A DNA stretch of 64,000 nt from an uncultured Bacteroidota bacterium (lineage in GTDB: Bacteria > Bacteroidota > Bacteroidia > Bacteroidales > JAAUTT01), in the NCBI GenBank assembly GCA_963766305.1, contig CAVYAE010000034.1, forward strand, positions 202,041 through 266,040, in the 5' to 3' direction. Positions 1-64,000 of this stretch are shown here, piece by piece (the stretch's first letter is position 1; the number at the start of each line of letters is the position of its first letter). Below the pieces are notes generated by a model. That model saw nothing but the letters and a program-made list of their open reading frames with translations. It was not told the DNA's origin and did no database searches. The translations under genes were made by a program, and so were the position numbers.

Positions 1-360
1 AATTCTGTAAGTGCAGTGTTTATGGTAGTCTGGTACTTCAATATTATAATACTCAAGTGTTTGGTTCAGACAAGGGAAATCGAAAGATAATCCATTATGT
101 GCAACAACATGATTTTCTTTAATATATAATTCAATTTCCGGCCAAACCAGATTAAACGTTGGGGCTTTTATTGTATCATTAGGACTTATTCCATGGATGC
201 CAATAAATTTATTCCAATAATAATTATCAGGTGGTTGAACCAATAAGTTAATCTGTTTGGTTATTTTCATATCCTCAACCCTTACCAAACCAACCTGGCA
301 GATACTCCAGGGCTTTGGATGCGCTGTTTCAAAATCAATAGCGGTGAAGGATTGTATCAT
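1..360 (-). CDS. DnaQ-like DEDD 3'-5' exonuclease, N-terminal part (gene continues past window edge)
   Basis: Own translation of reverse strand from ATG at 360-358: MIQSFTAIDFETAHPKPWSICQVGLV...VVAHNGLSFDFPCL. AIDFET is the ExoI D-x-E motif and HNGLSFD is ExoII-like. Open-ended, so absent from ORF track. Confidence 0.7.
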   Translation of the reverse strand, partial: MIQSFTAIDFETAHPKPWSICQVGLVRVEDMKITKQINLLVQPPDNYYWNKFIGIHGISPNDTIKAPTFNLVWPEIELYIKENHVVAHNGLSFDFPCLNQTLEYYNIEVPDYHKHCTYRI

Positions 361-501
361 TTTTACCGTGAATTTTACGGATTAAATTTAATTAATTCAA
401 TATTATAAAGTAGGAGATAATTTTTTAATTATTTTAGACTTGTTTAAATTTTTCAATTAACTGTAAATAAATTTAAAACAAAAAAGAATATATATATAAT
501 T

Positions 502-957
502 ATGAACCCTAAATTAAAGACTCTGGACATTATGTTTTACATATCCATGATCATAGCAATACTTTCTGTGGTTTGCTACCACATATTGCAAAAAAATATA
601 TCCGCTTCGGTCAATCCAATAGTATCATTATTGATTACATATTCTGTTGCTATTGTATTTACTGTTATTTTATATTTTGTAATGCCTCAGAAACAAGGAA
701 TTATAGAATCTATTAAAAATGCCAATTATTCAAGCTATCTGTTGGGGATATCATGTGTACTCATTGAACTGGCCTATTTACTGATTTACCGTGATGGTTG
801 GAAATTAGGACTGGCTTCAATATTTTCTTCATCTTTTGTTAATATCATATTAATATTTACGGGTATCGCAATATTCAGGGAACATATTTCAGGGATTAAA
901 ATTATAGGTGTTATATTTTGTATAATCGGAATTATTTTAATCAATCTGAAGCAATAG
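502..957 (+). CDS. small EamA/DMT-like integral membrane transporter (single EamA-type domain)
   Basis: 151 aa, about 5 hydrophobic helices, EamA-like C-terminal pattern (GIKIIGVIFCIIGIILIN). Confidence 0.55.
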   Translation: MNPKLKTLDIMFYISMIIAILSVVCYHILQKNISASVNPIVSLLITYSVAIVFTVILYFVMPQKQGIIESIKNANYSSYLLGISCVLIELAYLLIYRDGWKLGLASIFSSSFVNIILIFTGIAIFREHISGIKIIGVIFCIIGIILINLKQ

Positions 958-1019
958 GAATTTCCTCTTTGCTACGGTACTGGAATAATTTAAGTGTTTG
1001 GATCATTGAGAAATTCTTT

Positions 1020-3305
1020 TTATTTAGGTATTGTAAAGAAAAACCTTGAACCTTCATCCTGCCTGTTCTCCACACAAATTGTACCTCCATGAAGCTCAAC
1101 AAATTCCTTACATAATTTAAGCCCAAAACCGGAACCCCTTTCTTCCATTAACCCGGGGTGGGAAACATACTCACTGACATTAAACAGTTTATCGACAAGG
1201 ATGGCGGGAATACCTATTCCATTATCACTTACAATAATTTTATGAAATTTCTCAAACTCTTCATTTGTTATGTTTATTTTACCATTAACAGGTGTATATT
1301 TTATTGCATTTGATACCAAATTACGGATAACACAACTAAACAAATCTACATCAGCGCTTATAAAGGCATCAGGGTTAATATCCAGTTCCAGTGATATATT
1401 TTTGTATTGCATTATAGTTTCGTACATGCTTATTGTTTCGATAATTGATTGACGCAATTCTATCCTGGTCTTTTTAGGGGAAATCCTGTTAAGTTTAGAA
1501 CGCGACCAGTGCAGTAGATTATCCATCAGGTGATAAGCATTTTTGGAAGATTCATCTAAAGCGGCAAGGGTTTTTTGAACATTTTCGGGAGTCATGATAC
1601 TGTATTTTTTAGACAGCACTTCGGCAAGGTTCTGAAACCAGTATAGCGGATTCCTTAATTCATGAGATATGATTGACAACAGTTTATCTTTTTCATCATT
1701 AGCATCATTTAATTCCTTATTGAGCTTTTCCAGGGCCAGGTTCTGACTTACTATTTTCTGGTTTAAGATTTCAAGCCCTTTGTTCGCTTTAGTTTTGCTA
1801 TAAAAACGATTATATAAATACAGACAGAACAGAATACTTGACAATAATAAGGCTGCAATCAACCACAGAAAGGTAGATTTCCTCTTTATTGTCATCTCAT
1901 TAAGATCATTTTCCTTTCGTAATACCTGGTTATCCTTTTCTTTTCTTTCATTATTATATGTTATCTGTAATAGTGCCAACTGACGGTTGTTTTCAACATT
2001 CAACAGTTTCTTTTCTGTAGCAAGCAATAACTCATGATATTTAAGTGCTGTTTTATAATCATTTAAATTTAAAAAACATTCATAAAGGCCCTTATAATTG
2101 TCGCGCAGTAATTCATCATAATTTAGCTGTTCTATGCTTTGTAAGCTTAATTTATAATTAGAAATTGCCTTATCTGTTAATAAATTATCCTTGTATAAGT
2201 CGCCCAAAGCCTGGCACGATTCAGCAATTCCAAGTTTATACCCGGCTTGTTTTGCCAGTTCAAAAGATTGAACAAGCAATTGTTCCGATTTTATTTTGTC
2301 TTTTTTAAGTAAATAAACTTTACCTAAATTGGCCAGTGCTTTTACAAGACCTTTCTTATAACCGGTTAGCCTGGAGTAGTCTGCCGATTTATTAAAATAT
2401 ATAAATGCACTGTCAGTTTTGTTTAATTCCAGATATGCTTTGCCAATATTGTTATACGATTTAGCCATCCCTTCAGTATTGTCCATGAAGTTCCTCAAAA
2501 TCAGAGCTTTTTTATGGAATTCGAGCGATTTCTCATATTGATAGGTTTGAAGATACAATCCTCCAAGGTAATTACAAACCTCAGCAGCCATAAGATTATC
2601 CTTGATTTTTTCACTTATGGCATATGCCTCCTGGTAACACTGAAATGCTGCTATTACATTACCTTCTCCTATATAGTATTTCCCTTCAGTATTTAAAATA
2701 TATGCTGTTTGGTTAAAATCGCCGGCAGCTCTGGATATTTTAAGAGCCTGGTGCAAGTAATTCAAAGCCTTGTCAAAATGACCGTTAACCATATAATATT
2801 TACCAATATAGGTTAGAGCAACCGAAGTATGTTCATTGGCATTACTATTATCTGTATACTTTAAAACTTTATTAAAATAATTAAATGAAGTATCGTACTG
2901 ACCCCAGTTATAAAACAGCTTGCCTATTTCTAGATTTGCATTTGATACCTGTGGAAAGTAATTATTTATTTGTGCTGTATGTAACGCTTCTTTATATAAT
3001 TTATACGCCTGCTGTGTCTCGCCTTTTATATTTTTTATATCTCCCGATATTAACAAGCTTTGAACAATATACAGCTTATTATCACACAGTCTGGCAAGTT
3101 TCAGCGCTTTATCAGCATAAAGAAATGCCGTATCAGGTGCATGGGTCAGAAGAGATGAAGCATTGTCAATTAGATTTTTAATACTTTGTGATTTTGATAT
3201 AACGGAATTTTCCCTTTTAGTATTTCTGGTTAAGGGCATTAAAAGAATAAACAGAATAAAAAACCCGGTAAATAATAGATAAAAATATGATTCCTTAATT
3301 TTCAT
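1020..3305 (-). CDS. TPR-repeat sensor histidine kinase
   Basis: N-terminal TM, about 450 aa of TPR-like repeats, second TM, coiled coil, HisKA H-box (SIISHELRNPL), HATPase_c (NAIKYT, DNGIGIP, GSGFGLKLC). Start codon abuts the stop of the regulator gene. Confidence 0.9.
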   Translation of the reverse strand: MKIKESYFYLLFTGFFILFILLMPLTRNTKRENSVISKSQSIKNLIDNASSLLTHAPDTAFLYADKALKLARLCDNKLYIVQSLLISGDIKNIKGETQQAYKLYKEALHTAQINNYFPQVSNANLEIGKLFYNWGQYDTSFNYFNKVLKYTDNSNANEHTSVALTYIGKYYMVNGHFDKALNYLHQALKISRAAGDFNQTAYILNTEGKYYIGEGNVIAAFQCYQEAYAISEKIKDNLMAAEVCNYLGGLYLQTYQYEKSLEFHKKALILRNFMDNTEGMAKSYNNIGKAYLELNKTDSAFIYFNKSADYSRLTGYKKGLVKALANLGKVYLLKKDKIKSEQLLVQSFELAKQAGYKLGIAESCQALGDLYKDNLLTDKAISNYKLSLQSIEQLNYDELLRDNYKGLYECFLNLNDYKTALKYHELLLATEKKLLNVENNRQLALLQITYNNERKEKDNQVLRKENDLNEMTIKRKSTFLWLIAALLLSSILFCLYLYNRFYSKTKANKGLEILNQKIVSQNLALEKLNKELNDANDEKDKLLSIISHELRNPLYWFQNLAEVLSKKYSIMTPENVQKTLAALDESSKNAYHLMDNLLHWSRSKLNRISPKKTRIELRQSIIETISMYETIMQYKNISLELDINPDAFISADVDLFSCVIRNLVSNAIKYTPVNGKINITNEEFEKFHKIIVSDNGIGIPAILVDKLFNVSEYVSHPGLMEERGSGFGLKLCKEFVELHGGTICVENRQDEGSRFFFTIPK

Positions 3306-3956
3306 TTAGTGAATAATGCCGGATTGGATTGCATATCTTGTAAGTTCGGTATTGGCCGACATCTTCATTTTCTTTAAAATATTGTTTCTGTGATTACTTA
3401 AAGTATTTATGCTGATATCAAGTTTTTCGGCAATTTCTGTTTTACGCATACCGTCAGCCAGAAGGCAGAAAATCTGAAATTCCCTGTCGGTGAGTAATTC
3501 ATGTACAGCAACTTCTTTGTTTTGTGAAAGAGATATATATTCGGCCATAATCTCCGCCTGCTGAGGAGATATATATTTCCTCCCGGAAGCTACAATATGT
3601 AATATTTCAATAATCTGGGTCAAATTTGTTTCCTTGTTTATAAAGGCTGCAGCTCCATTACTCAGCATTCTTACTGCATAAACTTCATTGAAATTCATGG
3701 AATAAATAACTACCTGAACTGATGGCCAGGTCGATTTTATTTCTTTTAATACATCCATTGCATCCTTACCGGGCATAGATATATCAAGAATGACCATATC
3801 AAAAGTATTTTCCCTGAGTTTGTCCAGGAGCTCCTGTCCATTTCTGGCTTCCTCCACAATTCTTAAATCGTGGGTTTCTTCAAGTATCAATTGTAGCCCG
3901 GTTCTTACAACTGCATGATCATCAGCAATAATAATTTTAATTTTTCCCTCTTTCAC
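3306..3956 (-). CDS. NarL/LuxR-family response regulator (REC + HTH_LuxR)
   Basis: IIIADDH...DMVILDISMPG receiver motifs; C-terminal LTDREFQIFCLLADGMRKTEIAEKLDISINTLSNHRNNILKKM LuxR HTH; GTG start. Confidence 0.9.
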   Translation of the reverse strand: MKEGKIKIIIADDHAVVRTGLQLILEETHDLRIVEEARNGQELLDKLRENTFDMVILDISMPGKDAMDVLKEIKSTWPSVQVVIYSMNFNEVYAVRMLSNGAAAFINKETNLTQIIEILHIVASGRKYISPQQAEIMAEYISLSQNKEVAVHELLTDREFQIFCLLADGMRKTEIAEKLDISINTLSNHRNNILKKMKMSANTELTRYAIQSGIIH

Positions 3957-3957
3957 A

Positions 3958-4112
3958 GTAAATAATTTTTCTTAAAAAGATGGGTGGAACTCACATTTGG
4001 TTTTTGCATTGTCTTTTGTGTTTTTTAATATAAATGCTCGTTCAATCCGTAAATAATTTTTCTTAAAAAGGTAGCGTGGAACTCACAGAAATTTACAATA
4101 GTTTTTGTGTTC
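3958..4112. repeat. about 91-bp tandem direct duplication of the regulator gene's 5' flank
   Basis: GTAAATAATTTTTCTTAAAAAG identical at 3958-3979 and 4049-4070; GTGGAACTCACA at 3984-3995 and 4076-4087; flanks diverge. Confidence 0.75.
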
Positions 4113-4470
4113 ATTCTTACAGTTGTTCGTTTCATACTTCTTCAGGATAGAAGATAAAGATATTTTAACCATTTTATCTTAAAATTATGTAAGTGTTAAT
4201 TTAATCTTAAATTAAGCTTATGTACAAAGCTAAATATTAATTAATAGTTATGTTTTTACTCTCTAATACTAAATTCATATTTATAATATTTATGCTGTCA
4301 ACTAATTAGAATCATATAGTAATAATTACTATCCGCTTAATGTTATTTTGACTATTGATGTCTGGCAATTGGCTACCTAATTTCACCTCCTGTTTATTAC
4401 CTGATTCCAATTAACACCATTTTAAAGTTTAAACAATTAGCAATTCTTTAATTACCTCAACCATTATTTC

Positions 4471-7422
4471 ATGAATAGCCTTTCTCAATTTTTTACTTGC
4501 AAGGTTAAAGATTTTAAAATTATTGAAAACAGGAACACATTAACTGTAACTTATTCATATTTTGTAAATTATAATGTATTTAAAGTTGTTTTACTCTTAT
4601 CGGTATTTTTATTTTGTTCACTGCAATTAACTGTATTATATGCAGCTACAATAAAAGGACATGTAATAGACTCTGATACCCGCGAGCCACTGGTTGGTAC
4701 TACTGTTTACATTGAAAAAGGTAATTACTATTCAGTTGCCGATGGTTATGGCAATTACTTTATTACAGGCCTTTCTCCGGGAACCTATGAATTGCAAACC
4801 AGGGGCCTGGGATATGACAACTCCCTGGTAAAATCTATTACCATTTCTAAGGATAATGATAAGGTTGAATTCGATTTTTACCTTAAAGCAACTTCCACTT
4901 CTATAAACGAAGTTGTAATAACCAGTACCCGGAACAAAGCTACTGAGCAAAGTGCCAGGTATACCGAACAGGTGGCACCAAATATTATGAATGTTATTTC
5001 AGCACGAACCATAGAATTGTCACCCGATTTGAATGTTGCCAACGTGGTGCAGAGGCTTTCAGGTATAACCCTTGACAAAAGTACTACAGGAATTGGGCAG
5101 TATGCAATATTAAGAGGGATGGACAAAAGATACAGTTACACTTTGGTAAACGGGATAAAAATACCAAGCACCAGTGATCAGCACAGGTATGTCCCTCTTG
5201 ACATATTTCCTTCCGACCTGGTAGACAGGATTGAAGTAACCAAAGCCCTTACACCTGACATGGAAGGCGATGCCATAGGAGGAGTTATAAACTTAATAAT
5301 GAAAAATGCTCCGGATAAATTTTTGTTTAATGCAAACTTTTCTGTTGGCTATAACCAGTTCTGGTATGACAAGAGCACCTACAGCTACGGTTATAACAAT
5401 GCCTGGGGCGATCATACCTTTGAAACTTTTTTTGTTTCTCCTATAAATTTTCAATCTCCCTGGGAAATTCATGGCCCTACCTATGTAGCTAAGTTATCCG
5501 ATTTCCCAACTGAAAATTTAACCCCAAAGATAGTCCTGAACCCATATAATAAAGATGCCAGCATGGCCATTGGCAACCGCTTTTTCAAACACAGGCTTGG
5601 TTTAATTGTTGCCGGCAGTTATCAAAGCTCCTACAAAGGCACTGAAAGCTTATTTTTTGACATTGGCATAGATAATAATGTCGACAAGGGTAAACCATTG
5701 GTTTCAGGCCTTAATAACCGTACTTATTCATCAAAGGTTGAAAATTACGGATTACACAGTAAAATTGACTACCAGATAAACAATAACCATAATATAAAAT
5801 TATATGCGGCTTACATGAATTTTGTGCTCACCAGGGTAAGACAGACTACCGATCTTGATTTAAGCCTGAATTACAGTCCGGTTGACAGTACATTTAGTAA
5901 AACTTTCGAAACACAGCTGCAATATAACCTTCAAACTTTGTTTAACACTACCTTACAGGGTGAACATAAGTGTTTTAACAGGCTGATCTTAGAATGGTCA
6001 GCTGTATATTCACTGGCAACAAACCGCACTCCCGACCAGGCTACAATAACCTCAGGCCAGGTAAAAGAACAGGTAGGCAAGGTTAATGTTTTGCAACCAT
6101 TATATATTGATCCTCAAGCAGGGGTTCAGGACCTGTGGAGAAGAAATTCCGACCAGGATAAATCGGGCTATATCGATTTAAAGTATGACGCAAACCTTTT
6201 TGGGCATTCAATAGAGTTTTCCACTGGAGGATTATACAGGGAAAAAACCAGGACCAGCTTTTACAACGCGTATACTATAATACCTTATTTTGGTAAGTTT
6301 GCATATTACCCTACCAGCTGGACAACATTTACAAACGTGCCATGGAATAAAGTGACACAGCCAACAGGTACTGTAGCTTCAGCCGAAACTTTTGATGCAC
6401 GTGAAAATACAGGGGCCTGGTATGGAATGTTTTCCTACAGTTCCAAACATCTGCAGATAAAGGGAGGGTTGCGCATAGAAAACACCTTGCAGGGTTATCA
6501 TACATTTTATGTCATTGCCAGGGATTCACAAAACGTAAATTTTTTAACCGAGGACTTTTTACCAAGCATCCATTTTAAGTATACTCCATTTACAAATCAG
6601 AACTTCAGGTTATCCTATTACAGGGCTATTAATAAACCAGGGTTTCTTGAGATAGTTCCCTGCCCTATTGTAGGGGATGACTTTACAACTATTGGTAATT
6701 CAAATCTCCGCAGGGCCATAGCAGACAATTTTGATTTTCGCTGGGAATTTTTCCCAAAAGGACTGGATCAGATCATGATAGGCATCTTTTATAAAAATAT
6801 AAAAGGAGCTATAGAAAATGAATTTGAACCTATCAACTCCAATCAGAATGCATTTGACCTAACCCCTGAAAATATTCCACATGCAGTCAATTATGGTCTG
6901 GAAATTGACCTGGTCAAATACCTTGGCAACTTTGGAGTAAAGGCCAATTATACCTATACAAGTTCCAACATTACAACTAATGTTGAAACACACTTTAACA
7001 GTGTTCTGAAACACGATTCGATTGGTTATATAACGGAAAAAAGACCTTTGTACGGTCAGGCAGCCAATTGCGGGAACCTGTCGCTCATGTACAGAAATGA
7101 GAAATTAGGAGCCTATGCGCAATTGGCACTTACATATACAGGAGACAGGATATATGCTGTATCGCCATATGCTTATAACGATCAATGGGAGAAAGGCTTT
7201 TGGCAGATGGATGCTTCAGCTGAAAAAAAAATAAATAAAAACTTCACAATTTTTGCCAAGGCACATAATTTATTAAATACCAGGACGATAGTCTATATCA
7301 AAGCCACAGATACCCTGAATAATAATAAACCATTTCAATCAGCTACCGAAAGTACCACAACGGTGCGTAACGAATTTTCCGAACCCTCATATTTAATAGG
7401 ATTCAGGTGTAAATTCAATTAA
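4471..7422 (+). CDS. TonB-dependent outer-membrane receptor with N-terminal carboxypeptidase-regulatory-like domain
   Basis: Signal peptide, IKGHVIDSDTREPLVGTTVYI (CarbopepD_reg), plug region (RLSGITLDK, ILRGMDKRYS), long beta-barrel ending in aromatic C-terminus (IGFRCKFN). No adjacent SusD-like gene. Confidence 0.9.
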   Translation: MNSLSQFFTCKVKDFKIIENRNTLTVTYSYFVNYNVFKVVLLLSVFLFCSLQLTVLYAATIKGHVIDSDTREPLVGTTVYIEKGNYYSVADGYGNYFITGLSPGTYELQTRGLGYDNSLVKSITISKDNDKVEFDFYLKATSTSINEVVITSTRNKATEQSARYTEQVAPNIMNVISARTIELSPDLNVANVVQRLSGITLDKSTTGIGQYAILRGMDKRYSYTLVNGIKIPSTSDQHRYVPLDIFPSDLVDRIEVTKALTPDMEGDAIGGVINLIMKNAPDKFLFNANFSVGYNQFWYDKSTYSYGYNNAWGDHTFETFFVSPINFQSPWEIHGPTYVAKLSDFPTENLTPKIVLNPYNKDASMAIGNRFFKHRLGLIVAGSYQSSYKGTESLFFDIGIDNNVDKGKPLVSGLNNRTYSSKVENYGLHSKIDYQINNNHNIKLYAAYMNFVLTRVRQTTDLDLSLNYSPVDSTFSKTFETQLQYNLQTLFNTTLQGEHKCFNRLILEWSAVYSLATNRTPDQATITSGQVKEQVGKVNVLQPLYIDPQAGVQDLWRRNSDQDKSGYIDLKYDANLFGHSIEFSTGGLYREKTRTSFYNAYTIIPYFGKFAYYPTSWTTFTNVPWNKVTQPTGTVASAETFDARENTGAWYGMFSYSSKHLQIKGGLRIENTLQGYHTFYVIARDSQNVNFLTEDFLPSIHFKYTPFTNQNFRLSYYRAINKPGFLEIVPCPIVGDDFTTIGNSNLRRAIADNFDFRWEFFPKGLDQIMIGIFYKNIKGAIENEFEPINSNQNAFDLTPENIPHAVNYGLEIDLVKYLGNFGVKANYTYTSSNITTNVETHFNSVLKHDSIGYITEKRPLYGQAANCGNLSLMYRNEKLGAYAQLALTYTGDRIYAVSPYAYNDQWEKGFWQMDASAEKKINKNFTIFAKAHNLLNTRTIVYIKATDTLNNNKPFQSATESTTTVRNEFSEPSYLIGFRCKFN

Positions 7423-7474
7423 GATTAATAATAATGCTTTATAACAATAAATTAATAATTAAAAACGTAATTCT

Positions 7475-9598
7475 ATGAAAAAAACAACTTTACTTTTTTT
7501 AGGCATCTTAATGTCAGCAATGAGTGCAATGTACGCAGGCACGTACACGCCACCCCAATACGAGGATACTGTATCCGGCGTTTGGAAAACAGGTTCGACC
7601 ATCAGGCTCTTTAACAGTATACTTATTCCTCCGGGAAAATCCTTGACAATTGAGCCGGGTGTCACTGTTCTTATTTGTGATACTGGAACTGTAACAAGCA
7701 GAAATCAGTCGGGTAACAAAATTGAAATCGATGTACTGGGCGATTTTTATTGCCTTGGAACCGCTGCTCAGCCTAACTTAATAAAGGTTAACGACAGTTT
7801 GTTAAATCCTAATTCCTATGGTCCATACGGACAATACTGGGGTTCAATATTTACCGATACCAGCTGCCACGAATTTGTGTTCCTGTACACAGATATGAGC
7901 AATACCGGCTATGTAACTACCAGTACTTCTTACTCAGTACAACTTGGACTTTTTAAGGCTGCAGCCGGTGAAACCACACCTGAAATCTGCTACAGAGGCG
8001 GTATGGGAGTAAATGGCGGGACAACACCTCATGGTAAACTGGTTGTTGAACACAATACATTTCACAACACATCTGATGACTGTGTTTATGTACAGGGTGG
8101 AAACATCTTAATAGCATACAATACAGTTTATACAGAAGGTGAAACCGGTGGTGACTGCTTTGATATAAAATCAGGTTCATGGGGTGATATATGCTACAAC
8201 CTTATTTACAACCCTAATACAAATGGCGTTAAACTGGCCAACACCGGGGGTTTCAACCCGACAATCGATATAAATGCATACAATAATACCATAGTTAAAG
8301 CCGGCTGGAGAAGACCATCAGTTAAAGGTGGCAGTATGTGGATAGAATCAGCTGCTATCGGGTTCTTTTATGATAACCTTATTTTAGATTGCCGATATGG
8401 TTTAAAGAACAACGCATCCAGTGGTGGTGCTGATACTTCTTCCCGCTGGGATTACCAGTATTATTTCAACCATTCACAGCTTGGTATAGACCAGGAACAG
8501 CCACTTGCAGATGGTGGACCAACTGATGTGGTTGCAGGTCCCCATGATGTAAGAGATTCTTCTTTAAAAGCAAATAGCAGGATTGACCCTTTGTTTGTTA
8601 ACTACACCCCTGGTGATAGTTCAGTAGCTGTTGGAACTCAGGGTTTCTGGCTCGATTCAACGTATAATACCAAATACGATTTTCATCTTAGAAAAGGTTC
8701 TCCTGCAATTGGCAAAGGCACAACCAAAGTACCAAGTTTCTGGAATGTAACTCCTATAACTTTTACCGAGCATAACCCTGCATCGTATAATTCTCCTGCA
8801 GCCAATGCAACACCTGGTGCATTTGGAGTATTAGGAATTCAGATTTCTCCGAAACCAGTAACTTTAGCTAACGGAAAAACTGTAACACTTACTGCAACAA
8901 CTACCCCGGACACACTATCTTATACCTGGAGTACTTCAAACTCTGCAGTTGCCACTGTAAACGCAAGCGGATTAGTTACAGCATTAAAAACCGGAACAAC
9001 TAAAATATATGCAATTTCTAAAAGCCAGAATCTGGTTTACGACTCCTGTATGGTTTCAGTTTTCACCCCGGTAACCGCTATCAATCTTAATCCTTTGACC
9101 TTAACTTTGAAGGTAGACAGCATTAAACCATTAAATGCAACTGTAACGCCAACTTATGCAGATACCATTTCTGTTACATGGAATTCATCAAAAACTTCCG
9201 TTGCTACAGTAGATGCTAATGGAAATGTAAAAGGAGTTAGTCCCGGTACAGCTTATATCAGAGTAATTTCTAACAGCAATAATTCAATTAAGGATAGCAG
9301 TATGGTAACAGTTATTAACTCTACCGCTATTCTTACTGCTGAAGGAAATGTATCGAACCTGTCTGTTTATCCAAACCCTGCCAATACTGATTTGAACATT
9401 AAGTTTAACGCTACTGAAGAAAGATCAACTATTTCAGTTTATTCACTTGTTGGTCAGGCTATTATAAGTACTTCCGTTTCGAATAGTACAGGAGAGGTGA
9501 CCCACACCTTATCTGTTGATGGACTTGCAAAAGGTTTATATATAATCAGAGTCCAAAACGGGGATCAGACCTTAACACAGAAGTTTATTAAACAATAA
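7475..9598 (+). CDS. secreted right-handed beta-helix protein with two Big_2 Ig-like domains and T9SS C-terminal sorting domain
   Basis: Signal peptide; repetitive beta-helix-like N-terminal two-thirds; two VTLTATTTP.../SSNSAVATVNASGLVTA-type Big_2 modules; C-terminus VYPNPANTDLNIKF...GLYIIRVQNG. Confidence 0.75.
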   Translation: MKKTTLLFLGILMSAMSAMYAGTYTPPQYEDTVSGVWKTGSTIRLFNSILIPPGKSLTIEPGVTVLICDTGTVTSRNQSGNKIEIDVLGDFYCLGTAAQPNLIKVNDSLLNPNSYGPYGQYWGSIFTDTSCHEFVFLYTDMSNTGYVTTSTSYSVQLGLFKAAAGETTPEICYRGGMGVNGGTTPHGKLVVEHNTFHNTSDDCVYVQGGNILIAYNTVYTEGETGGDCFDIKSGSWGDICYNLIYNPNTNGVKLANTGGFNPTIDINAYNNTIVKAGWRRPSVKGGSMWIESAAIGFFYDNLILDCRYGLKNNASSGGADTSSRWDYQYYFNHSQLGIDQEQPLADGGPTDVVAGPHDVRDSSLKANSRIDPLFVNYTPGDSSVAVGTQGFWLDSTYNTKYDFHLRKGSPAIGKGTTKVPSFWNVTPITFTEHNPASYNSPAANATPGAFGVLGIQISPKPVTLANGKTVTLTATTTPDTLSYTWSTSNSAVATVNASGLVTALKTGTTKIYAISKSQNLVYDSCMVSVFTPVTAINLNPLTLTLKVDSIKPLNATVTPTYADTISVTWNSSKTSVATVDANGNVKGVSPGTAYIRVISNSNNSIKDSSMVTVINSTAILTAEGNVSNLSVYPNPANTDLNIKFNATEERSTISVYSLVGQAIISTSVSNSTGEVTHTLSVDGLAKGLYIIRVQNGDQTLTQKFIKQ

Positions 9599-9615
9599 GC
9601 TTATAAATATTTATT

Positions 9616-9650
9616 AAAACCGGAATACAAATAAAGTATTCCGGTTTTTT
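9616..9650 (+). terminator. Rho-independent terminator
   Basis: CCGGAATAC / GTATTCCGG 9-bp stem (9620-9628, 9636-9644), 7-nt loop, followed by T6; 18 nt after the stop at 9598. Confidence 0.75.
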
Positions 9651-9773
9651 AATGTGTTTTTTCACCGTCTTATATAAATTAATAAAATGAAACAAGCATG
9701 TAAATATTTAAACACAAACACGAATAAGAATAATGCGAGTTCCGTCCGACCAATTAAATCTATTTATTTCCGG

Positions 9774-11168
9774 ATGATATACAACAAAATATTAATTGCT
9801 TGCCTGGTACTGTGCTTCCTGCAATTTTCTTTTAAATCTGACCTTGCCAATATTACCTGGGGTACCAAAACCGTTTACAAACCTTTACAAACAAAATATT
9901 CAACCCCGCCCGCAGGGTATAAGCCTGTTTTTATAAATTACACAGGACGACATGGTGCCCGGTTTCAGACTGGCATAACATCCGATTCAATATTATATTC
10001 GACACTTAAAAAAGCTGACAAGGAAAATGGCTTGTCCCGGGCAGGGCGAAAATTAATGCGCATGGATTCCCTGCTGATGAACATCGAAAAATCGGATATA
10101 TCGTATATTTCAGACAGAGGAAAAGAGGAACAGGAAGCATTGGGAAAACGTATGGCTGCAAACTTTAGTAATGTATTTTCTGTTAAAAACTGTTCTATAA
10201 AAATTTCCACAACCAGGAAAGAAAGAACACGACAAAGTGCAAAGGCTTTTCTGAAAGGCCTCAATGCAGATACCACATTGCTCATGGTTAAAAATTTTAA
10301 TGATAACGATGAACTTGCATTTTATGATATTTCACCAACTTACAAAACGTTCAAGGATAATGGCAACTGGAAAAGAATATTTTCAGCCATTAGCAATTCA
10401 ACCAAAGCAAAAGCAACTTATAAAAACATTACTCAAACATTTTTCACTGCTTCATATTATTTAAAATTAAAGCAGCAAAAATTATCTGGGAATGAAGCAA
10501 ATGATGATACTTCCTGGTACGATGATAAAAACATTGCAACGGAATTTTTTGAAGCAGCTTCAATAGTAGCTTCCCTCGACCTGGAAATTTCAAACAAGGG
10601 CTATAAACCTGAAGAAATGGATTTTACTTCTCTTGTTTCGGGGGATGACCTTCAATATATGAGTTATATCAACAGTGCGGAAGATTTCCTTGTAAAAGGT
10701 CCCGGAACCGATGCTGAAGGAATACAGGTGCGGATTGCTGTCCCTCTGCTGATAAGTTTTATAAAAGCAACTGAGGATTATATTTCAAAAGGCAAGGTAA
10801 TTGCAAACTTAAATTTTGGTCATGCCGAAACCATTGCTCCTTTTGCTGCTTTGCTGGGCATCCGGGGAGCCAGTGAAGCCATAAGCGCCTATAATATTGT
10901 GGATTACAACAAAACCTGGAAATGTGAGGAAATAATACCGCTAAGCGCAAATATTCAATGGGTGGTATATCACAATGAATCGTCCCACGATTATATTGTA
11001 AAATTTCTGTTAAACGAAAAGGAAGTAAGAATAAATCAGCTTAATGATTGCGGAACTCCGTTTTACTATAAATGGAATGATTTAAGGGATTATTATCTCC
11101 ACAAAATCAATAAAATGAACGTTAATCTGAACGACGATATACATGAATTTCTTTTAAATGTTAAATAA
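9774..11168 (+). CDS. histidine acid phosphatase, MINPP-like (multiple inositol polyphosphate phosphatase / phytase)
   Basis: RHG motif (YTGRHGARF) and HAE proton-donor tripeptide (NFGHAETIAPF), which is typical of MINPP rather than HD-type phytases. Signal peptide starts at Met30 of the tracked ORF (MIYNKILIACLVLCF), so the start is set at 9774 instead of 9687. Confidence 0.75.
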   Translation: MIYNKILIACLVLCFLQFSFKSDLANITWGTKTVYKPLQTKYSTPPAGYKPVFINYTGRHGARFQTGITSDSILYSTLKKADKENGLSRAGRKLMRMDSLLMNIEKSDISYISDRGKEEQEALGKRMAANFSNVFSVKNCSIKISTTRKERTRQSAKAFLKGLNADTTLLMVKNFNDNDELAFYDISPTYKTFKDNGNWKRIFSAISNSTKAKATYKNITQTFFTASYYLKLKQQKLSGNEANDDTSWYDDKNIATEFFEAASIVASLDLEISNKGYKPEEMDFTSLVSGDDLQYMSYINSAEDFLVKGPGTDAEGIQVRIAVPLLISFIKATEDYISKGKVIANLNFGHAETIAPFAALLGIRGASEAISAYNIVDYNKTWKCEEIIPLSANIQWVVYHNESSHDYIVKFLLNEKEVRINQLNDCGTPFYYKWNDLRDYYLHKINKMNVNLNDDIHEFLLNVK

Positions 11169-11295
11169 AGTACTATTTGTTAAAAAGTATTAAAAAACAG
11201 ATTTTGGCCTGAGATTTGCCTGTTAAGACTTAAACCTATGGTTAAATAACAAGTCCAAGGTGAAAATTTAATTAATAGTAAGGATTTAAAAATTC

Positions 11296-11925
11296 ATGCA
11301 TATGAAGACTTATTTTTTGAACATTAAATCAGATCATTTTGCCAGGAAATTCCAAACATTATTAATGTTTTTGGCAGTATCAGTTTTATTGATGTCAGCA
11401 TCAATATCCAACACGGATGCTCAATGGAGACGTGGAGGAGGATACAGAAGTCCGGCATGGCATTACTCACATGTGCCTGCACGGGGTGCATTTTTCAGAG
11501 GTTATCCCCGTGGGGCAGCTCCGATTTTTTGGGGAGGACATAATTATTATTTTCACAGAGGATTATTTTATCATCCCTGGCGTGGCGGATATATAATTGC
11601 CCCTCCTCCTTTCGGACTAAGGGTTGGATTTCTGCCGGCAGGATTTTTCTCCTTATATGTTGGTGGTTTACCATATTATTATTATTGCGGAACCTTCTAT
11701 GCCCCCCGGGACGGTCAGTACGAAGTTGTTGCACCTCCCGTTGGTGCTGTGATAGAAAGTCTCCCGCAGGGTTATAAGCAGGTTGAAATTGAAGGCCAGA
11801 CATACTTTATGTGTGATGGAGTGCAGTATAAACCAATTATGAAAGATGGTGAAATTTGGTACCAGGTAATTAAAAGCCCTAATGCCGCACCCGGACCTGA
11901 AACTTATGATAAACCGCAAAATTAA
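11296..11925 (+). CDS. hypothetical secreted Gly/Tyr/Pro/Arg-rich protein
   Basis: Signal peptide (LLMFLAVSVLLMSASISNTDAQ), low-complexity RGGGYR/YYY region, ordered C-terminus; family not recognised. Confidence 0.5.
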   Translation: MHMKTYFLNIKSDHFARKFQTLLMFLAVSVLLMSASISNTDAQWRRGGGYRSPAWHYSHVPARGAFFRGYPRGAAPIFWGGHNYYFHRGLFYHPWRGGYIIAPPPFGLRVGFLPAGFFSLYVGGLPYYYYCGTFYAPRDGQYEVVAPPVGAVIESLPQGYKQVEIEGQTYFMCDGVQYKPIMKDGEIWYQVIKSPNAAPGPETYDKPQN

Positions 11926-11932
11926 TGTGAGG

Positions 11933-11999
11933 ATGTGCAGATGTGCAAATGATTAAGTTTCTAATAATCAATAATCCTTAATAACCTGCACATCTGCAC
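11933..11999. repeat. decaying tandem octamers (ATGTGCAG ATGTGCAA ATGATTAA) and their inverted copy, forming a 13-bp inverted repeat between convergent genes
   Basis: GTGCAGATGTGCA 11935-11947 is the exact reverse complement of TGCACATCTGCAC 11987-11999; 39-nt AT-rich loop. Confidence 0.7.
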
Positions 12000-12014
12000 A
12001 ACTTCTCATTAAAC

Positions 12015-12533
12015 TTACGACTTAACACATCTTACAGATAAACCATGTGTTTTGAGTGAATAAGTTGAAGTAACGATTGCTGATTTTGGTGTTATGTAAA
12101 TAAACCAGGCATTATCTTTATCCTGTTCAGAAGCAGACCAGTATGCTCCATAACTTTCCAGAAGGTTATAATTCCCTACAGAAGATACCCCTCCTAATTT
12201 AGCGTTAAAACCTCCCTCTGAAGTATTTTTAAGCATTTTCGGTGCGGCTTTATCTTCTCCGCCCATGAACAGCAATAAATCACTCCAGTCTTTAATTGTT
12301 GGCAGGCGCCATCCGGCAGGACACGCCTTCGTGGCAGCTTCATAAGTGTATAGCTTGCCATATTTTTTAGCAAATTGCGGGTTTTCGTTATAATAATAAC
12401 TACCCTTCACTTCGGTATCAATGTTTGAAATAGTCCAAACCTGATTGCCGATTTTAATTCCATTGATTTGTTGAGATTTTCCTGTGATTAAAAAACCAGT
12501 TAAAATAAATGTCAAAAATACTACTCGTTTCAT
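12015..12533 (-). CDS. FISUMP (Fibrobacter succinogenes major paralogous) domain lipoprotein/secreted protein
   Basis: WTISNIDTEV..YGKLYTYEAA..CPAGWRLPTIKDWSDL..GFNAKLGG..YGAYWSAS pattern. Start placed at the signal-peptide Met (MKRVVFLTF); the tracked ORF extends to 12563. Confidence 0.7.
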   Translation of the reverse strand: MKRVVFLTFILTGFLITGKSQQINGIKIGNQVWTISNIDTEVKGSYYYNENPQFAKKYGKLYTYEAATKACPAGWRLPTIKDWSDLLLFMGGEDKAAPKMLKNTSEGGFNAKLGGVSSVGNYNLLESYGAYWSASEQDKDNAWFIYITPKSAIVTSTYSLKTHGLSVRCVKS

Positions 12534-12669
12534 AAAATTATTAATTATGGTTACTTTTCGCATTTAAATACGCGATGAACCTCTATAAGTTTAAATTGAA
12601 CAGTTAAATCTATATGAAATTTATGTTAACCTTAATCCCTTAATTTTATTTAGACTGAATAAATTTATT

Positions 12670-15082
12670 TCAGTGTATCACCAGCATTTTTGTGACAAAT
12701 GTTTTACTGCCGTCCTCTGTAGTCAGAAATACAAGATATACGCCTGAAGCTACTCTCCTGCCCGTATTAACAAGGTTACCATCCCACACCGCCTGCCCGC
12801 CTTCAGAAATAGTTTCATAAACCAAATCACCTGAAATATCTGTAATTTTTACTATAGTATTTGTCATTAGCCCTGTTATAATAATATTCCCGTGATAATT
12901 ATCCCTTACAGGATCAGGGTAAACGTAAACATGGCTGAAGTCTTCATTGCCCTGGGTAGCTACAGCCCTGTAAGAAATAATACCTTTATCGGTACCGAAA
13001 AAAACTTCACCCGACGATGCGTCAATAGCTATGGCAAGTACATTATTGGAAAATATAGGGCTGTTAGTTGTGTTGAAATTATATATCTGTTTTGTTCCGT
13101 CTGCTGATACCAGATAAGCTCCCCCAGACTGTGTGCCTATCCATTTCTGATTAGCTCCGTCAACAACTATGCAATTTATCGATTGCCCTCCTAATAAAGG
13201 ATATACAATATTAGTCCCGTTATTTGCAGGTATTGCCGGTTGAATCCCCACTGTATTCGGGTTACTTGTACTGAATACCTGTGTCGGGTCAGTATAAACC
13301 ACTACCCCCTGCTCAGTTCCGGCCCATACTTCACCATTATTGTCAAGTGTGGCACAAAAAACGTTATAAATCTGCTGACTATATATATTCAAAGGTTTAA
13401 TAAGTACCCATGCATCATCGGCTGTATTATCTATGGTGCCATTATAATTAAAGGCCAGCAGTCCTGAACCCCAACCTTCTGTCCAGTTACGCGGTAAAAC
13501 TATCCAAATGTAATGGTATGAAAGTAATGGGTTTGGGTCGGTATGATCTATTGGAAGGATATCAGCTGCCTCAACATTCTGAAGTAAGTTGTTAAAACTA
13601 AAGGATTTCCAGGTGCCATCAGTTTTTAGTACCTTTAATGGGGCAGATGCCAAACTGTTAGTCACCCACAGATTGTTTGCAGCATCGTAAGATGTTCCGT
13701 TAACGTAAACATAACTTTTACCCGGAATTAAGGTTTGGAGGGGACTGTTTGTATATGTGTAATTATTTATTAACTGTCCGTTGTTGTAAACAATTACACC
13801 GTCGGCCCATGAACCAACATAAACTTTATTTGGATTTACAGGATCTACAGCAATGCTTGAGTAGTCAAAGCCACCTGATGTGTTTATAATACTTGTCCAG
13901 GTCTGATTGGAAAATTTATAAAGCTTTCCTTGTGTAAAGGTAGGAGTCCACGACTGATCAGCACCTCCTGCCGTAACATAAATACTCCCGCTGTAATATT
14001 GCATTCTCCACACGTCTGCAGTTGCCGGTCCATTCGGACATATACTTGTGAAATTTTGTGAATTGGGAGGACAATATACCAGTCCCAGGTTACTATCTGC
14101 AAACCAGGCTATTCCAAAATTATCGACTAATGAACTTACAGGATTGGAATAAAAAAAACTATTTACAAGTTTAAGGTTCTGTCCTAACTGAAATACTGCA
14201 TAATCTCCTGTTATCATTAACCAGTTACCCCATGGGCGTACCTCATATTTATGCATGTTTGCCTGAGGCAGAAAACTTGTCCAGACATTATTCTTTAAAT
14301 AAAACAGCTGGTCAGAATTTGTATTTGCGCCAACAGAATTGGCAATAATCATCCCGTTAAAATAACATAGTTTGTCAAATTTACTCGTATAATTGGGAAT
14401 ATTGGTCACAAGATGCCACTGGGTATAATCTACAAGAAAAGGATTATTCACCGACGCGCTGAATATACCGTTTCCCGTTGCTGCATATATATTACTGTCA
14501 TCTGCAGCAACTGAATATACCGGATAACCCGACCCGCCTGAACCAATAATATAATTGTCCTTTATTTCAAATTTGACTAAGTCTATAACCAATATGCCAA
14601 AAGAATAGGAAATGTAGGCATAATTATTTCTGAAAAATATATGATTTGCAACCTTTGAACCACTAATAGAATTGTTTTTAAGGTCCGGAATATTGGTAAT
14701 TTTGTTATTCTCTAAAATATCTATATTTCCGTCATTATATGCTATTAACAGTATTTTATTGTTTCTGATAATATTCCATTGTACTAATACCAATATCTGA
14801 AAGTCCTGTAATTTTTGATAATTTTTCAATGCTGTTATCAATAGTATTATGTGTAAATATATTATAATTAGTTGCACAATATATTTTACCTCCCGCTTCT
14901 ACCACTTTAATGCATTGGCTATAAGGTAGATGATCTCTCCATGCTCCGGTAGGAATTTGTGCAGGAACTGATAGAACAGAAAATATATACAGTATAACTG
15001 AGGTAATAAGGTAGTGAGGTGATAATGTTATGAAGTTGAGGTGTAATAAGGTGGCAGTTTTACAGAAAGTTAACCGGATCAT
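12670..15082 (-). pseudogene. porZ: PorZ-like T9SS protein (two beta-propeller-type domains + T9SS C-terminal domain) split by a frameshift near 14756-14770
   Basis: ORFs 14756-15082 and 12670-14877 overlap in different frames. The N-fragment ends ..GLSDIGISTMEYYQKQ* and the other frame continues NKILLIAYNDGNIDILENNKITN, so together they read as one protein. C-terminus VYVYPDPVRD...GVYLVFLTTEDG is a T9SS CTD. Confidence 0.6.
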
Positions 15083-15134
15083 ATTGATGCTTTAAATAGT
15101 AGTATTACAATTTAACGTACTAAAAGTATAAAAA

Positions 15135-15758
15135 TTATAATTGGTTGCTGGATGAAAAAATGCCACTACTTAAAAATTCGGCGAATTTCTTAAATGCTAT
15201 GGCTCTGTGACTGATCTTATTTTTTTCATCCATAGTCATTTCTGCAAAGGTACTTTCATATCCATCCGGAACAAATACAGGATCGTAACCGAAACCAGTG
15301 TTACCTCTCATTTGATCAGTAATTTGTCCATTGACTATGCCCTCAAATGCATACTCCTTCTTACCTGTTATAAAGGCAATAACCGTTCTGAATCTTGCAG
15401 TGCGTGTTTGTACACCATTAAGCAGATGCAGTAATTTATCAATATTCGCTTTACTCCTGTTTTCTTCCGATCCAAAATCCGACAGAAATCCTGAATAACG
15501 GGCTGAAAACACTCCGGGAGCACCATTCAAATATTCTACCTCCAGGCCAGTGTCATCGGCAAAGCAGGGCATATTAAACCTTTCGTAGACAGTACGTGCC
15601 TTTTGCAGTGCATTTTCTTCAAGAGTAAAATGGGGTTCAGGTATATCTTCATTAAACCCCAGATCCTTTAAGCTGATAAGTTTGTAATTTACCCCTATTA
15701 AAGCTTGAATTTCAATTAATTTATTTTGATTATTTGTAGCGAATACTATCTGGTACAT
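15135..15758 (-). CDS. rdgB: non-canonical purine NTP (dITP/XTP) pyrophosphatase, RdgB/HAM1 family
   Basis: FATNNQNKLIEI...DTGLEVEYLNGAPGVFSARY...GFGYDPVF...SHRAIA motifs. Confidence 0.9.
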   Translation of the reverse strand: MYQIVFATNNQNKLIEIQALIGVNYKLISLKDLGFNEDIPEPHFTLEENALQKARTVYERFNMPCFADDTGLEVEYLNGAPGVFSARYSGFLSDFGSEENRSKANIDKLLHLLNGVQTRTARFRTVIAFITGKKEYAFEGIVNGQITDQMRGNTGFGYDPVFVPDGYESTFAEMTMDEKNKISHRAIAFKKFAEFLSSGIFSSSNQL

Positions 15759-15776
15759 TGGTAACTGTCAATTAGT

Positions 15777-16610
15777 TCAGCCTCCTGTGGTACTGAAACT
15801 GCCAACAATAGTAGGCCTTGGATTTACACACATTACAGGTACTTTAAATTCGTTGGCTATTATATATTGCTCGGAAGCTCCAAAAATATAATCTGCATAA
15901 TTAATAGCCTTGGTAGTCATTATCAGGATTAAGTCGGCATCTAATTTATTTGCAAATGCTACTGTTTGTTCTGCAAAATTACTTTTTGCCTCTGAAACAG
16001 AAATTTCATATTCTATACCCTTATTTTTGAAATATTTTTCTGTAAAGAACATATTGGAAAATAATGATTTAAGGAATCCTTTGTCTTTTAGATTTTTCTT
16101 AAAAATATAAATCCTGGCATTATAATTTTTAGCAAGGAAACAAGCCCATCCTATCTTTTCTTTATTTTCCTTTTTAAAATCCACCGGGAAAACAAGCCGC
16201 TTAACACTTTCATGTTTTGGCGCCTCCTGAATAATAATAACGGGGGCTTTGGATGTTACAGTAACTTTAAGGGCCCAGCTTCCTGTAATTTTTTGCAATC
16301 CATGCATACCATGAGTTCCCATTATCACAAGCTCTGCCTCGAGTTCGTTTGATACCTCTCCTATGGTTGAAAAGATGGAACCTTCCCGGATTAAAGAATT
16401 AACATTGATTTGATAATCACTGTTAATTTTACTGGCAATTGAATGGATTTGATATTCAGCTTCCTTGTATTCAGTATCCCTCTTGATAATATGTAATAAA
16501 GTAATATTTTTATTAAGAATCCTGGAATACATAACTGCATGTTCAACCGCATATCCTGCAACAGTTGAAAAGTCAGTAGGTACTAGTATGGTTTGCATTT
16601 GCGAATCCAT
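15777..16610 (-). CDS. tandem universal stress protein (UspA) domain protein
   Basis: Two Usp halves: ILVPTDFS...LVIMGTHG and LVFPVDF...PVMCV. Confidence 0.8.
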   Translation of the reverse strand: MDSQMQTILVPTDFSTVAGYAVEHAVMYSRILNKNITLLHIIKRDTEYKEAEYQIHSIASKINSDYQINVNSLIREGSIFSTIGEVSNELEAELVIMGTHGMHGLQKITGSWALKVTVTSKAPVIIIQEAPKHESVKRLVFPVDFKKENKEKIGWACFLAKNYNARIYIFKKNLKDKGFLKSLFSNMFFTEKYFKNKGIEYEISVSEAKSNFAEQTVAFANKLDADLILIMTTKAINYADYIFGASEQYIIANEFKVPVMCVNPRPTIVGSFSTTGG

Positions 16611-16729
16611 AGGAAAAATTTAAATTAAATTATTTAATTAATTATTGGGAATTTACAAATCACTATTGTGTAAATATACTTTTTTGGGTATATTAATATT
16701 TTTATCTTTGAATACTTTGTAAAAGTAAA

Positions 16730-18670
16730 ATGAATAATGTTCCTAAATATAAGAATTTTACTCAAAAATTGCTTAAATATTCCTTTTTATTTTTAGGATG
16801 TTTATTTTCAATTTCCATAAATTCTGCTGAAAATTATGCAATTCAAAAAACTACTCCCGGTACCGGAGAAAAATATACCTTACAGCAATTAGTAAGTTAC
16901 AGACTTACTACAAACAATCAAAACATTATATTAGCCTTTTCAGGTGATACCCTTCTTGTTTATAATGGTAAAAACTGGAATAAATTCGCATTAACCGGAA
17001 AATGTTTATTGGCAATTGACAATAGTAACATCATACATATAGCTTCTGAAACCTTTATTGGCATTTTAAGCTTTAATGAATCCGGTCAGCCTGTTATTTT
17101 AAGGCAGATTATCAATAAAGATTTAAAGAAATGGGATAAGCCTGAGAAATTCTATACCCATGATAATAATTTATATCTCGAATCTTACAATAAATTATTC
17201 ATAATTAAAGGTAACAAATTGGAGAAAGTAGACTTTACTCCGATATATAACCGCTGGTGGACCTGGATTCTATATTCTGTTATAATGGCCACTTTTGTTA
17301 TTCTATATTTTATTAAAAGAAGAAACGATTTTAAAAAGGAAAAATCAAATCTTGAACATATAATTCAGGAACGTACAGCTGAATTAATGAGAGAAAAAGA
17401 AAGAGCCGATGACCTTTTAGCTAACCTGCTTCCCAAAGAAACTGTAGACGAACTTAAGAAAACAGGCAAAGCCACTTCTCAGAAATATGACCTGGTGACA
17501 GTTTTATTCTCCGACATCCAGGGTTTTACAAAGATTGCTGAAGAAATGAATCCCGAGAGATTAATAGATGAACTGGATAATTTCTTTTTTCAGTTCGATT
17601 CTGTTGTAGAGAAATATAATATAGAAAAAATAAAAACCATTGGTGATGCCTATATGTGTGCCGGTGGTATTCCTTATAAAAACAGAACCAATCCTGTGGA
17701 GGTTGTGCTTGCTGCTTTGGAAATGCAGGAATATATGCGCCAGCTGAAACAAAAAAACGTAGAAATATGGGATTTACGTATAGGCATTCACACTGGGGCT
17801 ATAATTGCCGGTGTTGTTGGTCACAAAAGAGTTTCTTACGACATATGGGGAGATACTGTCAACACTGCCAGCCGCATGGAATCTTCAGGTGAACCGGGTA
17901 AGGTCAATATTTCAGGTCAGACTTTTGAACTGGTCAAAGATTTTTTTATATGTGAATATCGCGGTAAAATGCCTGTAAAATATAAAGGCGATGTGGATAT
18001 GTATTTTGTAAAAGGTATCAGACCTGAACTTTCCACCGACCTGAAACTTATTCCTAATAAAAAGTTCTTTATTCAGCTGCAGTTACTTCGTATTCATGAT
18101 ATTGAAGAATTTATGGGAGAAAAATTGGCTAAAGAGTTACCTGCTACACTGTATTTTCACAATGCCAAGCGTACAAAAGAAATTTATAATATAGTTGAAC
18201 TAATCGGAAGGGCTGAAGATATTTCACAGGAAGATATGCTTATTCTGCGAACAGCAGCTTTATTCATATATTCCGGTTTTACAAAAACCTATAATGACTT
18301 TATTGGTAGCAGTATAAAAATTACAAAGGAAATATTGTTTAAATTCAAGTATTCTGAAGAACAGATAGAAAATATATCAAAGTTAATTCAGTCTTCCCGG
18401 GCACATGACAACATTAATTCACAACTTCAGGCAATTCTCATAGACGCTGTATACAATTATTTAGGCAGGCTGGATTATTTTTCATTGACGATGGATCTTT
18501 ACAATGAAGTTAAAGTTAATGTTGGGGTAATTAATGAAAAAGAATGGTTCATTTCACAGATAAGATTTCTTGAAAAATTTACATTTAATACACAAACGGC
18601 TAAAATGTTAAGGGAAATTCCTGCTGAAGAACAAATTCGGGTAATAAAAGAATATGCAAATTTAGATTAA
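16730..18670 (+). CDS. membrane-anchored class III adenylate/guanylate cyclase with extracytoplasmic N-domain and C-terminal helical domain
   Basis: Signal/TM, TM at about aa 180-200, coiled coil, cyclase core VTVLFSDIQGFTKIAE...KTIGDAYMCAGGIP...RIGIHTGAIIAGVVG...YDIWGDTVNTASRMES. Confidence 0.85.
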   Translation: MNNVPKYKNFTQKLLKYSFLFLGCLFSISINSAENYAIQKTTPGTGEKYTLQQLVSYRLTTNNQNIILAFSGDTLLVYNGKNWNKFALTGKCLLAIDNSNIIHIASETFIGILSFNESGQPVILRQIINKDLKKWDKPEKFYTHDNNLYLESYNKLFIIKGNKLEKVDFTPIYNRWWTWILYSVIMATFVILYFIKRRNDFKKEKSNLEHIIQERTAELMREKERADDLLANLLPKETVDELKKTGKATSQKYDLVTVLFSDIQGFTKIAEEMNPERLIDELDNFFFQFDSVVEKYNIEKIKTIGDAYMCAGGIPYKNRTNPVEVVLAALEMQEYMRQLKQKNVEIWDLRIGIHTGAIIAGVVGHKRVSYDIWGDTVNTASRMESSGEPGKVNISGQTFELVKDFFICEYRGKMPVKYKGDVDMYFVKGIRPELSTDLKLIPNKKFFIQLQLLRIHDIEEFMGEKLAKELPATLYFHNAKRTKEIYNIVELIGRAEDISQEDMLILRTAALFIYSGFTKTYNDFIGSSIKITKEILFKFKYSEEQIENISKLIQSSRAHDNINSQLQAILIDAVYNYLGRLDYFSLTMDLYNEVKVNVGVINEKEWFISQIRFLEKFTFNTQTAKMLREIPAEEQIRVIKEYANLD

Positions 18671-18742
18671 ATTATCAGTGTGATGGTAGGCTGAATTGAT
18701 TAAATTTGCCATATTGTATTTTACAATTATAATTTTATTAAA

Positions 18743-19759
18743 ATGATCGATTTGGATTGGAAAAATTTACCATTTGGTTATGTAAAAACTAACTATAATG
18801 TCCGTTGTTATTTTCGTGACGGTAAATGGGGTGAACTTGAAATAAGCTCATCCGAACAAATCAATCTTCATATTGCTGCTACTGCCCTGCATTATGGCCA
18901 GGAAGCATTTGAAGGATCAAAAGCCTACCGTGGGAAAGATGGAAAAATCCGTTTATTCAGAATAATTGAAAATGCCAGACGTATGGCTGATACTGCTTCA
19001 TATATACGTATGGAAATGCCTCCGGCGGATTTGTTCATTAACGCTGTTAAAACTGCCGTAAAGTTAAATATGGAGTTTATTCCACCCTACGAATCAGGCG
19101 CTACTTTATATATAAGACCCTTGCTAATTGGTACAGGCCCTCAGGTAGGGGTAAAACCTGCCGGTGAATACCTTTTCATGGTATTTGTAACCCCTGTTGG
19201 ACCTTATTATAAGAATGGCTTCACACCTATTGATATTGTTATTGAAAGGGGAAGTGACAGATCAGCCCCTTTAGGGACAGGTCATGTAAAGGTTGGAGGG
19301 AATTACGCTGGTGGATTAATTTCCCAGGATAAGTCTCATAAACTAGGATATGCGGCATCACTGTACCTTGATCCCAAAGAAAAAAAATACATTGACGAAG
19401 CCGGCCCTGCAAATTTTTTTGGAATCAAAAATAACACCTATATAACTCCTGATTCACATAGTATTTTGCCATCCATAACAAATAAAAGCCTGATGCAATT
19501 AGCTGAACATCTCGGGATGAAAGTAGAACAAAGAAAAATTCCCTTTGAGGAACTTGCGACCTTTGAAGAAGCCGGAGCGTGTGGTACAGCAGCTGTTATA
19601 AGTCCTATCAATAAAATTGATGATCTGGAAAACAATGTCTCTTATGTAATAGCCAAGGATTGCAAACCAGGTAAACAAACTGTTTTACTTTATGAAAATC
19701 TGGTTGGCATTCAATACGGCCTTAAACCTGACCCATTCGGATGGATAACGGTATTGTAA
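18743..19759 (+). CDS. ilvE: branched-chain amino acid aminotransferase
   Basis: Class IV aminotransferase pattern (QEAFEGSKAYRGKDGKIRLFR, YIRPLLIGTG, GNYAGG, GACGTAAVISP). Confidence 0.9.
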   Translation: MIDLDWKNLPFGYVKTNYNVRCYFRDGKWGELEISSSEQINLHIAATALHYGQEAFEGSKAYRGKDGKIRLFRIIENARRMADTASYIRMEMPPADLFINAVKTAVKLNMEFIPPYESGATLYIRPLLIGTGPQVGVKPAGEYLFMVFVTPVGPYYKNGFTPIDIVIERGSDRSAPLGTGHVKVGGNYAGGLISQDKSHKLGYAASLYLDPKEKKYIDEAGPANFFGIKNNTYITPDSHSILPSITNKSLMQLAEHLGMKVEQRKIPFEELATFEEAGACGTAAVISPINKIDDLENNVSYVIAKDCKPGKQTVLLYENLVGIQYGLKPDPFGWITVL

Positions 19760-19903
19760 AATTGGGAAAGTAAAATATTTGCCGGGTAATATTTGCCCTT
19801 TGCCGGGATTTGAAGATGAAACGAGCATGGTTAAAAAAACACAAATACTTGTAGAAATTTTTTCAGCGAGTTCCATCCGGACATATAAAATAATGATTAT
19901 CGG

Positions 19904-20782
19904 ATGAAACAAAACGAAAATAAAATAATTCAGCGACGTTTAAGAAGTTCCTATTTTACTTCACTTATTTCAATTTCCCTTGTATTGTTTATGATTGGGC
20001 TGATTGGAATATTATTACTGAACGCTCATAGAATTTCTGTTAACGTTAAAGAAAACATTGGATTTTCAATAATTCTTAAGGAAAATATTAAAGAAGCCGA
20101 TATCTTTAAATTACAAAAAACACTGGATGCAACACGTTATATAAAATCTACCGAATATATCCCTAAAGAAAAAGCCGCTAAGGAATTTCAACAGGAATTG
20201 GGTGAAGATTTTGTTGGTTTCCTTGGTTTTAATCCCTTATTATCATCTATTGAAGTAAGGCTCTTTGCTAATTATGCTAATCCTGACAGCATTGCAATGA
20301 TTGAAAAGGAGATGAGACAATATGAACCTGTAAAAGAAATTTATTATCAAAAATCCCTCGTGCACCTGATAAATGATAATATTCAAAAAATCAGCCTGAT
20401 AATTTTATTATTTTGTGGATTATTGTGTATAGTTGCGGTATCTCTTATTAATAATACCATAAGATTGTCAATTTATTCAAAACGTTTTATTATTAATACC
20501 ATGCAACTTGTTGGGGCAACCAGTTCCTTTATACGTAAACCTTTCCTTTACAAAAGCGCCATGCACGGTATATTCGGAGCCTCAATTGCAATTGCACTTA
20601 TACTAACTACGTTATACTGGGCAGAAAAACAGTTGCAGGATATTGTTCAATTAACAGATTTAAATATCATATTTGTACTTTGTCTGGGTATATTATTTAT
20701 TGGCATATTTATAAACTTACTATCTACCTTTTTTGCTGTAAATAAATACCTTAAAATGAGCACTAACGATTTGTATTATTAA
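19904..20782 (+). CDS. ftsX: cell division protein FtsX (permease-like)
   Basis: N-terminal cytoplasmic RRLRSSYF, TM, periplasmic domain, 3 C-terminal TMs; length and topology typical of FtsX. Confidence 0.8.
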   Translation: MKQNENKIIQRRLRSSYFTSLISISLVLFMIGLIGILLLNAHRISVNVKENIGFSIILKENIKEADIFKLQKTLDATRYIKSTEYIPKEKAAKEFQQELGEDFVGFLGFNPLLSSIEVRLFANYANPDSIAMIEKEMRQYEPVKEIYYQKSLVHLINDNIQKISLIILLFCGLLCIVAVSLINNTIRLSIYSKRFIINTMQLVGATSSFIRKPFLYKSAMHGIFGASIAIALILTTLYWAEKQLQDIVQLTDLNIIFVLCLGILFIGIFINLLSTFFAVNKYLKMSTNDLYY

Positions 20783-20794
20783 ATTTATTTTTTT

Positions 20795-21061
20795 ATGGCT
20801 GCAGAAAAAAAGAAAACACAGGCTAAAGTTTCCGGATTTGCCATTCCTGGCGAAAATTATAAATTTTTAATTTTGGGTTTTATAATAGTTATTATTGGTT
20901 TTCTGCTTATGGTGGGAGGAGGTTCGAATGATCCGAAAATATTTAATAAGGATATGTTCAGTACAAGAAGAATTATAATAGCTCCTATCGTCGTTATTTT
21001 CGGATTTGCCTTCGAGATATGGGCAATTATGAGGAAACCAAAGAGTAATGTGCAATTGTAA
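20795..21061 (+). CDS. small two-TM membrane protein (DUF3098-like)
   Basis: 88 aa, two hydrophobic helices, position between ftsX and uppP as commonly seen in Bacteroidota. Confidence 0.55.
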   Translation: MAAEKKKTQAKVSGFAIPGENYKFLILGFIIVIIGFLLMVGGGSNDPKIFNKDMFSTRRIIIAPIVVIFGFAFEIWAIMRKPKSNVQL

Positions 21062-21063
21062 CG

Positions 21064-21095
21064 ATGTGCAGATTTGCAGATGTATAAATACTTAT
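21064..21095. repeat. decaying tandem octamers ATGTGCAG ATTTGCAG ATGTATAA ATACTTAT
   Basis: Read directly; begins 3 nt after the stop codon at 21059-21061. Confidence 0.65.
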
Positions 21096-21196
21096 GGTCA
21101 CATGTTGATTATTAATTACTTAAGAAAGGTGAGGGATAGTAATTAGTCATTGGTCAACTGACATTCTTAACATTATATCAAAACCCTGACAATTTT

Positions 21197-21994
21197 ATGG
21201 ATACATTACAAACTATAATTTTAGCAATAGTAGAAGGCATCACAGAGTTTCTGCCAATTTCAAGTACAGCTCATATGAAAATTACAAACCATTTTATAGG
21301 AGTTTCTGATGTTTCTCCCTTTGTAAACATGTTTGAAGTTGTAATTCAGCTGGCTGCCATTTTATCTGTTGTAGTAATTTACTGGAAAAAATTCTTTGAT
21401 TTCTCCAGGGCAGGTTTATATATCAAACTTCTGATAGCATTAATCCCGGCACTTATAATAGGTTTCTTTTGTAAGAAATATATTGAAACAGTGTTGGAAA
21501 ACCTTACATTTATTTCTTGTGTAATGATAGGAGGTGGAATAATTTTATTATTTGTGGATAATGTTTTTAAAAATCCTGTAATTGAAGAAGAAAAAAATAT
21601 CACTAATAAACAATCCTTTATAATAGGGTGTTTTCAAACTTTGTCAATTTTATTGCCCGGATTCAGCCGCAGTGCAGCTACCATTATTGGAGGTATGAGT
21701 CAAAAATTAACAAGGAGCCTGGCAGCTGAATTTTCTTTTCTTCTTGCTGTGCCAACTATGTTTGCTGCTTCAGTCAAAAGTTTTTACGATTTATATAAAG
21801 AACATCCCGAGACTATAAATTCATCAAATATGAGTACGCTGGCCATTGGCAGCATAGTTTCATTTATAGTAGCTTTAATTGCAGTAAAGTTTTTGATTGG
21901 GTACCTGCAAAAACATGGATTCAAACTTTTTGGTTATTACAGGATCATTGTCGGGGTATCTCTAGTTATTATGTTGATTGCTAAAGTAATTTAA
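21197..21994 (+). CDS. uppP: undecaprenyl-diphosphate phosphatase
   Basis: EGITEFLPISSTAHM and PGFSRSAATI signature motifs of BacA/UppP. Confidence 0.9.
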   Translation: MDTLQTIILAIVEGITEFLPISSTAHMKITNHFIGVSDVSPFVNMFEVVIQLAAILSVVVIYWKKFFDFSRAGLYIKLLIALIPALIIGFFCKKYIETVLENLTFISCVMIGGGIILLFVDNVFKNPVIEEEKNITNKQSFIIGCFQTLSILLPGFSRSAATIIGGMSQKLTRSLAAEFSFLLAVPTMFAASVKSFYDLYKEHPETINSSNMSTLAIGSIVSFIVALIAVKFLIGYLQKHGFKLFGYYRIIVGVSLVIMLIAKVI

Positions 21995-22052
21995 TTAGTG
22001 ATAAATTTGAATTTGCCTGGAGATACAGCATTTTTACTGAGAAATATAAAAA

Positions 22053-22742
22053 ATGGGCTATAATTTCATAGAAGGAGAAGTCCTGCTGATAAACAAACCA
22101 CTTAAATGGACCTCATTTTATGTAGTTAAAAAAATTGAAATTGCCCTTCGTAAACATTTAAATATAAAAAAAATAAAGGTGGGTCATGCCGGAACTCTTG
22201 ATCCTCTGGCTACAGGCCTTCTAATTGTATGCACCGGCAAAGCCACCAAGCAGATACATTTAATACAGGGTGAGGAAAAAGAATATATGGCTGGAATGCT
22301 GATTGGTAAAACAACTCCTTCATTTGATCTGGAAACCGATTATGACAATATATATCCCACGGAACATATTACTAAAGAATTGGTTGAAGAAGTTGTCGGT
22401 TCATTTATCGGTAACTCGGACCAGGTTCCTCCTGTTTTTTCTGCAAAATTTTTTGAAGGTAAAAGGGCTTATGAATATGCACGTAAAGGTCAGTCAATAG
22501 AATTAAAGGCTAGTCCGATTAATATTTCTGATATAGAACTTGTATCTTATGACTTTCCGGTGTTCACTATAAGGGTGAAATGCAGCAAAGGCACTTATAT
22601 ACGTTCCCTGTCGAGGGATATAGGTACACGTCTCAAGAGTGGTGCCTGTATGATATCTCTTGAAAGAATTGCCATTGGACCGTACAAATTAAATAATGCC
22701 TTAACATTGGAAGAATTTGAAAATAAATTAGCACTTTTGTAA
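22053..22742 (+). CDS. truB: tRNA pseudouridine(55) synthase
   Basis: [25 protein letters not shown] catalytic Asp motif. Confidence 0.9.
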
Positions 22743-22791
22743 CCATTTTTTAAAATGGCTGTATAAAGTAACCCATAACATTTCAACGAAT

Positions 22792-23841
22792 ATGAAGTTA
22801 TCGCAATATAAATTTAATCTTCCATCCGATTTAATAGCAAAATTTCCTGCTCCTAATAGGGATGAATCCAGATTAATGATATTAAATAAAGAAACAGGAA
22901 AGATTGAACATCGTATTTTCAAGGATATCATAGATTATTTCGAGGAAGGCGATGTGATGGTATTTAACAACACTAAGGTTTTCCCTGCACGTTTATATGG
23001 TAATAAGGAGAAAACGGGTGCGGAAATAGAGGTGTTCCTTTTAAGGGAATTAAACCGGGAACAGCGTCTTTGGGACGTATTGGTCGATCCGGCCCGAAAA
23101 ATAAGGATAGGTAATAAATTATATTTTGGAGAAAACGATATCCTTGTTGCGGAAGTAATAGATAACACCACATCCAGGGGACGTACCTTACGTTTTCTAT
23201 ATGACGGCGATTACGACGATTTTAAATCTACATTATATAAGCTTGGAGAAACACCTCTTCCTAAATTTATTAAAAGGGAAGTGGTACCTGAAGACAGGGA
23301 ACGTTACCAGACTGTATTTGCCAAGCATGAAGGTGCAGTTGCAGCACCTACTGCCGGAATGCATTTTAGTCGTGAATTATTAAAACGACTTGAAATTAAA
23401 GGTATTCATTTCGGTGAGATTACTTTACACGTAGGTTTGGGTAATTTCAGAACAGTTGATGTTGAGGATCTTACCAAGCATAAAATGGACTCCGAACGTA
23501 TTATTATTACTGATGAGGCCACAAAAATAGTTAATGAAGGTATAGACAGACGATCACATATTTGTGCAGTTGGGACAACCGTATTAAGAACTCTTGAAAG
23601 TTCCGTTTCTACTACACATCATCTTAAATCGTTCGACGGATGGACAAATAAATTCATTTTCCCTCCTTATGAATTCAGTATACCTGACCGGATGGTATCA
23701 AATTTCCATCTTCCCTTGTCAACCCTTTTAATGATGGTGTCTGCTTTTGCTGGCTATGATGTTCTCTTTGAGGCTTATAAAGTAGCAATAAAAGAAAAAT
23801 ATCATTTTGGTACTTACGGGGATGCTATGCTTATAAGATAA
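22792..23841 (+). CDS. queA: S-adenosylmethionine:tRNA ribosyltransferase-isomerase
   Basis: [27 protein letters not shown]..., [20 protein letters not shown] motifs. Confidence 0.95.
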
Positions 23842-23860
23842 TGAACGATGACTTAAACCT

Positions 23861-25378
23861 ATGCAACTCCTCAACTCCATTGTAGGATGGTTTAATATTA
23901 AAAGGCTCCACCAGATAGGGCTGTTTAAGCAGTACCCTTCTAATGTACAGCAGGATCAGCTTACAAAATTAATTTGTAAGGCAAAAGACACCGAGTGGGG
24001 ACAAAAATTCAAATTCGATAAAATACAATCAGTAGAAGATTTTCAGAATAATATTCCTTTACAGTCCTATGAGGATATTAAACCATATGTCAACCGGCTG
24101 CGTGAGGGCGAACAAAACCTTCTCTGGCCCGGTGAAATAAAATGGTTCGCTAAATCTTCCGGTACAACAAATGATAAAAGTAAGTTCATACCTGTGAGCA
24201 GGGAGGCCATGGAAGATTGTCATTTCCGTGGTGGCAAGGATATCATGGCCATCTATACAAACCTGCATCCAAACACCAAAATTTACACCGGCAAAGGATT
24301 GACCCTTGGTGGAAGTCATCAAATCAATAACTTTAGCAATCAATCCCTATATGGGGATTTATCAGCTATTCTGATAGAAAATTTACCCTGGTGGGTTGAT
24401 TTTATCCGCACTCCCAAAGTAGAAATTGCCCTGCTTGAAAGATGGGAAGAAAAACTTGCTAAAATAACAGAGACAACCATACATGAAAATGTGACAAATA
24501 TCGCTGGTGTACCTTCCTGGAACCTTGTGCTTATTAAACATATTCTGAAAATTACCGGGAAAAGTGAATTACATGAAGTATGGCCTAATCTGGAGCTGTT
24601 TACCCACGGTGGAGTAAGTTTCATTCCATATAAGGATCAGTTTAAAAATATAATACCTTCCTGTAAAATGAATTATATGGAAGCTTACAATGCCTCAGAA
24701 GGATTTTTTGCCATACAGGACGATCCTTCAAAAGACGATATGCTTCTTATGCTCGATTATGGAATTTTTTATGAGTTCATTCCAATGGATCAGTTTGACA
24801 AAACATCGCCCGACGTGCTTACACTGGATCAAATTGAGACAGGCAAAAATTATGCTATTGTCATATCAACCAATGCAGGATTGTGGCGTTATGTAATAGG
24901 CGACACCGTTGTTTTTACTTCTAAATTTCCACATAAGATAAAAATTTCAGGCAGAACAAAACATTATATAAATGCCTTCGGTGAGGAGGTAATTATAGAT
25001 AATGCTGAAAAGGCCCTGCAGATAGCGTGTGAAAAAACAAATTCCACAATAAAGGAATATACTGCCGGTCCGATATTTATGGGCGACACATCCAATGGTG
25101 CCCATGAATGGCTCATAGAATTTGAAACAGAACCCGCGGAACTGGATTATTTTACTACCCTGCTCGACAACGCCCTGTGCTCCGTGAACTCTGATTATGA
25201 AGCAAAGCGTTATAAAAATATTACTTTAAGGCTTCCGGTAGTACGCAAAATAAAACCCAATGTATTTTATAAATGGATGAAAGAAAAAGGTAAACTTGGA
25301 GGACAGAACAAAGTGCCCCGCCTGTCCAATAATCGTAAATACATAGAAGAAGTTATGGCAATAAATGAAATGATGTAA
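23861..25378 (+). CDS. GH3 (auxin-responsive promoter) family adenylating-enzyme-like protein
   Basis: WFAKSSGTTNDKSKFIPVS and overall layout typical of bacterial GH3-family proteins. Confidence 0.75.
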   Translation: MQLLNSIVGWFNIKRLHQIGLFKQYPSNVQQDQLTKLICKAKDTEWGQKFKFDKIQSVEDFQNNIPLQSYEDIKPYVNRLREGEQNLLWPGEIKWFAKSSGTTNDKSKFIPVSREAMEDCHFRGGKDIMAIYTNLHPNTKIYTGKGLTLGGSHQINNFSNQSLYGDLSAILIENLPWWVDFIRTPKVEIALLERWEEKLAKITETTIHENVTNIAGVPSWNLVLIKHILKITGKSELHEVWPNLELFTHGGVSFIPYKDQFKNIIPSCKMNYMEAYNASEGFFAIQDDPSKDDMLLMLDYGIFYEFIPMDQFDKTSPDVLTLDQIETGKNYAIVISTNAGLWRYVIGDTVVFTSKFPHKIKISGRTKHYINAFGEEVIIDNAEKALQIACEKTNSTIKEYTAGPIFMGDTSNGAHEWLIEFETEPAELDYFTTLLDNALCSVNSDYEAKRYKNITLRLPVVRKIKPNVFYKWMKEKGKLGGQNKVPRLSNNRKYIEEVMAINEMM

Positions 25379-25447
25379 TAAAAGGACAGCTGTTCCCATT
25401 ACAAAATTTCCGCAAAAATCTTCCTATATTTATAAAAAATTACAAAA

Positions 25448-26062
25448 ATGCACATCGCGATAGCAGGTAATATAGGATCAGGAAAAACAACACTCACAGG
25501 GTTATTGTCCAAACATTACAATTGGCAGCCCCACTACGAGGACGTGGATGACAATCCATATCTGCATGATTTTTATGACGATATGCAACGCTGGTCGTTC
25601 AATCTCCAGATATATTTCCTTAATTCCAGGATAAATCAGATTATTCAGATAAGAAATTCAGGCAATACAGTTATTCAGGACCGCACAATCTATGAGGATG
25701 CATACATCTTTGCAGCAAATCTTCATTCTATGGCTCTAATGTCAACAAGGGATTATGACTCTTACGTTGCTCTCTTTGAATTAATATCCTCCTTGATTCA
25801 ACCTCCTGACCTGGTAATTTATTTGCGTGCTTCTGTGCCGCGACTTGTAAACCAGATTCAGAAAAGAGGACGCAAATATGAAAATGCAATTCGTCTTGAT
25901 TACCTTCTTAGGCTTAATGAAAGGTATGAAGCGTGGGTAAGTGCCTACAAACTTGGCAAATTACTTATAGTGGACGTGGATTCGAACAACTTCTCGGAAA
26001 ACCCCGAAGATCTGGGAAATATTATTACAAAAATTGATGCGCAGCTGCATGGACTGTTCTAA
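25448..26062 (+). CDS. deoxynucleoside kinase
   Basis: P-loop IAIAGNIGSGKTTL, DRTIYEDAYIFA, LRASVPRLVNQIQKRGR lid. Confidence 0.85.
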   Translation: MHIAIAGNIGSGKTTLTGLLSKHYNWQPHYEDVDDNPYLHDFYDDMQRWSFNLQIYFLNSRINQIIQIRNSGNTVIQDRTIYEDAYIFAANLHSMALMSTRDYDSYVALFELISSLIQPPDLVIYLRASVPRLVNQIQKRGRKYENAIRLDYLLRLNERYEAWVSAYKLGKLLIVDVDSNNFSENPEDLGNIITKIDAQLHGLF

Positions 26063-26103
26063 TAAAATCCCGAAGCACAAATCTTGAATCTTTTAGGTTT
26101 AGG

Positions 26104-27087
26104 TTAATTATTTATTATATCATTAATCTTTTCCCTTAATTCCACCCACGATTCTGCAGGAATCTTAGCTCCTATTACCTCGATAACTTTACCTGAGAGC
26201 AGCGATCCGGCTTCACCGCATTTATATAATGGCAAACCCTTTGATAACCCATATAAAAATCCTGCCGCATAAAGGTCGCCGGCTCCTGTGGTATCAATTA
26301 CTTTTGCCTTGACAGGGCTTATTTTTGTCAATGTTCCTCCGTGTTGAATTAAAGAGCCGTGTTTTCCAATTTTAACGACTGCTATTTCGCAAATTTTGGC
26401 GATTTCTTCCACTGCTTCTTCTGCATCTTTTCCTGTAAAGGCTTTTGCTTCTTCTTCATTGGCAAAAACGACATCAATATATTTCGTAATTATTTCCTTA
26501 AGAAAATCAATATTGGCCTCTACCAGATTATAACTGGCAAGATCAAGTGAAACTATCATTTCATTGTCTTTGGCAAGTTTTAGAGATTTAAGGACCAAGT
26601 CTTTATTAAATATCAAATAGCCTTCCAAATGAAGTATCTTATAATTTCTGAATATATTTTCATCAACATCTTTATCACTGATTTCAACCGATGCCCCCAG
26701 ATATGTGCCAAAAGTCCGCTCAGAATCAGGAGTAATTAAAACTGTGGATATTCCTGTTCCGGTGTCGGACCGTTTTACAAATGTTTCTACTTTATTTTTA
26801 TTCATGTCATCCAAAAAGAAATCCCCGGTACTGTCGTTACCTACCTTCCCGATATATCCGGCTTTGACTCCAAGGGAAGCTACACCGTTGATAGCATTAG
26901 CCGCAGAGCCCCCTGAGGCTTTGGTATTTTTCAAATTGCCGGTTTTTGAAAGCATCATATTTTTAAACTCACTATCAACAAGTTGCATACTACCCTTGCC
27001 CAGTTTTAATTCCCTGATTATATCTTCATTTTCAACCATTATTAATAAATCTACCAGGGCATTGCCTATTCCTAAAATTCCAGCCAT
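26104..27087 (-). CDS. PfkB-family carbohydrate/adenosine kinase
   Basis: GIGNALVD N-terminus; GGSAANA; DTTGAGDLYAAGFLYG signature. Confidence 0.8.
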   Translation of the reverse strand: MAGILGIGNALVDLLIMVENEDIIRELKLGKGSMQLVDSEFKNMMLSKTGNLKNTKASGGSAANAINGVASLGVKAGYIGKVGNDSTGDFFLDDMNKNKVETFVKRSDTGTGISTVLITPDSERTFGTYLGASVEISDKDVDENIFRNYKILHLEGYLIFNKDLVLKSLKLAKDNEMIVSLDLASYNLVEANIDFLKEIITKYIDVVFANEEEAKAFTGKDAEEAVEEIAKICEIAVVKIGKHGSLIQHGGTLTKISPVKAKVIDTTGAGDLYAAGFLYGLSKGLPLYKCGEAGSLLSGKVIEVIGAKIPAESWVELREKINDIINN

Positions 27088-27120
27088 TTTTAATTTTTAA
27101 TTTTATATTTTTGATTTAAA

Positions 27121-27248
27121 GTAGTAAAGTAGGTAAGTAAGATAGTAGGAAAGGAAAAAGACAACTCAACAACATTCACAAACAATCTGAAATACGTTAT
27201 CCGACATCCGTTATCACTAATTAGTCATTTTTCATCTGCACATTATTT
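27121..27248. repeat. 16 consecutive 8-nt words arranged in blocks of related octamers
   Basis: GTAGTAAA GTAGGTAA GTAAGATA GTAGGAAA GGAAAAAG / ACAACTCA ACAACATT CACAAACA / ..TACGTTAT CCGACATC CGTTATCA / ..TCATTTTT CATCTGCA CATTATTT. Confidence 0.6.
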
Positions 27249-27250
27249 CC

Positions 27251-29122
27251 TCATTCCCTGCTCCTCAAAGCCAGACCATATGCCTGATCATATGCCCTAC
27301 CCAGCTTTTCCCAGTCAAATAACATTGAAGTAGCTTCTACATTATTTCTTTGTTTTATTCTTTCCCGTCTGGACAACTTTACAAAACCAAATAATAGCTC
27401 TGAGAGGTCCTCGGCAATTTCATTTATGCTTTTGTGTTTTCTTTCAAGTACATATATTCCAAGATTATCATGATCAGGAACAGAAGATTTTACAAAAGAG
27501 CCAAAGCCTGACATATCACTTGTAACAGATGGTATACCGCTTACAATGCATTCCAGTGGTGTGTAGCCCCAGGGTTCGTAATAACTCGGGAAAATACCCA
27601 TATGGCAGCCTCTTATAAACTGGAGGTACTCCATTCTGAACAAAGGATTTGAAGTTGTAATAAAATCAGGATGATAAACTACCTTGACCTTATCATGAAC
27701 ATAGTTCATCATATTATAGTTTTTCAAAAAGTTTACAATAGGATCACTCCACTCATTAATAAGGTTGTGGGTAACTACAGGAGGCAGTCTTTTAGTGCGC
27801 CACGACTGCAAATTTGTACGAAGGCGCAGCACCATGTAATCATCTATCATAGTATTCAAATCAGGCATAACAAACCCTTTTTCATTAGCTGCTATTTTGT
27901 AAAATATTTTATTTGCAAGCTGGTTCTGAAGCTGATCACAGTTACGCTGTATTTCTTCCAGCATGGCCTTTGACTGCAGCACATCGGGATTTATATTTGA
28001 ATATGGGGCACGGGTAATAAAAAAGAACACCACAGTAACGTCGGTACCCGATTTTTTCATTTTTTGGTTTAAACGTGCCAGGGCATCCAACGTTACATCA
28101 TATCCCTTGTTGTTGTATTCATACCTTCCGGAAGTAAAAAAATAAAGTGTTTTATCAAGATTAAAGGAATAACTCTGAAAAAAATGACCCATGACAAATT
28201 CATCTATTTTGGCCTTATATAACCTGTGTAAGTTCTGAAACTCATGCATAGCTTCAAACCTGTCAATATTAATTCCGTTTGGCAGAATGACATCAGGAGT
28301 TTTTCCAAGAAAGACCTTGCATTCTTCAGCCGTTATTTCACTAACGGTAGAGAACACATGTGCTCCATGAGCAGCGGCCCTTTCAATTCCTACCACATGT
28401 TCAACCATGAAATGCCTTGCCTCATATTCCCAGTCATAATTAGGCAAATGATCATAAAACCCATTGTCGTTCATGGCAAGATAACGACCCAGGAGAGTAG
28501 CATGTGTTGTAAATACTATTTTTACAGGGAGCTTTTCGCGTCTTATATCTGGTATGGGTGATCCCGACATCCATTCATGAAAATGTGCAATAACACGTTT
28601 CCCTCTGCCCTGTTTAGATGTAAATAATTTTAAAAACAGATACACAAGATTACCAAAGGAGATAACCTGGTTGGTTAAATCATCGTTGGGAGTTGGTATT
28701 CTATGGTTTTCCCACAAAAAGTATTTTATATCATTAAGGTTATGCATATTGGAAGCAGGGTCAAAAAGCACTACCATTGGACGTCCGGATATAAGCCAGT
28801 ATCCGTAATATACTTTAAACCCGAGATTTTTCATTTCATTGACAGTTTGCACCACGGGGTCGTTTCTATCCTGCACTTCTTCGAAAATTGACTGTGCCTG
28901 GCTCTCAATATATGGCCCCAGTAAGAAATAATGCTCTTTTGGCCACTTTTTCATTATAGAAGGTACTTTGGATTGAAGTACGGTATATATACCTCCTATT
29001 TGATTACACACTTCCCAGGCAGTTTCAAACAGATAAGTCTTCGACATATCATCAGCCGAGATTCTTCTTATAGTTGCAGTTTTTGATGGATGGATGGTTT
29101 CGGTAGTATTGGTAGTTGCCAT
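27251..29122 (-). CDS. eukaryote-type (GT3) glycogen synthase
   Basis: N-terminal FETAWEVCNQIGGIYTVLQSK resembles the GT3 glycogen synthase signature; 623 aa. Confidence 0.8.
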   Translation of the reverse strand: MATTNTTETIHPSKTATIRRISADDMSKTYLFETAWEVCNQIGGIYTVLQSKVPSIMKKWPKEHYFLLGPYIESQAQSIFEEVQDRNDPVVQTVNEMKNLGFKVYYGYWLISGRPMVVLFDPASNMHNLNDIKYFLWENHRIPTPNDDLTNQVISFGNLVYLFLKLFTSKQGRGKRVIAHFHEWMSGSPIPDIRREKLPVKIVFTTHATLLGRYLAMNDNGFYDHLPNYDWEYEARHFMVEHVVGIERAAAHGAHVFSTVSEITAEECKVFLGKTPDVILPNGINIDRFEAMHEFQNLHRLYKAKIDEFVMGHFFQSYSFNLDKTLYFFTSGRYEYNNKGYDVTLDALARLNQKMKKSGTDVTVVFFFITRAPYSNINPDVLQSKAMLEEIQRNCDQLQNQLANKIFYKIAANEKGFVMPDLNTMIDDYMVLRLRTNLQSWRTKRLPPVVTHNLINEWSDPIVNFLKNYNMMNYVHDKVKVVYHPDFITTSNPLFRMEYLQFIRGCHMGIFPSYYEPWGYTPLECIVSGIPSVTSDMSGFGSFVKSSVPDHDNLGIYVLERKHKSINEIAEDLSELLFGFVKLSRRERIKQRNNVEATSMLFDWEKLGRAYDQAYGLALRSRE

Positions 29123-29178
29123 AGCTGTAGTTACTTTACTGTAAAATTAATTGATTTATACGAACAAACAATAAAAAA

Positions 29179-29199
29179 TGACTGATGACTGATGACTGA
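29179..29199. repeat. perfect tandem heptamer (TGACTGA)x3
   Basis: Read directly in the divergent intergenic region. Confidence 0.9.
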
Positions 29200-29226
29200 T
29201 TATTTATTAAAGATTAATATAATACC

Positions 29227-29268
29227 TCATTTGTAATTCGTAATTCGTAATTTGTCATTTGTAATTAT
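29227..29268. repeat. six tandem degenerate heptamers TCATTTG TAATTCG TAATTCG TAATTTG TCATTTG TAATTAT
   Basis: Read directly; 28-69 nt upstream of the MFS start codon. Confidence 0.9.
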
Positions 29269-29295
29269 ATTTGAATAAATAACAGAGCTTATTAA

Positions 29296-30564
29296 ATGTC
29301 ACAAAAACCTTCAGGATTTAAATCAACGTTCCGGTCATTAAAATACAGGAATTTCAGGTTATTTTTCGGAGGTCAGGGTATCTCGCTTATTGGAACATGG
29401 ATACAGAGGATAGCCATGCCATGGTTGGTTTATGATATTACAAAATCTGTATTGTTACTGGGAGTAGTTGGTTTTATCGGTCAGGTCCCCACCTTTCTCC
29501 TGGCACCTTTTGCAGGAGTAATTACGGACAGGTTGAACCGTTTCCATATACTTGTCATGACCCAGGTACTGGCAATGCTTCAGGCAGGTATTCTGACCTG
29601 GCTGGTTTTAACCGGTTCTGTTCAGATTTGGCATATATTGGTTTTGAGTGGATTTCTCGGATGTATAAATGCATTTGATATCCCTTCCCGCCAGTCATTT
29701 ATAATTCAATTAGTTGATAAAAAGGAAGATTTAAGCAACGCCATAGCCCTTAATTCCTCAATGGTGAATATTGCCAGGCTTATAGGGCCATCTGTGGCGG
29801 GAATACTGATTTCTATAGCAGGAGAAGGTATATGTTTCCTTATAAATTCTCTTAGTTATATTTTTGTTTTAATGTCACTTTTCCTAATGAGAGTGACTCC
29901 AAAAGAAATCAAAAAATCGGGCAACCCAATATTAAAGGAATTCCGGGAAGGCTTTTCATATACCTTTGGGTTTGCACCTATACGTTACATAATATTATTG
30001 CTGGCATTGGTAAGTTTAATGGGTATGCCATATACAGTGCTGATGCCTGTCTTTGCTAAGGAAATTCTTCATGGCGGTTCCCATACTTTTGGCTTTTTAA
30101 TGGGGGCTACAGGCGTGGGTGCATTGACTGGCGCACTCTACCTGGCTTCAAGGAGAAGCACTGCCGGTCTGGAAAAGATCATCCCTTTAGCAGCAGGTAT
30201 ATTTGGTATCGGGCTTATTTGCTTTTCCTTTTCCAGGTTATTATTTCTTTCATTAATTTTACTGGTTATAACCGGTTTAGGTTTTATGCTACAGGGAGCT
30301 TCCAGCAACACTATGCTTCAGACTATAACAGATGACAACAAACGTGGACGTGTGATGAGCTTTTATACCATGGCCTTCATGGGTACTGCACCCTTTGGCA
30401 GTCTTATAGCAGGCAGTGTTGCCAAAGTATTCGGAGCTCCTTACACTTTGCTCATTGGAGGAATTTTCTGTGTGGCCGGGGCTATTATATTTAGTTATAA
30501 ACTGCCTGCCATAACATTAGCAATAAATAAAAAGAGGGTCGAAAAAGAAACCCTGGTTGTATAA
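29296..30564 (+). CDS. MFS transporter (12 TM)
   Basis: Hydrophobicity pattern; GVITDRLNRF loop motif typical of MFS between TM2 and TM3. Confidence 0.85.
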   Translation: MSQKPSGFKSTFRSLKYRNFRLFFGGQGISLIGTWIQRIAMPWLVYDITKSVLLLGVVGFIGQVPTFLLAPFAGVITDRLNRFHILVMTQVLAMLQAGILTWLVLTGSVQIWHILVLSGFLGCINAFDIPSRQSFIIQLVDKKEDLSNAIALNSSMVNIARLIGPSVAGILISIAGEGICFLINSLSYIFVLMSLFLMRVTPKEIKKSGNPILKEFREGFSYTFGFAPIRYIILLLALVSLMGMPYTVLMPVFAKEILHGGSHTFGFLMGATGVGALTGALYLASRRSTAGLEKIIPLAAGIFGIGLICFSFSRLLFLSLILLVITGLGFMLQGASSNTMLQTITDDNKRGRVMSFYTMAFMGTAPFGSLIAGSVAKVFGAPYTLLIGGIFCVAGAIIFSYKLPAITLAINKKRVEKETLVV

Positions 30565-30568
30565 CAAT

Positions 30569-32665
30569 TTATTTCACAACAGATCCATTGTCAGTTTTAC
30601 TTTTAGGCACCACGAAAATTAATTTCCCTGTAAGGTCCTCAGCAAGAAGTATCATGCCCTGAGATTCAATACCTTTAATCTTGCGTGGCTCAAGATTAAC
30701 GAGGACACATACCTGCATACCAGGTAGTTCCTCAGGAGTAAAATATTCGGATATGCCCGAAACAATGGTTCTTGTATCTATTCCGGTGTCAACTGTAAGT
30801 TTCATTAGTTTAGTAGTTTTGGCTACCTTTTCAGCTTCAAGGATTGTACCCGTGCGTATATCCATTGCTGAAAAATCATCAAAACTGACATTAGATTTTT
30901 GTGGAAGTGCTTTGGAATTTTTAATCCCGTTCTCTGTCTTTATCCTTGCCAGCCTTTGCAGTTGGATGTTTATTTCTTCATCTTCAATTTTCTCAAATAA
31001 TAACCCCGGAACGCCCAGTTTATGCGTAGCCTGCAATAAGTTTAGAGGATTACACCCGTTGTTCGTTGAATTGTCATGAATTTCTTCTGTTTTTATTTTC
31101 TCATCTGATCCGAATGAATTCCAATTTTGCTTTTCAGAATCCAGATTAATCATATGGCAAAGTTTTTTAGATGTAAAAGGCAAAAAAGGTTCACAAAGAA
31201 TAGTTATGGCAGTGGTAATTTGCAGACTTATGTTTATGACTGTTTTCACCCTTTCAGGGTTCGTTTTAATAAGCTTCCATGGCTCCTGGTCAGCTAAATA
31301 TTTGTTACCCAGTCTGGACAGGTTCATGAATTCTTTAAGTGCTTCTCTGAATTTAAATTCTTCCAAATTGTCTTCAATATTTCTTTTTATAATAATGATC
31401 TGTGATAAAATATCTTTATCAGCATCGGTCAATGGTCCTCTTTCGGGAACAAATCCCTCATAATAACTGGAAGTGAGAACAAGGGTTCTGTTCACAAAAT
31501 TGCCTAAAATAGCTACCAGCTCATTATTATTCCTTGCCTGAAAATCCTTCCAGGTGAAATCATTATCTTTTGTTTCCGGTGCGTTGGCACAAAGAGAATA
31601 TCGCAGTACATCTTCTTTTCCGGGAAAATCCTCAAGGTATTCATGCAGCCAGATAGCCCAGTTACGGGATGTGGAAATTTTATCTCCTTCAAGGTTAAGA
31701 AATTCATTGGCAGGTACATTGGCAGGAAGTATGTAGGTACCTTCGGCGTGCAGCATGGCGGGAAAAATTATACAATGAAATACAATGTTGTCCTTTCCAA
31801 TAAAATGCACCAGGCAGGTTTCCTTATCCTTCCAGTATTTCTCCCAGTCGCTTGTTAATTCCTTTGTTGCTGAAATATATCCTATTGGTGCGTCGAACCA
31901 TACATATAGTACTTTTCCGCTGGCGCCTTCTACCGGAACAGGTATGCCCCAGTCCAGGTCGCGGCTCACCGCACGGGCCTGCAGTCCCTGGTCGAGCCAT
32001 GATTTGCACTGACCATAAACATTTGTCTTCCAGTTTTTATTATCAACAAGTATCCAGTTGCGGAGAAATGTCTCGTATTTATCCAAAGGAAGATACCAAT
32101 GACTGGTACTTTTCAAAACAGGTTTATTACCACTTAACATCGAACGCGGGTTAATCAGATCAGTAGCATTGAGTGATGTCCCGCATTTTTCACACTGGTC
32201 CCCATATGCATTTTCATTGCCACAAATGGGACAGGTGCCTGTAATGTAGCGGTCTGCAAGGAACATCTGTTCCTGCTGGTCATAATACTGGTCATTGGAC
32301 TTTTCTATAAATTCACCCTTTTCGTATAAAGTCCTGAAAAAACCTGAAGCAGTCTCATAATGAACCGGTGAGGTTGTTCTTGAATATATATCGAAGGATA
32401 TTCCAAACTTTTCAAATGAAGTTTTTATAAGTTCATGGTATTTATCTACAATTTCCTGTGGCTTTACTCCTTCCTGCCTGGCTTTGATCGTTATAGGCAC
32501 TCCGTGTTCATCTGATCCTCCGATGAAAATAACATCCCTTTTTCTGAGACGAAGATAACGTACATAAATATCAGCAGGTACATATACTCCGGCCAGATGT
32601 CCTATATGAACGGGGCCATTGGCATATGGAAGTGCAGATGTAATTAAATATCGTTTGTAAGCCAT
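30569..32665 (-). CDS. metG: methionine--tRNA ligase with C-terminal tRNA-binding domain
   Basis: [14 protein letters not shown] (HIGH), KISTSRNW (KMSKS-type), Zn knuckle CPICG...CEKCG, C-terminal EMAP-like domain. Confidence 0.95.
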
Positions 32666-32736
32666 TTGTAATAATTATAAATAATGGTATGTTTGTTATA
32701 TAAAAACCAAATACCACAAATATAAGAGAAAATACA

Positions 32737-33642
32737 ATGACTTCACCCTTGCCTCTAAAAGAGGGGGATAAAATAGGCATCATTGCTCCATCCCGTAAAA
32801 TTAAACCGGAAGATTTATCTGAATTTACCAAATTTATTACCTCATGGGGTTATCAGGTTGTGTTTGGCAGAAATTTATTCAGTCAACACAACCAGTTTGG
32901 AGGAACAGATGAAGAAAGAGCTGACGATTTCAAACAAATGATTTCAAATAAGGAGATAAAGGCAGTTATTTGCGGACGGGGGGGCTATGGCACTATTCGT
33001 ATCCTGGATAAACTCGATGGATTAGCTATAAAGGACAATCCGAAATGGATTATCGGATTTAGTGATTTCACAGTAATGCATTCCTATTATAACAAAATTT
33101 CAGAATGTGAGTCCATACATTCTGATATGCCTGTAAACTTTACCAAAGAGAGTATGCTGAACCCTTCATGGCTAAAATTAAGAAGCCTGCTCCAGGGAAA
33201 TTTAGTTAAGTATGATATACCTGCACACCCGCTAAACCGTTCCGGAAATGCTCAAGGCATGCTTGTAGGAGGTAATTTATCCGTATTGTATAGTTTACGT
33301 GGCACTGATTTTGATTTGGATACGGAAGGCAGAATTTTATTTATTGAGGATCTTGATGAATATTTGTATCATATTGACCGTATGATGATGAATTTTAAAA
33401 TAGGTGGATTGTTAAAAAATCTGAGAGGACTTGTCGTAGGTTATTTTACAAACATGAAAGATAATAAAATACCTTTTGGGAAAGAGGCTTATGAGATTAT
33501 ATATGATGCCATTAAGGATTATTCATACCCTGTTGTTTTTAACTTCCCCGCAGGTCATGATAATCCAAATATGCCACTGGTATTGGGAAGAAATATTACT
33601 CTGGAGGTAAATGAAAACTCAGGTAAAATTATTTTTCTATAA
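32737..33642 (+). CDS. ldcA: LD-carboxypeptidase (peptidase S66)
   Basis: GDKIGIIAPS, RADDF, IICGRGGYG, GFSDFT (Ser nucleophile), FPAGH motifs. Confidence 0.85.
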   Translation: MTSPLPLKEGDKIGIIAPSRKIKPEDLSEFTKFITSWGYQVVFGRNLFSQHNQFGGTDEERADDFKQMISNKEIKAVICGRGGYGTIRILDKLDGLAIKDNPKWIIGFSDFTVMHSYYNKISECESIHSDMPVNFTKESMLNPSWLKLRSLLQGNLVKYDIPAHPLNRSGNAQGMLVGGNLSVLYSLRGTDFDLDTEGRILFIEDLDEYLYHIDRMMMNFKIGGLLKNLRGLVVGYFTNMKDNKIPFGKEAYEIIYDAIKDYSYPVVFNFPAGHDNPNMPLVLGRNITLEVNENSGKIIFL

Positions 33643-33706
33643 ATAAATTTTCAACTACTTCCAGGTATTATAGTTTTCAAATGACCCTTTACAAAACTTC
33701 TTCTAC

Positions 33707-33874
33707 CCTGCTATCATGTAATCCTGCATATCTGCTACCCTGCTTTCCCGGTGTCCTGCCTGTCTGCTAACCTGCTTTCCCGGTGTCCTGCCTGTCTGCT
33801 GTCCTGCTTTCCCATTATACTGCCTGTCTGCTTTCCCGGTGTCCTGCCTGTCTGCTAACCTGCTTTCCTGATAA
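33707..33874. repeat. 21 in-phase degenerate octamers (higher-order 32-bp unit TCTGCTNN CCTGCTTT CCCGGTGT CCTGCCTG), C-rich on + strand
   Basis: Parsed by hand; one unit lacks 8 nt at about 33827; lies between convergent genes. Confidence 0.85.
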
Positions 33875-33888
33875 ATTCCTTTAATACT

Positions 33889-34581
33889 TTAATTTAAAAG
33901 ACATTTATAGTCCCCGGGAATTTTATATACATTAAGGTTTACGTGCATATATTGAATATTTATTACTGATGTCCGCGATTTTTCATCCCCGGACATTGTG
34001 CGTTCAATAATTAAAATAGGTATATAACCCGAATTACCCGGGAATAGATTAAAGTAACCGCATAATTGGGAATAATCCTCAGTTTTACTCAGTAATTCCA
34101 TTACCCGGCTATAAAATGTAAAATTGGAATTACTGACCCATAAGGCAACTTCAGTATTAAAGTTGTTATTTTTGGCCTTCCATTGCTGGCACTTATAACC
34201 ATTAATTATTTTAATCACTCCTGTTTTAGTTATTATCACATCCTTATAAGGATATACGTGATTTTTAAAAATACTGGTGTATAATTTATGGGAAGGACTC
34301 ATGGCAATGATACTTCTTGCTGAAATATCAATAATTAAACTTTGAATTATTTGTTTGGATGTATTTTTTTCATCTATTCTTACAAGGTTGCTTTTAACTG
34401 TGTATGAGTAAAAAAAAGTGTCGTAAACTGTTTGTTTTACAAAGTTTATTGTGCCTTCGAAATTACCGGAAGAATTTTTTTGTGCCATTCCTGTATAATG
34501 CAACAGAACCAGGAAGAAGCTGATTATCCATATTATTTTTACCGTTGAATTGTAGTATTTTGGCTTTATATTATATGTCAT
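33889..34581 (-). CDS. hypothetical secreted protein
   Basis: Signal peptide (IWIISFFLVLLHYTGMAQ); coding-like composition; family not confidently recognised. Confidence 0.5.
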   Translation of the reverse strand: MTYNIKPKYYNSTVKIIWIISFFLVLLHYTGMAQKNSSGNFEGTINFVKQTVYDTFFYSYTVKSNLVRIDEKNTSKQIIQSLIIDISARSIIAMSPSHKLYTSIFKNHVYPYKDVIITKTGVIKIINGYKCQQWKAKNNNFNTEVALWVSNSNFTFYSRVMELLSKTEDYSQLCGYFNLFPGNSGYIPILIIERTMSGDEKSRTSVINIQYMHVNLNVYKIPGDYKCLLN

Positions 34582-34799
34582 CAGACTGTAAACAATTTTA
34601 ACTATATAATCATTTTTTATAAATTTACATTATAATAACATACCACTTATAAATAAAGTTTTTATAAATAAAGCCTGTAATGTTAAATTTTGTCTGTAAC
34701 ATTCTATGATTAAATCCACTTTTAATATCAAAAGAACATGTTTAAGTTTAAACACAAACACGAATGAACCGCAATTATGATCATACCAAATATTAAGGG

Positions 34800-35165
34800 A
34801 TGAAATCTCCAAAGGAAAAAGGTGACCTGGCAGAAGATATTGCTGTTAAGTATTTGGAAAATAAAGGGTATATAATTATTGCACGAAACTGGTATCATCA
34901 CCACCACGAACTGGATGTAATTGCCAGAAAAGAAAATATGCTTGTGGTAATTGAAATTAAAAGCCTTATAAACAACTATTTTAGAGAACCTTATAATGGC
35001 GTGACCGTTAAAAAACAACAAATGATTATATCAGCAGCTAATGCGTTTATTCTTAAAAATAATATAATTGAAGAAGTAAGATTTGATGTTATTTCAATAA
35101 CCTACAATTCGAATAAACCTGAAGTTTATCATCTGGAAAATGCATTTTATCCGCATGTAAAGTAA
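34800..35165 (+). CDS. yraN: YraN-family (UPF0102) endonuclease-like protein
   Basis: GDLAEDIAVKYLENKGYIIIARNW...ELDVIA...LVVIEIK pattern. Confidence 0.8.
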   Translation: MKSPKEKGDLAEDIAVKYLENKGYIIIARNWYHHHHELDVIARKENMLVVIEIKSLINNYFREPYNGVTVKKQQMIISAANAFILKNNIIEEVRFDVISITYNSNKPEVYHLENAFYPHVK

Positions 35166-35223
35166 ATAATTCAATTCAAATATGATATCTTTTAATTTAT
35201 AAACCCTATTAAATATTTTTAAA

Positions 35224-35820
35224 ATGAAGGAACAAACCGGATTTAACCTATTTATCAAAAAACTTGTCAATTACTTTTTACAGGGGTTGCTTTATGTATC
35301 TCCCCTAGGAATTACAATATATGTTATTATATATGTATTTAACCAGGTGGATGGCATTCTCCTGCCATTGATCAGAGATTACACCCACATTAAAATTCCA
35401 GGGCTGGGTGCAATTCTTATGGTTCTGTTGATTACCATTCTTGGTTATTTTGGACAATCAGTGTTAGGCCGTCCGTTTAAACTTGTTGTAGAACGAATCC
35501 TTCAAAGAGCTCCCATATTAAATATGGTTTATACTTCCATCAGGGATTTTATGGAAGCTTTCGTTGGCAAGGAGAAAAAGTTTAATCAGCCGGTTTTAAT
35601 AAAGATAGGGGCTACTTCCGAGGTTGAACGTATGGGATTCATAACCCAAAATGATCTTACAGAACTGTCCATAAAAGAAAAAGTAGCTGTTTACATACCG
35701 TTTGCATATGCTTTTTCCGGGGAATTATATATAGTTCCGTCCTCTTATGTGACCTTCGTTAATGTTTCTGCAGGTGAGTGGATGAAATTTATAATTTCAG
35801 GAGGAATTACAAAAGTATAA
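35224..35820 (+). CDS. DUF502-family membrane protein
   Basis: Two N-terminal TMs and the conserved IPGLG motif. Confidence 0.7.
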   Translation: MKEQTGFNLFIKKLVNYFLQGLLYVSPLGITIYVIIYVFNQVDGILLPLIRDYTHIKIPGLGAILMVLLITILGYFGQSVLGRPFKLVVERILQRAPILNMVYTSIRDFMEAFVGKEKKFNQPVLIKIGATSEVERMGFITQNDLTELSIKEKVAVYIPFAYAFSGELYIVPSSYVTFVNVSAGEWMKFIISGGITKV

Positions 35821-36245
35821 CACCCCAAGATTAGTGGTCGTTGGAAATGTTTGTGGACAAAATACCGATGTTGGTGTAATAATATTAGATATTTTAATTT
35901 TATCAGACAAATTTGAATCTATTACTCAGAATTTACGTATTTACATTAAATTCTAATATATAATAAAATGGAAACTTGTGAATATATAAATTTTGATTTC
36001 AAGTGTATCGGAGAAACAAGTATAATGAAACCTTTACTTAGAAGCCAGCAATATATTACCATTGAATTCGAACAGGCAAATTCAAGAGATATTTGTTTAT
36101 ATTGCCATGGTACTATAGACGATATGGCATTATTGATTCTTGCAATGCCAAATTAATACCTGCTACTTAGGATTTTCATAAGCTGAACAGGTTTTAGATG
36201 TTTTCTATGCCCTTTCCTGCTTTCATGAATCCTTCTATCCTAACA

Positions 36246-37085
36246 TTATATAACAAAATTGATAGGCTCTATGAATTGTTTTGAATCACGAATAACAATA
36301 GATGGTTTGTGATAAACTACTGAAAATGGCATGACACTTTCTGTAATCCATGAATTTCCTCCAACAACAGTATCGTGTCCGATAGTTGTTTGACCACCTA
36401 ATATGGTGCTTCCCGCATAAATTATTACATTATCCTCAATAGTAGGGTGCCTTTTAACGTTCGCAAGTTCCTTACCTACATATAAAGCACCTAAAGTAAC
36501 ACCCTGGTAAATTTTGACATTATTTCCAATAATACAGGTTTCCCCAATAACAATACCTGTTCCGTGATCTATAAAAAAATTGTCTCCAATTTCAGCACCG
36601 GGATGAATATCTATGCCTGTTTTAGTGTGTGCAAATTCGGAAATAACCCTTGGTAAAACAGGTATATTCATCTTATAAAGGATATGCGACAGCCGGTAGA
36701 TTGATAAAGCATAGTAACCAGGATAACATAATATTATCTCTTCGGGGCATTTTGCTGCCGGATCGAATTTAAGATATGCCTCCGCATCTTGTAATAGATT
36801 GTCATATAGTATGGAAACGGAAGTAAAAAATTCTTCGGCCAATACTTCAACCTGCTTGTCCAAAGCAGGCCGAAGTGGCACAACCAATGCTTTAAACTGA
36901 CTTTGTATATCTTCCCACTTTGCTTCAATATGTACTATGCTTGTACTTTTTTCTGCACGTATAGGAAAAAGAAAATTTATTATTTCATTTATAAAATGAT
37001 GCGTTTTTGCAAGTGAAGGCACCTCATTACAGTATGAAATAGTACGTGAGTGTATTTTTTTGGGGAAACCCTCTATTGAATCCAT
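36246..37085 (-). CDS. cysE: serine O-acetyltransferase (long N-terminal form)
   Basis: Hexapeptide repeats IDIHPGAEIGDNFFIDHGTGIVIGETCIIGNNVKIYQGVTLG. Confidence 0.85.
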   Translation of the reverse strand: MDSIEGFPKKIHSRTISYCNEVPSLAKTHHFINEIINFLFPIRAEKSTSIVHIEAKWEDIQSQFKALVVPLRPALDKQVEVLAEEFFTSVSILYDNLLQDAEAYLKFDPAAKCPEEIILCYPGYYALSIYRLSHILYKMNIPVLPRVISEFAHTKTGIDIHPGAEIGDNFFIDHGTGIVIGETCIIGNNVKIYQGVTLGALYVGKELANVKRHPTIEDNVIIYAGSTILGGQTTIGHDTVVGGNSWITESVMPFSVVYHKPSIVIRDSKQFIEPINFVI

Positions 37086-37101
37086 ATAATAATCAATTAA
37101 C

Positions 37102-38364
37102 TCAGCCTCTTATTGCTTTTATCCCCGGCAACTCCTTGCCTTCCATGTATTCCAGCATTGCTCCTCCTCCTGTTGATACATAGCTGACTTTGTCTGCCAG
37201 TTTGTTTTTATTTATAGCTGCTACAGAATCTCCACCGCCAATAAGGCTGAAAGCACCTTTGGTTGTGGCTCTGGCTATAGCCTGAGCAATTGCAGATGTC
37301 CCTGCAGCAAATTTATCCATTTCAAAAACTCCCATTGGACCGTTCCAAAGTATGGTTTTTGAATTTTCAATTACCTGGCTCATTATTTTTATGGATTCTT
37401 CTCCTATATCCAGGCCCATCCACCCATCAGGAGTTTCATCTATTTTGGATAGCCTCACATTGGCATCTGCTTTAAATTCATCCGCATTAACGGCATCTAC
37501 AGGCAGTACAACCCTGATTCCTTTTGATTTTGCCTTTTTGAGTATTTCAAGTGCAAGACCAAGCTGATCCTCTTCACACAAGGATTTACCAATTTTACCA
37601 CCCTGTGCCTTTATAAAGGTGTATGTCATTCCACCTCCGATAATGAGGTTATCCACCCTGTCCAGAAGATTTTCAATGATCAGTATCTTATCTGAAACTT
37701 TGGCACCTCCCATTATTGCGGTAAATGGTTTTTCCGCATTGAGAAGAATTTTATCCATAGCTTTTAATTCACTTTCAATGAGATAACCAAACATTCTGTC
37801 ATTTGGAAAGTATGCAGCGATCAATGCTGTTGATGCATGTGCACGGTGAGCGGTTCCAAATGCATCGTTGACATAACAGTCTGCATAACTTGCAAGCTGT
37901 TTGACAAAATTTTTCTGGCGATCTTTTACAAGGGCCTTTCCTGCTTTTTTTTCTTCATCAGTAGCATTTTCTGCCAGGTGGTATGGTTTTCCTTCCTCTT
38001 CTTCATAAAACCTGAGGTTTTCCAATAAAACAACATCCCCGGGTTTCATCGCAGAAGTTATCTTTTTTGCTTCTTCCCCGGCACAGTCATTGACAAATAT
38101 TACCTTTCTTCCTATAACTTTTTCAATTGCGGGTATAACATGTTTTAAAGAGTATTTGTCCTGAACCTTTCCATCCGGGCGGCCAAGATGTGACATAAGT
38201 ATTACTGAACCACCGTCACTTAGTATTTTATTAATTGTTGGCAGAGCTCCCCTGATACGGGTATCGTCTGTTACTTCAAAAGTTTGTTTGTTGAGCGGTA
38301 CATTAAAATCCACACGAACAATGGCTCTTTTGTTTTTAAAATTATAATTATCAATAGTTTGCAT
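37102..38364 (-). CDS. pgk: phosphoglycerate kinase
   Basis: [21 protein letters not shown] motifs. Confidence 0.95.
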
Positions 38365-38479
38365 ATATAAAATTTAAAGATTTATTTTGAATCCCAAAGT
38401 TAATCAATTTCCCCAAATTCAAATTTGGTTGATTTAAAATATAGTATTTTTGTTTGTTTATGTGTTTACTTTTATTCGA

Positions 38480-39607
38480 ATGACATTCAAAGATATTGCC
38501 GGGCATAGTGATATTAAAAAAAGGCTTATAAAATCAGCAAGGGACGGCAGAATTGCTCATGCCCAGTTATTCTTTGGGCCCGAAGGATCTGGTAACCTGG
38601 CACTTGCTTTGGCATATGCCCAGTATATTAATTGTACACAGCCATCAGAAGACGATTCATGTGGAATTTGCCCGTCATGCATTAAAAATCAGAAACTTAT
38701 ACATCCCGATTTACATTTTGCCTTTCCTGTGGCAACCGCAAAAAATACAGTCAAGGAACCTGTTAGTAATGATTATATGCCGCAATGGAGAGAGTTACTT
38801 TTACATTCCCCTTATATTTCACCTCAACAATGGTATGAAAAAATTGAACTTGAAAATAAACAGGGGATAATAAGCAAGAATGAAAGTCTTGAAATTATTC
38901 GTAAACTTAACCTAAAGCCATATGAATCTGAATATAAGATTATGATAATATGGTTGCCTGAAAAAATGAATATCTCTGCTGGCAATAAGCTTTTAAAAAT
39001 ACTGGAAGAACCGCCCGAAAAAACCCTGTTTCTGCTTGTCCCGGAAAATACCGAACCTATTCTCCGGACTATAATATCCAGGGCACAGCTTGTTATAGTT
39101 CCCAAGCTGAATAATGACGATATTTCTTCTTTTCTTCAACAAAAATTTAACCTGTCGCCTCAGCAGATTTCGGATATAGTTCAAATGGCAAATGGCAACA
39201 TTGGTAATGCCATATCAATTTATGAAAACAATAATGAAGATTCTTTTAATCTTGATAAATTCATTTCTTTAATGCGTTTAGCCTGGAGCAGGGATATTCC
39301 CGGTATTTTACAGTGGAGCGAGTCCCTGGCAGGAACAGGACGTGAACGTCAGAAAATTTTTTTACTTTATGCCTTGAGACTGGTCAGGTCGAATTATCTG
39401 ATGAATTGCCAGGTGCCTGAACTTTCAAGGTTAACACAAAAGGAATCTGAATTTTCTTCAAAATTTTTTAACTTTATTAACTCTGAAAATATTTCCTTTA
39501 TAAATGATGAGATCAATAAAGCATACACACATATTGAGTCAAATGCCAATAACAAGATTGTTTTTGTGGATATGGCTTTAAAATTTATCAGATTGTTAAG
39601 GATGTAA
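38480..39607 (+). CDS. holB: DNA polymerase III delta' subunit
   Basis: GHSDIKKRL...RIAHAQLFFGPEGSGNLALALAYAQYINC, Zn module CGICPSC, SRAQ sensor; start set at ATG 38480 (tracked ORF begins at an upstream TTG). Confidence 0.85.
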   Translation: MTFKDIAGHSDIKKRLIKSARDGRIAHAQLFFGPEGSGNLALALAYAQYINCTQPSEDDSCGICPSCIKNQKLIHPDLHFAFPVATAKNTVKEPVSNDYMPQWRELLLHSPYISPQQWYEKIELENKQGIISKNESLEIIRKLNLKPYESEYKIMIIWLPEKMNISAGNKLLKILEEPPEKTLFLLVPENTEPILRTIISRAQLVIVPKLNNDDISSFLQQKFNLSPQQISDIVQMANGNIGNAISIYENNNEDSFNLDKFISLMRLAWSRDIPGILQWSESLAGTGRERQKIFLLYALRLVRSNYLMNCQVPELSRLTQKESEFSSKFFNFINSENISFINDEINKAYTHIESNANNKIVFVDMALKFIRLLRM

Positions 39608-39650
39608 TTTTGACTATTTTTGCAAACCAATTAAACATAAATGAAAATTC

Positions 39651-40814
39651 ATGAACAACATAAATATAAGTTGCACCCGGGGGTGTTTTAACAAAACAGG
39701 CGAACTGCCTGATACGGAGCCCAATTCCATGCTGGGCTGCAACAAGCTGGATATATTTAACTGGCTGAAGGAAATTCCTCAAAGTGGTTTTGAATCTGAT
39801 ATAGTTGAAATTCGCTTTAAAAATACCCGTAAAGGTTACTATATAAACGTTAATAAATTGCAACTGCATAAAGGTGATATAGTTGCCGTTGAAGCATCTC
39901 CCGGTCATGATATAGGTATCGTTTCCCTTACAGGTGATTTGGTGCATTATCAAATGAAAAAAGCAGGGATAACTTTAACTGCACACGAAGAGGTAAAGAA
40001 AATATACCGGAAAGCAAAAGCCGTTGATCTGGAAAAATGGTATCAGGCAATTGAAGCCGAAAACGTAACCATGCTGAAAGCAAGAAATATAGCCATACGT
40101 CTGAACCTCGACATGAAAATAGGAGATGTTGAATATCAGGGCGATAAAACTAAAGCCATATTTTATTATATTGCCGATGACAGGGTCGATTTCAGGGAAC
40201 TCATAAAAATCTATGCCGAAGAATTCAAGGTCCGGATAGAAATGAAACAGATTGGAGCCAGGCAGGAAGCGGGACGCATTGGCGGCATCGGCACTTGTGG
40301 CCGTGAATTGTGCTGTACAACATGGCTTACCAATTTTATATCCGTAACTACTAACAGCGCACGATATCAGGAGGTATCACTTAACCCTACCAAACTTGCC
40401 GGGCAGTGCGGAAAACTTAAATGTTGCCTTAATTTTGAATTAAAAACATACATAGATGCCCAGCAAGACTTCCCGGAAATATCTTTACCCCTGGAGATTA
40501 TGGAAGGAACAGCATATCATCAGAAAACAGATATTTTCAGGAGGATAATGTGGTATGCCTTCAGCAAAGATGATGCTGTTAATCATATTCCTGTTGATGT
40601 TGACAGGGTTAAGGAGATCCAGGAACTTAATAAGAATGGTATAAAGGCAAAAAATCTTACTGAAGCAGTGTCAGTGCCCGTTACAAAAAATGTTCTGGAT
40701 TTTGAGAATCCTGTTGGTTCAGACAGTATATCCAGGTTTGAAGAAAACAGAAAAAGTAATAGATACAAAAAAAGAAAAAACAAGAAACCAACAGAAAATG
40801 AAAAAAGTCAATAA
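39651..40814 (+). CDS. PSP1 domain protein (RicT/YaaT-like)
   Basis: Cys-rich N-terminus, PSP1 core (EFKVRIEMKQIGARQEAGRIGGIGTCGRELCC). Confidence 0.85.
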   Translation: MNNINISCTRGCFNKTGELPDTEPNSMLGCNKLDIFNWLKEIPQSGFESDIVEIRFKNTRKGYYINVNKLQLHKGDIVAVEASPGHDIGIVSLTGDLVHYQMKKAGITLTAHEEVKKIYRKAKAVDLEKWYQAIEAENVTMLKARNIAIRLNLDMKIGDVEYQGDKTKAIFYYIADDRVDFRELIKIYAEEFKVRIEMKQIGARQEAGRIGGIGTCGRELCCTTWLTNFISVTTNSARYQEVSLNPTKLAGQCGKLKCCLNFELKTYIDAQQDFPEISLPLEIMEGTAYHQKTDIFRRIMWYAFSKDDAVNHIPVDVDRVKEIQELNKNGIKAKNLTEAVSVPVTKNVLDFENPVGSDSISRFEENRKSNRYKKRKNKKPTENEKSQ

Positions 40815-41280
40815 ACCGTTAATTAATGTCTGTTTTTGTTTGATTATCTCTGGTCTGTTATTAACCGGATGCAGGTTCAACAGCTTATATGAAAACTCGG
40901 AAAATATTCCGCAGTACAAATGGAGTAAAAATGCAAAGATAAATTTTGATGTCCCTGTAAACGACACCATTAACGGCTATAATATCCTGCTTTCACTTCG
41001 CAACGATAATGATTATCCATACAGTAACTGTTATTTAATTCTGAATACAATTTCACCAAAAGGGGTAAAAATAATCGACACACTGGATTTTACCCTTGCC
41101 GATGAACACGGTAAGTGGTTGGGTCATGGTTTTGGAGGAGTATGGAGTACCGAATATTATAAAAAAAATATAAGGTTTCCTGTAAAAGGTATTTACAAAA
41201 TACAAATAGTACAAGCCATGAGGGACGAACCTTTGATTGGAATTATGGATGTGAGCCTGCGTGTCACAAAAGGAAAATAA
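40798..41280 (+). CDS. gldH: gliding motility / T9SS-associated lipoprotein GldH
   Basis: Lipobox LLLTGC after MKKVNKPLINV; DNDYPYSNCYLILNT and GHGFGGVW regions typical of GldH. Start moved from 40690 to 40798; overlaps the PSP1 gene by 17 nt. Confidence 0.75.
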   Translation: MKKVNKPLINVCFCLIISGLLLTGCRFNSLYENSENIPQYKWSKNAKINFDVPVNDTINGYNILLSLRNDNDYPYSNCYLILNTISPKGVKIIDTLDFTLADEHGKWLGHGFGGVWSTEYYKKNIRFPVKGIYKIQIVQAMRDEPLIGIMDVSLRVTKGK

Positions 41281-41384
41281 TGTCAATAATAAAAACCAAT
41301 TTGAAAATGCAAAAACAGATTTTAAAGGTATTGTCAAATTGGTATTTTCTTATTGCCACCGATTAAATATATTTAAGAAAAGTT

Positions 41385-42074
41385 GTGGTAAAAAGGAAAC
41401 TGGAACGTTTTACAGAATTAGGAACTTTCAAAAACGTAATTCAACCGGATATTGAAGAAATATTTAATAAGGACCATTTCATTAAAGGGAACTGGAACGA
41501 AAAAATATTTTTTAATAATAACCCTATTGTTATTGAACTGGGATGCGGGAAAGGCGAATATACAACCGGTATGGCCGAAGCTTGTGCCAATAAAAATTAT
41601 ATAGGTATCGATATTAAAGGCGCCCGAATGTGGAAAGGAGCACATTATGCTCATCAGCTTAACCTTGGTAATGCTGCTTTTTTAAGAATACGTATCGACC
41701 ATATTAATTCATTGTTTGCTGCTGATGAGGTATCTGAAATTTGGATAACCTTCCCTGATCCTTTTGAAAATCCGGGTAGGTCGAAGAAAAGGCTTACTTC
41801 ACCTGTTTTTCTTTCTTTATATCAGAGGTTCCTGATGAATAATGGTTTAATTCATTTAAAAACTGACAACAGGATTCTTTACGATTATACCCTTAACCTT
41901 TGCAGACAGAATAAAATTGAAATTTTATTTAACACTGACGACTTGTACAATTCTGAAATAAATAATGACTGGTTAAAAATTAAAACCTTCTATGAAACCA
42001 GGTTCTTAAATAGCGGAATCCCTATAAAATATTTGTGTTTCAGGTTAAATAAGAATTCAGGAATACATTATTAG
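41385..42074 (+). CDS. trmB: tRNA (guanine-N7)-methyltransferase
   Basis: ELGCGKGEYT SAM motif, ITFPDPF motif; GTG start. Confidence 0.9.
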   Translation: MVKRKLERFTELGTFKNVIQPDIEEIFNKDHFIKGNWNEKIFFNNNPIVIELGCGKGEYTTGMAEACANKNYIGIDIKGARMWKGAHYAHQLNLGNAAFLRIRIDHINSLFAADEVSEIWITFPDPFENPGRSKKRLTSPVFLSLYQRFLMNNGLIHLKTDNRILYDYTLNLCRQNKIEILFNTDDLYNSEINNDWLKIKTFYETRFLNSGIPIKYLCFRLNKNSGIHY

Positions 42075-42136
42075 CAAGCTGAACAATGTTATTCAAAGCA
42101 GGTTTATAACATTACTGATACATAATCTTTAAAAAC

Positions 42137-43243
42137 ATGGAAATAAATATAGAGCAAGTTACAACAGCCCTGGCAAAGGTCACACATCCGGCTGCAGGAA
42201 ACGATATAGTTTCACTCAATATGGTAAGTGATATAATCATAAAAGGACATCAGGTATCTTTTACCCTCACCTTTCAAAAGTCAACCGACCCCTTAATTAC
42301 TTCAATAATAAAAGCATGCAAAATTGCCTTACAGACTCATATAAGTCCTCATATTGAAGTTGGTGAAATTAAAATTAACAGCGTTCAAACAGTTGAACCT
42401 AAGGAAAATTCTCTGTCAAAAGTGAAAAACATCATTGCCGTTGCCTCCGGCAAAGGCGGTGTCGGGAAATCGACGGTTACTGTTAATTTAGCAGTGGCTC
42501 TTCAAAAGCTTGGATATAAAATCGGACTTATAGATGCCGATATATACGGACCATCCATACCTAAAATGTTTCATGTTGAGGATAGTAAACCGGATGTTAT
42601 TGATAAAAATAATATGGACTATATTATTCCTATAGTTAAAAACGGCATCAAGATCTTATCAGTTGGTTTTTTTGTTAAACCAACTGATGCACTGGTATGG
42701 AGGGGCCCAATGGCAACTAATGCATTACGTCAGCTTATACATAATGGCGAATGGGGTGAACTCGATTTTTTAATGATCGATGTACCTCCTGGCACAGGTG
42801 ATGTGCACCTTACCATAGTACAGGAAATGTCCGTTACAGGTGTGGTTATAGTCAGCACACCTCAGCAGGTAGCTCTGGCCGATGCCGTCAAAAGTATGAA
42901 CATGTTCACAGGTGAAAAAATAAAAGTACCTGTACTCGGACTTGTCGAAAATATGGCCTGGTTTACTCCTGCTGAACTACCAAACAATAAGTATTTTATT
43001 TTCGGAAAAGATGGCTGTAAAAAACTGGCCGAATCATCCGGGGTGCCTTTCCTTGGTCAGATCCCTCTTATCCAGGGCATATGTGAGGATGCTGATAATG
43101 GAACACCATCTGCACTGGTTGAAGATACAGCCGCTGGAGAAGTATTCATTCAACTGGCTAAAAATCTTGTTGCAGAAGTCGACAGGAGAAATTCTACCCT
43201 TGATCCGACACGCAGGCTTGAGATAATAAGAGGAAAGAAATGA
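42137..43243 (+). CDS. Mrp/NBP35 (ApbC) iron-sulfur cluster carrier ATPase
   Basis: N-terminal DUF59-like domain, deviant Walker A VASGKGGVGKST, ENM motif. Confidence 0.9.
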   Translation: MEINIEQVTTALAKVTHPAAGNDIVSLNMVSDIIIKGHQVSFTLTFQKSTDPLITSIIKACKIALQTHISPHIEVGEIKINSVQTVEPKENSLSKVKNIIAVASGKGGVGKSTVTVNLAVALQKLGYKIGLIDADIYGPSIPKMFHVEDSKPDVIDKNNMDYIIPIVKNGIKILSVGFFVKPTDALVWRGPMATNALRQLIHNGEWGELDFLMIDVPPGTGDVHLTIVQEMSVTGVVIVSTPQQVALADAVKSMNMFTGEKIKVPVLGLVENMAWFTPAELPNNKYFIFGKDGCKKLAESSGVPFLGQIPLIQGICEDADNGTPSALVEDTAAGEVFIQLAKNLVAEVDRRNSTLDPTRRLEIIRGKK

Positions 43244-43329
43244 AAAACATATAAACAAATAAACATTTTCTATAATTGTAAAATATAAACTCTTATTTCA
43301 AGTTATCAATAAAATAACCTTAATAATTT

Positions 43330-46023
43330 GTGAACCGGTATTTTAAAATATTTTCGGGTTTTCTCTGGTTTATAGTACTATTTTTAGTTTCATGTTCAAA
43401 TCAGAAGAATACTCCCACAACCAGGGCTTATCACAATCTCACTGCGCATTACAATGTCTTGTTCAATGGCAGCGAGAGTTTTAGGAAAGGCTTAAAAAGA
43501 ATTGATGCTACATTTAAAGATGATTATTCTAAGATTTTACCTGTTTTTACATATGAAGATGATGCCATAGCCAAATCTATTTCTCCCGAAATGACTGTTG
43601 CTATAAATAAAGGAGGCAAACTTATTTTCCTGCACTCCATAAAAGCTAAGCCTAAAATGAAAAAAGGCCATCTCACCCCCAAAGAAAAAGCATTTTACGA
43701 TAAAAACGAATATAACAAGTGGGTGGATGTTGCTTATATGATGATGGCAAAGGCTAATTTTTACAAACATTTTTACAAGCCTTCTGCTGAAATATTAAAT
43801 TTTGTAGAAAGGGAATTTGAAAAAATGCCCGCCCAGTATGAGGCCATGATATGGAGGGCCCGCATAAGTACTGAATATAAGGATTATGGTGATGCTTCGC
43901 GCATTTTAACCTTGCTGGAAAGTGAAAAGGAATTTCCGGAAAATTTAAAATTCGATTTATACATTACAAAAGCAGACGTTGCTCTTAAACAAAACCAGTA
44001 CGATGCAGCTATCACACCTTTAAAAAAGGCATTGCAGCTCGTCAGATCAAGAAATTTAAAACTGCGGTACTCATATATTTTAGCACAGGTTTATCAGAAA
44101 ACAGGCGACTTCAAAAATGCTTCTGCCTTGTACAAATATATAATTAAAAAGAATCCTCCCTATGAAATGAGTTTTAATGCCAGGATTAACCTTGCTGCTA
44201 CTATTGATTACAGTGAAAAGAATATAGCATATATTAAAGCTCAGCTTAAGAAAATGCTCAGGGATAAAAAAAATACCGATTTTGAGGATCAGATTTATTT
44301 TGCCATGGGTAATATGGAAATGAAGGAAAATAATGAAGCCATGGCAATAGTTTATTACCGTAAATCAGTATCTGTGAGTAAAACAAATATAAATCAAAAA
44401 GGGTTATCGTGTCTTACTCTTGCTGATCTTTACTATGCAAAGAAAAATTATATACCTTCCCAGGCATATTATGATACCGCACTGCATTGCATAAATGAAA
44501 AATACCCCGATTATAAAAGTATCAAGTCCAGGGCCGATTGCCTGGTACATCTTGTATTAAATCTGAATACCATTGCTCTTCAGGATAGCCTTCAGCATTT
44601 AGCATCGCTGAGTGAAGATGAGCGACTTAGAATCATTGACGGTATTATAAGCGACCTTAAGAAAAAGGAAGCTGAAGAACAACTGGCAGAAAGCCTGCGA
44701 TTGCAGGAATATTATAATAGCCAAAATTCAAACAATGGTAACCCCGACCAAAACGCGCAGGCTAAATGGTATTTTTATAATCCGGTATCTATAGCACAGG
44801 GAGTGAAAGATTTTCAGCTAAGATGGGGTAAAAGGCAGCTTGAAGACGACTGGAGACGTAAAAACAAGGGATTTGTTGATGTAGCAGCGGATACATCAAA
44901 CACCGAAGCAGAAGGCGGAAACCAGGCTACGGATAAGAAAAAAGTTGAGGACAATAAAACCAGAAATTATTATACTCAAAACATACCTGTTAACGATTCA
45001 ATGATGCAGGCATCTACAAAAAAAATAATTGATGCATATTTTAATGCCGGGCTGGTTTACCGTAATGAACTGAACGATAATACGCAGGGAGTGCTGATTT
45101 ATGAAAAAATGCTTGACAGGTTTCCTGATTGTACATACAAACTCGCAGTTTATTATCAGCAATACATAATGTATACCGATTTGAATAATGGTGAAAAAGC
45201 TGCTTATTATAAAAACCTGTTGCTGACAAAGTACCCTGACTGCGTGTTCAGCAGAATTCTTACCGACCCTGAATACTATAAACAAATCATGGAAAACGAT
45301 CATTCGTGCGACAATTACTATGAATTAACATATAATCTGTATAACAGTGGTAACTATTCCAAGGTAATAGAAAATGCAGACAGCGCATTTATTAAATTTA
45401 AAAACAATCCTATTCTTCCAAAATTTGCATTTCTAAAAACGCTGGCTATTGGCAAGTCAGCTGATATAATGACTTTCCGGGAGGAACTGAATAAACTTGC
45501 AGCACAATATCCTAAGGATGATGTTGGTACCAGAGCCAAAGACATAATCACATATCTCGATAACTATAAACCGGAAACCAAGCAAAAAGAAGATATTAAA
45601 ATTGCAGAGGCAACATTTACCGTTACAGACAAATCAACTTATTATTTTGCTTTGGTTGTAGAAAAAAATGAAGATATAAACCAAATTGCCTTTGACGTAA
45701 TAAATTTTAACCTGGATAATTTTACAAATGATCATCTGGAAGTTACAAACGAAGTACAGGGTAAAAAATATAAAATCATCCTTGTAAAATCATTTCCTGA
45801 TCAATCCAAAGGCCTTACATATTACAATACCTTCATCTCTACCCCGGCTGTTCTTACAAATGTTAAAAGTCAGAACCGTACCATGTTTATTATATCACCC
45901 GACAATATGGAATTGTTACGGAAGCAGGATGCTTCCGATGGTTATTATGAATTCTTTACAAGGCATATTTTGAAGTCTGCAGACGACAGCGTTGATTCTG
46001 CAGCGATAAGTAACCATAAATGA
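43330..46023 (+). CDS. porW: TPR lipoprotein, PorW/SprE-like T9SS component
   Basis: Lipobox LVSCSNQKN followed by TRAYHNLTAHYNVLFNG (SprE-like N-terminus), multiple TPRs, about 900 aa, directly upstream of porX; GTG start. Confidence 0.65.
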   Translation: MNRYFKIFSGFLWFIVLFLVSCSNQKNTPTTRAYHNLTAHYNVLFNGSESFRKGLKRIDATFKDDYSKILPVFTYEDDAIAKSISPEMTVAINKGGKLIFLHSIKAKPKMKKGHLTPKEKAFYDKNEYNKWVDVAYMMMAKANFYKHFYKPSAEILNFVEREFEKMPAQYEAMIWRARISTEYKDYGDASRILTLLESEKEFPENLKFDLYITKADVALKQNQYDAAITPLKKALQLVRSRNLKLRYSYILAQVYQKTGDFKNASALYKYIIKKNPPYEMSFNARINLAATIDYSEKNIAYIKAQLKKMLRDKKNTDFEDQIYFAMGNMEMKENNEAMAIVYYRKSVSVSKTNINQKGLSCLTLADLYYAKKNYIPSQAYYDTALHCINEKYPDYKSIKSRADCLVHLVLNLNTIALQDSLQHLASLSEDERLRIIDGIISDLKKKEAEEQLAESLRLQEYYNSQNSNNGNPDQNAQAKWYFYNPVSIAQGVKDFQLRWGKRQLEDDWRRKNKGFVDVAADTSNTEAEGGNQATDKKKVEDNKTRNYYTQNIPVNDSMMQASTKKIIDAYFNAGLVYRNELNDNTQGVLIYEKMLDRFPDCTYKLAVYYQQYIMYTDLNNGEKAAYYKNLLLTKYPDCVFSRILTDPEYYKQIMENDHSCDNYYELTYNLYNSGNYSKVIENADSAFIKFKNNPILPKFAFLKTLAIGKSADIMTFREELNKLAAQYPKDDVGTRAKDIITYLDNYKPETKQKEDIKIAEATFTVTDKSTYYFALVVEKNEDINQIAFDVINFNLDNFTNDHLEVTNEVQGKKYKIILVKSFPDQSKGLTYYNTFISTPAVLTNVKSQNRTMFIISPDNMELLRKQDASDGYYEFFTRHILKSADDSVDSAAISNHK

Positions 46024-46070
46024 ACCCCGGCTGTCCTGGTTCGTGAGTTTAATTATTAATAATTATAATC

Positions 46071-47624
46071 ATGAAAAGTATTTCAGTATTATGGGTTGAT
46101 GATGAGATTGATCTTCTAAAACCTCATATTTTATTGCTACAGGAAAGGGGATACCAGGTTACTACCTGCAATAACGGTACTGATGCGTTAAAAGCCATAG
46201 CCAGGGATGACTTTGACATTATTCTTCTTGACGAACATATGGCTGGCTTAAGCGGACTTGAAACTCTTAACAAATTAAAAACCATTACGCCAAACACTCC
46301 GGTAGTAATGATAACAAAAAATGAAGAAGAGAACCTTATGGAAGACGCTATAGGCTCAAAAATAACCGATTACCTTATTAAGCCTGTAAACCCAAAACAG
46401 ATACTCTCTTCTATAAAGAAAAATACCGAACAGAAAAAATTAATATCCTTAAAGACCTCCACTGTTTATCAATCTGAGTTTTTAAATATCAGTAATTTAA
46501 TAAATTATGCCAGTTCGTATAATGATTGGGTTGATCTTTATAAGATATTGGTTTATTGGGAAATTGAACTTGAAAAATTAAACGATCCGGGTATGTTTTC
46601 CATCCTGCAGTCGCAGCACAGTGAAGCAAACCTTAAATTTTCAAAATTTATAAAACATTCCTACCTGAGCTGGGTTGATGGAAAAGCCGAAAAACCCTTA
46701 ATGTCTCAGAATCTGATTAAAGAAAATGTTGTACCATACATAAAAACAGGAGAAAAAGTTTTTCTTATTATAATTGATAATCTTAGGTACGACCAGTGGA
46801 AAGTACTTAGCCCGGTGCTTAATGAATTCTTCAGAACAGAAAGGGAAGAATTGTATTGCTCTATCCTTCCGACAGTAACACAATATGCCCGTAATTCATT
46901 GTTTGCCGGTTTAATGCCTTTATCCATACGCAAGATTTACCCTAACCTGTGGGACGATAATGATGAAGATGAGATGAACAATCAGTATGAAGAAGACCTG
47001 CTAAGGCTGCAGCTTTCCCGTTTAGGTATGAAATGCCGTTTTGCCTATGAAAAAATAAGTAACCATAAAACGGGTAATAAAGTTCTTGAAAATATTAAGA
47101 ATTACTTTAACTACGATTTTTCTGCCTTTGTATACAACTTTGTGGATATTTTATCCCATGCCCGCACCAGCACCGAGACCATACGTGAATTATCCACCGA
47201 TGAAGCTGCATACAGAACCCTCACCCTGTCGTGGTTTCAGCATTCTTATCTTTTCGAGCTGTTAAAAGTACTTGCCCAGGAATCCTGTAAGGTTATTATC
47301 ACCACTGATCATGGATCCACAAAAGTAAGCAACCCGATTAAGGTAGTGGGCGACAGGGATACATCAGTAAACCTCAGGTATAAACAAGGGAAAAATCTTA
47401 AGTATAACCCAAAAGAGGTATTTGAAATAAAAAATCCCGAAACCGGACAGCTTCCCCGTTTTAATATAAGTACAACGTATATATTTTCAACAGGGGATGA
47501 CTTTATGGCTTATCCCAATAATTACAACCATTATGCCAGTTATTACAAGAACACCTTCCAGCATGGAGGCATTTCTCTCGAAGAAATGCTTATTCCTTTT
47601 ATAGTTCTCAATCCTTTAAACTAA
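46071..47624 (+). CDS. porX: PorX-like T9SS response regulator (REC + PglZ/alkaline-phosphatase-superfamily domain)
   Basis: VLWVDDEIDLL...DIILLDEHMAGLSG receiver; IIIDNLRYDQW and DHGS PglZ motifs; 517 aa. Confidence 0.8.
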   Translation: MKSISVLWVDDEIDLLKPHILLLQERGYQVTTCNNGTDALKAIARDDFDIILLDEHMAGLSGLETLNKLKTITPNTPVVMITKNEEENLMEDAIGSKITDYLIKPVNPKQILSSIKKNTEQKKLISLKTSTVYQSEFLNISNLINYASSYNDWVDLYKILVYWEIELEKLNDPGMFSILQSQHSEANLKFSKFIKHSYLSWVDGKAEKPLMSQNLIKENVVPYIKTGEKVFLIIIDNLRYDQWKVLSPVLNEFFRTEREELYCSILPTVTQYARNSLFAGLMPLSIRKIYPNLWDDNDEDEMNNQYEEDLLRLQLSRLGMKCRFAYEKISNHKTGNKVLENIKNYFNYDFSAFVYNFVDILSHARTSTETIRELSTDEAAYRTLTLSWFQHSYLFELLKVLAQESCKVIITTDHGSTKVSNPIKVVGDRDTSVNLRYKQGKNLKYNPKEVFEIKNPETGQLPRFNISTTYIFSTGDDFMAYPNNYNHYASYYKNTFQHGGISLEEMLIPFIVLNPLN

Positions 47625-47719
47625 CTCCTGCCTTCCTAATATGTTTATCCTTAGATAGGTTAATTTGTTTATTCTGAATTCATTAAAGACTATAATTGAA
47701 TTCTTAAATTCAAAGAATA

Positions 47720-50700
47720 TTAAAGTTTCAGAATTTTTCTTATCACCATACCTTTATCCGGGGTATATATTTTAATGAAATAAATACCCGCAGAAAAATT
47801 GCCCATATCAATTGCGGTTACACCATCAGTTAAATCTGACGAGTAAACTTCTTCTCCGTCAGCTTTATATATCAATATTTCAGTATTATCGGGAGTAAAT
47901 GGAAGATACACATTCAATAATTTAGTAACCGGTACCGGATATAATTTAACATCCTGATTATCTATAGTTAAGACATTTGTTTTTGGATTGGCCTCCTGTA
48001 TTACAATTATTGTTTGCGGATCTGCACCGGTGGCTGAAACAACCAGGGTATCGGTTCTTGGCTGTCCAAGAGGATTGGATGATGCTGTTAAAATAATATC
48101 AGCAGTATCGGAACCATAATTTACATCAGGGGTGACCCAGTTTTGCTTTTCATTTATGGTCCAGCTGACATTTGACCATATAGTAAATGTTGCCTTACTA
48201 TTTGAAATATCAGGTACATTTAATGTATTAGCTGACACAGATAAAGTGGCAGCTAATACTTTCATAACAATGGAATTGCTTATAACAGTATCGTTGTCAA
48301 AAATTGCCCTGCATGAAATACTATCTCCGTTTAGAGGAACATAACTTAAAATTGTGCTGTCTAAACCAACTTTTTTACCATTCACCAACCATTGCAATAT
48401 TACAGGCTGACCTGGTGAAACTTTTTCTGCTTTAATAGTAATTGATGATCCCGGATAAACAGTGTCAGAATTTGCAGTAATCTGAACAATAGGTAAAATA
48501 TTAAATTTGTTCCATGGAGGAGTTGCTTTATATAGGCTTATCGAATTATATGGCACATATAAGTTTTTAATAGCATCCTCGTAGAAAGCAGAACTATCAA
48601 TATTTCCTGTCAAGGGCGTAGGGTTTAGATCAACAATTGAATTAAATTCTGAACTAAAAAAAGCATAATCTCCAATATAAGTAATCGAAGAAGGAATTGT
48701 TAATGATCCTGTAAATTCACAACCATAAAAAGCATCTTGGTCTATACTTGTAACCGAAGAGGGAATAATTAATGGCCCTGTTAAACCTGGACAATCAAAA
48801 AATGCCCCACCCCCAATATGAGTAACTGAAGAAGGAATGGTTAAGGTACCTGTAAATCCAGAATTTGCAAAAGTCTCAGGTTCAATATAAGTAATCGAAG
48901 AAGGAATGGTTAAGGAACCTGTAAATCCCCAACAATCTGTAAACGCCCCATCTCCAATATAAGTAACTGAAGAAGGGATAATTAATGATCCTGTTAATCC
49001 GGAACAATTTGAAAAAGCATAATCTCCAATTGAATTAACATTTGTTGGGTAGGTTATGGATGTCAAGGATGTTTTGGGTATTTCTGTATGTTGATTGTAA
49101 AACGCATATTGAGGAATTGCATTTGCAGGATAAGTATCCATATTTGCATCCTGAGTCCCATATTTCCCTGTATATGCAGTAATTGTAGCACCTTTTAAAT
49201 TAATAACAGTTAAAGATGGCATACTGTCGCGCATTGTTTTAAAGTCGCGTGCATCAATAGTTCCCGTAACCGTCAGATTGCTGGTTGTACTTAAACAGGA
49301 GTGTATTAATGTATTCAATGTTCCAGGAGTAGCAACCGTAATACTCATGTTATTACTACATGTAAAACCAGAAAAATTTATCACAATTGCATTGCTAGGA
49401 ACAACATATCCGTTAATAGTCACATTACAAGTAATTATATCGCCATTTTCAGGCTTATAACCGATTAAGGAGTCTCCTGTACCTGTAGGGTTACCGTTTA
49501 CCTGCCATTGTAATGGCAAAGATTTACCAATTAAACCTGTATCAGCTGAAAAAGTAACGAAATTGCCCGTATGCAGCGTATCTGTACTACAGTAAATTTG
49601 AATAACAGGTAAAATATTAATACTACTCCACCAGGGTAATGCTTTATATGCCATGACCGAGCCATATGGCACATATAAGTTTGGGATATTACCAGCGAAT
49701 AAAAAGACACTTTCGCCCATAGCACTTTCACTCAGGGGCACCGGATTTAATGCAATAATTGATCTTAAGTTATTACAAAAAGAAAAAGCTCTGCTCCCTA
49801 TAGACGTAACTGAAGGAGGTATGGTTAAAGTACCTGTGAATCCGTAACATCCATTAAAGGCATAATCCCCTATAGAAGTAACAGAAGAAGGAATGGATAA
49901 TGGTCCTGTAAATCGACCACAAGCCATAAAAGCATAATTTCCAATATTAGTAACTGAAGATGGTATGTTTAATAATCCTGTAAAACTACAACCATTAAAA
50001 GCCCAACTTCCAATAATAGAAACCGAAGAACCAATTGTCAAGGTACCTGTAAAACCACAACCGCCAAAAGCATCATTGCCAATATAAGTAACTGAAGAAC
50101 CAATGTATAGGGAATCTTTAAATCCGGAACATCCAATAAAACTATAATCTCCAAGATAAGTGATAGTAGAAGGAATAGTTAATGAACCTGTTAATCCCGA
50201 GCAACCGGAAAATGCATAATCTCCAACAGATTCAACATTGGAAGGAATAGAATATGTCCCTGTCTTTCCTTGAGGACATTCAATAATTGTTGTTTTATTT
50301 TTATTAAATATCACTCCATTGATACTACTATAAAAAGGATTAGACTCTTCAACAATAAAATCAGTTAATCCTGGTGATGTAAAAGCTTCATTTCCAATGT
50401 ATGTAACCGAAGACGGGATGGTTAAAGAGCCTGTAAATCCACAACCACGAAAAGCTTCGTCTCCAATATAAGTAACTGAAGTACCTATAGTTAAAGAATC
50501 TTTACATCCGGAACATCCATTAAAACTATAACCTCCAATATGAGTAACAGAAGAAGGAATGGTTAATGAACCTGTTAATCCCGAGCAACCGGAAAATGCA
50601 AACTCACCAATAGAATCAATCGAAGAAGAAAGGTTTAAGGAACCGGTTAAACCATTCAAACCAGCAAAAGCATAATTTCCAATGAATGAAATATTAACAG

Positions 50701-51070
50701 GGAAGGTTATGGATGTAAGTGATGTTTTGCCTATATATGTCAGTTGATTGAAAAAAGCATATTGAGGTATTGCGTTTGCAGGATAGATGTCATTATTTGC
50801 ATCCTCTGTTCCATATGTTCCTGTATATGAAATTATTGTAGTGCCAATTAAATTAATAACAGCCAAAGATGGCATACTGTCCCTCATGGTTTTAAAGTCA
50901 CGCGCATCAATGTTCCCTGTGACTGTAAGATTGGTTACCGTGGTCAAATATGCTTTTGCTACTGAATCTAAAGTACCCGGGATAGTAACATGTGCTGTAT
51001 CATAAACCTGCGCATTTAATGCAGCAGTTAAAAAAGAAAAAATTATGGGTATGGCATTCTTTATTAACAT
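47720..51070 (-). CDS. BspA-type leucine-rich-repeat surface protein with T9SS C-terminal domain; internally duplicated
   Basis: About 23-aa LRR units (IPSSVTxIGxxAFxGCxGLTGSLT) in two homologous modules; C-terminus VKLYPVPVTKLLNVYL...GIYFIKIYT. Confidence 0.8.
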   Translation of the reverse strand: MLIKNAIPIIFSFLTAALNAQVYDTAHVTIPGTLDSVAKAYLTTVTNLTVTGNIDARDFKTMRDSMPSLAVINLIGTTIISYTGTYGTEDANNDIYPANAIPQYAFFNQLTYIGKTSLTSITFPVNISFIGNYAFAGLNGLTGSLNLSSSIDSIGEFAFSGCSGLTGSLTIPSSVTHIGGYSFNGCSGCKDSLTIGTSVTYIGDEAFRGCGFTGSLTIPSSVTYIGNEAFTSPGLTDFIVEESNPFYSSINGVIFNKNKTTIIECPQGKTGTYSIPSNVESVGDYAFSGCSGLTGSLTIPSTITYLGDYSFIGCSGFKDSLYIGSSVTYIGNDAFGGCGFTGTLTIGSSVSIIGSWAFNGCSFTGLLNIPSSVTNIGNYAFMACGRFTGPLSIPSSVTSIGDYAFNGCYGFTGTLTIPPSVTSIGSRAFSFCNNLRSIIALNPVPLSESAMGESVFLFAGNIPNLYVPYGSVMAYKALPWWSSINILPVIQIYCSTDTLHTGNFVTFSADTGLIGKSLPLQWQVNGNPTGTGDSLIGYKPENGDIITCNVTINGYVVPSNAIVINFSGFTCSNNMSITVATPGTLNTLIHSCLSTTSNLTVTGTIDARDFKTMRDSMPSLTVINLKGATITAYTGKYGTQDANMDTYPANAIPQYAFYNQHTEIPKTSLTSITYPTNVNSIGDYAFSNCSGLTGSLIIPSSVTYIGDGAFTDCWGFTGSLTIPSSITYIEPETFANSGFTGTLTIPSSVTHIGGGAFFDCPGLTGPLIIPSSVTSIDQDAFYGCEFTGSLTIPSSITYIGDYAFFSSEFNSIVDLNPTPLTGNIDSSAFYEDAIKNLYVPYNSISLYKATPPWNKFNILPIVQITANSDTVYPGSSITIKAEKVSPGQPVILQWLVNGKKVGLDSTILSYVPLNGDSISCRAIFDNDTVISNSIVMKVLAATLSVSANTLNVPDISNSKATFTIWSNVSWTINEKQNWVTPDVNYGSDTADIILTASSNPLGQPRTDTLVVSATGADPQTIIVIQEANPKTNVLTIDNQDVKLYPVPVTKLLNVYLPFTPDNTEILIYKADGEEVYSSDLTDGVTAIDMGNFSAGIYFIKIYTPDKGMVIRKILKL

Positions 51071-51254
51071 GTTGGATTTGTTTAGGAATTAATAAATTTA
51101 GATTTGCTTTTTTATTGGTATTATAAATCGGGAGGCTTGCCAATAAAACTTTAAACAAACATAAATCATATAATTAATCCATACAAGTACTTATTGATCA
51201 GCAATTATATAATGTTGATCAACCCTGTTATTCACAGGACAGAAAAATATAATA

Positions 51255-51974
51255 TTAATTCCCAAATACTTTCTTAAGTAAATCTGAGGTCTGGGCTAAA
51301 GGATCCTTGCGTATTTTATATTCTTCTTTAGCTATCATAATAAATAAACCATCTATGGCCTTGCCGGTTACGTAAGCAGTAAGGTCGGGATTTAGTTTTT
51401 TTACAAAAGGAATCCTGTTATAGGCTTTTATAAGTTCTTCCCAATGCTTTGTGGCTTCAACCTTATCGAGCGATGATTTTATATTTGGGCGGAATTTTTC
51501 GTTTAGCTGCGGAGAAGTGGTTTTTTGAAGGTATTTTGTGGCTGCGTCATTATCCCCCTTTACAATATTAATTGCGTCGGTAAGACTCATATTTTTAATT
51601 GCATCTATAAAAATATCTTTGGCATCTTTGGAAGCATCCTCCGCAGCCCTGTTGATAGATAAAACAGTTTCGTCGACCTGTTTCCCCATTCCTATTGACC
51701 TTAACTTTGATTCCATGTCTTTTTCCTCCGGAGGAAAAGGTATTTTTATTTCAACATTTCCAAAGTAGCCATTTTGCTGAGAAACCAAATTGACGCTGTT
51801 ACCAGTACCTTTTACCAGGGCTTCCTTTATACCGTCCGCTGCTTCACTTTCGCTGAACCCGGTGCCATTTTGCCCCATCAGTTTTTTTGCATCATTTAAT
51901 AACTGGGCATTTAAATTATAAACTGTAAACGACAGCAATACAATAAATAATGACATTAAGTTTTTCATAACCAC
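51255..51974 (-). CDS. DUF4197-like secreted protein
   Basis: Signal peptide; SESEAADGIKEALVKGT... and DLLKKVFG C-terminus typical of this family. Confidence 0.65.
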   Translation of the reverse strand: MVMKNLMSLFIVLLSFTVYNLNAQLLNDAKKLMGQNGTGFSESEAADGIKEALVKGTGNSVNLVSQQNGYFGNVEIKIPFPPEEKDMESKLRSIGMGKQVDETVLSINRAAEDASKDAKDIFIDAIKNMSLTDAINIVKGDNDAATKYLQKTTSPQLNEKFRPNIKSSLDKVEATKHWEELIKAYNRIPFVKKLNPDLTAYVTGKAIDGLFIMIAKEEYKIRKDPLAQTSDLLKKVFGN

Positions 51975-52162
51975 ATTTTTAAGTTTTTAGATGTTGTAAT
52001 ACTAATTAACGTTATAAAATGTATTTGGCATAAATCATGCCATTATAAAATTGAATTTAAAGCTTTTGAAAAATTATTTTCAATACTGAAGTTAATTAAA
52101 TATTTCTGATAATTTTTTTCTTAAAAATTTTGAATTATTTAAAAATTTATTTTCCTTTGCTG

Positions 52163-52179
52163 AAGTATATACTATACTT
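52163..52179 (+). other. candidate oriT hairpin (AAGTATA tac TATACTT) overlapping the 10-bp palindrome AGTATATACT
   Basis: Read directly; about 100 nt upstream of the MobV relaxase start in a very AT-rich spacer with CTGAAGT direct repeats (52086, 52160). Confidence 0.3.
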
Positions 52180-52277
52180 TATACAATTACGCTTTATATA
52201 AATAAGTTTTGATTCGGCTTTTTAATTTCAATAGAGGTTAATCAAGGGTACAATAATAAAATTAAAAGAATACGATT

Positions 52278-53348
52278 ATGACACAGTTTGCAGTTTTACA
52301 TATCGACAAAAACAAGGGAGGCCAGATTGGTTTGAGCAAACACATCAGCCGGGAAACAATACCCGCCAACGCTGATCCTTCCAGGTTGCACCTCAATGAA
52401 ACACCCGTTGGAACACGTAACCAGATGCAGGATATTAAAAACCGTATAAACGAAGGTGTCAGTCAAAAAACATCCATAAGGAAAGATGCTGTAAAAGCCA
52501 TGCAAATAATTTTGACAGGCAGTCATGAACAGATGAAGGTTATTGAAAACAACGGCCAGTTAAATGACTGGATGAATCAGAACATTTCCTGGTTAAATGA
52601 AACCTTTGGCAAGGCCAACGTGGTAAATGTAACTCTCCATATGGATGAACTGACCCCGCATGTTCATGCCACCGTAGTGCCTATTACCAAAGACGGAAGA
52701 TTATGCGCCAAAGATTTTATGTCAAGGGATCAGTTGCGGAGTTACCAGACTGGCTATGCCAAAGTAATGGAACCTTTTGGACTTTCCCGCGGGCTGGAAG
52801 GCAGCAGGGCCAAACATCAGGATGTAAAGCAATATTATGCAAAACTTAACCATGAACTACCTAAAATAAACAAGGAACTTGAAGAAAAACAGGAAACTGT
52901 AAAAGTGCTTAAAAATGAGATCAGGGTTGACTCTGCATGGAAGACAGTAACAGGTTTGGTAGATGGGTTTGCAAAAAGAAAAGAAATAAAAGACAAGGAG
53001 GAAGAAATTTTATTATTGAAGAAAACAGTTGAACAACTTTCTGTCAATCTTGAAAATTTGAAGAAGGAACATGAAAAGTCGGGCATTGAATTAATTAACA
53101 CTAAAAAAGAATTTTCATCCTTGCATTCTGAGATAGATAAAGCATTTAAAGAAGGTATAAAGAAAGCAGTAAGTACAGTTAATAATTTAATATTCAGTCA
53201 AATTGAAAAGCCAAATTTTCAGTTTGAACTTACCTTCAAAAACGAAAAGCCTGTAATAGAATTGAAACATATCAAACCAACAAATCATGTGCCTACAGTG
53301 GAAGAGATTATGGGTAAAAAGATAAGGAAAAACAATTTGGAGCTGTAA
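52278..53348 (+). CDS. MobV-family (Mob_Pre) relaxase / plasmid recombination enzyme
   Basis: N-terminal FAVLHIDKNKG, motif HMDELTPHVHATVVP (HxDE..PHxH), coiled-coil C-terminal half. Confidence 0.85.
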   Translation: MTQFAVLHIDKNKGGQIGLSKHISRETIPANADPSRLHLNETPVGTRNQMQDIKNRINEGVSQKTSIRKDAVKAMQIILTGSHEQMKVIENNGQLNDWMNQNISWLNETFGKANVVNVTLHMDELTPHVHATVVPITKDGRLCAKDFMSRDQLRSYQTGYAKVMEPFGLSRGLEGSRAKHQDVKQYYAKLNHELPKINKELEEKQETVKVLKNEIRVDSAWKTVTGLVDGFAKRKEIKDKEEEILLLKKTVEQLSVNLENLKKEHEKSGIELINTKKEFSSLHSEIDKAFKEGIKKAVSTVNNLIFSQIEKPNFQFELTFKNEKPVIELKHIKPTNHVPTVEEIMGKKIRKNNLEL

Positions 53349-53374
53349 ATCTTATAATCAACATACTTATATAT

Positions 53375-54826
53375 ATGCAAACAACTAAAACTATAACTTA
53401 TATTACTCTGTTAATGTTATTTTTTATGAACAGTGTTATCGCACAAAAAATAACTATACAGGGCACCAAGTTTTACAGGGACGGACAAGAGATTTGGTTT
53501 AACGGAGCCAATACTCCCTGGGACAACTGGAACGATTTTGGAGGAAACTACAACCACCAGTGGTGGGACACTGCTTTTAAATACCTGCAAAGAGCCCACA
53601 TCAACATGACCAGGATATGGATAAGCTGTTCAGGTGAAGTTGCCCCAACTATAGACAGTTCTGGAACGGTGACAGGTGTGATACCTGCATTTTGGTCCGA
53701 TGTAGATGATCTTGAAAGAATTGCAAATAAATATCAAATATATGTGCTTTCGACCATGATGTCTTTCGACAATTTTGAAAATAACCATCCTGATTCATCC
53801 AGTTGGAGGAAAATGATTAGCGATTCATCCAAAGTGAGGACTTATATAAATAATTATCTGGTACCATATGTTCAACGCTATGATAGCAGTAATTACTTTT
53901 ATGCAATAGATCTCTGCAATGAGCCGGAATGGATAAACCAAAACGCTGCCGAAGGTAAGTTACCTGTTTCATATCTGCAAAGATTTGCAGCTATGTGCGC
54001 CTCTGCAGTGCATAAAAACAGTTCAAAGCTTGTCACAATTGGCAGTGCAAGTGTAAAATGGAACAGCAGCAGCAAAGGTTCACAATTTGTTGCAAACTGG
54101 TGGTCAGACGCAAACCTTAAAGATGCCAATAATAACGACAGCACTTCACGTTTCGACTTTTGGCAAACTCACTATTATGACTGGATGTATCCTTATTATG
54201 GAGCCCCATTTACTAAAACCTTGGTCAGTTTTGGGATGACAACCGACAGACCAACCCTTGTTGGTGAGGGTCCGGGCAAAAATGATGAAGGATATTCCAT
54301 CATCCAAATGTACCAGTATACCTGGACTAATGGTTTTGCAGGTTACTGCTCCTGGACTTCCAATGGTGTTGATGGCAATGGCATACTTTCCGACTTCGAA
54401 CCTGGCACTGATACTTTTTTTACAAAACATATGCTGTTGGTTTACCCTTCAAATGTACCAGCATCCGGAATAAAAGTAAGTCCGGTTCAGGCAACTATTG
54501 CAAAAGGGCAAACACTACAACTTACCGGCACAGTTATACCACAAGGTGCAAGCCAGGCTGTAGCCTGGTCATCAAGCGATACATCCATTGCAAGGGTAAA
54601 TATCTGGGGTATGGTCACTGCTCTCGAACCGGGTAGTGTTATTATAACGGCAACATCAGCAGAAGGGGGTTTTACAACTACATCAGATATAACCGTTTAT
54701 TCGGGCACTGCCATTGAAACAAAAGAAAATGATGCTGCAAGCATAATTATTTATCCAAACCCATTAAATATTACCTGTTCACCTCTCCTGTTTTCCGCTT
54801 TGGGACACCCTAAAAATTTTTATTAA
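53375..54826 (+). pseudogene. GH5 glycoside hydrolase (mannanase/cellulase-like) + Big_2 domain, 3' end interrupted by IS insertion at 54786/54787
   Basis: Signal peptide; DLCNEPEW (acid/base NEP), LVGEG; Big_2 (VSPVQATIAKGQTLQLTGTV...SSDTSIARV). The ORF runs into the IS terminal repeat (..YPNPLNITCSP|LLFSALGHPKNFY*). Confidence 0.8.
54726..54786. repeat. left copy of 61-bp direct repeat (GH5 coding sequence) flanking the IS composite
   Basis: AAAATGATGCTGCAAGC...TTACCTGTTCACCTCT identical to 59003-59063. Confidence 0.9.
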
Positions 54827-56423
54827 TAATTTGATATAGTTCCGATTGTTCCTCATCCATATTCAGTAATCTGGATTTTGTTTGTTTGGATTCAGGTAAA
54901 GTGTATGTTATCTGATACATGTTATGAGTTATTTCAGCTGCTTTCTTAAGGGATAAAGTTGATTTCTCCAGGTAAAGTACCCTTTCTAACTCTTTGTAGA
55001 CACAATATGCAGTAAATGCGATACATATGTGAGCTTCAATGCGTCTTTCCAGTCTATGATAAATTGGCCTTATCCGAAGATCAGTTTTAGACATGCGAAA
55101 TGCCCTTTCAATATGCCAAAGATTTTTATAGTTTTCAACTATTTCATTTTCTGATAGTTTTGTATTGGTTATATATCCTTTCAATCCATCCCATTTCTGA
55201 TCATCATTGAATTTATCATAATCGATTTCAATTGTCACATCTCCAATTAGTTTTAAATATTTATTATAACCTTTGTTATTGATATTAGCTTTGGTTAGCC
55301 TGCCTCTATTTACCTGTTTTTCCAGTCTGGTTAAGCCACGTTTTCGGTTGTAGGCATCCTTTACTGCCCGGGTATTGGCATAACTTACGATCAGTCTTGT
55401 TCCTTTGGATTTTGAATAACTTTTTGTACCTCCATCTTCAAATACAGTGGATAATATCTGTGTTTTTAGAGTTTGAGTTTCATTTTTTATCCTGGCACCC
55501 AGAATATATTCATAATCATTAGCTTCTAATGCTTTAATATTCTCAGTAGACAAAAGTCCTGAGTCTGCAATTACAACCGGCTTGTTCAAATTAAATTTGG
55601 CACTTATCTTTTCAAGGAACGGTATCAGTGTGTGTCCTTCGTAAGTATTGCCCTGGAAAATTTCATATCCAATGGCATATCCTCCAAGCCCGACCAGTAA
55701 CCCGATAAATATTTGTGGACACTGATGTTTTCCATCTTTGCTAAATCCTGTTTTCCTGAGATCATCTTCATCACTGGCTTCAAAATACAAGGTAGTCATA
55801 TCGTAAAAAACAACACTGATCTCCCCGTTCAAAAGCTTTTTGGTGTGGGCAAATGCAATTTGTTCCACTTCAGGTTGTAGTTTGCTATTGAGCTTATCTA
55901 AGAAACGATAAATGACATCACTATCAAGGCTTACTCCTTGATATCTATATAAATAATCGATGGTTTTAAGTTTACTCAAAGGATAAGCTAAACGGGCAAT
56001 AACCAAATGCCGGAATAAATCTTCCTTGATTGATGAAAAACCGATATAATCATAAATTTTCCCAAAGGTGATTTCTGGTCCAAGGGTTCGGATATTGGAA
56101 TTATTTAAAACTTCAAATGCATGATCTATTGCAGAGTCACTAGGACCTAAAAACAATTTTGGTTGAGCAGTTAGCTTTTCTATCTCTTCGCGAGCCTTAC
56201 ATTCTAATTGTTCAATTTCCTGCTGTGTGGTGGCAGAACCTATTGTTTTTAATACTTTATAATTACCTCTAACTTTCTGTATCACTTGAATTGAGAGGCT
56301 TCCTGAGTGATTTGGTTTCCTACGGATGTACATAAAATAAAATTTCGGGACACCCAAATTAAAAAAACTTTCCTTATTTTACAAGGGTTTTAGAGGGTGT
56401 CCCGAAAAAGTGCGGAAAACAGG
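54787..56423 (-). mobile_element. IS1634-like (IS4-related) insertion sequence, complete copy (element A, 1637 bp)
   Basis: Termini CCTGTTTTCCGC...GCGGAAAACAGG, with imperfect about 25-30 bp inverted repeats including GGGACACCCT; single DDE transposase gene. Confidence 0.85.
54810..56333 (-). CDS. IS1634-family DDE transposase (element A)
   Basis: MYIRRKPNHSGSLSIQVIQK N-terminus, VVFYDMTTLYFEA (D), VVIADSGLLS (D), WHIERAFRMSKTDLRIRPIYH (E/K). The tracked ORF adds 8 codons from a TTG at 56357. Confidence 0.85.
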   Translation of the reverse strand: MYIRRKPNHSGSLSIQVIQKVRGNYKVLKTIGSATTQQEIEQLECKAREEIEKLTAQPKLFLGPSDSAIDHAFEVLNNSNIRTLGPEITFGKIYDYIGFSSIKEDLFRHLVIARLAYPLSKLKTIDYLYRYQGVSLDSDVIYRFLDKLNSKLQPEVEQIAFAHTKKLLNGEISVVFYDMTTLYFEASDEDDLRKTGFSKDGKHQCPQIFIGLLVGLGGYAIGYEIFQGNTYEGHTLIPFLEKISAKFNLNKPVVIADSGLLSTENIKALEANDYEYILGARIKNETQTLKTQILSTVFEDGGTKSYSKSKGTRLIVSYANTRAVKDAYNRKRGLTRLEKQVNRGRLTKANINNKGYNKYLKLIGDVTIEIDYDKFNDDQKWDGLKGYITNTKLSENEIVENYKNLWHIERAFRMSKTDLRIRPIYHRLERRIEAHICIAFTAYCVYKELERVLYLEKSTLSLKKAAEITHNMYQITYTLPESKQTKSRLLNMDEEQSELYQIINKNF

Positions 56424-56432
56424 AAATACCTT

Positions 56433-58079
56433 CCTGTTTTGTGCAATGCATGACCCAAATCAAAATTTCATTTTTATTAGTTGGTTCTGAATGGAGTTTA
56501 ATCGGAGTAATTTTTTCTTGACCTGCTTTGATTTAGGAAGTATATAGTTTATTTGTCTCATGTTGTTAATTTCCTTTAAGGCCTTTTCGGCTGATAATGA
56601 GATGTTATTTAATTTTAGTAACCGCTCCAACTCTTTGTATATTTTATATGCACAAAAACAAATGCACAGATGAGCTTCAATTCTCTCTCTAATTCTATGA
56701 TATATTGGCCTTATTCTCAGATCACTTTTAGAAATTCTAAACGCTTTTTCTATTTGCCATAACTGTCCATAATTAACTACTACATTCTTTGGAGACAAGG
56801 TAGTATTTGTAATATACCCTTTCAATCCATCCCAGAGACTATCCTCATTAAATTTTTGGTAATCAATGGCTATAGTTGCATTGCCAGTTAACGCTAAGTA
56901 TTTATTATACCCTCTGTTATTTATATGTTCTTTTGTTAGTTTTCCGGTTTTAACTTTTTTTTCCAGGCGTATTAACCCTTTCACCCTGTTTGCCTTATCA
57001 TTATGTGAGCGGGATGAAGAATATGTGACAACCAGTCTGCCATTGGAATGTCTCAATTCCTGTGGTTGACCTTCAATAAGTTTCATTTCCAAAACTCGAT
57101 TCTTAATCACCTCACTTTCATTCTTTAACCTGCCGCCTAAAATATATTGATAATCTTCTGCAACCAATGCATCTATGTTTTTCTGAGAAAGTAAGGCTGC
57201 ATCAGCAATAATTATGGGCTTATCTATTAAAAATCTCTTCTGGAATGCTTCCAGAACAGGAATCAGCGTTTTTGTTTCTGAGGTATTTCCTTCAAATACT
57301 TCATATCCTATCGGGTACCCGTTTATTCCAACCAATAAACCGATTACTATTTGTGGTTGTTGAAATTTACCGTCTTTTGAATAGCCGATTACTCGAAAAT
57401 CATCTTCTTCTGAAGCCTCAAAATACAAGGTGGTCATATCATAAAACACAACGCTTATTTTACCTTGCAATAGAGCCTTGGTGTGAGAAAAGGTAATATT
57501 TTCTATTTCCTGTTTGTATTTCCTGTGTAGTTCATCCAGATATCGATAAACTGTATAAACACTGATATCAATGTTTAAATGTTCTTTAAAATATTCTATT
57601 GTCTTTAACTTGCTGCCTGGATAAACTAATCGACATAGCACTAAATTTCTAAACAAATTATAATTATCATCCTGTGGATAGCCAATTTGTTGATATATTT
57701 TGCCTAATATCAAATCTGCCCCCACAATTTTTAAATTTTCAACTGACAAACTATCAACAAAAGAATCTATTACAGCATCATCATGCTCATAAAACAAACT
57801 CTGATAACCTTGCATTTGTTCCATCTCATTTTGTGCTTGCAAAAGCAACAATGATTCTTCCTGCTTGGTTTTGGCACATCCAATAGTCTTCAATACTCGG
57901 TTCTGTCTTCCGATTTTTGTTACAATCTGAATACTGATTGAGCCACTACGATTCCTATTTTTCCTGATAAACATTCTGCAAATATAGCTTGCAGCACCCA
58001 AAATGACCCATTTTATTTCTATTATTATCTGATAACTTGACATTTATATTTTGAGCGCTCATGTGGCGCACAAAACAGG
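56433..58079 (-). mobile_element. second, related IS1634-like insertion sequence (element B, 1647 bp)
   Basis: Termini CCTGTTTTGTGC...GCACAAAACAGG; own transposase, with roughly half its residues identical to A by eye. Confidence 0.8.
56460..57974 (-). CDS. IS1634-family DDE transposase (element B)
   Basis: MFIRKNRNRSGSISIQIVTK..., VVFYDMTTLYFEA, IIIADAALLS, WQIEKAFRISKSDLRIRPIYH; tracked ORF extends to 58043. Confidence 0.85.
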   Translation of the reverse strand: MFIRKNRNRSGSISIQIVTKIGRQNRVLKTIGCAKTKQEESLLLLQAQNEMEQMQGYQSLFYEHDDAVIDSFVDSLSVENLKIVGADLILGKIYQQIGYPQDDNYNLFRNLVLCRLVYPGSKLKTIEYFKEHLNIDISVYTVYRYLDELHRKYKQEIENITFSHTKALLQGKISVVFYDMTTLYFEASEEDDFRVIGYSKDGKFQQPQIVIGLLVGINGYPIGYEVFEGNTSETKTLIPVLEAFQKRFLIDKPIIIADAALLSQKNIDALVAEDYQYILGGRLKNESEVIKNRVLEMKLIEGQPQELRHSNGRLVVTYSSSRSHNDKANRVKGLIRLEKKVKTGKLTKEHINNRGYNKYLALTGNATIAIDYQKFNEDSLWDGLKGYITNTTLSPKNVVVNYGQLWQIEKAFRISKSDLRIRPIYHRIRERIEAHLCICFCAYKIYKELERLLKLNNISLSAEKALKEINNMRQINYILPKSKQVKKKLLRLNSIQNQLIKMKF

Positions 58080-58912
58080 AGAATATATTCATAATCATTA
58101 GCTTCTAATGCTTTAATATTCTCAGTAGACAAAAGTCCTGAGTCTGCAATTACAACCGGCTTGTTCAAATTAAATTTGGCACTTATCTTTTCAAGGAACG
58201 GTATCAGTGTGTGTCCTTCGTAAGTATTGCCCTGGAAAATTTCATATCCAATGGCATATCCTCCAAGCCCGACCAGTAACCCGATAAATATTTGTGGACA
58301 CTGATGTTTTCCATCTTTGCTAAATCCTGTTTTCCTGAGATCATCTTCATCACTGGCTTCAAAATACAAGGTAGTCATATCGTAAAAAACAACACTGATC
58401 TCCCCGTTCAAAAGCTTTTTGGTGTGGGCAAATGCAATTTGTTCCACTTCAGGTTGTAGTTTGCTATTGAGCTTATCTAAGAAACGATAAATGACATCAC
58501 TATCAAGGCTTACTCCTTGATATCTATATAAATAATCGATGGTTTTAAGTTTACTCAAAGGATAAGCTAAACGGGCAATAACCAAATGCCGGAATAAATC
58601 TTCCTTGATTGATGAAAAACCGATATAATCATAAATTTTCCCAAAGGTGATTTCTGGTCCAAGGGTTCGGATATTGGAATTATTTAAAACTTCAAATGCA
58701 TGATCTATTGCAGAGTCACTAGGACCTAAAAACAATTTTGGTTGAGCAGTTAGCTTTTCTATCTCTTCGCGAGCCTTACATTCTAATTGTTCAATTTCCT
58801 GCTGTGTGGTGGCAGAACCTATTGTTTTTAATACTTTATAATTACCTCTAACTTTCTGTATCACTTGAATTGAGAGGCTTCCTGAGTGATTTGGTTTCCT
58901 ACGGATGTACAT
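58080..58912 (-). pseudogene. truncated element-A transposase (N-terminal about 277 codons only)
   Basis: ORF 58025-58936 is identical to the 515-aa protein up to ..EANDYEYIL, then reads into the element B terminus (LFCAPHERSKYKCQVIR*). Confidence 0.85.
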
Positions 58913-59002
58913 AAAATAAAATTTCGGGACACCCAAATTAAAAAAACTTTCCTTATTTTACAAGGGTTTTAGAGGGTGTCCCGAAAAAGTGCGGAAAACA
59001 GG
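58080..59002 (-). mobile_element. partial copy of element A (right-hand 923 bp, equivalent to 55501-56423)
   Basis: Sequence identical to 55501-56423 wherever compared; ends with the same GCGGAAAACAGG terminus. Confidence 0.85.
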
Positions 59003-59063
59003 AAAATGATGCTGCAAGCATAATTATTTATCCAAACCCATTAAATATTACCTGTTCACCTCT
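59003..59063. repeat. right copy of the 61-bp direct repeat
   Basis: Identical to 54726-54786. Confidence 0.9.
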
Positions 59064-59256
59064 TTATATCAAAGGTTTGACAAAAGGCAGCCTGGAACTA
59101 ACATTAAGTGATATTGAAGGCAGAATTATTTACACGGATAAATCTTTTATTTCAGAATCGGTTTATTCATTATCTCTTGGGAATATTACCAACGGATATT
59201 ATAATTTAAGGATTATAAATAACGGCTTGGTTTTCACTAAAAAACTTATTATTTAG
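59003..59256 (+). pseudogene. orphaned 3' end of the GH5 gene encoding its T9SS C-terminal sorting domain
   Basis: Own translation in the GH5-continuing frame: NDAASIIIYPNPLNITCSPLYIKGLTKGSLELTLSDIEGRIIYTDKSF...GYYNLRIINNGLVFTKKLII*, stop at 59254-59256. Confidence 0.8.
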
Positions 59257-59270
59257 AATTACTCCCTTCC

Positions 59271-59620
59271 AATGTCCGGAAATAAAGCCGGATGCAAGGC
59301 TTGCGCAGTCAGAAAAAGCGGAGTTTACTGAGGTAAATGAGCATTTTTATGACAAGCATAACACAGCAGCTGGTGTTTATATGATAATGTCCGGAAATAA
59401 AGCCGGATGCAAGGCTTGCGCAGTCAGAAAAAGCGGAGTTTACTGAGGTAAATGAGCATTTTTATGACAAGCATAACACAGCAGCTGGTGTTTATATGAT
59501 AATGTCCGGAAATAAAGCCGGATGCAAGGCTTGCGCAGTCAGAAAAAGCGGAGTTTACTGAGGTAAATGAGCATTTTTATGACAAGCATAACACAGCAGC
59601 TGGCTTTATTTCCGGACATT
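59271..59620. repeat. three head-to-tail copies of a 115-bp unit; the last copy closes a 120-nt imperfect palindrome with 19-bp perfect terminal inverted repeats
   Basis: Units start at 59271, 59386, 59501 and are identical over the first 100 nt. AATGTCCGGAAATAAAGCC (59501-59519) is the reverse complement of GGCTTTATTTCCGGACATT (59602-59620). Confidence 0.9.
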
Positions 59621-60605
59621 ATTTGGAAAGAAGCCATACATCCTGCATCCCCCTGTTAGCCTTTAACCTTTCACATTCAGCCATTGCTTTGTCTTTTTCT
59701 CCGAATTCACCAAGTGACACCCTGTAAAGATCTTCACCAAACTTTAATACCTCGGCTTTTAGTCCGTTTTTTTCATATTGGCTTGCCTGAATGGTTGCCC
59801 TTTGAAATGTTTTAAAACTACCTCCAATAATAAAATAACTCCTGTCTCCCGAAGGTTGTACTTCTTCTTTTACAGAGTCCATGGCTAAAGCAGTTTTCTT
59901 ATCAGTTTTGTTATTGAAAAATTTTTCAAGATCGCTTTTTTTGGCAGTATCTTTCTTTTCTATTATAGCAGGTGCTGGAGCAGGTGCCGGAGAATTATTT
60001 TCATGAGCTACTGTGATTTTAGTAACAGGTTTGGCAGGTAAAAACCTGGCTTTGATATCATTAAAATTAATATAAACAGTTATTGCCCCTCCAACCAGTA
60101 TAATTGCAGCGATTACCATTATAATTGCTGAGGTACTTAATCTGGCATATTTAAATGATCTTGAAGAATTTAGTTGAGGCGGAAGAGTTATATCCAGAGG
60201 TTTATAATCAATTTTTGATAAGCCGTATGAATCAGTTAAAAAATTTGTTTCATTTTCACGATCGAACCGCAATTGTTCCTGATCCTTGGAAAAATATCCA
60301 ATGCCTTCCAAAAGAACGGTTTCTCCTTTATTTAGTTTTTTATTAAAAGCATCCACCTGGTGTCTGACAAATTTTTCTGCATTTTTTTTTGTCGTCTTCC
60401 TTAGCAGAGCTACCTGCTGAACGAAGAAATCGTCTTCAGCATTCAGGGTTTTGTCAAAATTGAGAATTTTATTTGGAGGAGTAATAGTATGGTCCTCAGA
60501 ATTAATTTCGGCTGCCCTGTAAATTGTATTAAATCCTCCAATTCCTGGAATTATTATAATATCATTTACATATAATAATTCTTTGATATAAAATGCTAAT
60601 TCCAC
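59619..60605 (-). CDS. SPOR-domain protein with HU-like N-terminal domain and one TM
   Basis: N-terminal ELLYVNDIIIIPGIGGF (HU-fold-like), TM (STSAIIMVIAAIILVGGAITVYI), C-terminal SPOR (YFIIGGSFKTFQRA...YRVSLGEFGEKDKA). Confidence 0.75.
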   Translation of the reverse strand: MELAFYIKELLYVNDIIIIPGIGGFNTIYRAAEINSEDHTITPPNKILNFDKTLNAEDDFFVQQVALLRKTTKKNAEKFVRHQVDAFNKKLNKGETVLLEGIGYFSKDQEQLRFDRENETNFLTDSYGLSKIDYKPLDITLPPQLNSSRSFKYARLSTSAIIMVIAAIILVGGAITVYINFNDIKARFLPAKPVTKITVAHENNSPAPAPAPAIIEKKDTAKKSDLEKFFNNKTDKKTALAMDSVKEEVQPSGDRSYFIIGGSFKTFQRATIQASQYEKNGLKAEVLKFGEDLYRVSLGEFGEKDKAMAECERLKANRGMQDVWLLSK

Positions 60606-60769
60606 TTATTTAGATTTTTACGCAAATGTATAAAAAATAAATTTTAAGAAGTGATCTAATAGAAATGCTTTTGCTTATGTAAATCAAAATAGTTGTACCA
60701 ACATTTTTATTATCTTCGCATTTTCGGTTTTAAACCAAAATAGTAATGGCTTAAATAATTCAATAAAAA

Positions 60770-61735
60770 GTGGAACAAAAAGGAAATTCTAAAAATTTTG
60801 CATTAATAGGTGCGGCCGGATTTGTAGCGCCACGACATCTCAAAGCAATAAAAGAAACAAATAACAATCTTGTAGCGGCACTTGATAAATTTGATTGTGT
60901 TGGTATAATGGACAGCTTTTTCCCCAATGCCGATTTTTTCGTTGAATTTGAAAGGTTCGACCGTCATATAGATAAAATTAAAAGATTGGGTACTAAAGTG
61001 GATTATGTCAGCATTTGTTCCCCCAATTACCTTCACGATTCGCATATACGTTTTGCACTGCGTAGCCAGGCTGATGCTATTTGCGAAAAACCTCTGGTTC
61101 TTAATCCCTGGAATATAGACGGCCTTGTTGAAATTGAAAAGGAAACGGGAAGAAAGGTATTTAACGTGCTGCAGCTGCGATTACACCAATCAATAATAGG
61201 ATTGAAGGAACAAATAAAAAGCGGCCCTGCTGATAAGATCTATGACATTGACCTGACGTACATAACCAGCCGGGGAAACTGGTACCATACCTCGTGGAAA
61301 GGAGAATCTGCCAAATCAGGAGGGGTAGCCACCAATATAGGTGTCCATTTTTTTGATATGTTAACATGGATTTTCGGTGAGATGAAAGAAAATATTGTGC
61401 ATATTATGTTGCCAGATAAAGCCTCAGGTTTCATGTTCCTTAAAAATGCAAGGGTAAGATGGTTTCTCAGCATTGATAGTAATGATCTGCCTGCTCACAT
61501 ACAATCCAAAGGTCAGCGCACCTTCCGTTCTATTAAGGTTGAAGGTAATGAATTTGAATTCAGTGAAGGCTTTACAGACCTGCACACAAAAACTTACGAA
61601 GAAATCCTTGCTGGTAAAGGCTTTGGACTGGCAGAAGCCAAATCGTCCATAGAAACAGTATATGAAATACGGAAATCAACTCCTACAGGGCTTACTGGTG
61701 ATTATCATCCGTTCTGCAAGAATTTAAATCTTTAA
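60770..61735 (+). CDS. Gfo/Idh/MocA-family oxidoreductase (WbpB-like UDP-sugar dehydrogenase type)
   Basis: Rossmann N-terminus FALIGAAGFVAPRHLKAI, CEKPL motif; polysaccharide-locus context; GTG start. Confidence 0.75.
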   Translation: MEQKGNSKNFALIGAAGFVAPRHLKAIKETNNNLVAALDKFDCVGIMDSFFPNADFFVEFERFDRHIDKIKRLGTKVDYVSICSPNYLHDSHIRFALRSQADAICEKPLVLNPWNIDGLVEIEKETGRKVFNVLQLRLHQSIIGLKEQIKSGPADKIYDIDLTYITSRGNWYHTSWKGESAKSGGVATNIGVHFFDMLTWIFGEMKENIVHIMLPDKASGFMFLKNARVRWFLSIDSNDLPAHIQSKGQRTFRSIKVEGNEFEFSEGFTDLHTKTYEEILAGKGFGLAEAKSSIETVYEIRKSTPTGLTGDYHPFCKNLNL

Positions 61736-61786
61736 CCTTAATTCTCATAGTGAAAATATAGAATTTTAACATATAATTATATTTGT

Positions 61787-63073
61787 ATGTACAACGATCT
61801 TATTACAAAAAAAGAAAAATTAGCCGTCATTGGCCTTGGTTATGTCGGTTTGCCAATAGCTCTGGAATTTGCGCGTAAGGTTTCGGTGGTAGGATTTGAT
61901 ATCCGCCCGGACCGTATTGAAAAAATGAAAAATAAAATTGACCCCAGTAACGAACTGGGCAAGTCGGCTTTTGATGGTTGTGATATTGATTTTACTTCAA
62001 ATATTGAAGATTTAAGAAGGGCTAAATTCTTTATTGTTGCTGTACCTACCCCTATCGACAAACGTAACCTTCCTGACCTCACCCCTTTGTTAAGTGCAAC
62101 AAATACGGTAGGGAAAGTATTAAAAAAAGGAGATTATGTAGTGTATGAATCTACAGTGTACCCATCCTGCACTGAAGAAGATTGTATTCCCTTACTTGAA
62201 AATCTTTCCGGATTAAAATTTAAAAAGGATTTTAAAGTAGGATTTTCTCCTGAGCGCATTAATCCGGGAGATAAGAATCATACTCTTAAATCTATTGTCA
62301 AGGTAGTGTCAGGATGTGATGAGGAATCCCTTGATCAGATTGCAAAAACCTACGAACTGGTTGTTGAAGCCGGAGTGCACAGAGCCAGTTCAATAAAGGT
62401 TGCAGAAGCTGCTAAAATTATTGAAAACACACAACGCGATATTAACATTGCGTTTATGAATGAGCTTTCACTTATATTTAACAAATTAAATATTAACACA
62501 TTCGAAGTGCTTGAAGCAGCCGGTACAAAATGGAACTTCCTTAAATTTTATCCCGGTTTGGTGGGAGGTCATTGTATAGGTGTTGATCCGTATTATCTGT
62601 CCTATAAAGCCAAGGAATTAGGAATACATGCCCAGATTATAAATTCAGGCAGGTCAATAAATGACTCCATGGCAGAATATATAGCCGTACAATGTGTTAA
62701 AAAGATGATAGCTGCCGGCAAAACCATAAATCAATCCAGGGTATTGGTAATGGGTGCTACTTTTAAAGAAAATGTGAGTGACATAAGAAATTCAAAAGTT
62801 GCTGACATAGTATATGAATTACAATCCTTTGGAGTTACTGTTGATGTTACCGATCCTTATGCTGACTCTGACGATTTAAAACATGAATACGGGTTCGGGT
62901 TATGCAAGGAATTAAACAAATATGATGCTGTTATTCTTGCTGTTAACCACCATCAGTATTTAAATTTTGATGAAAATTATTTCCTTGGTTTATGCAGGGA
63001 AAAAGGAATATTCTTTGATGTAAAAGGAGTTTATAAGAATAAGATTAAACAGTTAACATACTGGAGTTTATAG
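61787..63073 (+). CDS. UDP-N-acetyl-hexosamine (nucleotide sugar) 6-dehydrogenase, WbpA/TviB-like
   Basis: LAVIGLGYVGLPIALEFA, GGHCIGVDPYYL catalytic Cys motif. Confidence 0.85.
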   Translation: MYNDLITKKEKLAVIGLGYVGLPIALEFARKVSVVGFDIRPDRIEKMKNKIDPSNELGKSAFDGCDIDFTSNIEDLRRAKFFIVAVPTPIDKRNLPDLTPLLSATNTVGKVLKKGDYVVYESTVYPSCTEEDCIPLLENLSGLKFKKDFKVGFSPERINPGDKNHTLKSIVKVVSGCDEESLDQIAKTYELVVEAGVHRASSIKVAEAAKIIENTQRDINIAFMNELSLIFNKLNINTFEVLEAAGTKWNFLKFYPGLVGGHCIGVDPYYLSYKAKELGIHAQIINSGRSINDSMAEYIAVQCVKKMIAAGKTINQSRVLVMGATFKENVSDIRNSKVADIVYELQSFGVTVDVTDPYADSDDLKHEYGFGLCKELNKYDAVILAVNHHQYLNFDENYFLGLCREKGIFFDVKGVYKNKIKQLTYWSL

Positions 63074-63130
63074 TTTTATTAAAATTAAATTTTAAGGCAA
63101 TACCTTTCCCCAATAATAAAAATAATTGAT

Positions 63131-64000
63131 ATGGGTAAGATTAAGATACTAGTTACAGGCGGAACAGGATACATTGGCTCTCACACAGTTGTGGAACTTA
63201 TTAATGAAGGGTTTGAAGTAATTATAGTTGATAACCTTTCCAACTCAACAACTTATGCCCTTGATGGTGTGGAAAAGATTACAGGTATCCGCCCTGTATT
63301 TGAACAATTTGATCTTAAAGACAATATCAGGGTCACCGAATTGTTTGAAAAATATCCTGATATTAAGGCAATTATTCATTTTGCCGCGTCCAAGGCTGTA
63401 AATGAATCAGTGGTAAAACCATTGCTTTACTACCGCAACAATTTAGTTTCACTTATCAATTTACTTGAAATAGTTAACAGTAAACCTCAAATTAACTTTG
63501 TTTTTTCATCGTCATGCACTGTTTACGGACAACCTGATACATTGCCGGTTACCGAATCATCTCCTGTAAAAAAGGCTACCTCCCCATATGGTAATACAAA
63601 ACAAATTGCTGAAGAAATTATACAGGACAGCTGTTCTGCAAACGGTCTTATCAGTGCTATTTCACTCAGGTATTTTAATCCCATTGGAGCACACAAGTCT
63701 GCCCTTATAGGCGAACTTCCCCTGGGCATTCCCCAAAACCTGGTACCTTTTATTACACAGACTGCCATTGGCATTCGTGAAGAGCTAAAAGTTTTCGGGA
63801 ATGATTATGATACTCCTGATGGCTCGTGTATAAGGGATTATATTGATGTTACAGATCTTGCCAAGGCTCATGTTATTGCTATAAAGAGGCTCATAAACAA
63901 AATTAATAAAACAACCTATGAGGTTTTTAATTTAGGTACGGGCAGAGGATTAACCGTTCTTGAACTTATTGATATTTTCCAAAAGGTTACAGGCAAAAAA
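63131..64000 (+). CDS. galE: UDP-glucose 4-epimerase, N-terminal 290 codons (runs off window end)
   Basis: Own translation from ATG 63131: MGKIKILVTGGTGYIGSHTVVEL..., SSSCTVYG, SPYGNTKQ (YxxxK), LRYFNPIGAH; open-ended, so absent from ORF track. Confidence 0.9.
   Translation, partial: MGKIKILVTGGTGYIGSHTVVELINEGFEVIIVDNLSNSTTYALDGVEKITGIRPVFEQFDLKDNIRVTELFEKYPDIKAIIHFAASKAVNESVVKPLLYYRNNLVSLINLLEIVNSKPQINFVFSSSCTVYGQPDTLPVTESSPVKKATSPYGNTKQIAEEIIQDSCSANGLISAISLRYFNPIGAHKSALIGELPLGIPQNLVPFITQTAIGIREELKVFGNDYDTPDGSCIRDYIDVTDLAKAHVIAIKRLINKINKTTYEVFNLGTGRGLTVLELIDIFQKVTGKK

Follow-up and report, generated by a model that had tools for sequence, protein, structure and literature searches.

Long simple-sequence repeats with units of 5–11 nt have been described in prokaryotes (Mrazek, Guo and Shah 2007). 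As this work is summarised in PMC4679880 and PMC11868660, heptamers are the commonest units, and polymerase slippage is the proposed cause. Heptamer arrays of GGGAATC in Xanthomonas and of GGGGA(C/T)T in Nostoc were reported by Rehm et al. (2015). They are intergenic, lie nearer to the preceding ORF and have no strand preference; their length and sequence vary between close relatives, and some of them form inverted pairs (PMC4692102). The cyanobacterial STRR heptamers are cited in the same work (PMC4692102). Direct repeats of TAACTGA are known from Beggiatoaceae, Cyanobacteria and five Bacteroidetes (MacGregor 2015, PMC4679880). The origin and function of the STRR, GGGAATC and TAACTGA families have been unexplained since their first description.

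Here, we describe an array of octamers located between two convergent genes of an uncultured Bacteroidales bacterium. The source genome (G000) is metagenome-assembled and comprises 4.55 Mb with 35% G+C; the stretch of it that includes the array, referred to below as the window, is 64,000 nt long. The array has the features of long simple-sequence repeats, namely, a short unit repeated head to tail, a length beyond chance, an intergenic position, copy-number variation and recurrence of the unit family.

Structure and Periodicity of the Array

The array occupies positions 33,707–33,874 of the + strand and consists of 21 in-phase octamers (168 bp) with the consensus CCTGCTTT. This one-phase parse had been proposed in an earlier reading made from the sequence only, and the letters at these positions were exactly as first parsed. 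The array has a G+C content of 54%, against 35% for the genome, and 71% of its bases are pyrimidines. Position 2 of the octamer is C in 20 of the 21 units and position 4 is G in the same number, while positions 7–8 are variable. The tract had also been called C-rich and G-poor on the + strand. The first part of this description stands, with 35% C. The second does not, except relative to C, as G (18%) is at the genome average because nearly every octamer carries one G at position 4. The sole truly G-poor part is the best 78-nt window, with 11.5% G.

The 8- and 32-nt periodicity suggested earlier was confirmed by the autocorrelation of the 168 bases against 1000 shuffles. Peaks were obtained at all multiples of 8 (identity 0.53–0.75, z 5–12), with the maximum at lag 32 (75% identity, z 12); lags 8, 16 and 24 gave 53–59% identity (z 6.5–8.5), and lags other than multiples of 8 did not exceed chance. 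Tandem Repeats Finder (TRF) reported a period of 32 at 33,722–33,868 (4.8 copies, score 175), and its other rows overlapping the array had sub-periods of 16 and 24. The 24-mer CCTGCTTTCCCGGTGTCCTGCCTG occurs three times with no more than one mismatch and was absent from 100 shuffles.

The array can thus be written as about five (five and a half) blocks of the 32-bp unit CCTGCTTT CCCGGTGT CCTGCCTG TCTGCTAA. Block A (33,707–33,738, + strand) is a degenerate edge copy with 72% identity to the 32-bp block consensus. Blocks B and C (33,739–33,802, + strand) are two full 32-bp units, CCTGCTTT CCCGGTGT CCTGCCTG TCTGCTAA, with 100% and 94% identity, respectively. Blocks D and E (33,803–33,858, + strand), with 87% and 100% identity, are joined via the fused octamer TCTGCTTT. 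Block F (33,859–33,874, + strand), CCTGCTTT CCTGATAA, is a truncated degenerate edge copy (75%). The fused octamer is an in-register 8-bp deletion giving a 24-bp unit, and this deletion between D and E accounts for the period-24 rows of TRF and for an autocorrelation peak at lag 56. The inner blocks are therefore 87–100% like the block consensus and the edge blocks 72–75%. Arrays that turn over by slippage or unequal exchange typically combine a homogeneous core with degenerate edges and have indels that respect the register. Successive units of the present array follow one another head to tail without spacers. A CRISPR array was ruled out, since there are no unique spacers between the repeats.

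Gene Context

The array lies downstream of the LD-carboxypeptidase gene ldcA (Peptidase_S66; 32,737–33,642, + strand) and, judging the transcribed strand from gene orientation alone, its C-rich strand would fall in the 3′ untranslated RNA of this gene. The convergent gene (33,889–34,581, − strand) encodes a DUF4412 protein, and its read-through RNA would carry the G-rich complement. Most of the gap between the two genes had been said to be filled by the array, and this holds: the stops are at 33,642 and 33,889, and the array makes up 168 bp (68%) of the 246-bp gap. The DUF4412 stop codon is 14 nt from the array. A unique spacer of 64 nt (33,643–33,706) separates the array from the ldcA stop and contains neither a hairpin terminator nor a TAnnTTTG motif.

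The array contains no plausible ORF, as had been stated before. It should be noted that the minus-strand frame past the DUF4412 stop is open for 61 codons, from 33,888 to about 33,706, through the entire array; T is scarce on the minus strand, and stop codons are for this reason rare. A coding or read-through interpretation of this frame was rejected, as neither the 32-bp period nor the 64-bp difference between alleles described below is a multiple of 3.

The tract was likewise correctly described as not being a canonical hairpin terminator, with no hairpin-plus-U site found in 33,643–33,888 on either strand. Hairpin-plus-U terminators follow just 8.4% of the G000 genes with a 3′ gap of at least 80 nt; either the terminators of this genome are off the usual rule, or factor-dependent termination is widespread. 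Scans of the gap revealed no sigma-70 promoter and, on either strand, no Bacteroidetes TAnnTTTG promoter motif. The RNA of the array folds no better than shuffled sequences (z 0.05 for the + strand and −0.68 for the − strand), and the centroid structure of the + strand RNA is nearly unpaired. An Rfam scan of positions 30,000–38,000 with E up to 1 gave nothing relevant, apart from one chance match to STnc150. No regulator or replication gene is found beside the array.

Variation Between Strains

An exact-protein look-up of the ldcA product led to four other contigs. One ENA contig (L029) encodes an identical ldcA protein and spans the array locus. Over 4,802 flanking bases, this contig shows 27 substitutions relative to the window and is free of indels (99.4% identity), and the order of genes, metG–ldcA–DUF4412–yraN, is retained. 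The array of L029 comprises 13 octamers instead of 21, being 64 bp, or two 32-bp blocks, shorter, although both copy numbers come from short-read metagenome assemblies, which are prone to repeat mis-counts, and L029 is the one full-length alternative allele. The length polymorphism between strains, proposed earlier as a check, was thus observed. The shorter allele (104 bp) is of like composition, has several unit substitutions and includes the same kind of fused 24-bp unit.

In two Logan contigs (L030 and L032), the flanks match the window exactly but the array units vary, with CCTGTTTT replacing CCTGCTTT and GCCGCTAT replacing TCTGCTAA. The array changes faster than its surroundings, since the number and sequence of units differ while the flanks are nearly identical. 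Contigs L030, L031 and L032 end within the array, and L106 does so from the opposite side. In L031 (Logan ERR11523660, positions 1–1929), gene calling split the methionyl-tRNA synthetase gene beside ldcA in two (194 and 470 aa), and this flank is out of register with the window; the indel or frameshift responsible may be real or may stem from the assembly. The DUF4412 and YraN proteins of the window were not on record in exact-protein look-ups.

Related Arrays in the Source Genome

A whole-genome TRF analysis of G000 (score ≥ 50, length ≥ 40 bp) yielded 287 arrays, about 190 of them intergenic. The dominant periods were 7 (44 arrays) and 8 (22 arrays), with the multiples 14, 16, 21 and 24 also present. 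By a lag-identity scan, 30 arrays with period 7 and 12 with period 8 were counted, and periods of 4–6 and 9–11 were almost lacking. Relative to spacer length, tandem, divergent and convergent gaps had similar densities of 0.31, 0.29 and 0.27 arrays per kb, respectively. The unit vocabulary is small: 58 units account for the 126 arrays of period 7 or 8, and 19 loci have ATTGATT. Most arrays of this class are AT-rich, and the array at 33,707–33,874 is unusually G+C-rich for the class. The orientation of the arrays showed no bias with respect to local GC skew (26/59) or gene strand (29/59).

Related tracts elsewhere in the genome, for which a search had been suggested, do exist. A word-cluster search collected the octamer family CCTRCTNT at about 20 intergenic loci, where it forms mini-arrays in both orientations and in every kind of gap. 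One of them is a 193-bp array at G000:C71:58709–58901, and a short array of the same family is present in the window itself (27,118–27,153, − strand; AAAGTAGG on the + strand and CCTACTTT on the − strand), upstream of a minus-strand gene. The CCTGC(T)TTCC words at 36,210–36,225 and 47,627–47,640, which had been named as similar tracts, turned out to be single short words and not arrays. The exact 32-bp unit is unique in the genome and was not found in the public collections of genome and metagenome contigs searched; a search of the same two kinds of contigs with the 24-mer CCTGCTTTCCCGGTGTCCTGCCTG gave no match. No flanking sequence is shared among the approximately 20 CCTRCTNT loci. A mobile-element origin was rejected, as the flanks are unshared and the gene order around ldcA is kept in the second assembly; the ldcA–DUF4412 junction is also kept in the sister species G006.

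Some of the CCTRCTNT mini-arrays occur in inverted pairs and are potential hairpins, for example, at G000:C79:6650–6723 and G000:C37:6141–6224. At G000:C33:86640–86890, a short CCTGCTAT-type array is enclosed by a near-perfect inverted repeat (about 55 bp), and the whole resembles a MITE or a very long hairpin. Other tandem repeats were also observed in the window. At positions 59,271–59,603, a unit of 115 bp is perfectly repeated in tandem (2.9 copies, 100% identity, TRF score 666). Repeats with a period of 72 (and 141) bp and 70–74% identity are found at 48,658–49,030 and 49,796–49,992, and these probably encode a protein with 24-residue repeats, as a period of 72 is a multiple of 3.

Arrays in Related Species

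The nearest species is G006, with an ldcA 71% identical to that of G000. Three consecutive CCTRCTNT units were found at five places in G000 and two in G006, and in none of the 11 other genus members or the 150 genomes searched across the order. Four consecutive copies of ATTGATT gave 51 matches in G000 and 10 in G006, with none in the rest of the genus. The orthologous ldcA–DUF4412 gap of G006 contains a short array of a different unit (CTTGGTTC type), which is not C-rich, and the other relatives have no array there.

The density of arrays with 5–11-bp units differs strongly within the genus. A 400-kb sample of G006 (G006:C18:1–400000) contained 72 such arrays, or 180 per Mb, about one per 5.5 kb, compared with 19 per Mb in G000 and 23, 17, 2.5 and 0 per Mb in four other genus members. 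Arrays were present in 15 of 48 convergent gaps of this sample and in 6 of 47 divergent ones. The sample also included 11 adjacent pairs of arrays with reverse-complementary units (e.g., 238255–238361, 189247–189347 and 102388–102472), one example of the pattern being (AAGATTT)n followed, after 19 bp, by (AAATCTT)n. Such inverted pairs are predicted to be long hairpins or cruciforms with repetitive arms; the CCTRCTNT pairs of G000 are smaller versions of them.

The canonical units common to G000 and the G006 sample numbered 13, whereas 4.2 would be expected given the composition of the spacers, and none of 500 trials gave more than 9. Four arrays of G006 were mapped by their flanks onto G000, and the orthologous gap contained an array in one case. 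The same unit families are found at non-orthologous sites in the two genomes. The array at 33,707–33,874 is a member of a class of intergenic simple-sequence arrays (7–9-bp units) that extends across the lineage.

In the one orthologous gap with an array in both genomes (G000:C4:86490–87170, ATTGATT), the array of G000 has grown into a composite: runs of ATTGATT alternate with about three copies, two of them near-identical, of a segment of about 130 bp that contains a palindrome (ACCTGATA...TATCAGGT).

Origin of the Array and Alternative Explanations

We consider that the tract is probably a non-coding hypervariable minisatellite with two tiers, made by slipped-strand mispairing or unequal recombination. 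A slippage-generated spacer was the third of the readings offered from the sequence, and it is the one supported by the in-register change in length, the degenerate edges with a homogeneous core and the 7–8-bp arrays throughout the genome. The following pathway can be suggested. A short array of CCTGCTNT octamers may have arisen by slipped-strand mispairing, after which its units would have diverged into a block of four octamers. Slippage or unequal recombination would then have added copies of this 32-bp block and trimmed others, without ever leaving the 8-bp register. The origin and turnover of the array need no sequence-specific function. As it stands, the array would space the convergent ldcA and DUF4412 genes about 250 bp apart, and it would provide an unstructured C-rich stretch in the ldcA 3′ untranslated RNA, on which Rho could load as a side effect.

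Two observations do not fit the minisatellite reading easily. The restricted unit vocabulary shared with G006 at non-orthologous sites is not obviously predicted by pure random slippage, and the array, unusually G+C-rich for its class, has a very high rank for rut-like composition. The sharing of unit families between non-orthologous sites leaves room for a sequence-directed process or selection. A stronger form of this proposal is that the arrays are not passive debris: a sequence-directed process in G000 and G006 would seed and maintain a small vocabulary of 7–9-bp units (for example, ATTGATT, AAATCTT, ATAAACNN and CCTRCTNT) at new sites, either through a DNA-binding or repair protein dedicated to this task or through templated insertion, and the C-rich members would be co-opted as Rho loading pads replacing the scarce hairpins. 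We regard this combined proposal as distinctly unlikely. As for the replacement of hairpins, there was no signal: a hairpin occurs in 5.7% of the 3′ gaps with an array, against the 8.4% given above (p 0.39).

It was also suggested from the sequence that the tract looks like a Rho-utilisation (rut) site. If it were a selected rut site, its C-rich RNA would load Rho and end ldcA transcription before an antisense run into DUF4412; we find this doubtful. The composition does agree with such a role. The best 78-nt window in the 250 nt after ldcA has 36% C, 11.5% G and 22 YC, and among 3,532 gene 3′ regions the locus ranks 4 by YC and 30 by C minus G, although this high rank is partly circular, since the tract was picked as C-rich. 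The + strand RNA, with its fold z of 0.05 and nearly unpaired centroid, is unstructured, the gap has no intrinsic terminator, and in the 13-octamer allele this composition persists over 104 bp. G000 has a Rho gene, recognised by a Rho_RNA_bind match (122 bits, G000:C31:171820–172041) within a 596-aa open frame, and the YC of each 8-nt unit could suit the spacing of about 9–10 nt between Rho subunits (PMC12360218). The independent tests, however, did not favour it. The sense strand is C-rich in 42 and G-rich in 46 arrays of same-strand gaps in G000 (p 0.75), the corresponding numbers in G006 being 29 and 23. The missing hairpin carries little weight, because by the same rule only 8.4% of 3′ gaps of at least 80 nt in the genome have one. 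The sister species has its non-C-rich array in the ldcA–DUF4412 gap, and another relative has a sequence there that is hairpin-like as judged by eye. Furthermore, the rules for rut sites derive from E. coli, and the Rho of Bacteroides thetaiotaomicron, from the same phylum as the present bacterium, has a large disordered insertion (PMC12360218). Thus, the rut-like look of the RNA stands as regards composition, structure and the presence of Rho, and a rut role is possible for this particular C-rich array, whereas strand bias, hairpin frequency and the G006 locus do not point to one.

The remaining explanations appear less plausible still. The octamers could be bound in a row by a protein, acting on DNA or RNA, with specificity for a CCTGC/CCTRCT core; the array would then serve as a roadblock or insulator between the convergent genes or as a nucleoid-organising site. 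The core (C2, G4, CCT.CT) is far better kept than positions 7–8, both in the array and at the roughly 20 family loci; the CCTRCTNT family is common to two species and absent from the 11 other genus members and 150 order genomes; and four 8-bp units make 32 bp, which is near three helical turns. An array of the iteron or operator type would combine a conserved core and fixed spacing with a conserved site and copy number and with an adjoining origin or gene for its binding protein; here, the core and the spacing are conserved, but the copy number is not constant, the site is not conserved in G006 and no regulator or replication gene adjoins it. Moreover, the family members occur in all kinds of gaps and in both orientations, and many unrelated unit families behave alike in the same genomes, so that a binding array seems very unlikely. 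Even less can be said for an action through non-B structure, with the G-rich strand forming a G-quadruplex or the C-rich strand an i-motif, which we judge extremely improbable. GG and GGG runs are regularly spaced on the minus strand, two G2+N1-7 x4 motifs are present there, and quadruplex-forming intergenic heptamer arrays provide a precedent (PMC4692102). Yet only two-tetrad motifs are possible, as there are no four G3 tracts with short loops and the six G3+ runs of the minus strand are too far apart for a quadruplex motif, and most arrays of the class in G000 are AT-rich and unable to form such structures. Finally, it is scarcely credible that faulty assembly produced the array or the difference in length between the alleles. 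All sources are short-read metagenome assemblies, and the Logan contigs break within the array; nevertheless, two independent assemblies span it with identical junctions to the unique flanks, and its first 39–95 bp are reproduced in partial contigs from three further runs. From these spanning and partial contigs, the existence of the array is safe, and an error would be confined to its exact copy number.

Significance

The array extends the described class of repeats by its second level of periodicity and by its unusually G+C-rich unit. The locus, situated between two housekeeping genes, could serve for the typing of strains of this uncultured Bacteroidales species, and the array probably makes contigs break when short reads are assembled. 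Of wider interest is that G000 and G006 are both rich in 7–9-bp arrays, with a restricted vocabulary shared between them at non-orthologous sites. An array-rich lineage with array-poor congeners is a good place to seek the cause of such repeats. If it were true that the C-rich members are Rho entry sites, a mutational process would be linked to the evolution of terminators in a phylum with an atypical Rho.

Comparison with Known Systems

The RNA of the array resembles E. coli rut sites, such as lambda tR1, in being a C-rich, relatively G-poor, unstructured and untranslated stretch of at least 80 nt after a stop codon, with many YC (PMC12360218). Natural rut sites, however, are not tandem repeats and are defined by function, and the class to which the array belongs is not oriented with transcription.

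The TAACTGA repeats are a further parallel, as they too are intergenic direct repeats of a short unit, patchy in distribution, found in Bacteroidetes, sometimes arranged in long arrays and unexplained in function (PMC4679880). In Maribeggiatoa, most sets of TAACTGA closely precede start codons and keep one orientation, so that a role in translation is suggested (PMC4679880). In contrast, the array at 33,707–33,874 is located between two stop codons, and the CCTRCTNT family follows no orientation rule.

The heptamers of Xanthomonas and Nostoc share with the present arrays the occurrence of one unit family at many intergenic loci, often near the end of the upstream ORF, on both strands, with variable length and sequence and some inverted pairs. 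Their units contain runs of three to four G and form quadruplexes in vitro (PMC4692102), whereas the CCTGCTTT unit allows weak two-tetrad motifs only. In addition, the Xanthomonas arrays lie mostly between the same genes in both species (PMC4692102), while three of the four arrays tested here were not at orthologous sites.

The long simple-sequence repeats, as they are summarised in the papers cited at the outset, are also a match: head-to-tail units of 7–8 nt, a length beyond chance, a mostly intergenic position and an abundance limited to scattered lineages apply to both. Relative to these summaries, the present array differs in its second tier: four diverged octamers make up each 32-bp block, and the tract is so a minisatellite built on a microsatellite.

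Follow-up and report, generated by a model that had tools for sequence, protein, structure and literature searches.

In the genome of an uncultured Bacteroidota bacterium, we found that a 4216-bp block, consisting of two complete insertion sequences (IS) of the IS1634 family, a 9-bp spacer and a second, partial copy of the first IS, is a recent insertion in the gene of a secreted glycosidase-like protein, where it is flanked by a 61-bp target-site duplication (TSD). We consider it moderately probable that this block arose in two events, in which element B inserted astride the right end of element A at an earlier locus and the resulting compound unit subsequently moved into the gene. The locus is largely an ordinary example of the IS1634 family, for which long flanking repeats are normal. 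Of moderate interest are the longest TSD found for the family, with an inferred length of 932 bp, and a compound-transposon arm that would have been created by this TSD. The window, i.e. the whole stretch of 64,000 nucleotides that was analysed, contains the following features around the insertion:

53375-54786, plus strand: 5' part of the interrupted target gene (GH5-like catalytic region, Big_2 and the initial 12 residues of the C-terminal T9SS sorting domain)
54726-54786, no strand: left copy of the 61-bp TSD, equal to 59003-59063 and present as a single copy in the empty-site contig L083
54787-59002, minus strand: inserted compound unit, 4216 bp, with outer termini CCTGTTTTCCGC (A left, 54787) and GCGGAAAACAGG (duplicated A right, 59002)
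54787-56423, minus strand: element A, complete IS1634-family IS, 1637 bp, termini CCTGTTTTCCGC / GCGGAAAACAGG
54810-56333 (ATG start) or 54810-56357 (TTG start), minus strand: transposase ORF of A (NF033559, DDE_Tnp_1)
55501-56432, no strand: left copy of the putative 932-bp target duplication of B, composed of the last 923 bp of A and 9 bp of what would be A's former flank
56424-56432, no strand: 9-bp spacer AAATACCTT, interpreted as a remnant of A's location at the time of B's insertion
56433-58079, minus strand: element B, complete IS1634-family IS, 1647 bp, termini CCTGTTTTGTGC / GCACAAAACAGG
56460-57974 (ATG start) or 56460-58043, minus strand: transposase ORF of B (NF033559, DDE_Tnp_1)
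58080-59002, minus strand: A', the duplicated right-hand 923 bp of A, 100% identical to 55501-56423
59003-59063, no strand: right copy of the 61-bp TSD, equal to 54726-54786
59064-59256, plus strand: 3' end of the target gene, with the remaining part of the T9SS sorting domain and the stop codon

Pairwise comparison showed 100% identity between 55501-56423 and 58080-59002 (923 bp) and between 54726-54786 and 59003-59063 (61 bp), and the coordinates and identities which an earlier, sequence-only reading of this DNA had given for A, B, the spacer and both repeats hold base for base. The maximal exact repeats are slightly longer, namely 926 bp (55501-56426 equal to 58080-59005) and 62 bp, because AAA starts both the spacer and the gene flank and one G is common. 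Being completely identical and exactly abutting the IS termini, the 923- and 61-bp repeats cannot be due to chance. No further copies of A or B are present elsewhere in the 64-kb window, and no Rfam match was obtained in it.

Both elements belong to the IS1634 family, as the sequence-only reading had proposed. Against the family profile NF033559 (cutoff 100) the transposases of A and B score 360.1 and 359.0 bits, respectively; the next best family model, IS4, reaches 43 bits, which is under its own cutoff, and DDE_Tnp_1 (PF01609) is recognized with E-values of 4.5e-19 in A and 4.2e-18 in B. IS1634-family elements measure 1500-2000 bp and have the terminal consensus C-----YT (PMC2266710); the lengths of A and B fall inside this range and both start with CCTGTTTT, having C at position 1 and TT at positions 7-8. 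The AT-rich TSD of 5-6 bp that is typical of the family is replaced by one of 61 bp here and of 19-620 bp in relatives, which leaves the family membership intact, as such atypical behaviour is already on record for IS1634 and IS1549. A and B share approximately 65% DNA identity across the central 955 bp, and their transposases are 52% identical. A' comprises A's right terminus and upstream region together with the initial ~278 codons of the A transposase, and gives rise to a 295-aa fusion ORF (58025-58912) with half of DDE_Tnp_1 present. In the unit, A and B remain intact, next to a truncated gene for the A transposase. Neither of the two transposases, with either start, nor the cluster representative P0121 nor the A' fusion ORF had a record in exact-protein look-ups.

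When 54786 is joined to 59064, an ORF of 534 aa is restored which is 100% identical to P0001. In the intact allele (P0001/L083) the T9SS sorting domain Por_Secre_tail occupies residues 442-517, and the insertion costs the protein 63 of the 75 residues of this secretion signal domain. For the host, the event means no more than the loss of the secretion signal from one glycosidase-like protein. The GH5 label of the target is based on the source names of homologues only (cellulase GH5, endo-mannosidase), Pfam showing just Big_2 and Por_Secre_tail. The empty site was found in L083, a contig from an independent assembly that is 100% identical over 4216 + 299 bp, joins 54786 straight to the sequence after 59002, contains no IS, holds the 61-mer once and lacks the spacer AAATACCTT. 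Therefore, the 61 bp are a true TSD that flanks the whole 4216-bp block; the sequence-only reading was right in taking the repeat for a TSD, but had attributed it to A alone instead of to the entire A-spacer-B-A' block. The block as a whole has been inserted into this gene, and we infer that this took place in one step. An allele with A only was not seen at the target site, the only other allele found being the empty one.

In all, 41 TSDs of related elements from Bacteroidota were measured, on contigs that are long or chromosome-level. Their lengths lie between 19 bp, the shortest, and 620 bp, with a median of 149; nearly every one is exact, and all directly abut the IS termini without filler. 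Of the 48 elements surveyed, seven have no TSD. The cut sites are A-rich, with A at +1 in 70 out of 82, and a test of the 41 TSD lengths for a 10-11 bp periodicity was negative, indicating no helical periodicity. In L047, a displaced 110-bp repeat was observed. The expectation that long and variable duplications are typical was thereby borne out, with no short fixed duplications in other copies. With direct repeats that are long, vary in length, border directly on the termini and are single in the empty site, the elements show the long-duplication behaviour of IS1634 and IS1549, and the survey shows that long TSDs are a general behaviour in a widespread Bacteroidota clade. Such duplications are explained by target joints of the two transposon ends that lie tens to hundreds of bases from one another, with fill-in of the intervening gap.

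The termini of A are conserved in relatives. A copy of A in another assembly (L087) is 99.9% identical but, owing to a 72-bp internal deletion and the lack of a TSD, uninformative on TSD length, and for a relative with 85% identity (L086) the contig does not extend far enough to measure a TSD. Four unrelated sequencing runs contain copies of B that are 99.9-100% identical and differently flanked. B is an independent element, present with other flanks in other samples, among them the one in which the empty site was found. Since the B copies in four other samples end with T-CCTG...CAGG-A and differ in their flanks, the 9-bp spacer lies outside B; the B flank from Logan contig L088 is absent from the window. 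Relatives of B at 66% identity have their termini in common with B and possess TSDs of 105, 163, 236, 330, 356 and 601 bp. A definition of the IS ends that includes the T...A was rejected, as exact TSDs of some relatives have G or C as their first base, or A as their last; the exact TSD boundaries of these relatives are set by the CCTG...CAGG ends.

In the two-event model, A would have resided at an earlier locus X, with a right flank starting with AAATACCTT. B would then have inserted astride the right end of A, with one joint inside A (55500/55501) and the other 9 bp outside it, and repair would have duplicated 932 bp, generating the order A, 9 bp, B, last 923 bp of A, 9 bp. Subsequently, the transposase of A could have paired the left terminus of A with the distal, duplicated right terminus, moving the 4216-bp unit into the region of the gene encoding the T9SS sorting domain; this move would have made the 61-bp duplication and left the second 9-bp copy, situated outside the terminus, behind. 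Scoring of the boundaries with the family cut-site profile, in comparison with 80 real sites, argues for this model. The profile gives 4.05 bits for the boundary at 55501 and 1.37 bits for that at 56432, both within the range of real sites, whereas a boundary at 56426 would have -6.8 bits and one at 56423 -7.6 bits, under all 80 real sites, and the profile score of the spacer resembles that of a normal A flank. The sequence-only reading had considered the 923 bp as an extreme TSD made by B, an idea that is supported here but is better phrased as 932 bp (55501-56432, spacer included) duplicated at a previous locus. The spacer, which it had found to fit no model, is accounted for by the two-event model as the former flank of A within the 932-bp TSD.

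A natural counterpart of the proposed first event is present in L025 (Chitinophagales MAG OZ244113.1, chromosome-level), where a second IS has inserted 109 bp outside a resident related IS. Its TSD of 282 bp consists of the last 173 bp of the resident and the 109 bp of flank, so that, as proposed for the A-B-A' block, an IS just outside a resident copies the resident's end by means of a long TSD; when the second IS was removed in an in silico comparison, a perfect 223-bp TSD of the resident was restored. Unlike in the A-B-A' block, the flank copy still follows the duplicated terminus, hence L025 has not moved and matches the proposed intermediate and not the final product. Against the two-event model, the inferred 932 bp is 1.5 times the longest measured TSD (620 bp) and above the published 514 bp, and a simple A insertion that underwent gene conversion from locus X would have an identical sequence. 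Locus X, or a remnant of it, would read GCGGAAAACAGGAAATACCTT without CCTGTTTTGTGC next to it, and GCACAAAACAGGAGAATATATTC is the junction that marks the compound unit. It also counts against the model that locus X was not found, one metagenome scan (A right terminus plus spacer) giving only two chance hits in unrelated human-gut genes, and that no second copy of the compound unit is known, the window containing none.

The same arrangement could have been built up in situ, A entering the gene first with the 61-bp TSD and B then inserting into A, with a duplication of 923 or 926 bp that ends at the terminus of A or 3 bp past it; 9 or 6 bp at the left end of B would be filler or flank brought from its donor site. 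This scheme, which we regard as unlikely, has the same number of transposition events as the two-event model, accommodates the 61-bp TSD and the empty site equally well and draws on long TSDs that are normal in the clade. However, it needs a filler, although all 41 measured TSDs abut the IS ends without one, it places the cut of B at one of the two boundaries that score below every real site, and a cut precisely at the terminus of A would be a coincidence; moreover, the spacer and the gene flank differ at 5 of 9 positions, though the 923-bp copies are 100% identical. Homologous recombination between two loci, in which a simple A insertion with its 61-bp TSD acquired its present form by conversion from a separate A-9bp-B-A' locus, with exchange in A on one side and in the 923-bp A' on the other, produces the observed sequence exactly, identical IS copies are good substrates, and the surveyed elements without TSD suggest that recombination between copies occurs. 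As it takes one event more than compound transposition and the A-only allele from which it starts was not encountered, we deem it just as improbable as build-up in situ.

A chimeric assembly, in which a loop (right part of A, 9 bp, B, right part of A) from another locus was threaded into a simple A insertion, is less probable still. The complete identity of the 923-bp repeat and the multi-copy nature of A and B in the community would favour such an error, and the fusion ORF spanning the B/A' junction is on record for the source contig only. Against this, the source contig measures 268,898 bp, sister assemblies of the same ENA series have 'contig_N' names and contigs up to 341 kb, typical of long-read assemblers, and long reads easily span a 923-bp repeat. 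Both inner junctions moreover carry normal insertion-site signatures, so that the insertion of B into A with a 932-bp duplication would be real even in a chimera, merely elsewhere. The other possibility raised by the sequence-only reading, a tandem A dimer followed by an IS-mediated deletion, is kept as a rival but is the most improbable of all: two full direct copies of A would flank B, and a B-mediated adjacent deletion would take away all sequence between the right end of B and position 714 of the second A. Direct-orientation clusters of related copies do exist, at short distances of 190 bp (L076) and 65 bp (L052), but at least four events are needed, more than in the two-event model, the spacer still demands transfer from another locus, and a TSD predicts the 923-bp geometry, with L025 as direct analogue.

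Since 1999, IS1634 of Mycoplasma mycoides and IS1549 of Mycobacterium smegmatis have been known to make TSDs that are long and variable. Like A and B, these elements fall in the NF033559 family, are 1.5-2 kb in size, have C-initial termini and make long, variable TSDs without a fixed length, whereas the Bacteroidota clade of A and B has termini CCTGTTTT(C/G). Direct repeats of 8-514 bp were published for IS1634 and IS1549 (PMC2266710), compared to 19-620 bp measured in the clade of A and B and one inferred TSD of 932 bp. Ordinary family members such as ISGka5 of Geobacillus kaustophilus share the transposase family and architecture of A and B but have TSDs of 5-6 bp (PMC2266710), 6 bp in the case of ISGka5 (PMC8024623), while none of the 41 measured here is under 19 bp. 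The 2008 family review states that the long IS1634 and IS1549 duplications lack a mechanistic model, and no description of those of this Bacteroidota clade was found in the searchable literature. The clade offers dozens of exact natural events for studying this still unexplained mechanism, and the locus together with the survey provides concrete test material for it, each joint having an A-rich preference. For annotators, partial IS copies or gene-fragment repeats beside such elements are to be read as transposition products and not as assembly errors.

With about even chances, the target joints of IS1634-family elements can lie nearly 1 kb apart and, when they span the end of a resident IS, fill-in copies this terminus and creates a new mobile compound transposon in one step. 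If true, compound-transposon arms can arise from target duplication and not from a second independent insertion, long TSDs copying an IS terminus and so creating mobile compound units. IS10 and IS50, which are related to the IS1634 family, form the compound transposons Tn10 and Tn5. As in these, one transposase is proposed here to act on a pair of outer IS termini with other DNA between them, and a single TSD surrounds the whole: the inverted termini of A bracket the 4216-bp unit at 54787 and 59002, and the unit is missing from the otherwise identical L083. In contrast to Tn10 and Tn5, the second arm is a 923-bp partial copy that would be the TSD of a different IS instead of an independent IS insertion, the arms are direct and not inverted, and the passenger is another IS, with no resistance gene.

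All coordinates of the nested elements proposed in the sequence-only reading were found to hold on region reading, repeat search and exact string comparison. Positions 55501-56423 and 58080-59002 (the latter being A') are identical over 923 bp, and positions 54726-54786 and 59003-59063 over 61 bp; in their longest exact form these repeats extend to 926 and 62 bp, since AAA opens the spacer as well as the gene flank and one G is common. No further copies of A or B are present within the 64-kb window. To the left of A', the block comprises:

54787-56423, element A, 1637 bp
56424-56432, spacer between A and B, AAATACCTT
56433-58079, element B, 1647 bp

A and B each carry one long minus-strand ORF with a DDE_Tnp_1 domain, scoring 360 bits (A) and 359 bits (B) against the NCBIfam IS1634-family model (cutoff 100), which in essence bears out the family assignment made earlier; no other NCBIfam family scored above its own cutoff for either ORF. 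Their lengths and termini CCTGTTTT agree with the IS1634 family table, which lists 1500-2000 bp and the terminal consensus C-----YT (PMC2266710). A and B share about 65% identity at the DNA level and 52% between their transposases. An ORF in A' (58025-58912, minus strand) encodes a 295-aa N-terminal transposase fragment with only half of the DDE domain and 17 codons from the end of B fused on, the upstream region of A' being retained. That this fragment regulates or inhibits A in truncated form is pure speculation.

The block is genuine: a compound unit of the IS1634 family that inserted recently. When 54786 is placed directly against 59064, an ORF of 534 aa is recovered, and a protein search returned an intact protein, P0001, that is 100% identical to the restored product. 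It is encoded at L083, a Logan contig from run ERR11523660, which matches window positions 50571-54786 at 100% identity and then runs straight into 59003-59300, with a single copy of the 61-mer and neither IS sequence nor AAATACCTT. This empty site identifies 54787-59002 (4216 bp) as an insertion that duplicated 61 bp; that the aligned stretch of L083 is likewise 4216 bp long is coincidental. The 61-bp repeat, previously attributed to A, is thus a genuine target-site duplication (TSD), but one that flanks the whole block. The interrupted gene product has a Big_2 domain and a T9SS C-terminal sorting domain; several sources name its homologues GH5 cellulase or endo-mannosidase, and Pfam detected no GH5 domain in it. 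Only the first 12 of the 75 sorting-domain residues precede the insertion point, and T9SS export of the shortened product is predicted to be lost. Just downstream of the gene lies a perfect 115-bp tandem repeat (59271-59603, 2.9 copies) that includes a 25-27 nt inverted-repeat motif, AATGTCCGGAAATAAAGCCGGATGC, and within which the short-read contig L083 stops. Directly upstream, a MobV-family relaxase gene (52278-53348, plus strand; Mob_Pre; NF041497, 197 bits) suggests that its neighbourhood is what remains of an integrated plasmid, or else part of a mobilisable element.

A genome scan with the A transposase yielded 80 loci of 51-79% identity, nearly all from Bacteroidota; the chromosome-level MAGs OZ244113.1 and OY764079.1 account for many of the copies. 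The nearest B relatives on long contigs show 66% identity and lie on megabase-scale JGI contigs. The termini CCTGTTTT / AAAACAGG are kept among relatives, with CTTGTTTT in one lineage. By comparing the bases upstream of the left terminus with those downstream of the right terminus, we measured 41 TSDs of 19-620 bp (median 149), nearly all exact and all adjoining the termini without filler; the TSDs of B-like elements measured 105, 163, 236, 330, 356 and 601 bp. Among 48 elements flanked by 1 kb or more on both sides, 7 had no detectable TSD. Given this range, a 61-bp TSD is ordinary for the clade, and the long-duplication reading proposed from the sequence was essentially right. Direct repeats of 8-514 bp have been described for IS1634 and IS1549, without a mechanistic model, next to duplications of 5-6 bp for ordinary family members (PMC2266710) and 6 bp for ISGka5 (PMC8024623). 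An unstable 13-kb tandem repeat in Mycoplasma mycoides, with an IS1634 copy between two units, was attributed by its authors to IS-mediated tandem duplication, and its geometry is as expected of a giant target duplication (PMC1798306). At L047 (3762-5835), an A-like locus, a direct repeat of about 110 bp is offset from the ends by 16 bp and 181 bp and, being displaced, does not fit a simple TSD. A 99.9% identical copy of A from another assembly (L087 5820-7384; ENA ERZ25039486) has a 72-bp deletion between terminus and transposase start codon, fusing the ORF to upstream sequence, and no detectable TSD.

When both joints of each event were pooled, the first duplicated base was A in 70 of 82 joints and the second a purine in 73 of 82, in A-rich surroundings; TSD lengths showed no 10-11 bp periodicity. 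Since some exact TSDs begin with G or C, the IS ends are CCTG...CAGG, and the flanking T and A were rejected as IS sequence and assigned to target preference.

B shows the usual flank signature (...CCTT-B-AGAATA). Taken, like those of all the other elements, as the sequence adjoining both ends of B, its duplication would be 55501-56432, that is 932 bp made up of 923 bp of A and the 9-bp spacer, or 1.5 times the largest TSD measured (620 bp). Against a joint profile built from 80 real joints, these boundaries score 4.05 and 1.37 bits (85th and 31st percentiles), whereas the boundaries required for in-situ insertion at the present locus, 56426 or 56423, score -6.8 and -7.6, under every real joint. 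The earlier suggestion that the 923-bp repeat is an extreme TSD made by B finds support, with an extent best taken as 932 bp including the spacer. The right-hand copy would be expected to end in AAATACCTT; instead, the gene 61-mer follows the A terminus at 59002. Absent from the empty site, the spacer does not derive from the interrupted gene. Nor is it part of B, since B copies of 99.9-100% identity in four other runs, one of them the run with the empty site, end T-CCTG...CAGG-A with differing flanks. Left unexplained in the sequence-only reading, the spacer can be explained straightforwardly as a relic of the flank of locus X, the inferred earlier site of A where B inserted.

The simplest account, which we consider somewhat favoured, has two events, insertion of B into A at locus X and a later move of the compound unit. 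B would have inserted astride the right end of A, then at locus X with a flank starting AAATACCTT. Later, the A transposase would have used the left terminus of A and the distal, duplicated right terminus, carrying the intervening DNA to its present place in the gene with creation of the 61-bp duplication, while the second 9-bp copy, outside the terminus, would have been left behind. Such outer-end compound transposition is well established for IS10 and IS50, which are related elements; the modest novelty here lies in how long the inferred duplication is and in the proposed origin of the compound transposon's second arm from a target duplication. Were the unit instead built up in situ, A entering the gene first and B then entering A there, 6-9 bp of filler would be required, as seen in none of the 41 events, together with a joint sequence unlike every real joint of the 80-joint profile, which makes this route unlikely. 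Just as unlikely is gene conversion of locus X sequence into a simple A insertion, which would yield the same sequence but costs one extra event; alleles with A alone were not encountered. An assembly loop is less probable still, as sister assemblies have long-read-style contig names and the source contig measures 268,898 bp; even then, the B-in-A event and the 932-bp duplication would be real. A dimer followed by deletion needs the most events of all routes and is the least credible.

For the two-event account, a metagenome scan for the A right terminus plus spacer did not find locus X, and neither that scan nor the window yielded another copy of the compound unit. L025 (on OZ244113.1) resembles the proposed intermediate: a second, inverted IS copy lies 109 bp past the resident copy, and after it comes a 282-bp duplication that combines the final 173 bp of the resident with the 109-bp flank; in-silico removal of the second copy and one duplicate restores a perfect 223-bp resident TSD. 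At L098 (3566-5872), an unrelated insertion sequence of the DUF4372/DDE_Tnp_1 type is interrupted by a B-like element of 66% identity, and the 330 bp duplicated there, with 2 mismatches, cover the N-terminal region of the host-IS transposase.

Related IS copies are closely spaced more often than expected, with the following gaps:

L025 3908-7570, 109 bp
L076 3888-7389, 190 bp, with overlapping TSDs of 97 and 141 bp
L052 55-3549, 65 bp
L073 857-5546, 1.4 kb
window 56424-56432, 9 bp

Local hopping may account for this spacing, as may a tendency to insert beside resident IS ends.

What the first reader, a model, noticed from the sequence alone, without database searches (positions are those of the whole stretch)
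59271..59620. Three perfect 115-bp tandem units ending in a 120-nt palindromic element with 19-bp terminal inverted repeats
Units begin at 59271, 59386 and 59501 and are identical for 100 nt. Only the last ends with GGCTTTATTTCCGGACATT, the exact complement of the unit's first 19 nt, giving a long imperfect hairpin. The hairpin has inner partial symmetry around GTTTAC-TGAG-GTAAA, and GTCAGAAAAAGC faces GCATTTTTATGAC. Its right arm overlaps the stop codon of the convergent SPOR gene (59619-59621), and the array begins 15 nt after the GH5 stop. Each unit also carries an identical 19-codon ORF (MSGNKAGCKACAVRKSGVY). Perfect identity implies recent amplification or homogenisation. Possible identities are a MITE-like element with partial tandem duplications, a structured bidirectional terminator or sRNA, or an attachment or boundary site of the adjacent mobile region. 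I cannot place it in a known class.
Basis: seen in the sequence. Interest (0 to 1): 0.6.

Follow-up and report, generated by a model that had tools for sequence, protein, structure and literature searches.

The report
Tandemly amplified ERIC-like hairpin repeat
The three perfect 115-base units are a local triplication of one copy of a small hairpin-forming "selfish" DNA repeat that sits on the stop codon of a cell-division-type (SPOR) gene; the array itself is ordinary, but its repeat family has an identical tip in several bacterial phyla and docks on stop codons in one fixed direction.

Summary
Window 59271-59603 is a 115-nt unit repeated 2.9 times at 100% identity. Only the third unit closes into a 120-nt hairpin (-53.8 kcal/mol, z -7.8). 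A second assembly carries the identical three-unit array, so it is not an assembly artefact.

The unit belongs to a dispersed palindromic repeat family. There are 10 model hits in this genome, 79 in the closest congener G006, and hits in 37 of 121 genomes sampled across the order. Its apical motif, AAGCG(G/C)AGTTTAC-loop-GTAAATGAGCA, also occurs exactly in Pseudomonadota and other phyla.

The stems covary strongly. G.U pairs outnumber A.C pairs 85 to 7, so one particular strand is the one that folds.

In G006, 20 of 28 copies have the same terminus on the stop codon of an inward-reading gene. The SPOR gene here fits that rule, and G006 has an element at the orthologous SPOR stop. Eleven other congeners have none.

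Best reading: an ERIC-like, MITE-like repeat whose left arm plus core was amplified locally. It is not in Rfam and no transposase partner was found. Kinship to classical ERIC is only weakly supported. The 19-codon ORF and the attachment-site idea are not supported.

The parts
59271..59385 (+). Unit 1: left arm (AATGTCCGGAAATAAAGCCGG), core hairpin, then the 12-nt junction TGTTTATATGAT (59374-59385). It has no right arm.
   Evidence: covariance-model hit 59283-59375, 77.6 bits
59386..59500 (+). Unit 2, identical to unit 1. With the preceding GTGTTTATATGAT it has a longer left arm, homologous to the arm start of full-length relatives.
   Evidence: model hit 59398-59490
59501..59622 (+). Unit 3: the only complete palindromic element (left arm, core, right arm GGCTTTATTTCCGGACATT(AT)). 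Its last bases supply the SPOR stop codon.
   Evidence: model hit 59513-59605, 77.9 bits
59546..59573 (+). Apical module AAGCGGAGTTTAC-TGAG-GTAAATGAGCA: a 6-bp stem with an invariant G.U, flanked by GA/GA mismatches. It also occurs at 59316-59343 and 59431-59458. This is the part found as an exact pattern match across phyla (it was the search pattern).
59602..59620 (-). Right arm, the exact reverse complement of the first 19 nt of each unit.
59619..60605 (-). The HU-CCDC81 / SPOR-domain gene on whose stop codon the element is docked ([TAA]TGTCCGG...).
58942..59256 (+). T9SS C-terminal sorting-domain fragment of the Big_2 / T9SS gene. Its TAG stop lies 14 nt before the array. The gene is intact (534 aa) in the second assembly.

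Best explanation
The locus holds one copy of a dispersed, gene-less, hairpin-forming repeat that is MITE-like and resembles the ERIC/IRU repeats of enterobacteria. It was inserted exactly at the stop codon of the SPOR gene in the common ancestor of this species and its closest congener (shown).

In this lineage the segment 'left arm + core' was then duplicated and expanded to three copies, while the single gene-proximal right arm stayed unique (shown). The junction, CTGG|TGTTTATATGAT|AATG, lies at the base of the right arm (CTGG|CTTTAT in unit 3). Its 12-13 nt resemble the outer start of the family's left arm.

The most likely route is one illegitimate or microhomology-mediated event at the foot of the hairpin, where replication stalls at palindromes. 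Unequal recombination or slippage between the 115-nt repeats would then give three copies. Their perfect identity means the expansion is recent or kept uniform (inferred).

At family level the element behaves as a mobile palindrome that lands on the TA of stop codons in one fixed orientation. It is kept as a folded single strand, either RNA or single-stranded DNA (partly shown). The folded strand is the one antisense to the docked gene.

Its likely effect on the cell is that of a 3'-end hairpin between convergent genes, either a barrier or terminator or an mRNA-stability element as reported for Yersinia ERIC (inferred, untested). The array adds two extra core hairpins, each followed by a U-rich stretch on the + strand.
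For: Family membership:
- BLAST and covariance-model hits at 7 other sites of the own genome.
- 79 hits in G006.
- Hits in 37 of 121 genomes across the order.
- The exact apical motif in more than 120 stretches from several phyla.

Structure:
- 25 consensus pairs, 14 with compensatory changes.
- In 44 copies from G000 and G006, 93% of cells are paired against 84.5% in shuffles.
- The same set has 83 double-change cells against 17, with 0 of 500 shuffles as high.
- G.U against A.C is 85:7, and 98:19 in the cross-phylum set.

Docking:
- 20 of 28 G006 copies have the right terminus on the stop of an inward-reading ORF ([TAG]TGTC, [TAA]TTAGTGTC). At most 2 of 28 do so at the left end (binomial p 1.2e-4).
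- The same holds for own-genome copies C34, C20 and C38.

Orthology:
- G006 has an element in the same orientation at the SPOR stop.
- 11 other congeners have none.
- All keep the ...WLL(S/K)K-stop C-terminus.

Local amplification:
- No other 115-nt-spaced array appears among the listed hits in relatives.
- A second, older tandem (147 nt, 2.1 copies, 95%) at own-genome C30 has its junction at the same place in the right arm. A copy of the AGCCTGGC microhomology lies upstream.
- The junction 13-mer matches the arm start of relatives at 17/21 or 12/15 positions (chance about 1e-4 or less).

The array is real: an identical array is present in a second assembly.
Against: - Unit 1 is preceded by CTCCCTTCC, not by the junction sequence. 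A simple in-situ duplication by unequal crossover does not fully explain the left edge, so a later deletion, templated filler or another event is needed.
- No empty or filled pair among close strains was found, so the target-site duplication (TA?) and recent mobility are not shown.
- No transposase with matching ends was found.
- Abundant compensatory arm changes are not what a decaying classical MITE shows.
- The classical E. coli ERIC copy scores only 14.5 bits with the model, so homology to ERIC proper is weak.
- No transcription data could be obtained.
- The second assembly is 100% identical in its flanks, so it probably comes from the same population. It is a separate assembly, not a separate organism.
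Confidence: 0.75

Rival explanations
1. The units are functional RNA modules: a portable, possibly bidirectional, intrinsic terminator or 3'-UTR stability element. The triplication was kept because it reinforces insulation between the convergent T9SS-cargo and SPOR genes. This is compatible with a selfish origin. It is a rival only on whether the array is selected.
For: - The element fills almost the whole 362-nt gap between two convergent stops.
- In every subfamily the 3' arm begins with a U-rich run (GGCGTTTTCTT, GGCTTTATTT, GGACTTTATG) and the 5' arm with the matching A-rich run.
- In the array each core hairpin is followed by TGTTTATAT on +.
- The strand asymmetry and the fixed orientation at gene ends suggest selection at the level of a single strand.
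- ERIC in Yersinia alters the stability of flanking mRNA in an orientation-dependent way (review PMC2229807).
Against: - The consensus terminator scan finds none in 59257-59620.
- The strand that keeps G.U pairs is antisense to the docked gene, so the docked gene's own mRNA carries the weaker fold.
- No expression data are available.
- No other arrays appear in 79 G006 copies.
Confidence: 0.3
2. A tandem array of three small-RNA genes, each unit with its own promoter and hairpin, comparable to multicopy sRNA families such as FopS of Bacteroides.
For: Identical units have stable folds. Sigma-70-like matches ATAACA-16-TATGAT lie at each junction (59358-59385 and 59473-59500). A weak sub-threshold Rfam match of the E. 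coli relative to Xanthomonas sRNA sX9 hints that some relatives are seen as sRNAs.
Against: - Bacteroidota use a different promoter consensus (TAnnTTTG), which is not seen at the junctions.
- The junction promoter-like matches score only 9 of 12.
- There is no Rfam match.
- FopS has a different architecture, a single-stranded seed plus a terminator, and is in Rfam.
- Most family copies are single and glued to stop codons.
- The array is unique among the relatives searched.
Confidence: 0.07
3. A recombination or attachment site (attC-like, or the boundary of an integrated mobilisable element next to the Mob_Pre gene), with the units as reiterated half-sites.
For: It is an imperfect palindrome of attC-like length. 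A Mob_Pre relaxase gene lies nearby in both G000 and G006. IS elements are adjacent.
Against: - The conserved part is the centre, not the ends, which is the opposite of attC.
- There is no integrase and no cassette array.
- Genes left of Mob_Pre are housekeeping.
- The IS composite is absent in the second assembly while the array is unchanged.
- The same element sits behind about 20 unrelated genes in G006.
Confidence: 0.03
4. An assembly artefact: a single or double copy that a de Bruijn-graph loop inflated to three.
For: The units are perfectly identical, the period is shorter than a read, and a short-read Logan contig breaks inside the array. The genome is a 100-contig draft.
Against: A second assembly gives exactly three units. 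The junction sequence proves at least two units.
Confidence: 0.05

Closest known systems
ERIC / IRU / RU-1 (enterobacterial repetitive intergenic consensus; Sharples & Lloyd 1990, Hulton et al. 1991; review PMC2229807)
   Same: It is an imperfect palindrome of about 120-150 nt that lies outside genes. It has TA-containing termini, is gene-less, and its most conserved part is the centre. The central module has the same layout: AAGGC...GGAG(C/T)TTAC-loop-GTAA(G/A)TGA...AACGCAG, seen by comparing. Orientation-dependent effects on flanking mRNAs have been reported for ERIC.
   Different: The host is Bacteroidota rather than enterobacteria or vibrios. The model built from this family scores the E. 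coli ERIC copy at only 14.5 bits (E 0.003 in 736 nt). The arms are unrelated. Many copies have an extra half-arm on one side. I did not find stop-codon docking in a fixed orientation described for ERIC in the review read here.
A low-copy E. coli intergenic repeat (ycbX-rlmL and qseE-qseG spacers; median 5 places per genome). From memory it may be 'RSA' or Delihas's RU-3; the name is not verified.
   Same: It is the best match of the family model in a whole E. coli chromosome (E 4.9e-5 and 1.6e-4). The shared layout is CCGGAGCGTAC-loop-GTACGTGAGGATTTCGAG with flanking GA motifs and covarying stems.
   Different: The apical stem sequence differs (CGTAC rather than TTTAC). It is GC-richer and low-copy. 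It gives only a weak, sub-threshold Rfam match to sX9, on the opposite strand.
Classical bacterial MITEs (Correia/NEMIS, RUP, and others)
   Same: It is small, non-coding, dispersed and patchy between genomes. It has terminal inverted repeats ending in TA and is often co-located with gene ends.
   Different: No cognate IS with the same ends was found. The termini vary between subfamilies while the centre is nearly invariant. The arms change by compensatory pairs.
REP / BIME / REPIN elements mobilised by RAYT (Y1) transposases
   Same: They are extragenic palindromes with covarying stems and strand-specific features, with a single-strand hairpin as the likely substrate.
   Different: There is no GTAG or CGTC tag. 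The element is much longer. This genome and two high-copy genomes (G048, G059) have no Y1_Tnp gene.

Membership tests
ERIC / IRU | Imperfect palindrome of about 127 bp in intergenic, transcribed regions | tested here: met
   The complete unit is 120-124 nt and full-length relatives are about 125-150 nt. It is intergenic between convergent stops. Transcription was not tested.
ERIC / IRU | Conserved central inverted repeat of the ERIC consensus (GTGAATCCCCAGGAGCTTACATAAGTAAGTGACTGGGGTGAGCG) | tested here: inconclusive
   The layout is the same but the sequence differs. Family model R1 scores the ERIC copy L169 at 14.5 bits, E 0.003 in a 736-nt search, which is not significant genome-wide. ERIC matches Rfam V_AS5 (46.9 bits, below the cut-off) and the window element does not.
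ERIC / IRU | Occurs in Enterobacteriaceae and Vibrionaceae | tested here: not met
   The host is an uncultured Bacteroidia lineage.
ERIC / IRU | 5'-TA-3' at the termini with a TA target-site duplication | tested here: inconclusive
   Relatives end TAGTG...CACTA and the window copy ends ATAATG...CATTAT. Eleven congeners have an empty SPOR stop, but they are too diverged to read a duplication. No strain-level empty site was found.
MITE (non-autonomous DNA transposon) | Terminal inverted repeats, small size, multiple dispersed copies | tested here: met
MITE (non-autonomous DNA transposon) | A cognate autonomous IS with the same terminal repeats | tested here: not met
   No IS-sized pair of matching termini was found in G000 or G006. 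The IS4-type elements next to the array have different ends.
REP / REPIN (RAYT-mobilised) | GTAG or CGTC tag next to a short palindrome, with a RAYT (Y1_Tnp) gene in the genome | tested here: not met
   There is no such tag in the consensus. PF01797 is absent from G000, G048 and G059, although the latter two have more than 30 copies. A modest enrichment overall (34/37 against 54/84, p 0.0016) is confounded by mobile-element load.
Integron attC site | Conserved R''/R' end boxes with a variable centre, in cassette arrays next to intI | tested here: not met
   The centre is invariant and the ends are variable. Copies are solitary, sitting behind ordinary genes.
Rho-independent terminator | GC-rich short hairpin followed directly by a U-tract | tested here: inconclusive
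   The consensus scan finds none in the array. U-rich runs do follow the inner hairpins. No 3'-end data are available.
Any Rfam 15 RNA family (including FopS, sX9, V_AS5) | A match at or near the family's gathering score | tested here: not met
   There was no match on the element at E up to 10, and none on eight cross-phylum members at E up to 0.01.

The most novel reading that the evidence does not exclude
ERIC-type repeats may be only the enterobacterial tip of an undescribed, cross-phylum superfamily of hairpin repeats about 120-150 nt long. Its defining feature would not be the terminal repeats. It would be a strand-specific apical module: a 6-bp stem with a fixed G.U pair, two GA/GA mismatch motifs, and the AAGGC...AACG frame. 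These elements dock on the TA of stop codons in one fixed orientation, and the folding strand is antisense to the docked gene. Their arms change by compensatory pairs. Together this implies an unrecognised, widely conserved machinery that reads a single-stranded hairpin (single-stranded DNA or RNA) in order to copy, insert or maintain them. Under this reading the reiterated 'left arm + core' modules of this array are a footprint of that copying process (repeated restarts at the foot of the hairpin) rather than ordinary unequal crossing-over.
Probability: 0.2. Interest if true: 0.8.

Novelty: new variant of a known kind. Interest (0 to 1): 0.5.

Why it matters
The array itself is a small local curiosity. 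It shows that these palindromes can amplify in place, with breakpoints at the foot of the hairpin, and it nearly fills the gap between two convergent genes.

The family behind it matters more. How ERIC-like repeats move, and why they are kept, has been open since 1990-91. Three features found here make that question testable in cultured hosts that carry the motif, such as Alistipes, Pseudomonas and Halomonas:
- A near-invariant, strand-asymmetric apical module in several phyla.
- Precise docking on stop codons in one orientation.
- Compensatory evolution of the arms.

On the practical side, such repeats break short-read assemblies. They also create stop-codon-overlapping hairpins that gene and terminator predictors ignore.

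Tried and rejected
- **Rfam.** Scans of the locus, of eight cross-phylum members and of the E. coli relatives gave no usable family. Only sub-threshold V_AS5 (for ERIC) and sX9 hits appeared.
- **Literature.** A full-text search for the core motif found only chance primer matches. The MITE survey PMC11602168 mentions ERIC only in passing. FopS sRNAs of Bacteroides were considered and rejected on architecture.
- **Strain-level empty sites.** Exact-protein look-ups returned either one contig (uvrB) or three contigs that all carry the element (rimP-nusA spacer).
- **Autonomous partner.** A search for matching termini in G000 and G006 found none.
- **RAYT hypothesis.** It was tested by PF01797 presence and found not to be required.
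- **Template for the 12-nt junction.** A genome-wide search found no nearby source.
- **Orientation and stop-codon statistics on the GC-rich proteobacterial loci.** These were too noisy, because spurious long ORFs are common there, so they were not used.
- **MG1655 annotation.** It gave no name for the E. coli relative.

Full report
**Observation**

The sequence is as described.
- Tandem Repeats Finder gives 59271-59603, period 115, 2.9 copies, 100% matches.
- The repeat finder gives units starting at 59271, 59386 and 59501.
- The first 19 nt of each unit recur once in reverse complement at 59602-59620. Shuffles expect 0.05 such matches.
- Units 1 and 2 carry TGTTTATATGAT (59374-59385, 59489-59500) where unit 3 carries the right arm.
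- Unit 3 folds into a long imperfect hairpin: -53.8 kcal/mol on the + strand and -47.6 on the - strand, z about -8.
- The SPOR / HU-CCDC81 gene (59619-60605, - strand) ends with a TAA that overlaps the right arm.
- The upstream + strand frame ends at TAG 59254-59256.

**Is the array real?**

An exact-protein look-up of the SPOR protein returned another assembly (ENA ERZ25039486, contig_12153, 55 kb). It has the same three units letter for letter. In that assembly the upstream gene is an intact 534-aa Big_2 + T9SS-tail protein without the IS composite.

A short-read Logan contig stops inside the array, as expected for a perfect repeat. The flanks of the two assemblies are 100% identical. They are therefore separate assemblies of one population, not separate organisms.

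**The unit belongs to a dispersed family**

BLAST of the 120-nt element finds diverged copies on six other contigs of the same genome. The outer arms differ between copies yet stay complementary. For example, copy C20 changes AAAAA to CCAAA, and the opposite arm changes TTTTT to TTTGG.

In 41 relatives, 12 genomes have BLAST matches, with at least 22 each in G006 (same genus) and G040 (another family).

The hosts include:
- Bacteroidota: Alistipes, Tidjanibacter, Tannerellaceae, Prevotellaceae, Pedobacter, Flammeovirgaceae.
- Gamma-, Beta-, Zeta- and one Alpha-labelled Pseudomonadota.
- One record labelled Oligoflexales.
- One Bacillota MAG.

**Structure and strand asymmetry**

I aligned 54 members (A1). 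The consensus fold has 25 pairs, 14 of them with compensatory double changes. It contains:
- an invariant 6-bp apical stem with a G.U pair;
- two 5'-GA/5'-GA mismatch motifs;
- conserved AAGGC and AACG frames.

A covariance model (R1) gave these counts:

| Search | Hits |
|---|---|
| Own genome, including the three array units | 10 |
| G006 | 79 |
| Order-wide sample | 37 of 121 genomes, several at the 35-candidate scoring ceiling |

On 44 distinct copies from G000 and G006, 93% of cells pair against 84.5% in shuffles. There are 83 double-change cells against 17.3 ± 3.1, and 0 of 500 shuffles reach that.

G.U against A.C is 85:7, or 43:7 without the invariant apical pair. In the cross-phylum set it is 98:19. 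Together with the GA/GA motifs, which become TC/TC on the other strand, this shows that one particular strand folds. I call it the top strand; in the window it is the + strand. Whether it folds as RNA or as single-stranded DNA cannot be told from sequence.

**Docking on stop codons**

I oriented 28 G006 copies by the top strand. In 20 of them an ORF of at least 90 codons reads inward from the right and stops at the right terminus of the element. Typical junctions are ...AAA[TAG]TGTCTG... and ...[TAA]TTAGTGTC.... At most 2 of 28 show this at the left end (binomial p 1.2e-4). Own-genome copies C34 (SPOR), C20 and C38 follow the rule.

So the element starts with the gene's stop codon, and the folding strand is antisense to that gene.

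**The SPOR locus in the genus**

- G006 (SPOR 65% identical) has an element in the same orientation, with its terminal CTA giving the TAG stop.
- The other 11 congeners have no element there.
- All 13 keep the same C-terminus...WLL(S/K)K-stop.

The insertion therefore happened at the ancestral stop codon without changing the protein. It happened either in the G000 + G006 ancestor or, less parsimoniously, twice.

**Anatomy of the array**

Some full-length relatives read A'-A-core-a. The left side carries a second, partial and diverged copy of the arm, and the termini are TAATTAGTG...CACTAATTA.

In the window, the 13 nt GTGTTTATATGAT in front of units 2 and 3 align with the arm start of relatives (AGTGTTTGGATCAT...). 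The match is 17/21 or 12/15 depending on register, with a chance probability of about 1e-4 or less.

Read in the sense of the SPOR gene, the array is: one proximal arm, then three times (core + distal arm).

The junction CTGG|TGTTTAT lies where unit 3 has CTGG|CTTTAT. The breakpoint is therefore at the foot of the right arm, and TTTAT is shared.

A second, older tandem in the same genome lies on contig C30 (147-nt period, 2.1 copies, 95% matches). Its junction is at the same place in the right arm (AGCCTGGC|). A copy of that 8-mer lies upstream of the first unit, which is the signature of a microhomology-mediated duplication.

I therefore favour a first illegitimate event at the hairpin foot, followed by unequal recombination or slippage between 115-nt repeats.

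One point stays unexplained. Unit 1 is preceded by CTCCCTTCC and not by the junction sequence, and no nearby template for the 12-mer exists.

No similar array appears among the 79 G006 hits or in the listed order-wide hits.

**Comparison with known families**

- Rfam 15 has no match to the element or to eight cross-phylum members.
- An E. coli ERIC copy shares the layout AAGGC...GGAG(C/T)TTAC-loop-GTAA(G/A)TGA...AACGCAG. It scores only 14.5 bits with R1.
- The best genome-wide R1 hits in E. coli O157 (E 4.9e-5 and 1.6e-4) are a different low-copy repeat, in the ycbX-rlmL and qseE-qseG spacers. It has a median of 5 places per genome in all 5,426 genomes.
- ERIC itself matches Rfam V_AS5 below threshold. 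The other E. coli repeat weakly matches sX9 on the opposite strand.

'ERIC-like' therefore describes the architecture and a plausible distant kinship. It is not demonstrated membership.

- No IS with matching ends was found.
- Y1_Tnp (RAYT / IS200-type) genes are somewhat enriched in element-positive genomes (34/37 against 54/84, p 0.0016). They are absent from this genome and from two genomes with more than 30 copies.
- FopS sRNAs differ in architecture.
- Earlier notes of this scan reached the same 'ERIC-like superfamily' reading. I treated them as leads and re-derived the cross-phylum motif, the covariation and the stop-codon rule here.

The 19-codon ORF exists, but it depends on an ATG that relatives lack.

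The attachment-site idea fails for four reasons:
- The array is unchanged where the IS composite is absent.
- Genes beyond Mob_Pre are housekeeping.
- Mob_Pre is a lone gene, conserved next to SPOR in G006 too.
- The same element sits behind many unrelated genes.

A terminator or RNA role remains possible but untested. The simple scan finds no terminator, yet U-rich runs follow each inner hairpin.

**Verdict**

This is a real, locally amplified copy of a dispersed hairpin repeat. The array is ordinary in kind. The family has unusual, testable properties that I did not find described in the literature available here.

Noticed in passing
window 54810-58940: Three stacked or nested IS4-type (DDE_Tnp_1) transposase ORFs split the Big_2 / T9SS-tail gene: 54810-56357, 56460-58043, and a truncated 58025-58936. 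A second assembly (L215) has the gene intact at 534 aa. In the window, 62 nt (54725-54786 and 59002-59063) flank the composite on both sides, which is far longer than a normal target duplication. This may be an assembly join or a real long duplication.
   Followed up: partly
window 58922-58986: Inverted repeat TTTCGGGACACCC...GGGTGTCCCGAAA at the right edge of the IS composite. It is probably an IS end. A terminator-like site is called on the - strand at 58937-58923.
   Followed up: no
own genome C30:63341-63645 (L004:1280-1584): A second tandem duplication of the same repeat family: 147-nt period, 2.1 copies, 95% matches. Each unit includes a separate terminator-like hairpin (CCTCACTCAGAATTTCTTGAGTGAGG + T-run). 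The array starts 5 nt after a gene stop.
   Followed up: partly
G006 loci L302, L303, L304, L306; own genome C77:~9470-9570 and C32:~43300-43350: A second small repeat of about 78 nt (...ATCATGGGAAATCGACAATACCTT..., with its own short palindromes) is inserted inside several copies of the hairpin repeat, at different internal positions. Either it is a nested small element that prefers these hairpins, or the two families share targets.
   Followed up: no
L171:1300-1340 (G006, upstream of the SPOR element); also L210 and L214 flanks: Short minisatellites (TAGAGGTTG x4, GTTGTTAG-type, TTATTTAA-type) lie directly beside some copies in G006.
   Followed up: no
window 52278-53348 and L171:178-1251: A lone Mob_Pre (plasmid recombination enzyme) gene is conserved next to the SPOR locus in both G000 and G006. 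No integrase or other mobile-element genes are visible on its other side in the window.
   Followed up: partly
L183 (E. coli ycbX-rlmL spacer), L184 (qseE-qseG spacer): A low-copy E. coli repeat (median 5 places per genome) matches the family model better than classical ERIC does. It gives weak sub-threshold hits to Rfam sX9 on the opposite strand. Classical ERIC gives a sub-threshold hit to Rfam V_AS5.
   Followed up: partly
L178-L181, about 55-80 nt downstream of the SPOR stop: Four congeners without the element share a conserved stretch, AACACTGCGAAAAATCAGGATTT, after the SPOR gene. Its identity is unknown.
   Followed up: no
G006:C18:425159-425416 and C3:177429-177687 (L187, L192): Two head-to-head pairs of elements lie about 70 nt apart in G006. 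This is as expected if each of two convergent genes carries its own docked copy, but that was not verified.
   Followed up: no
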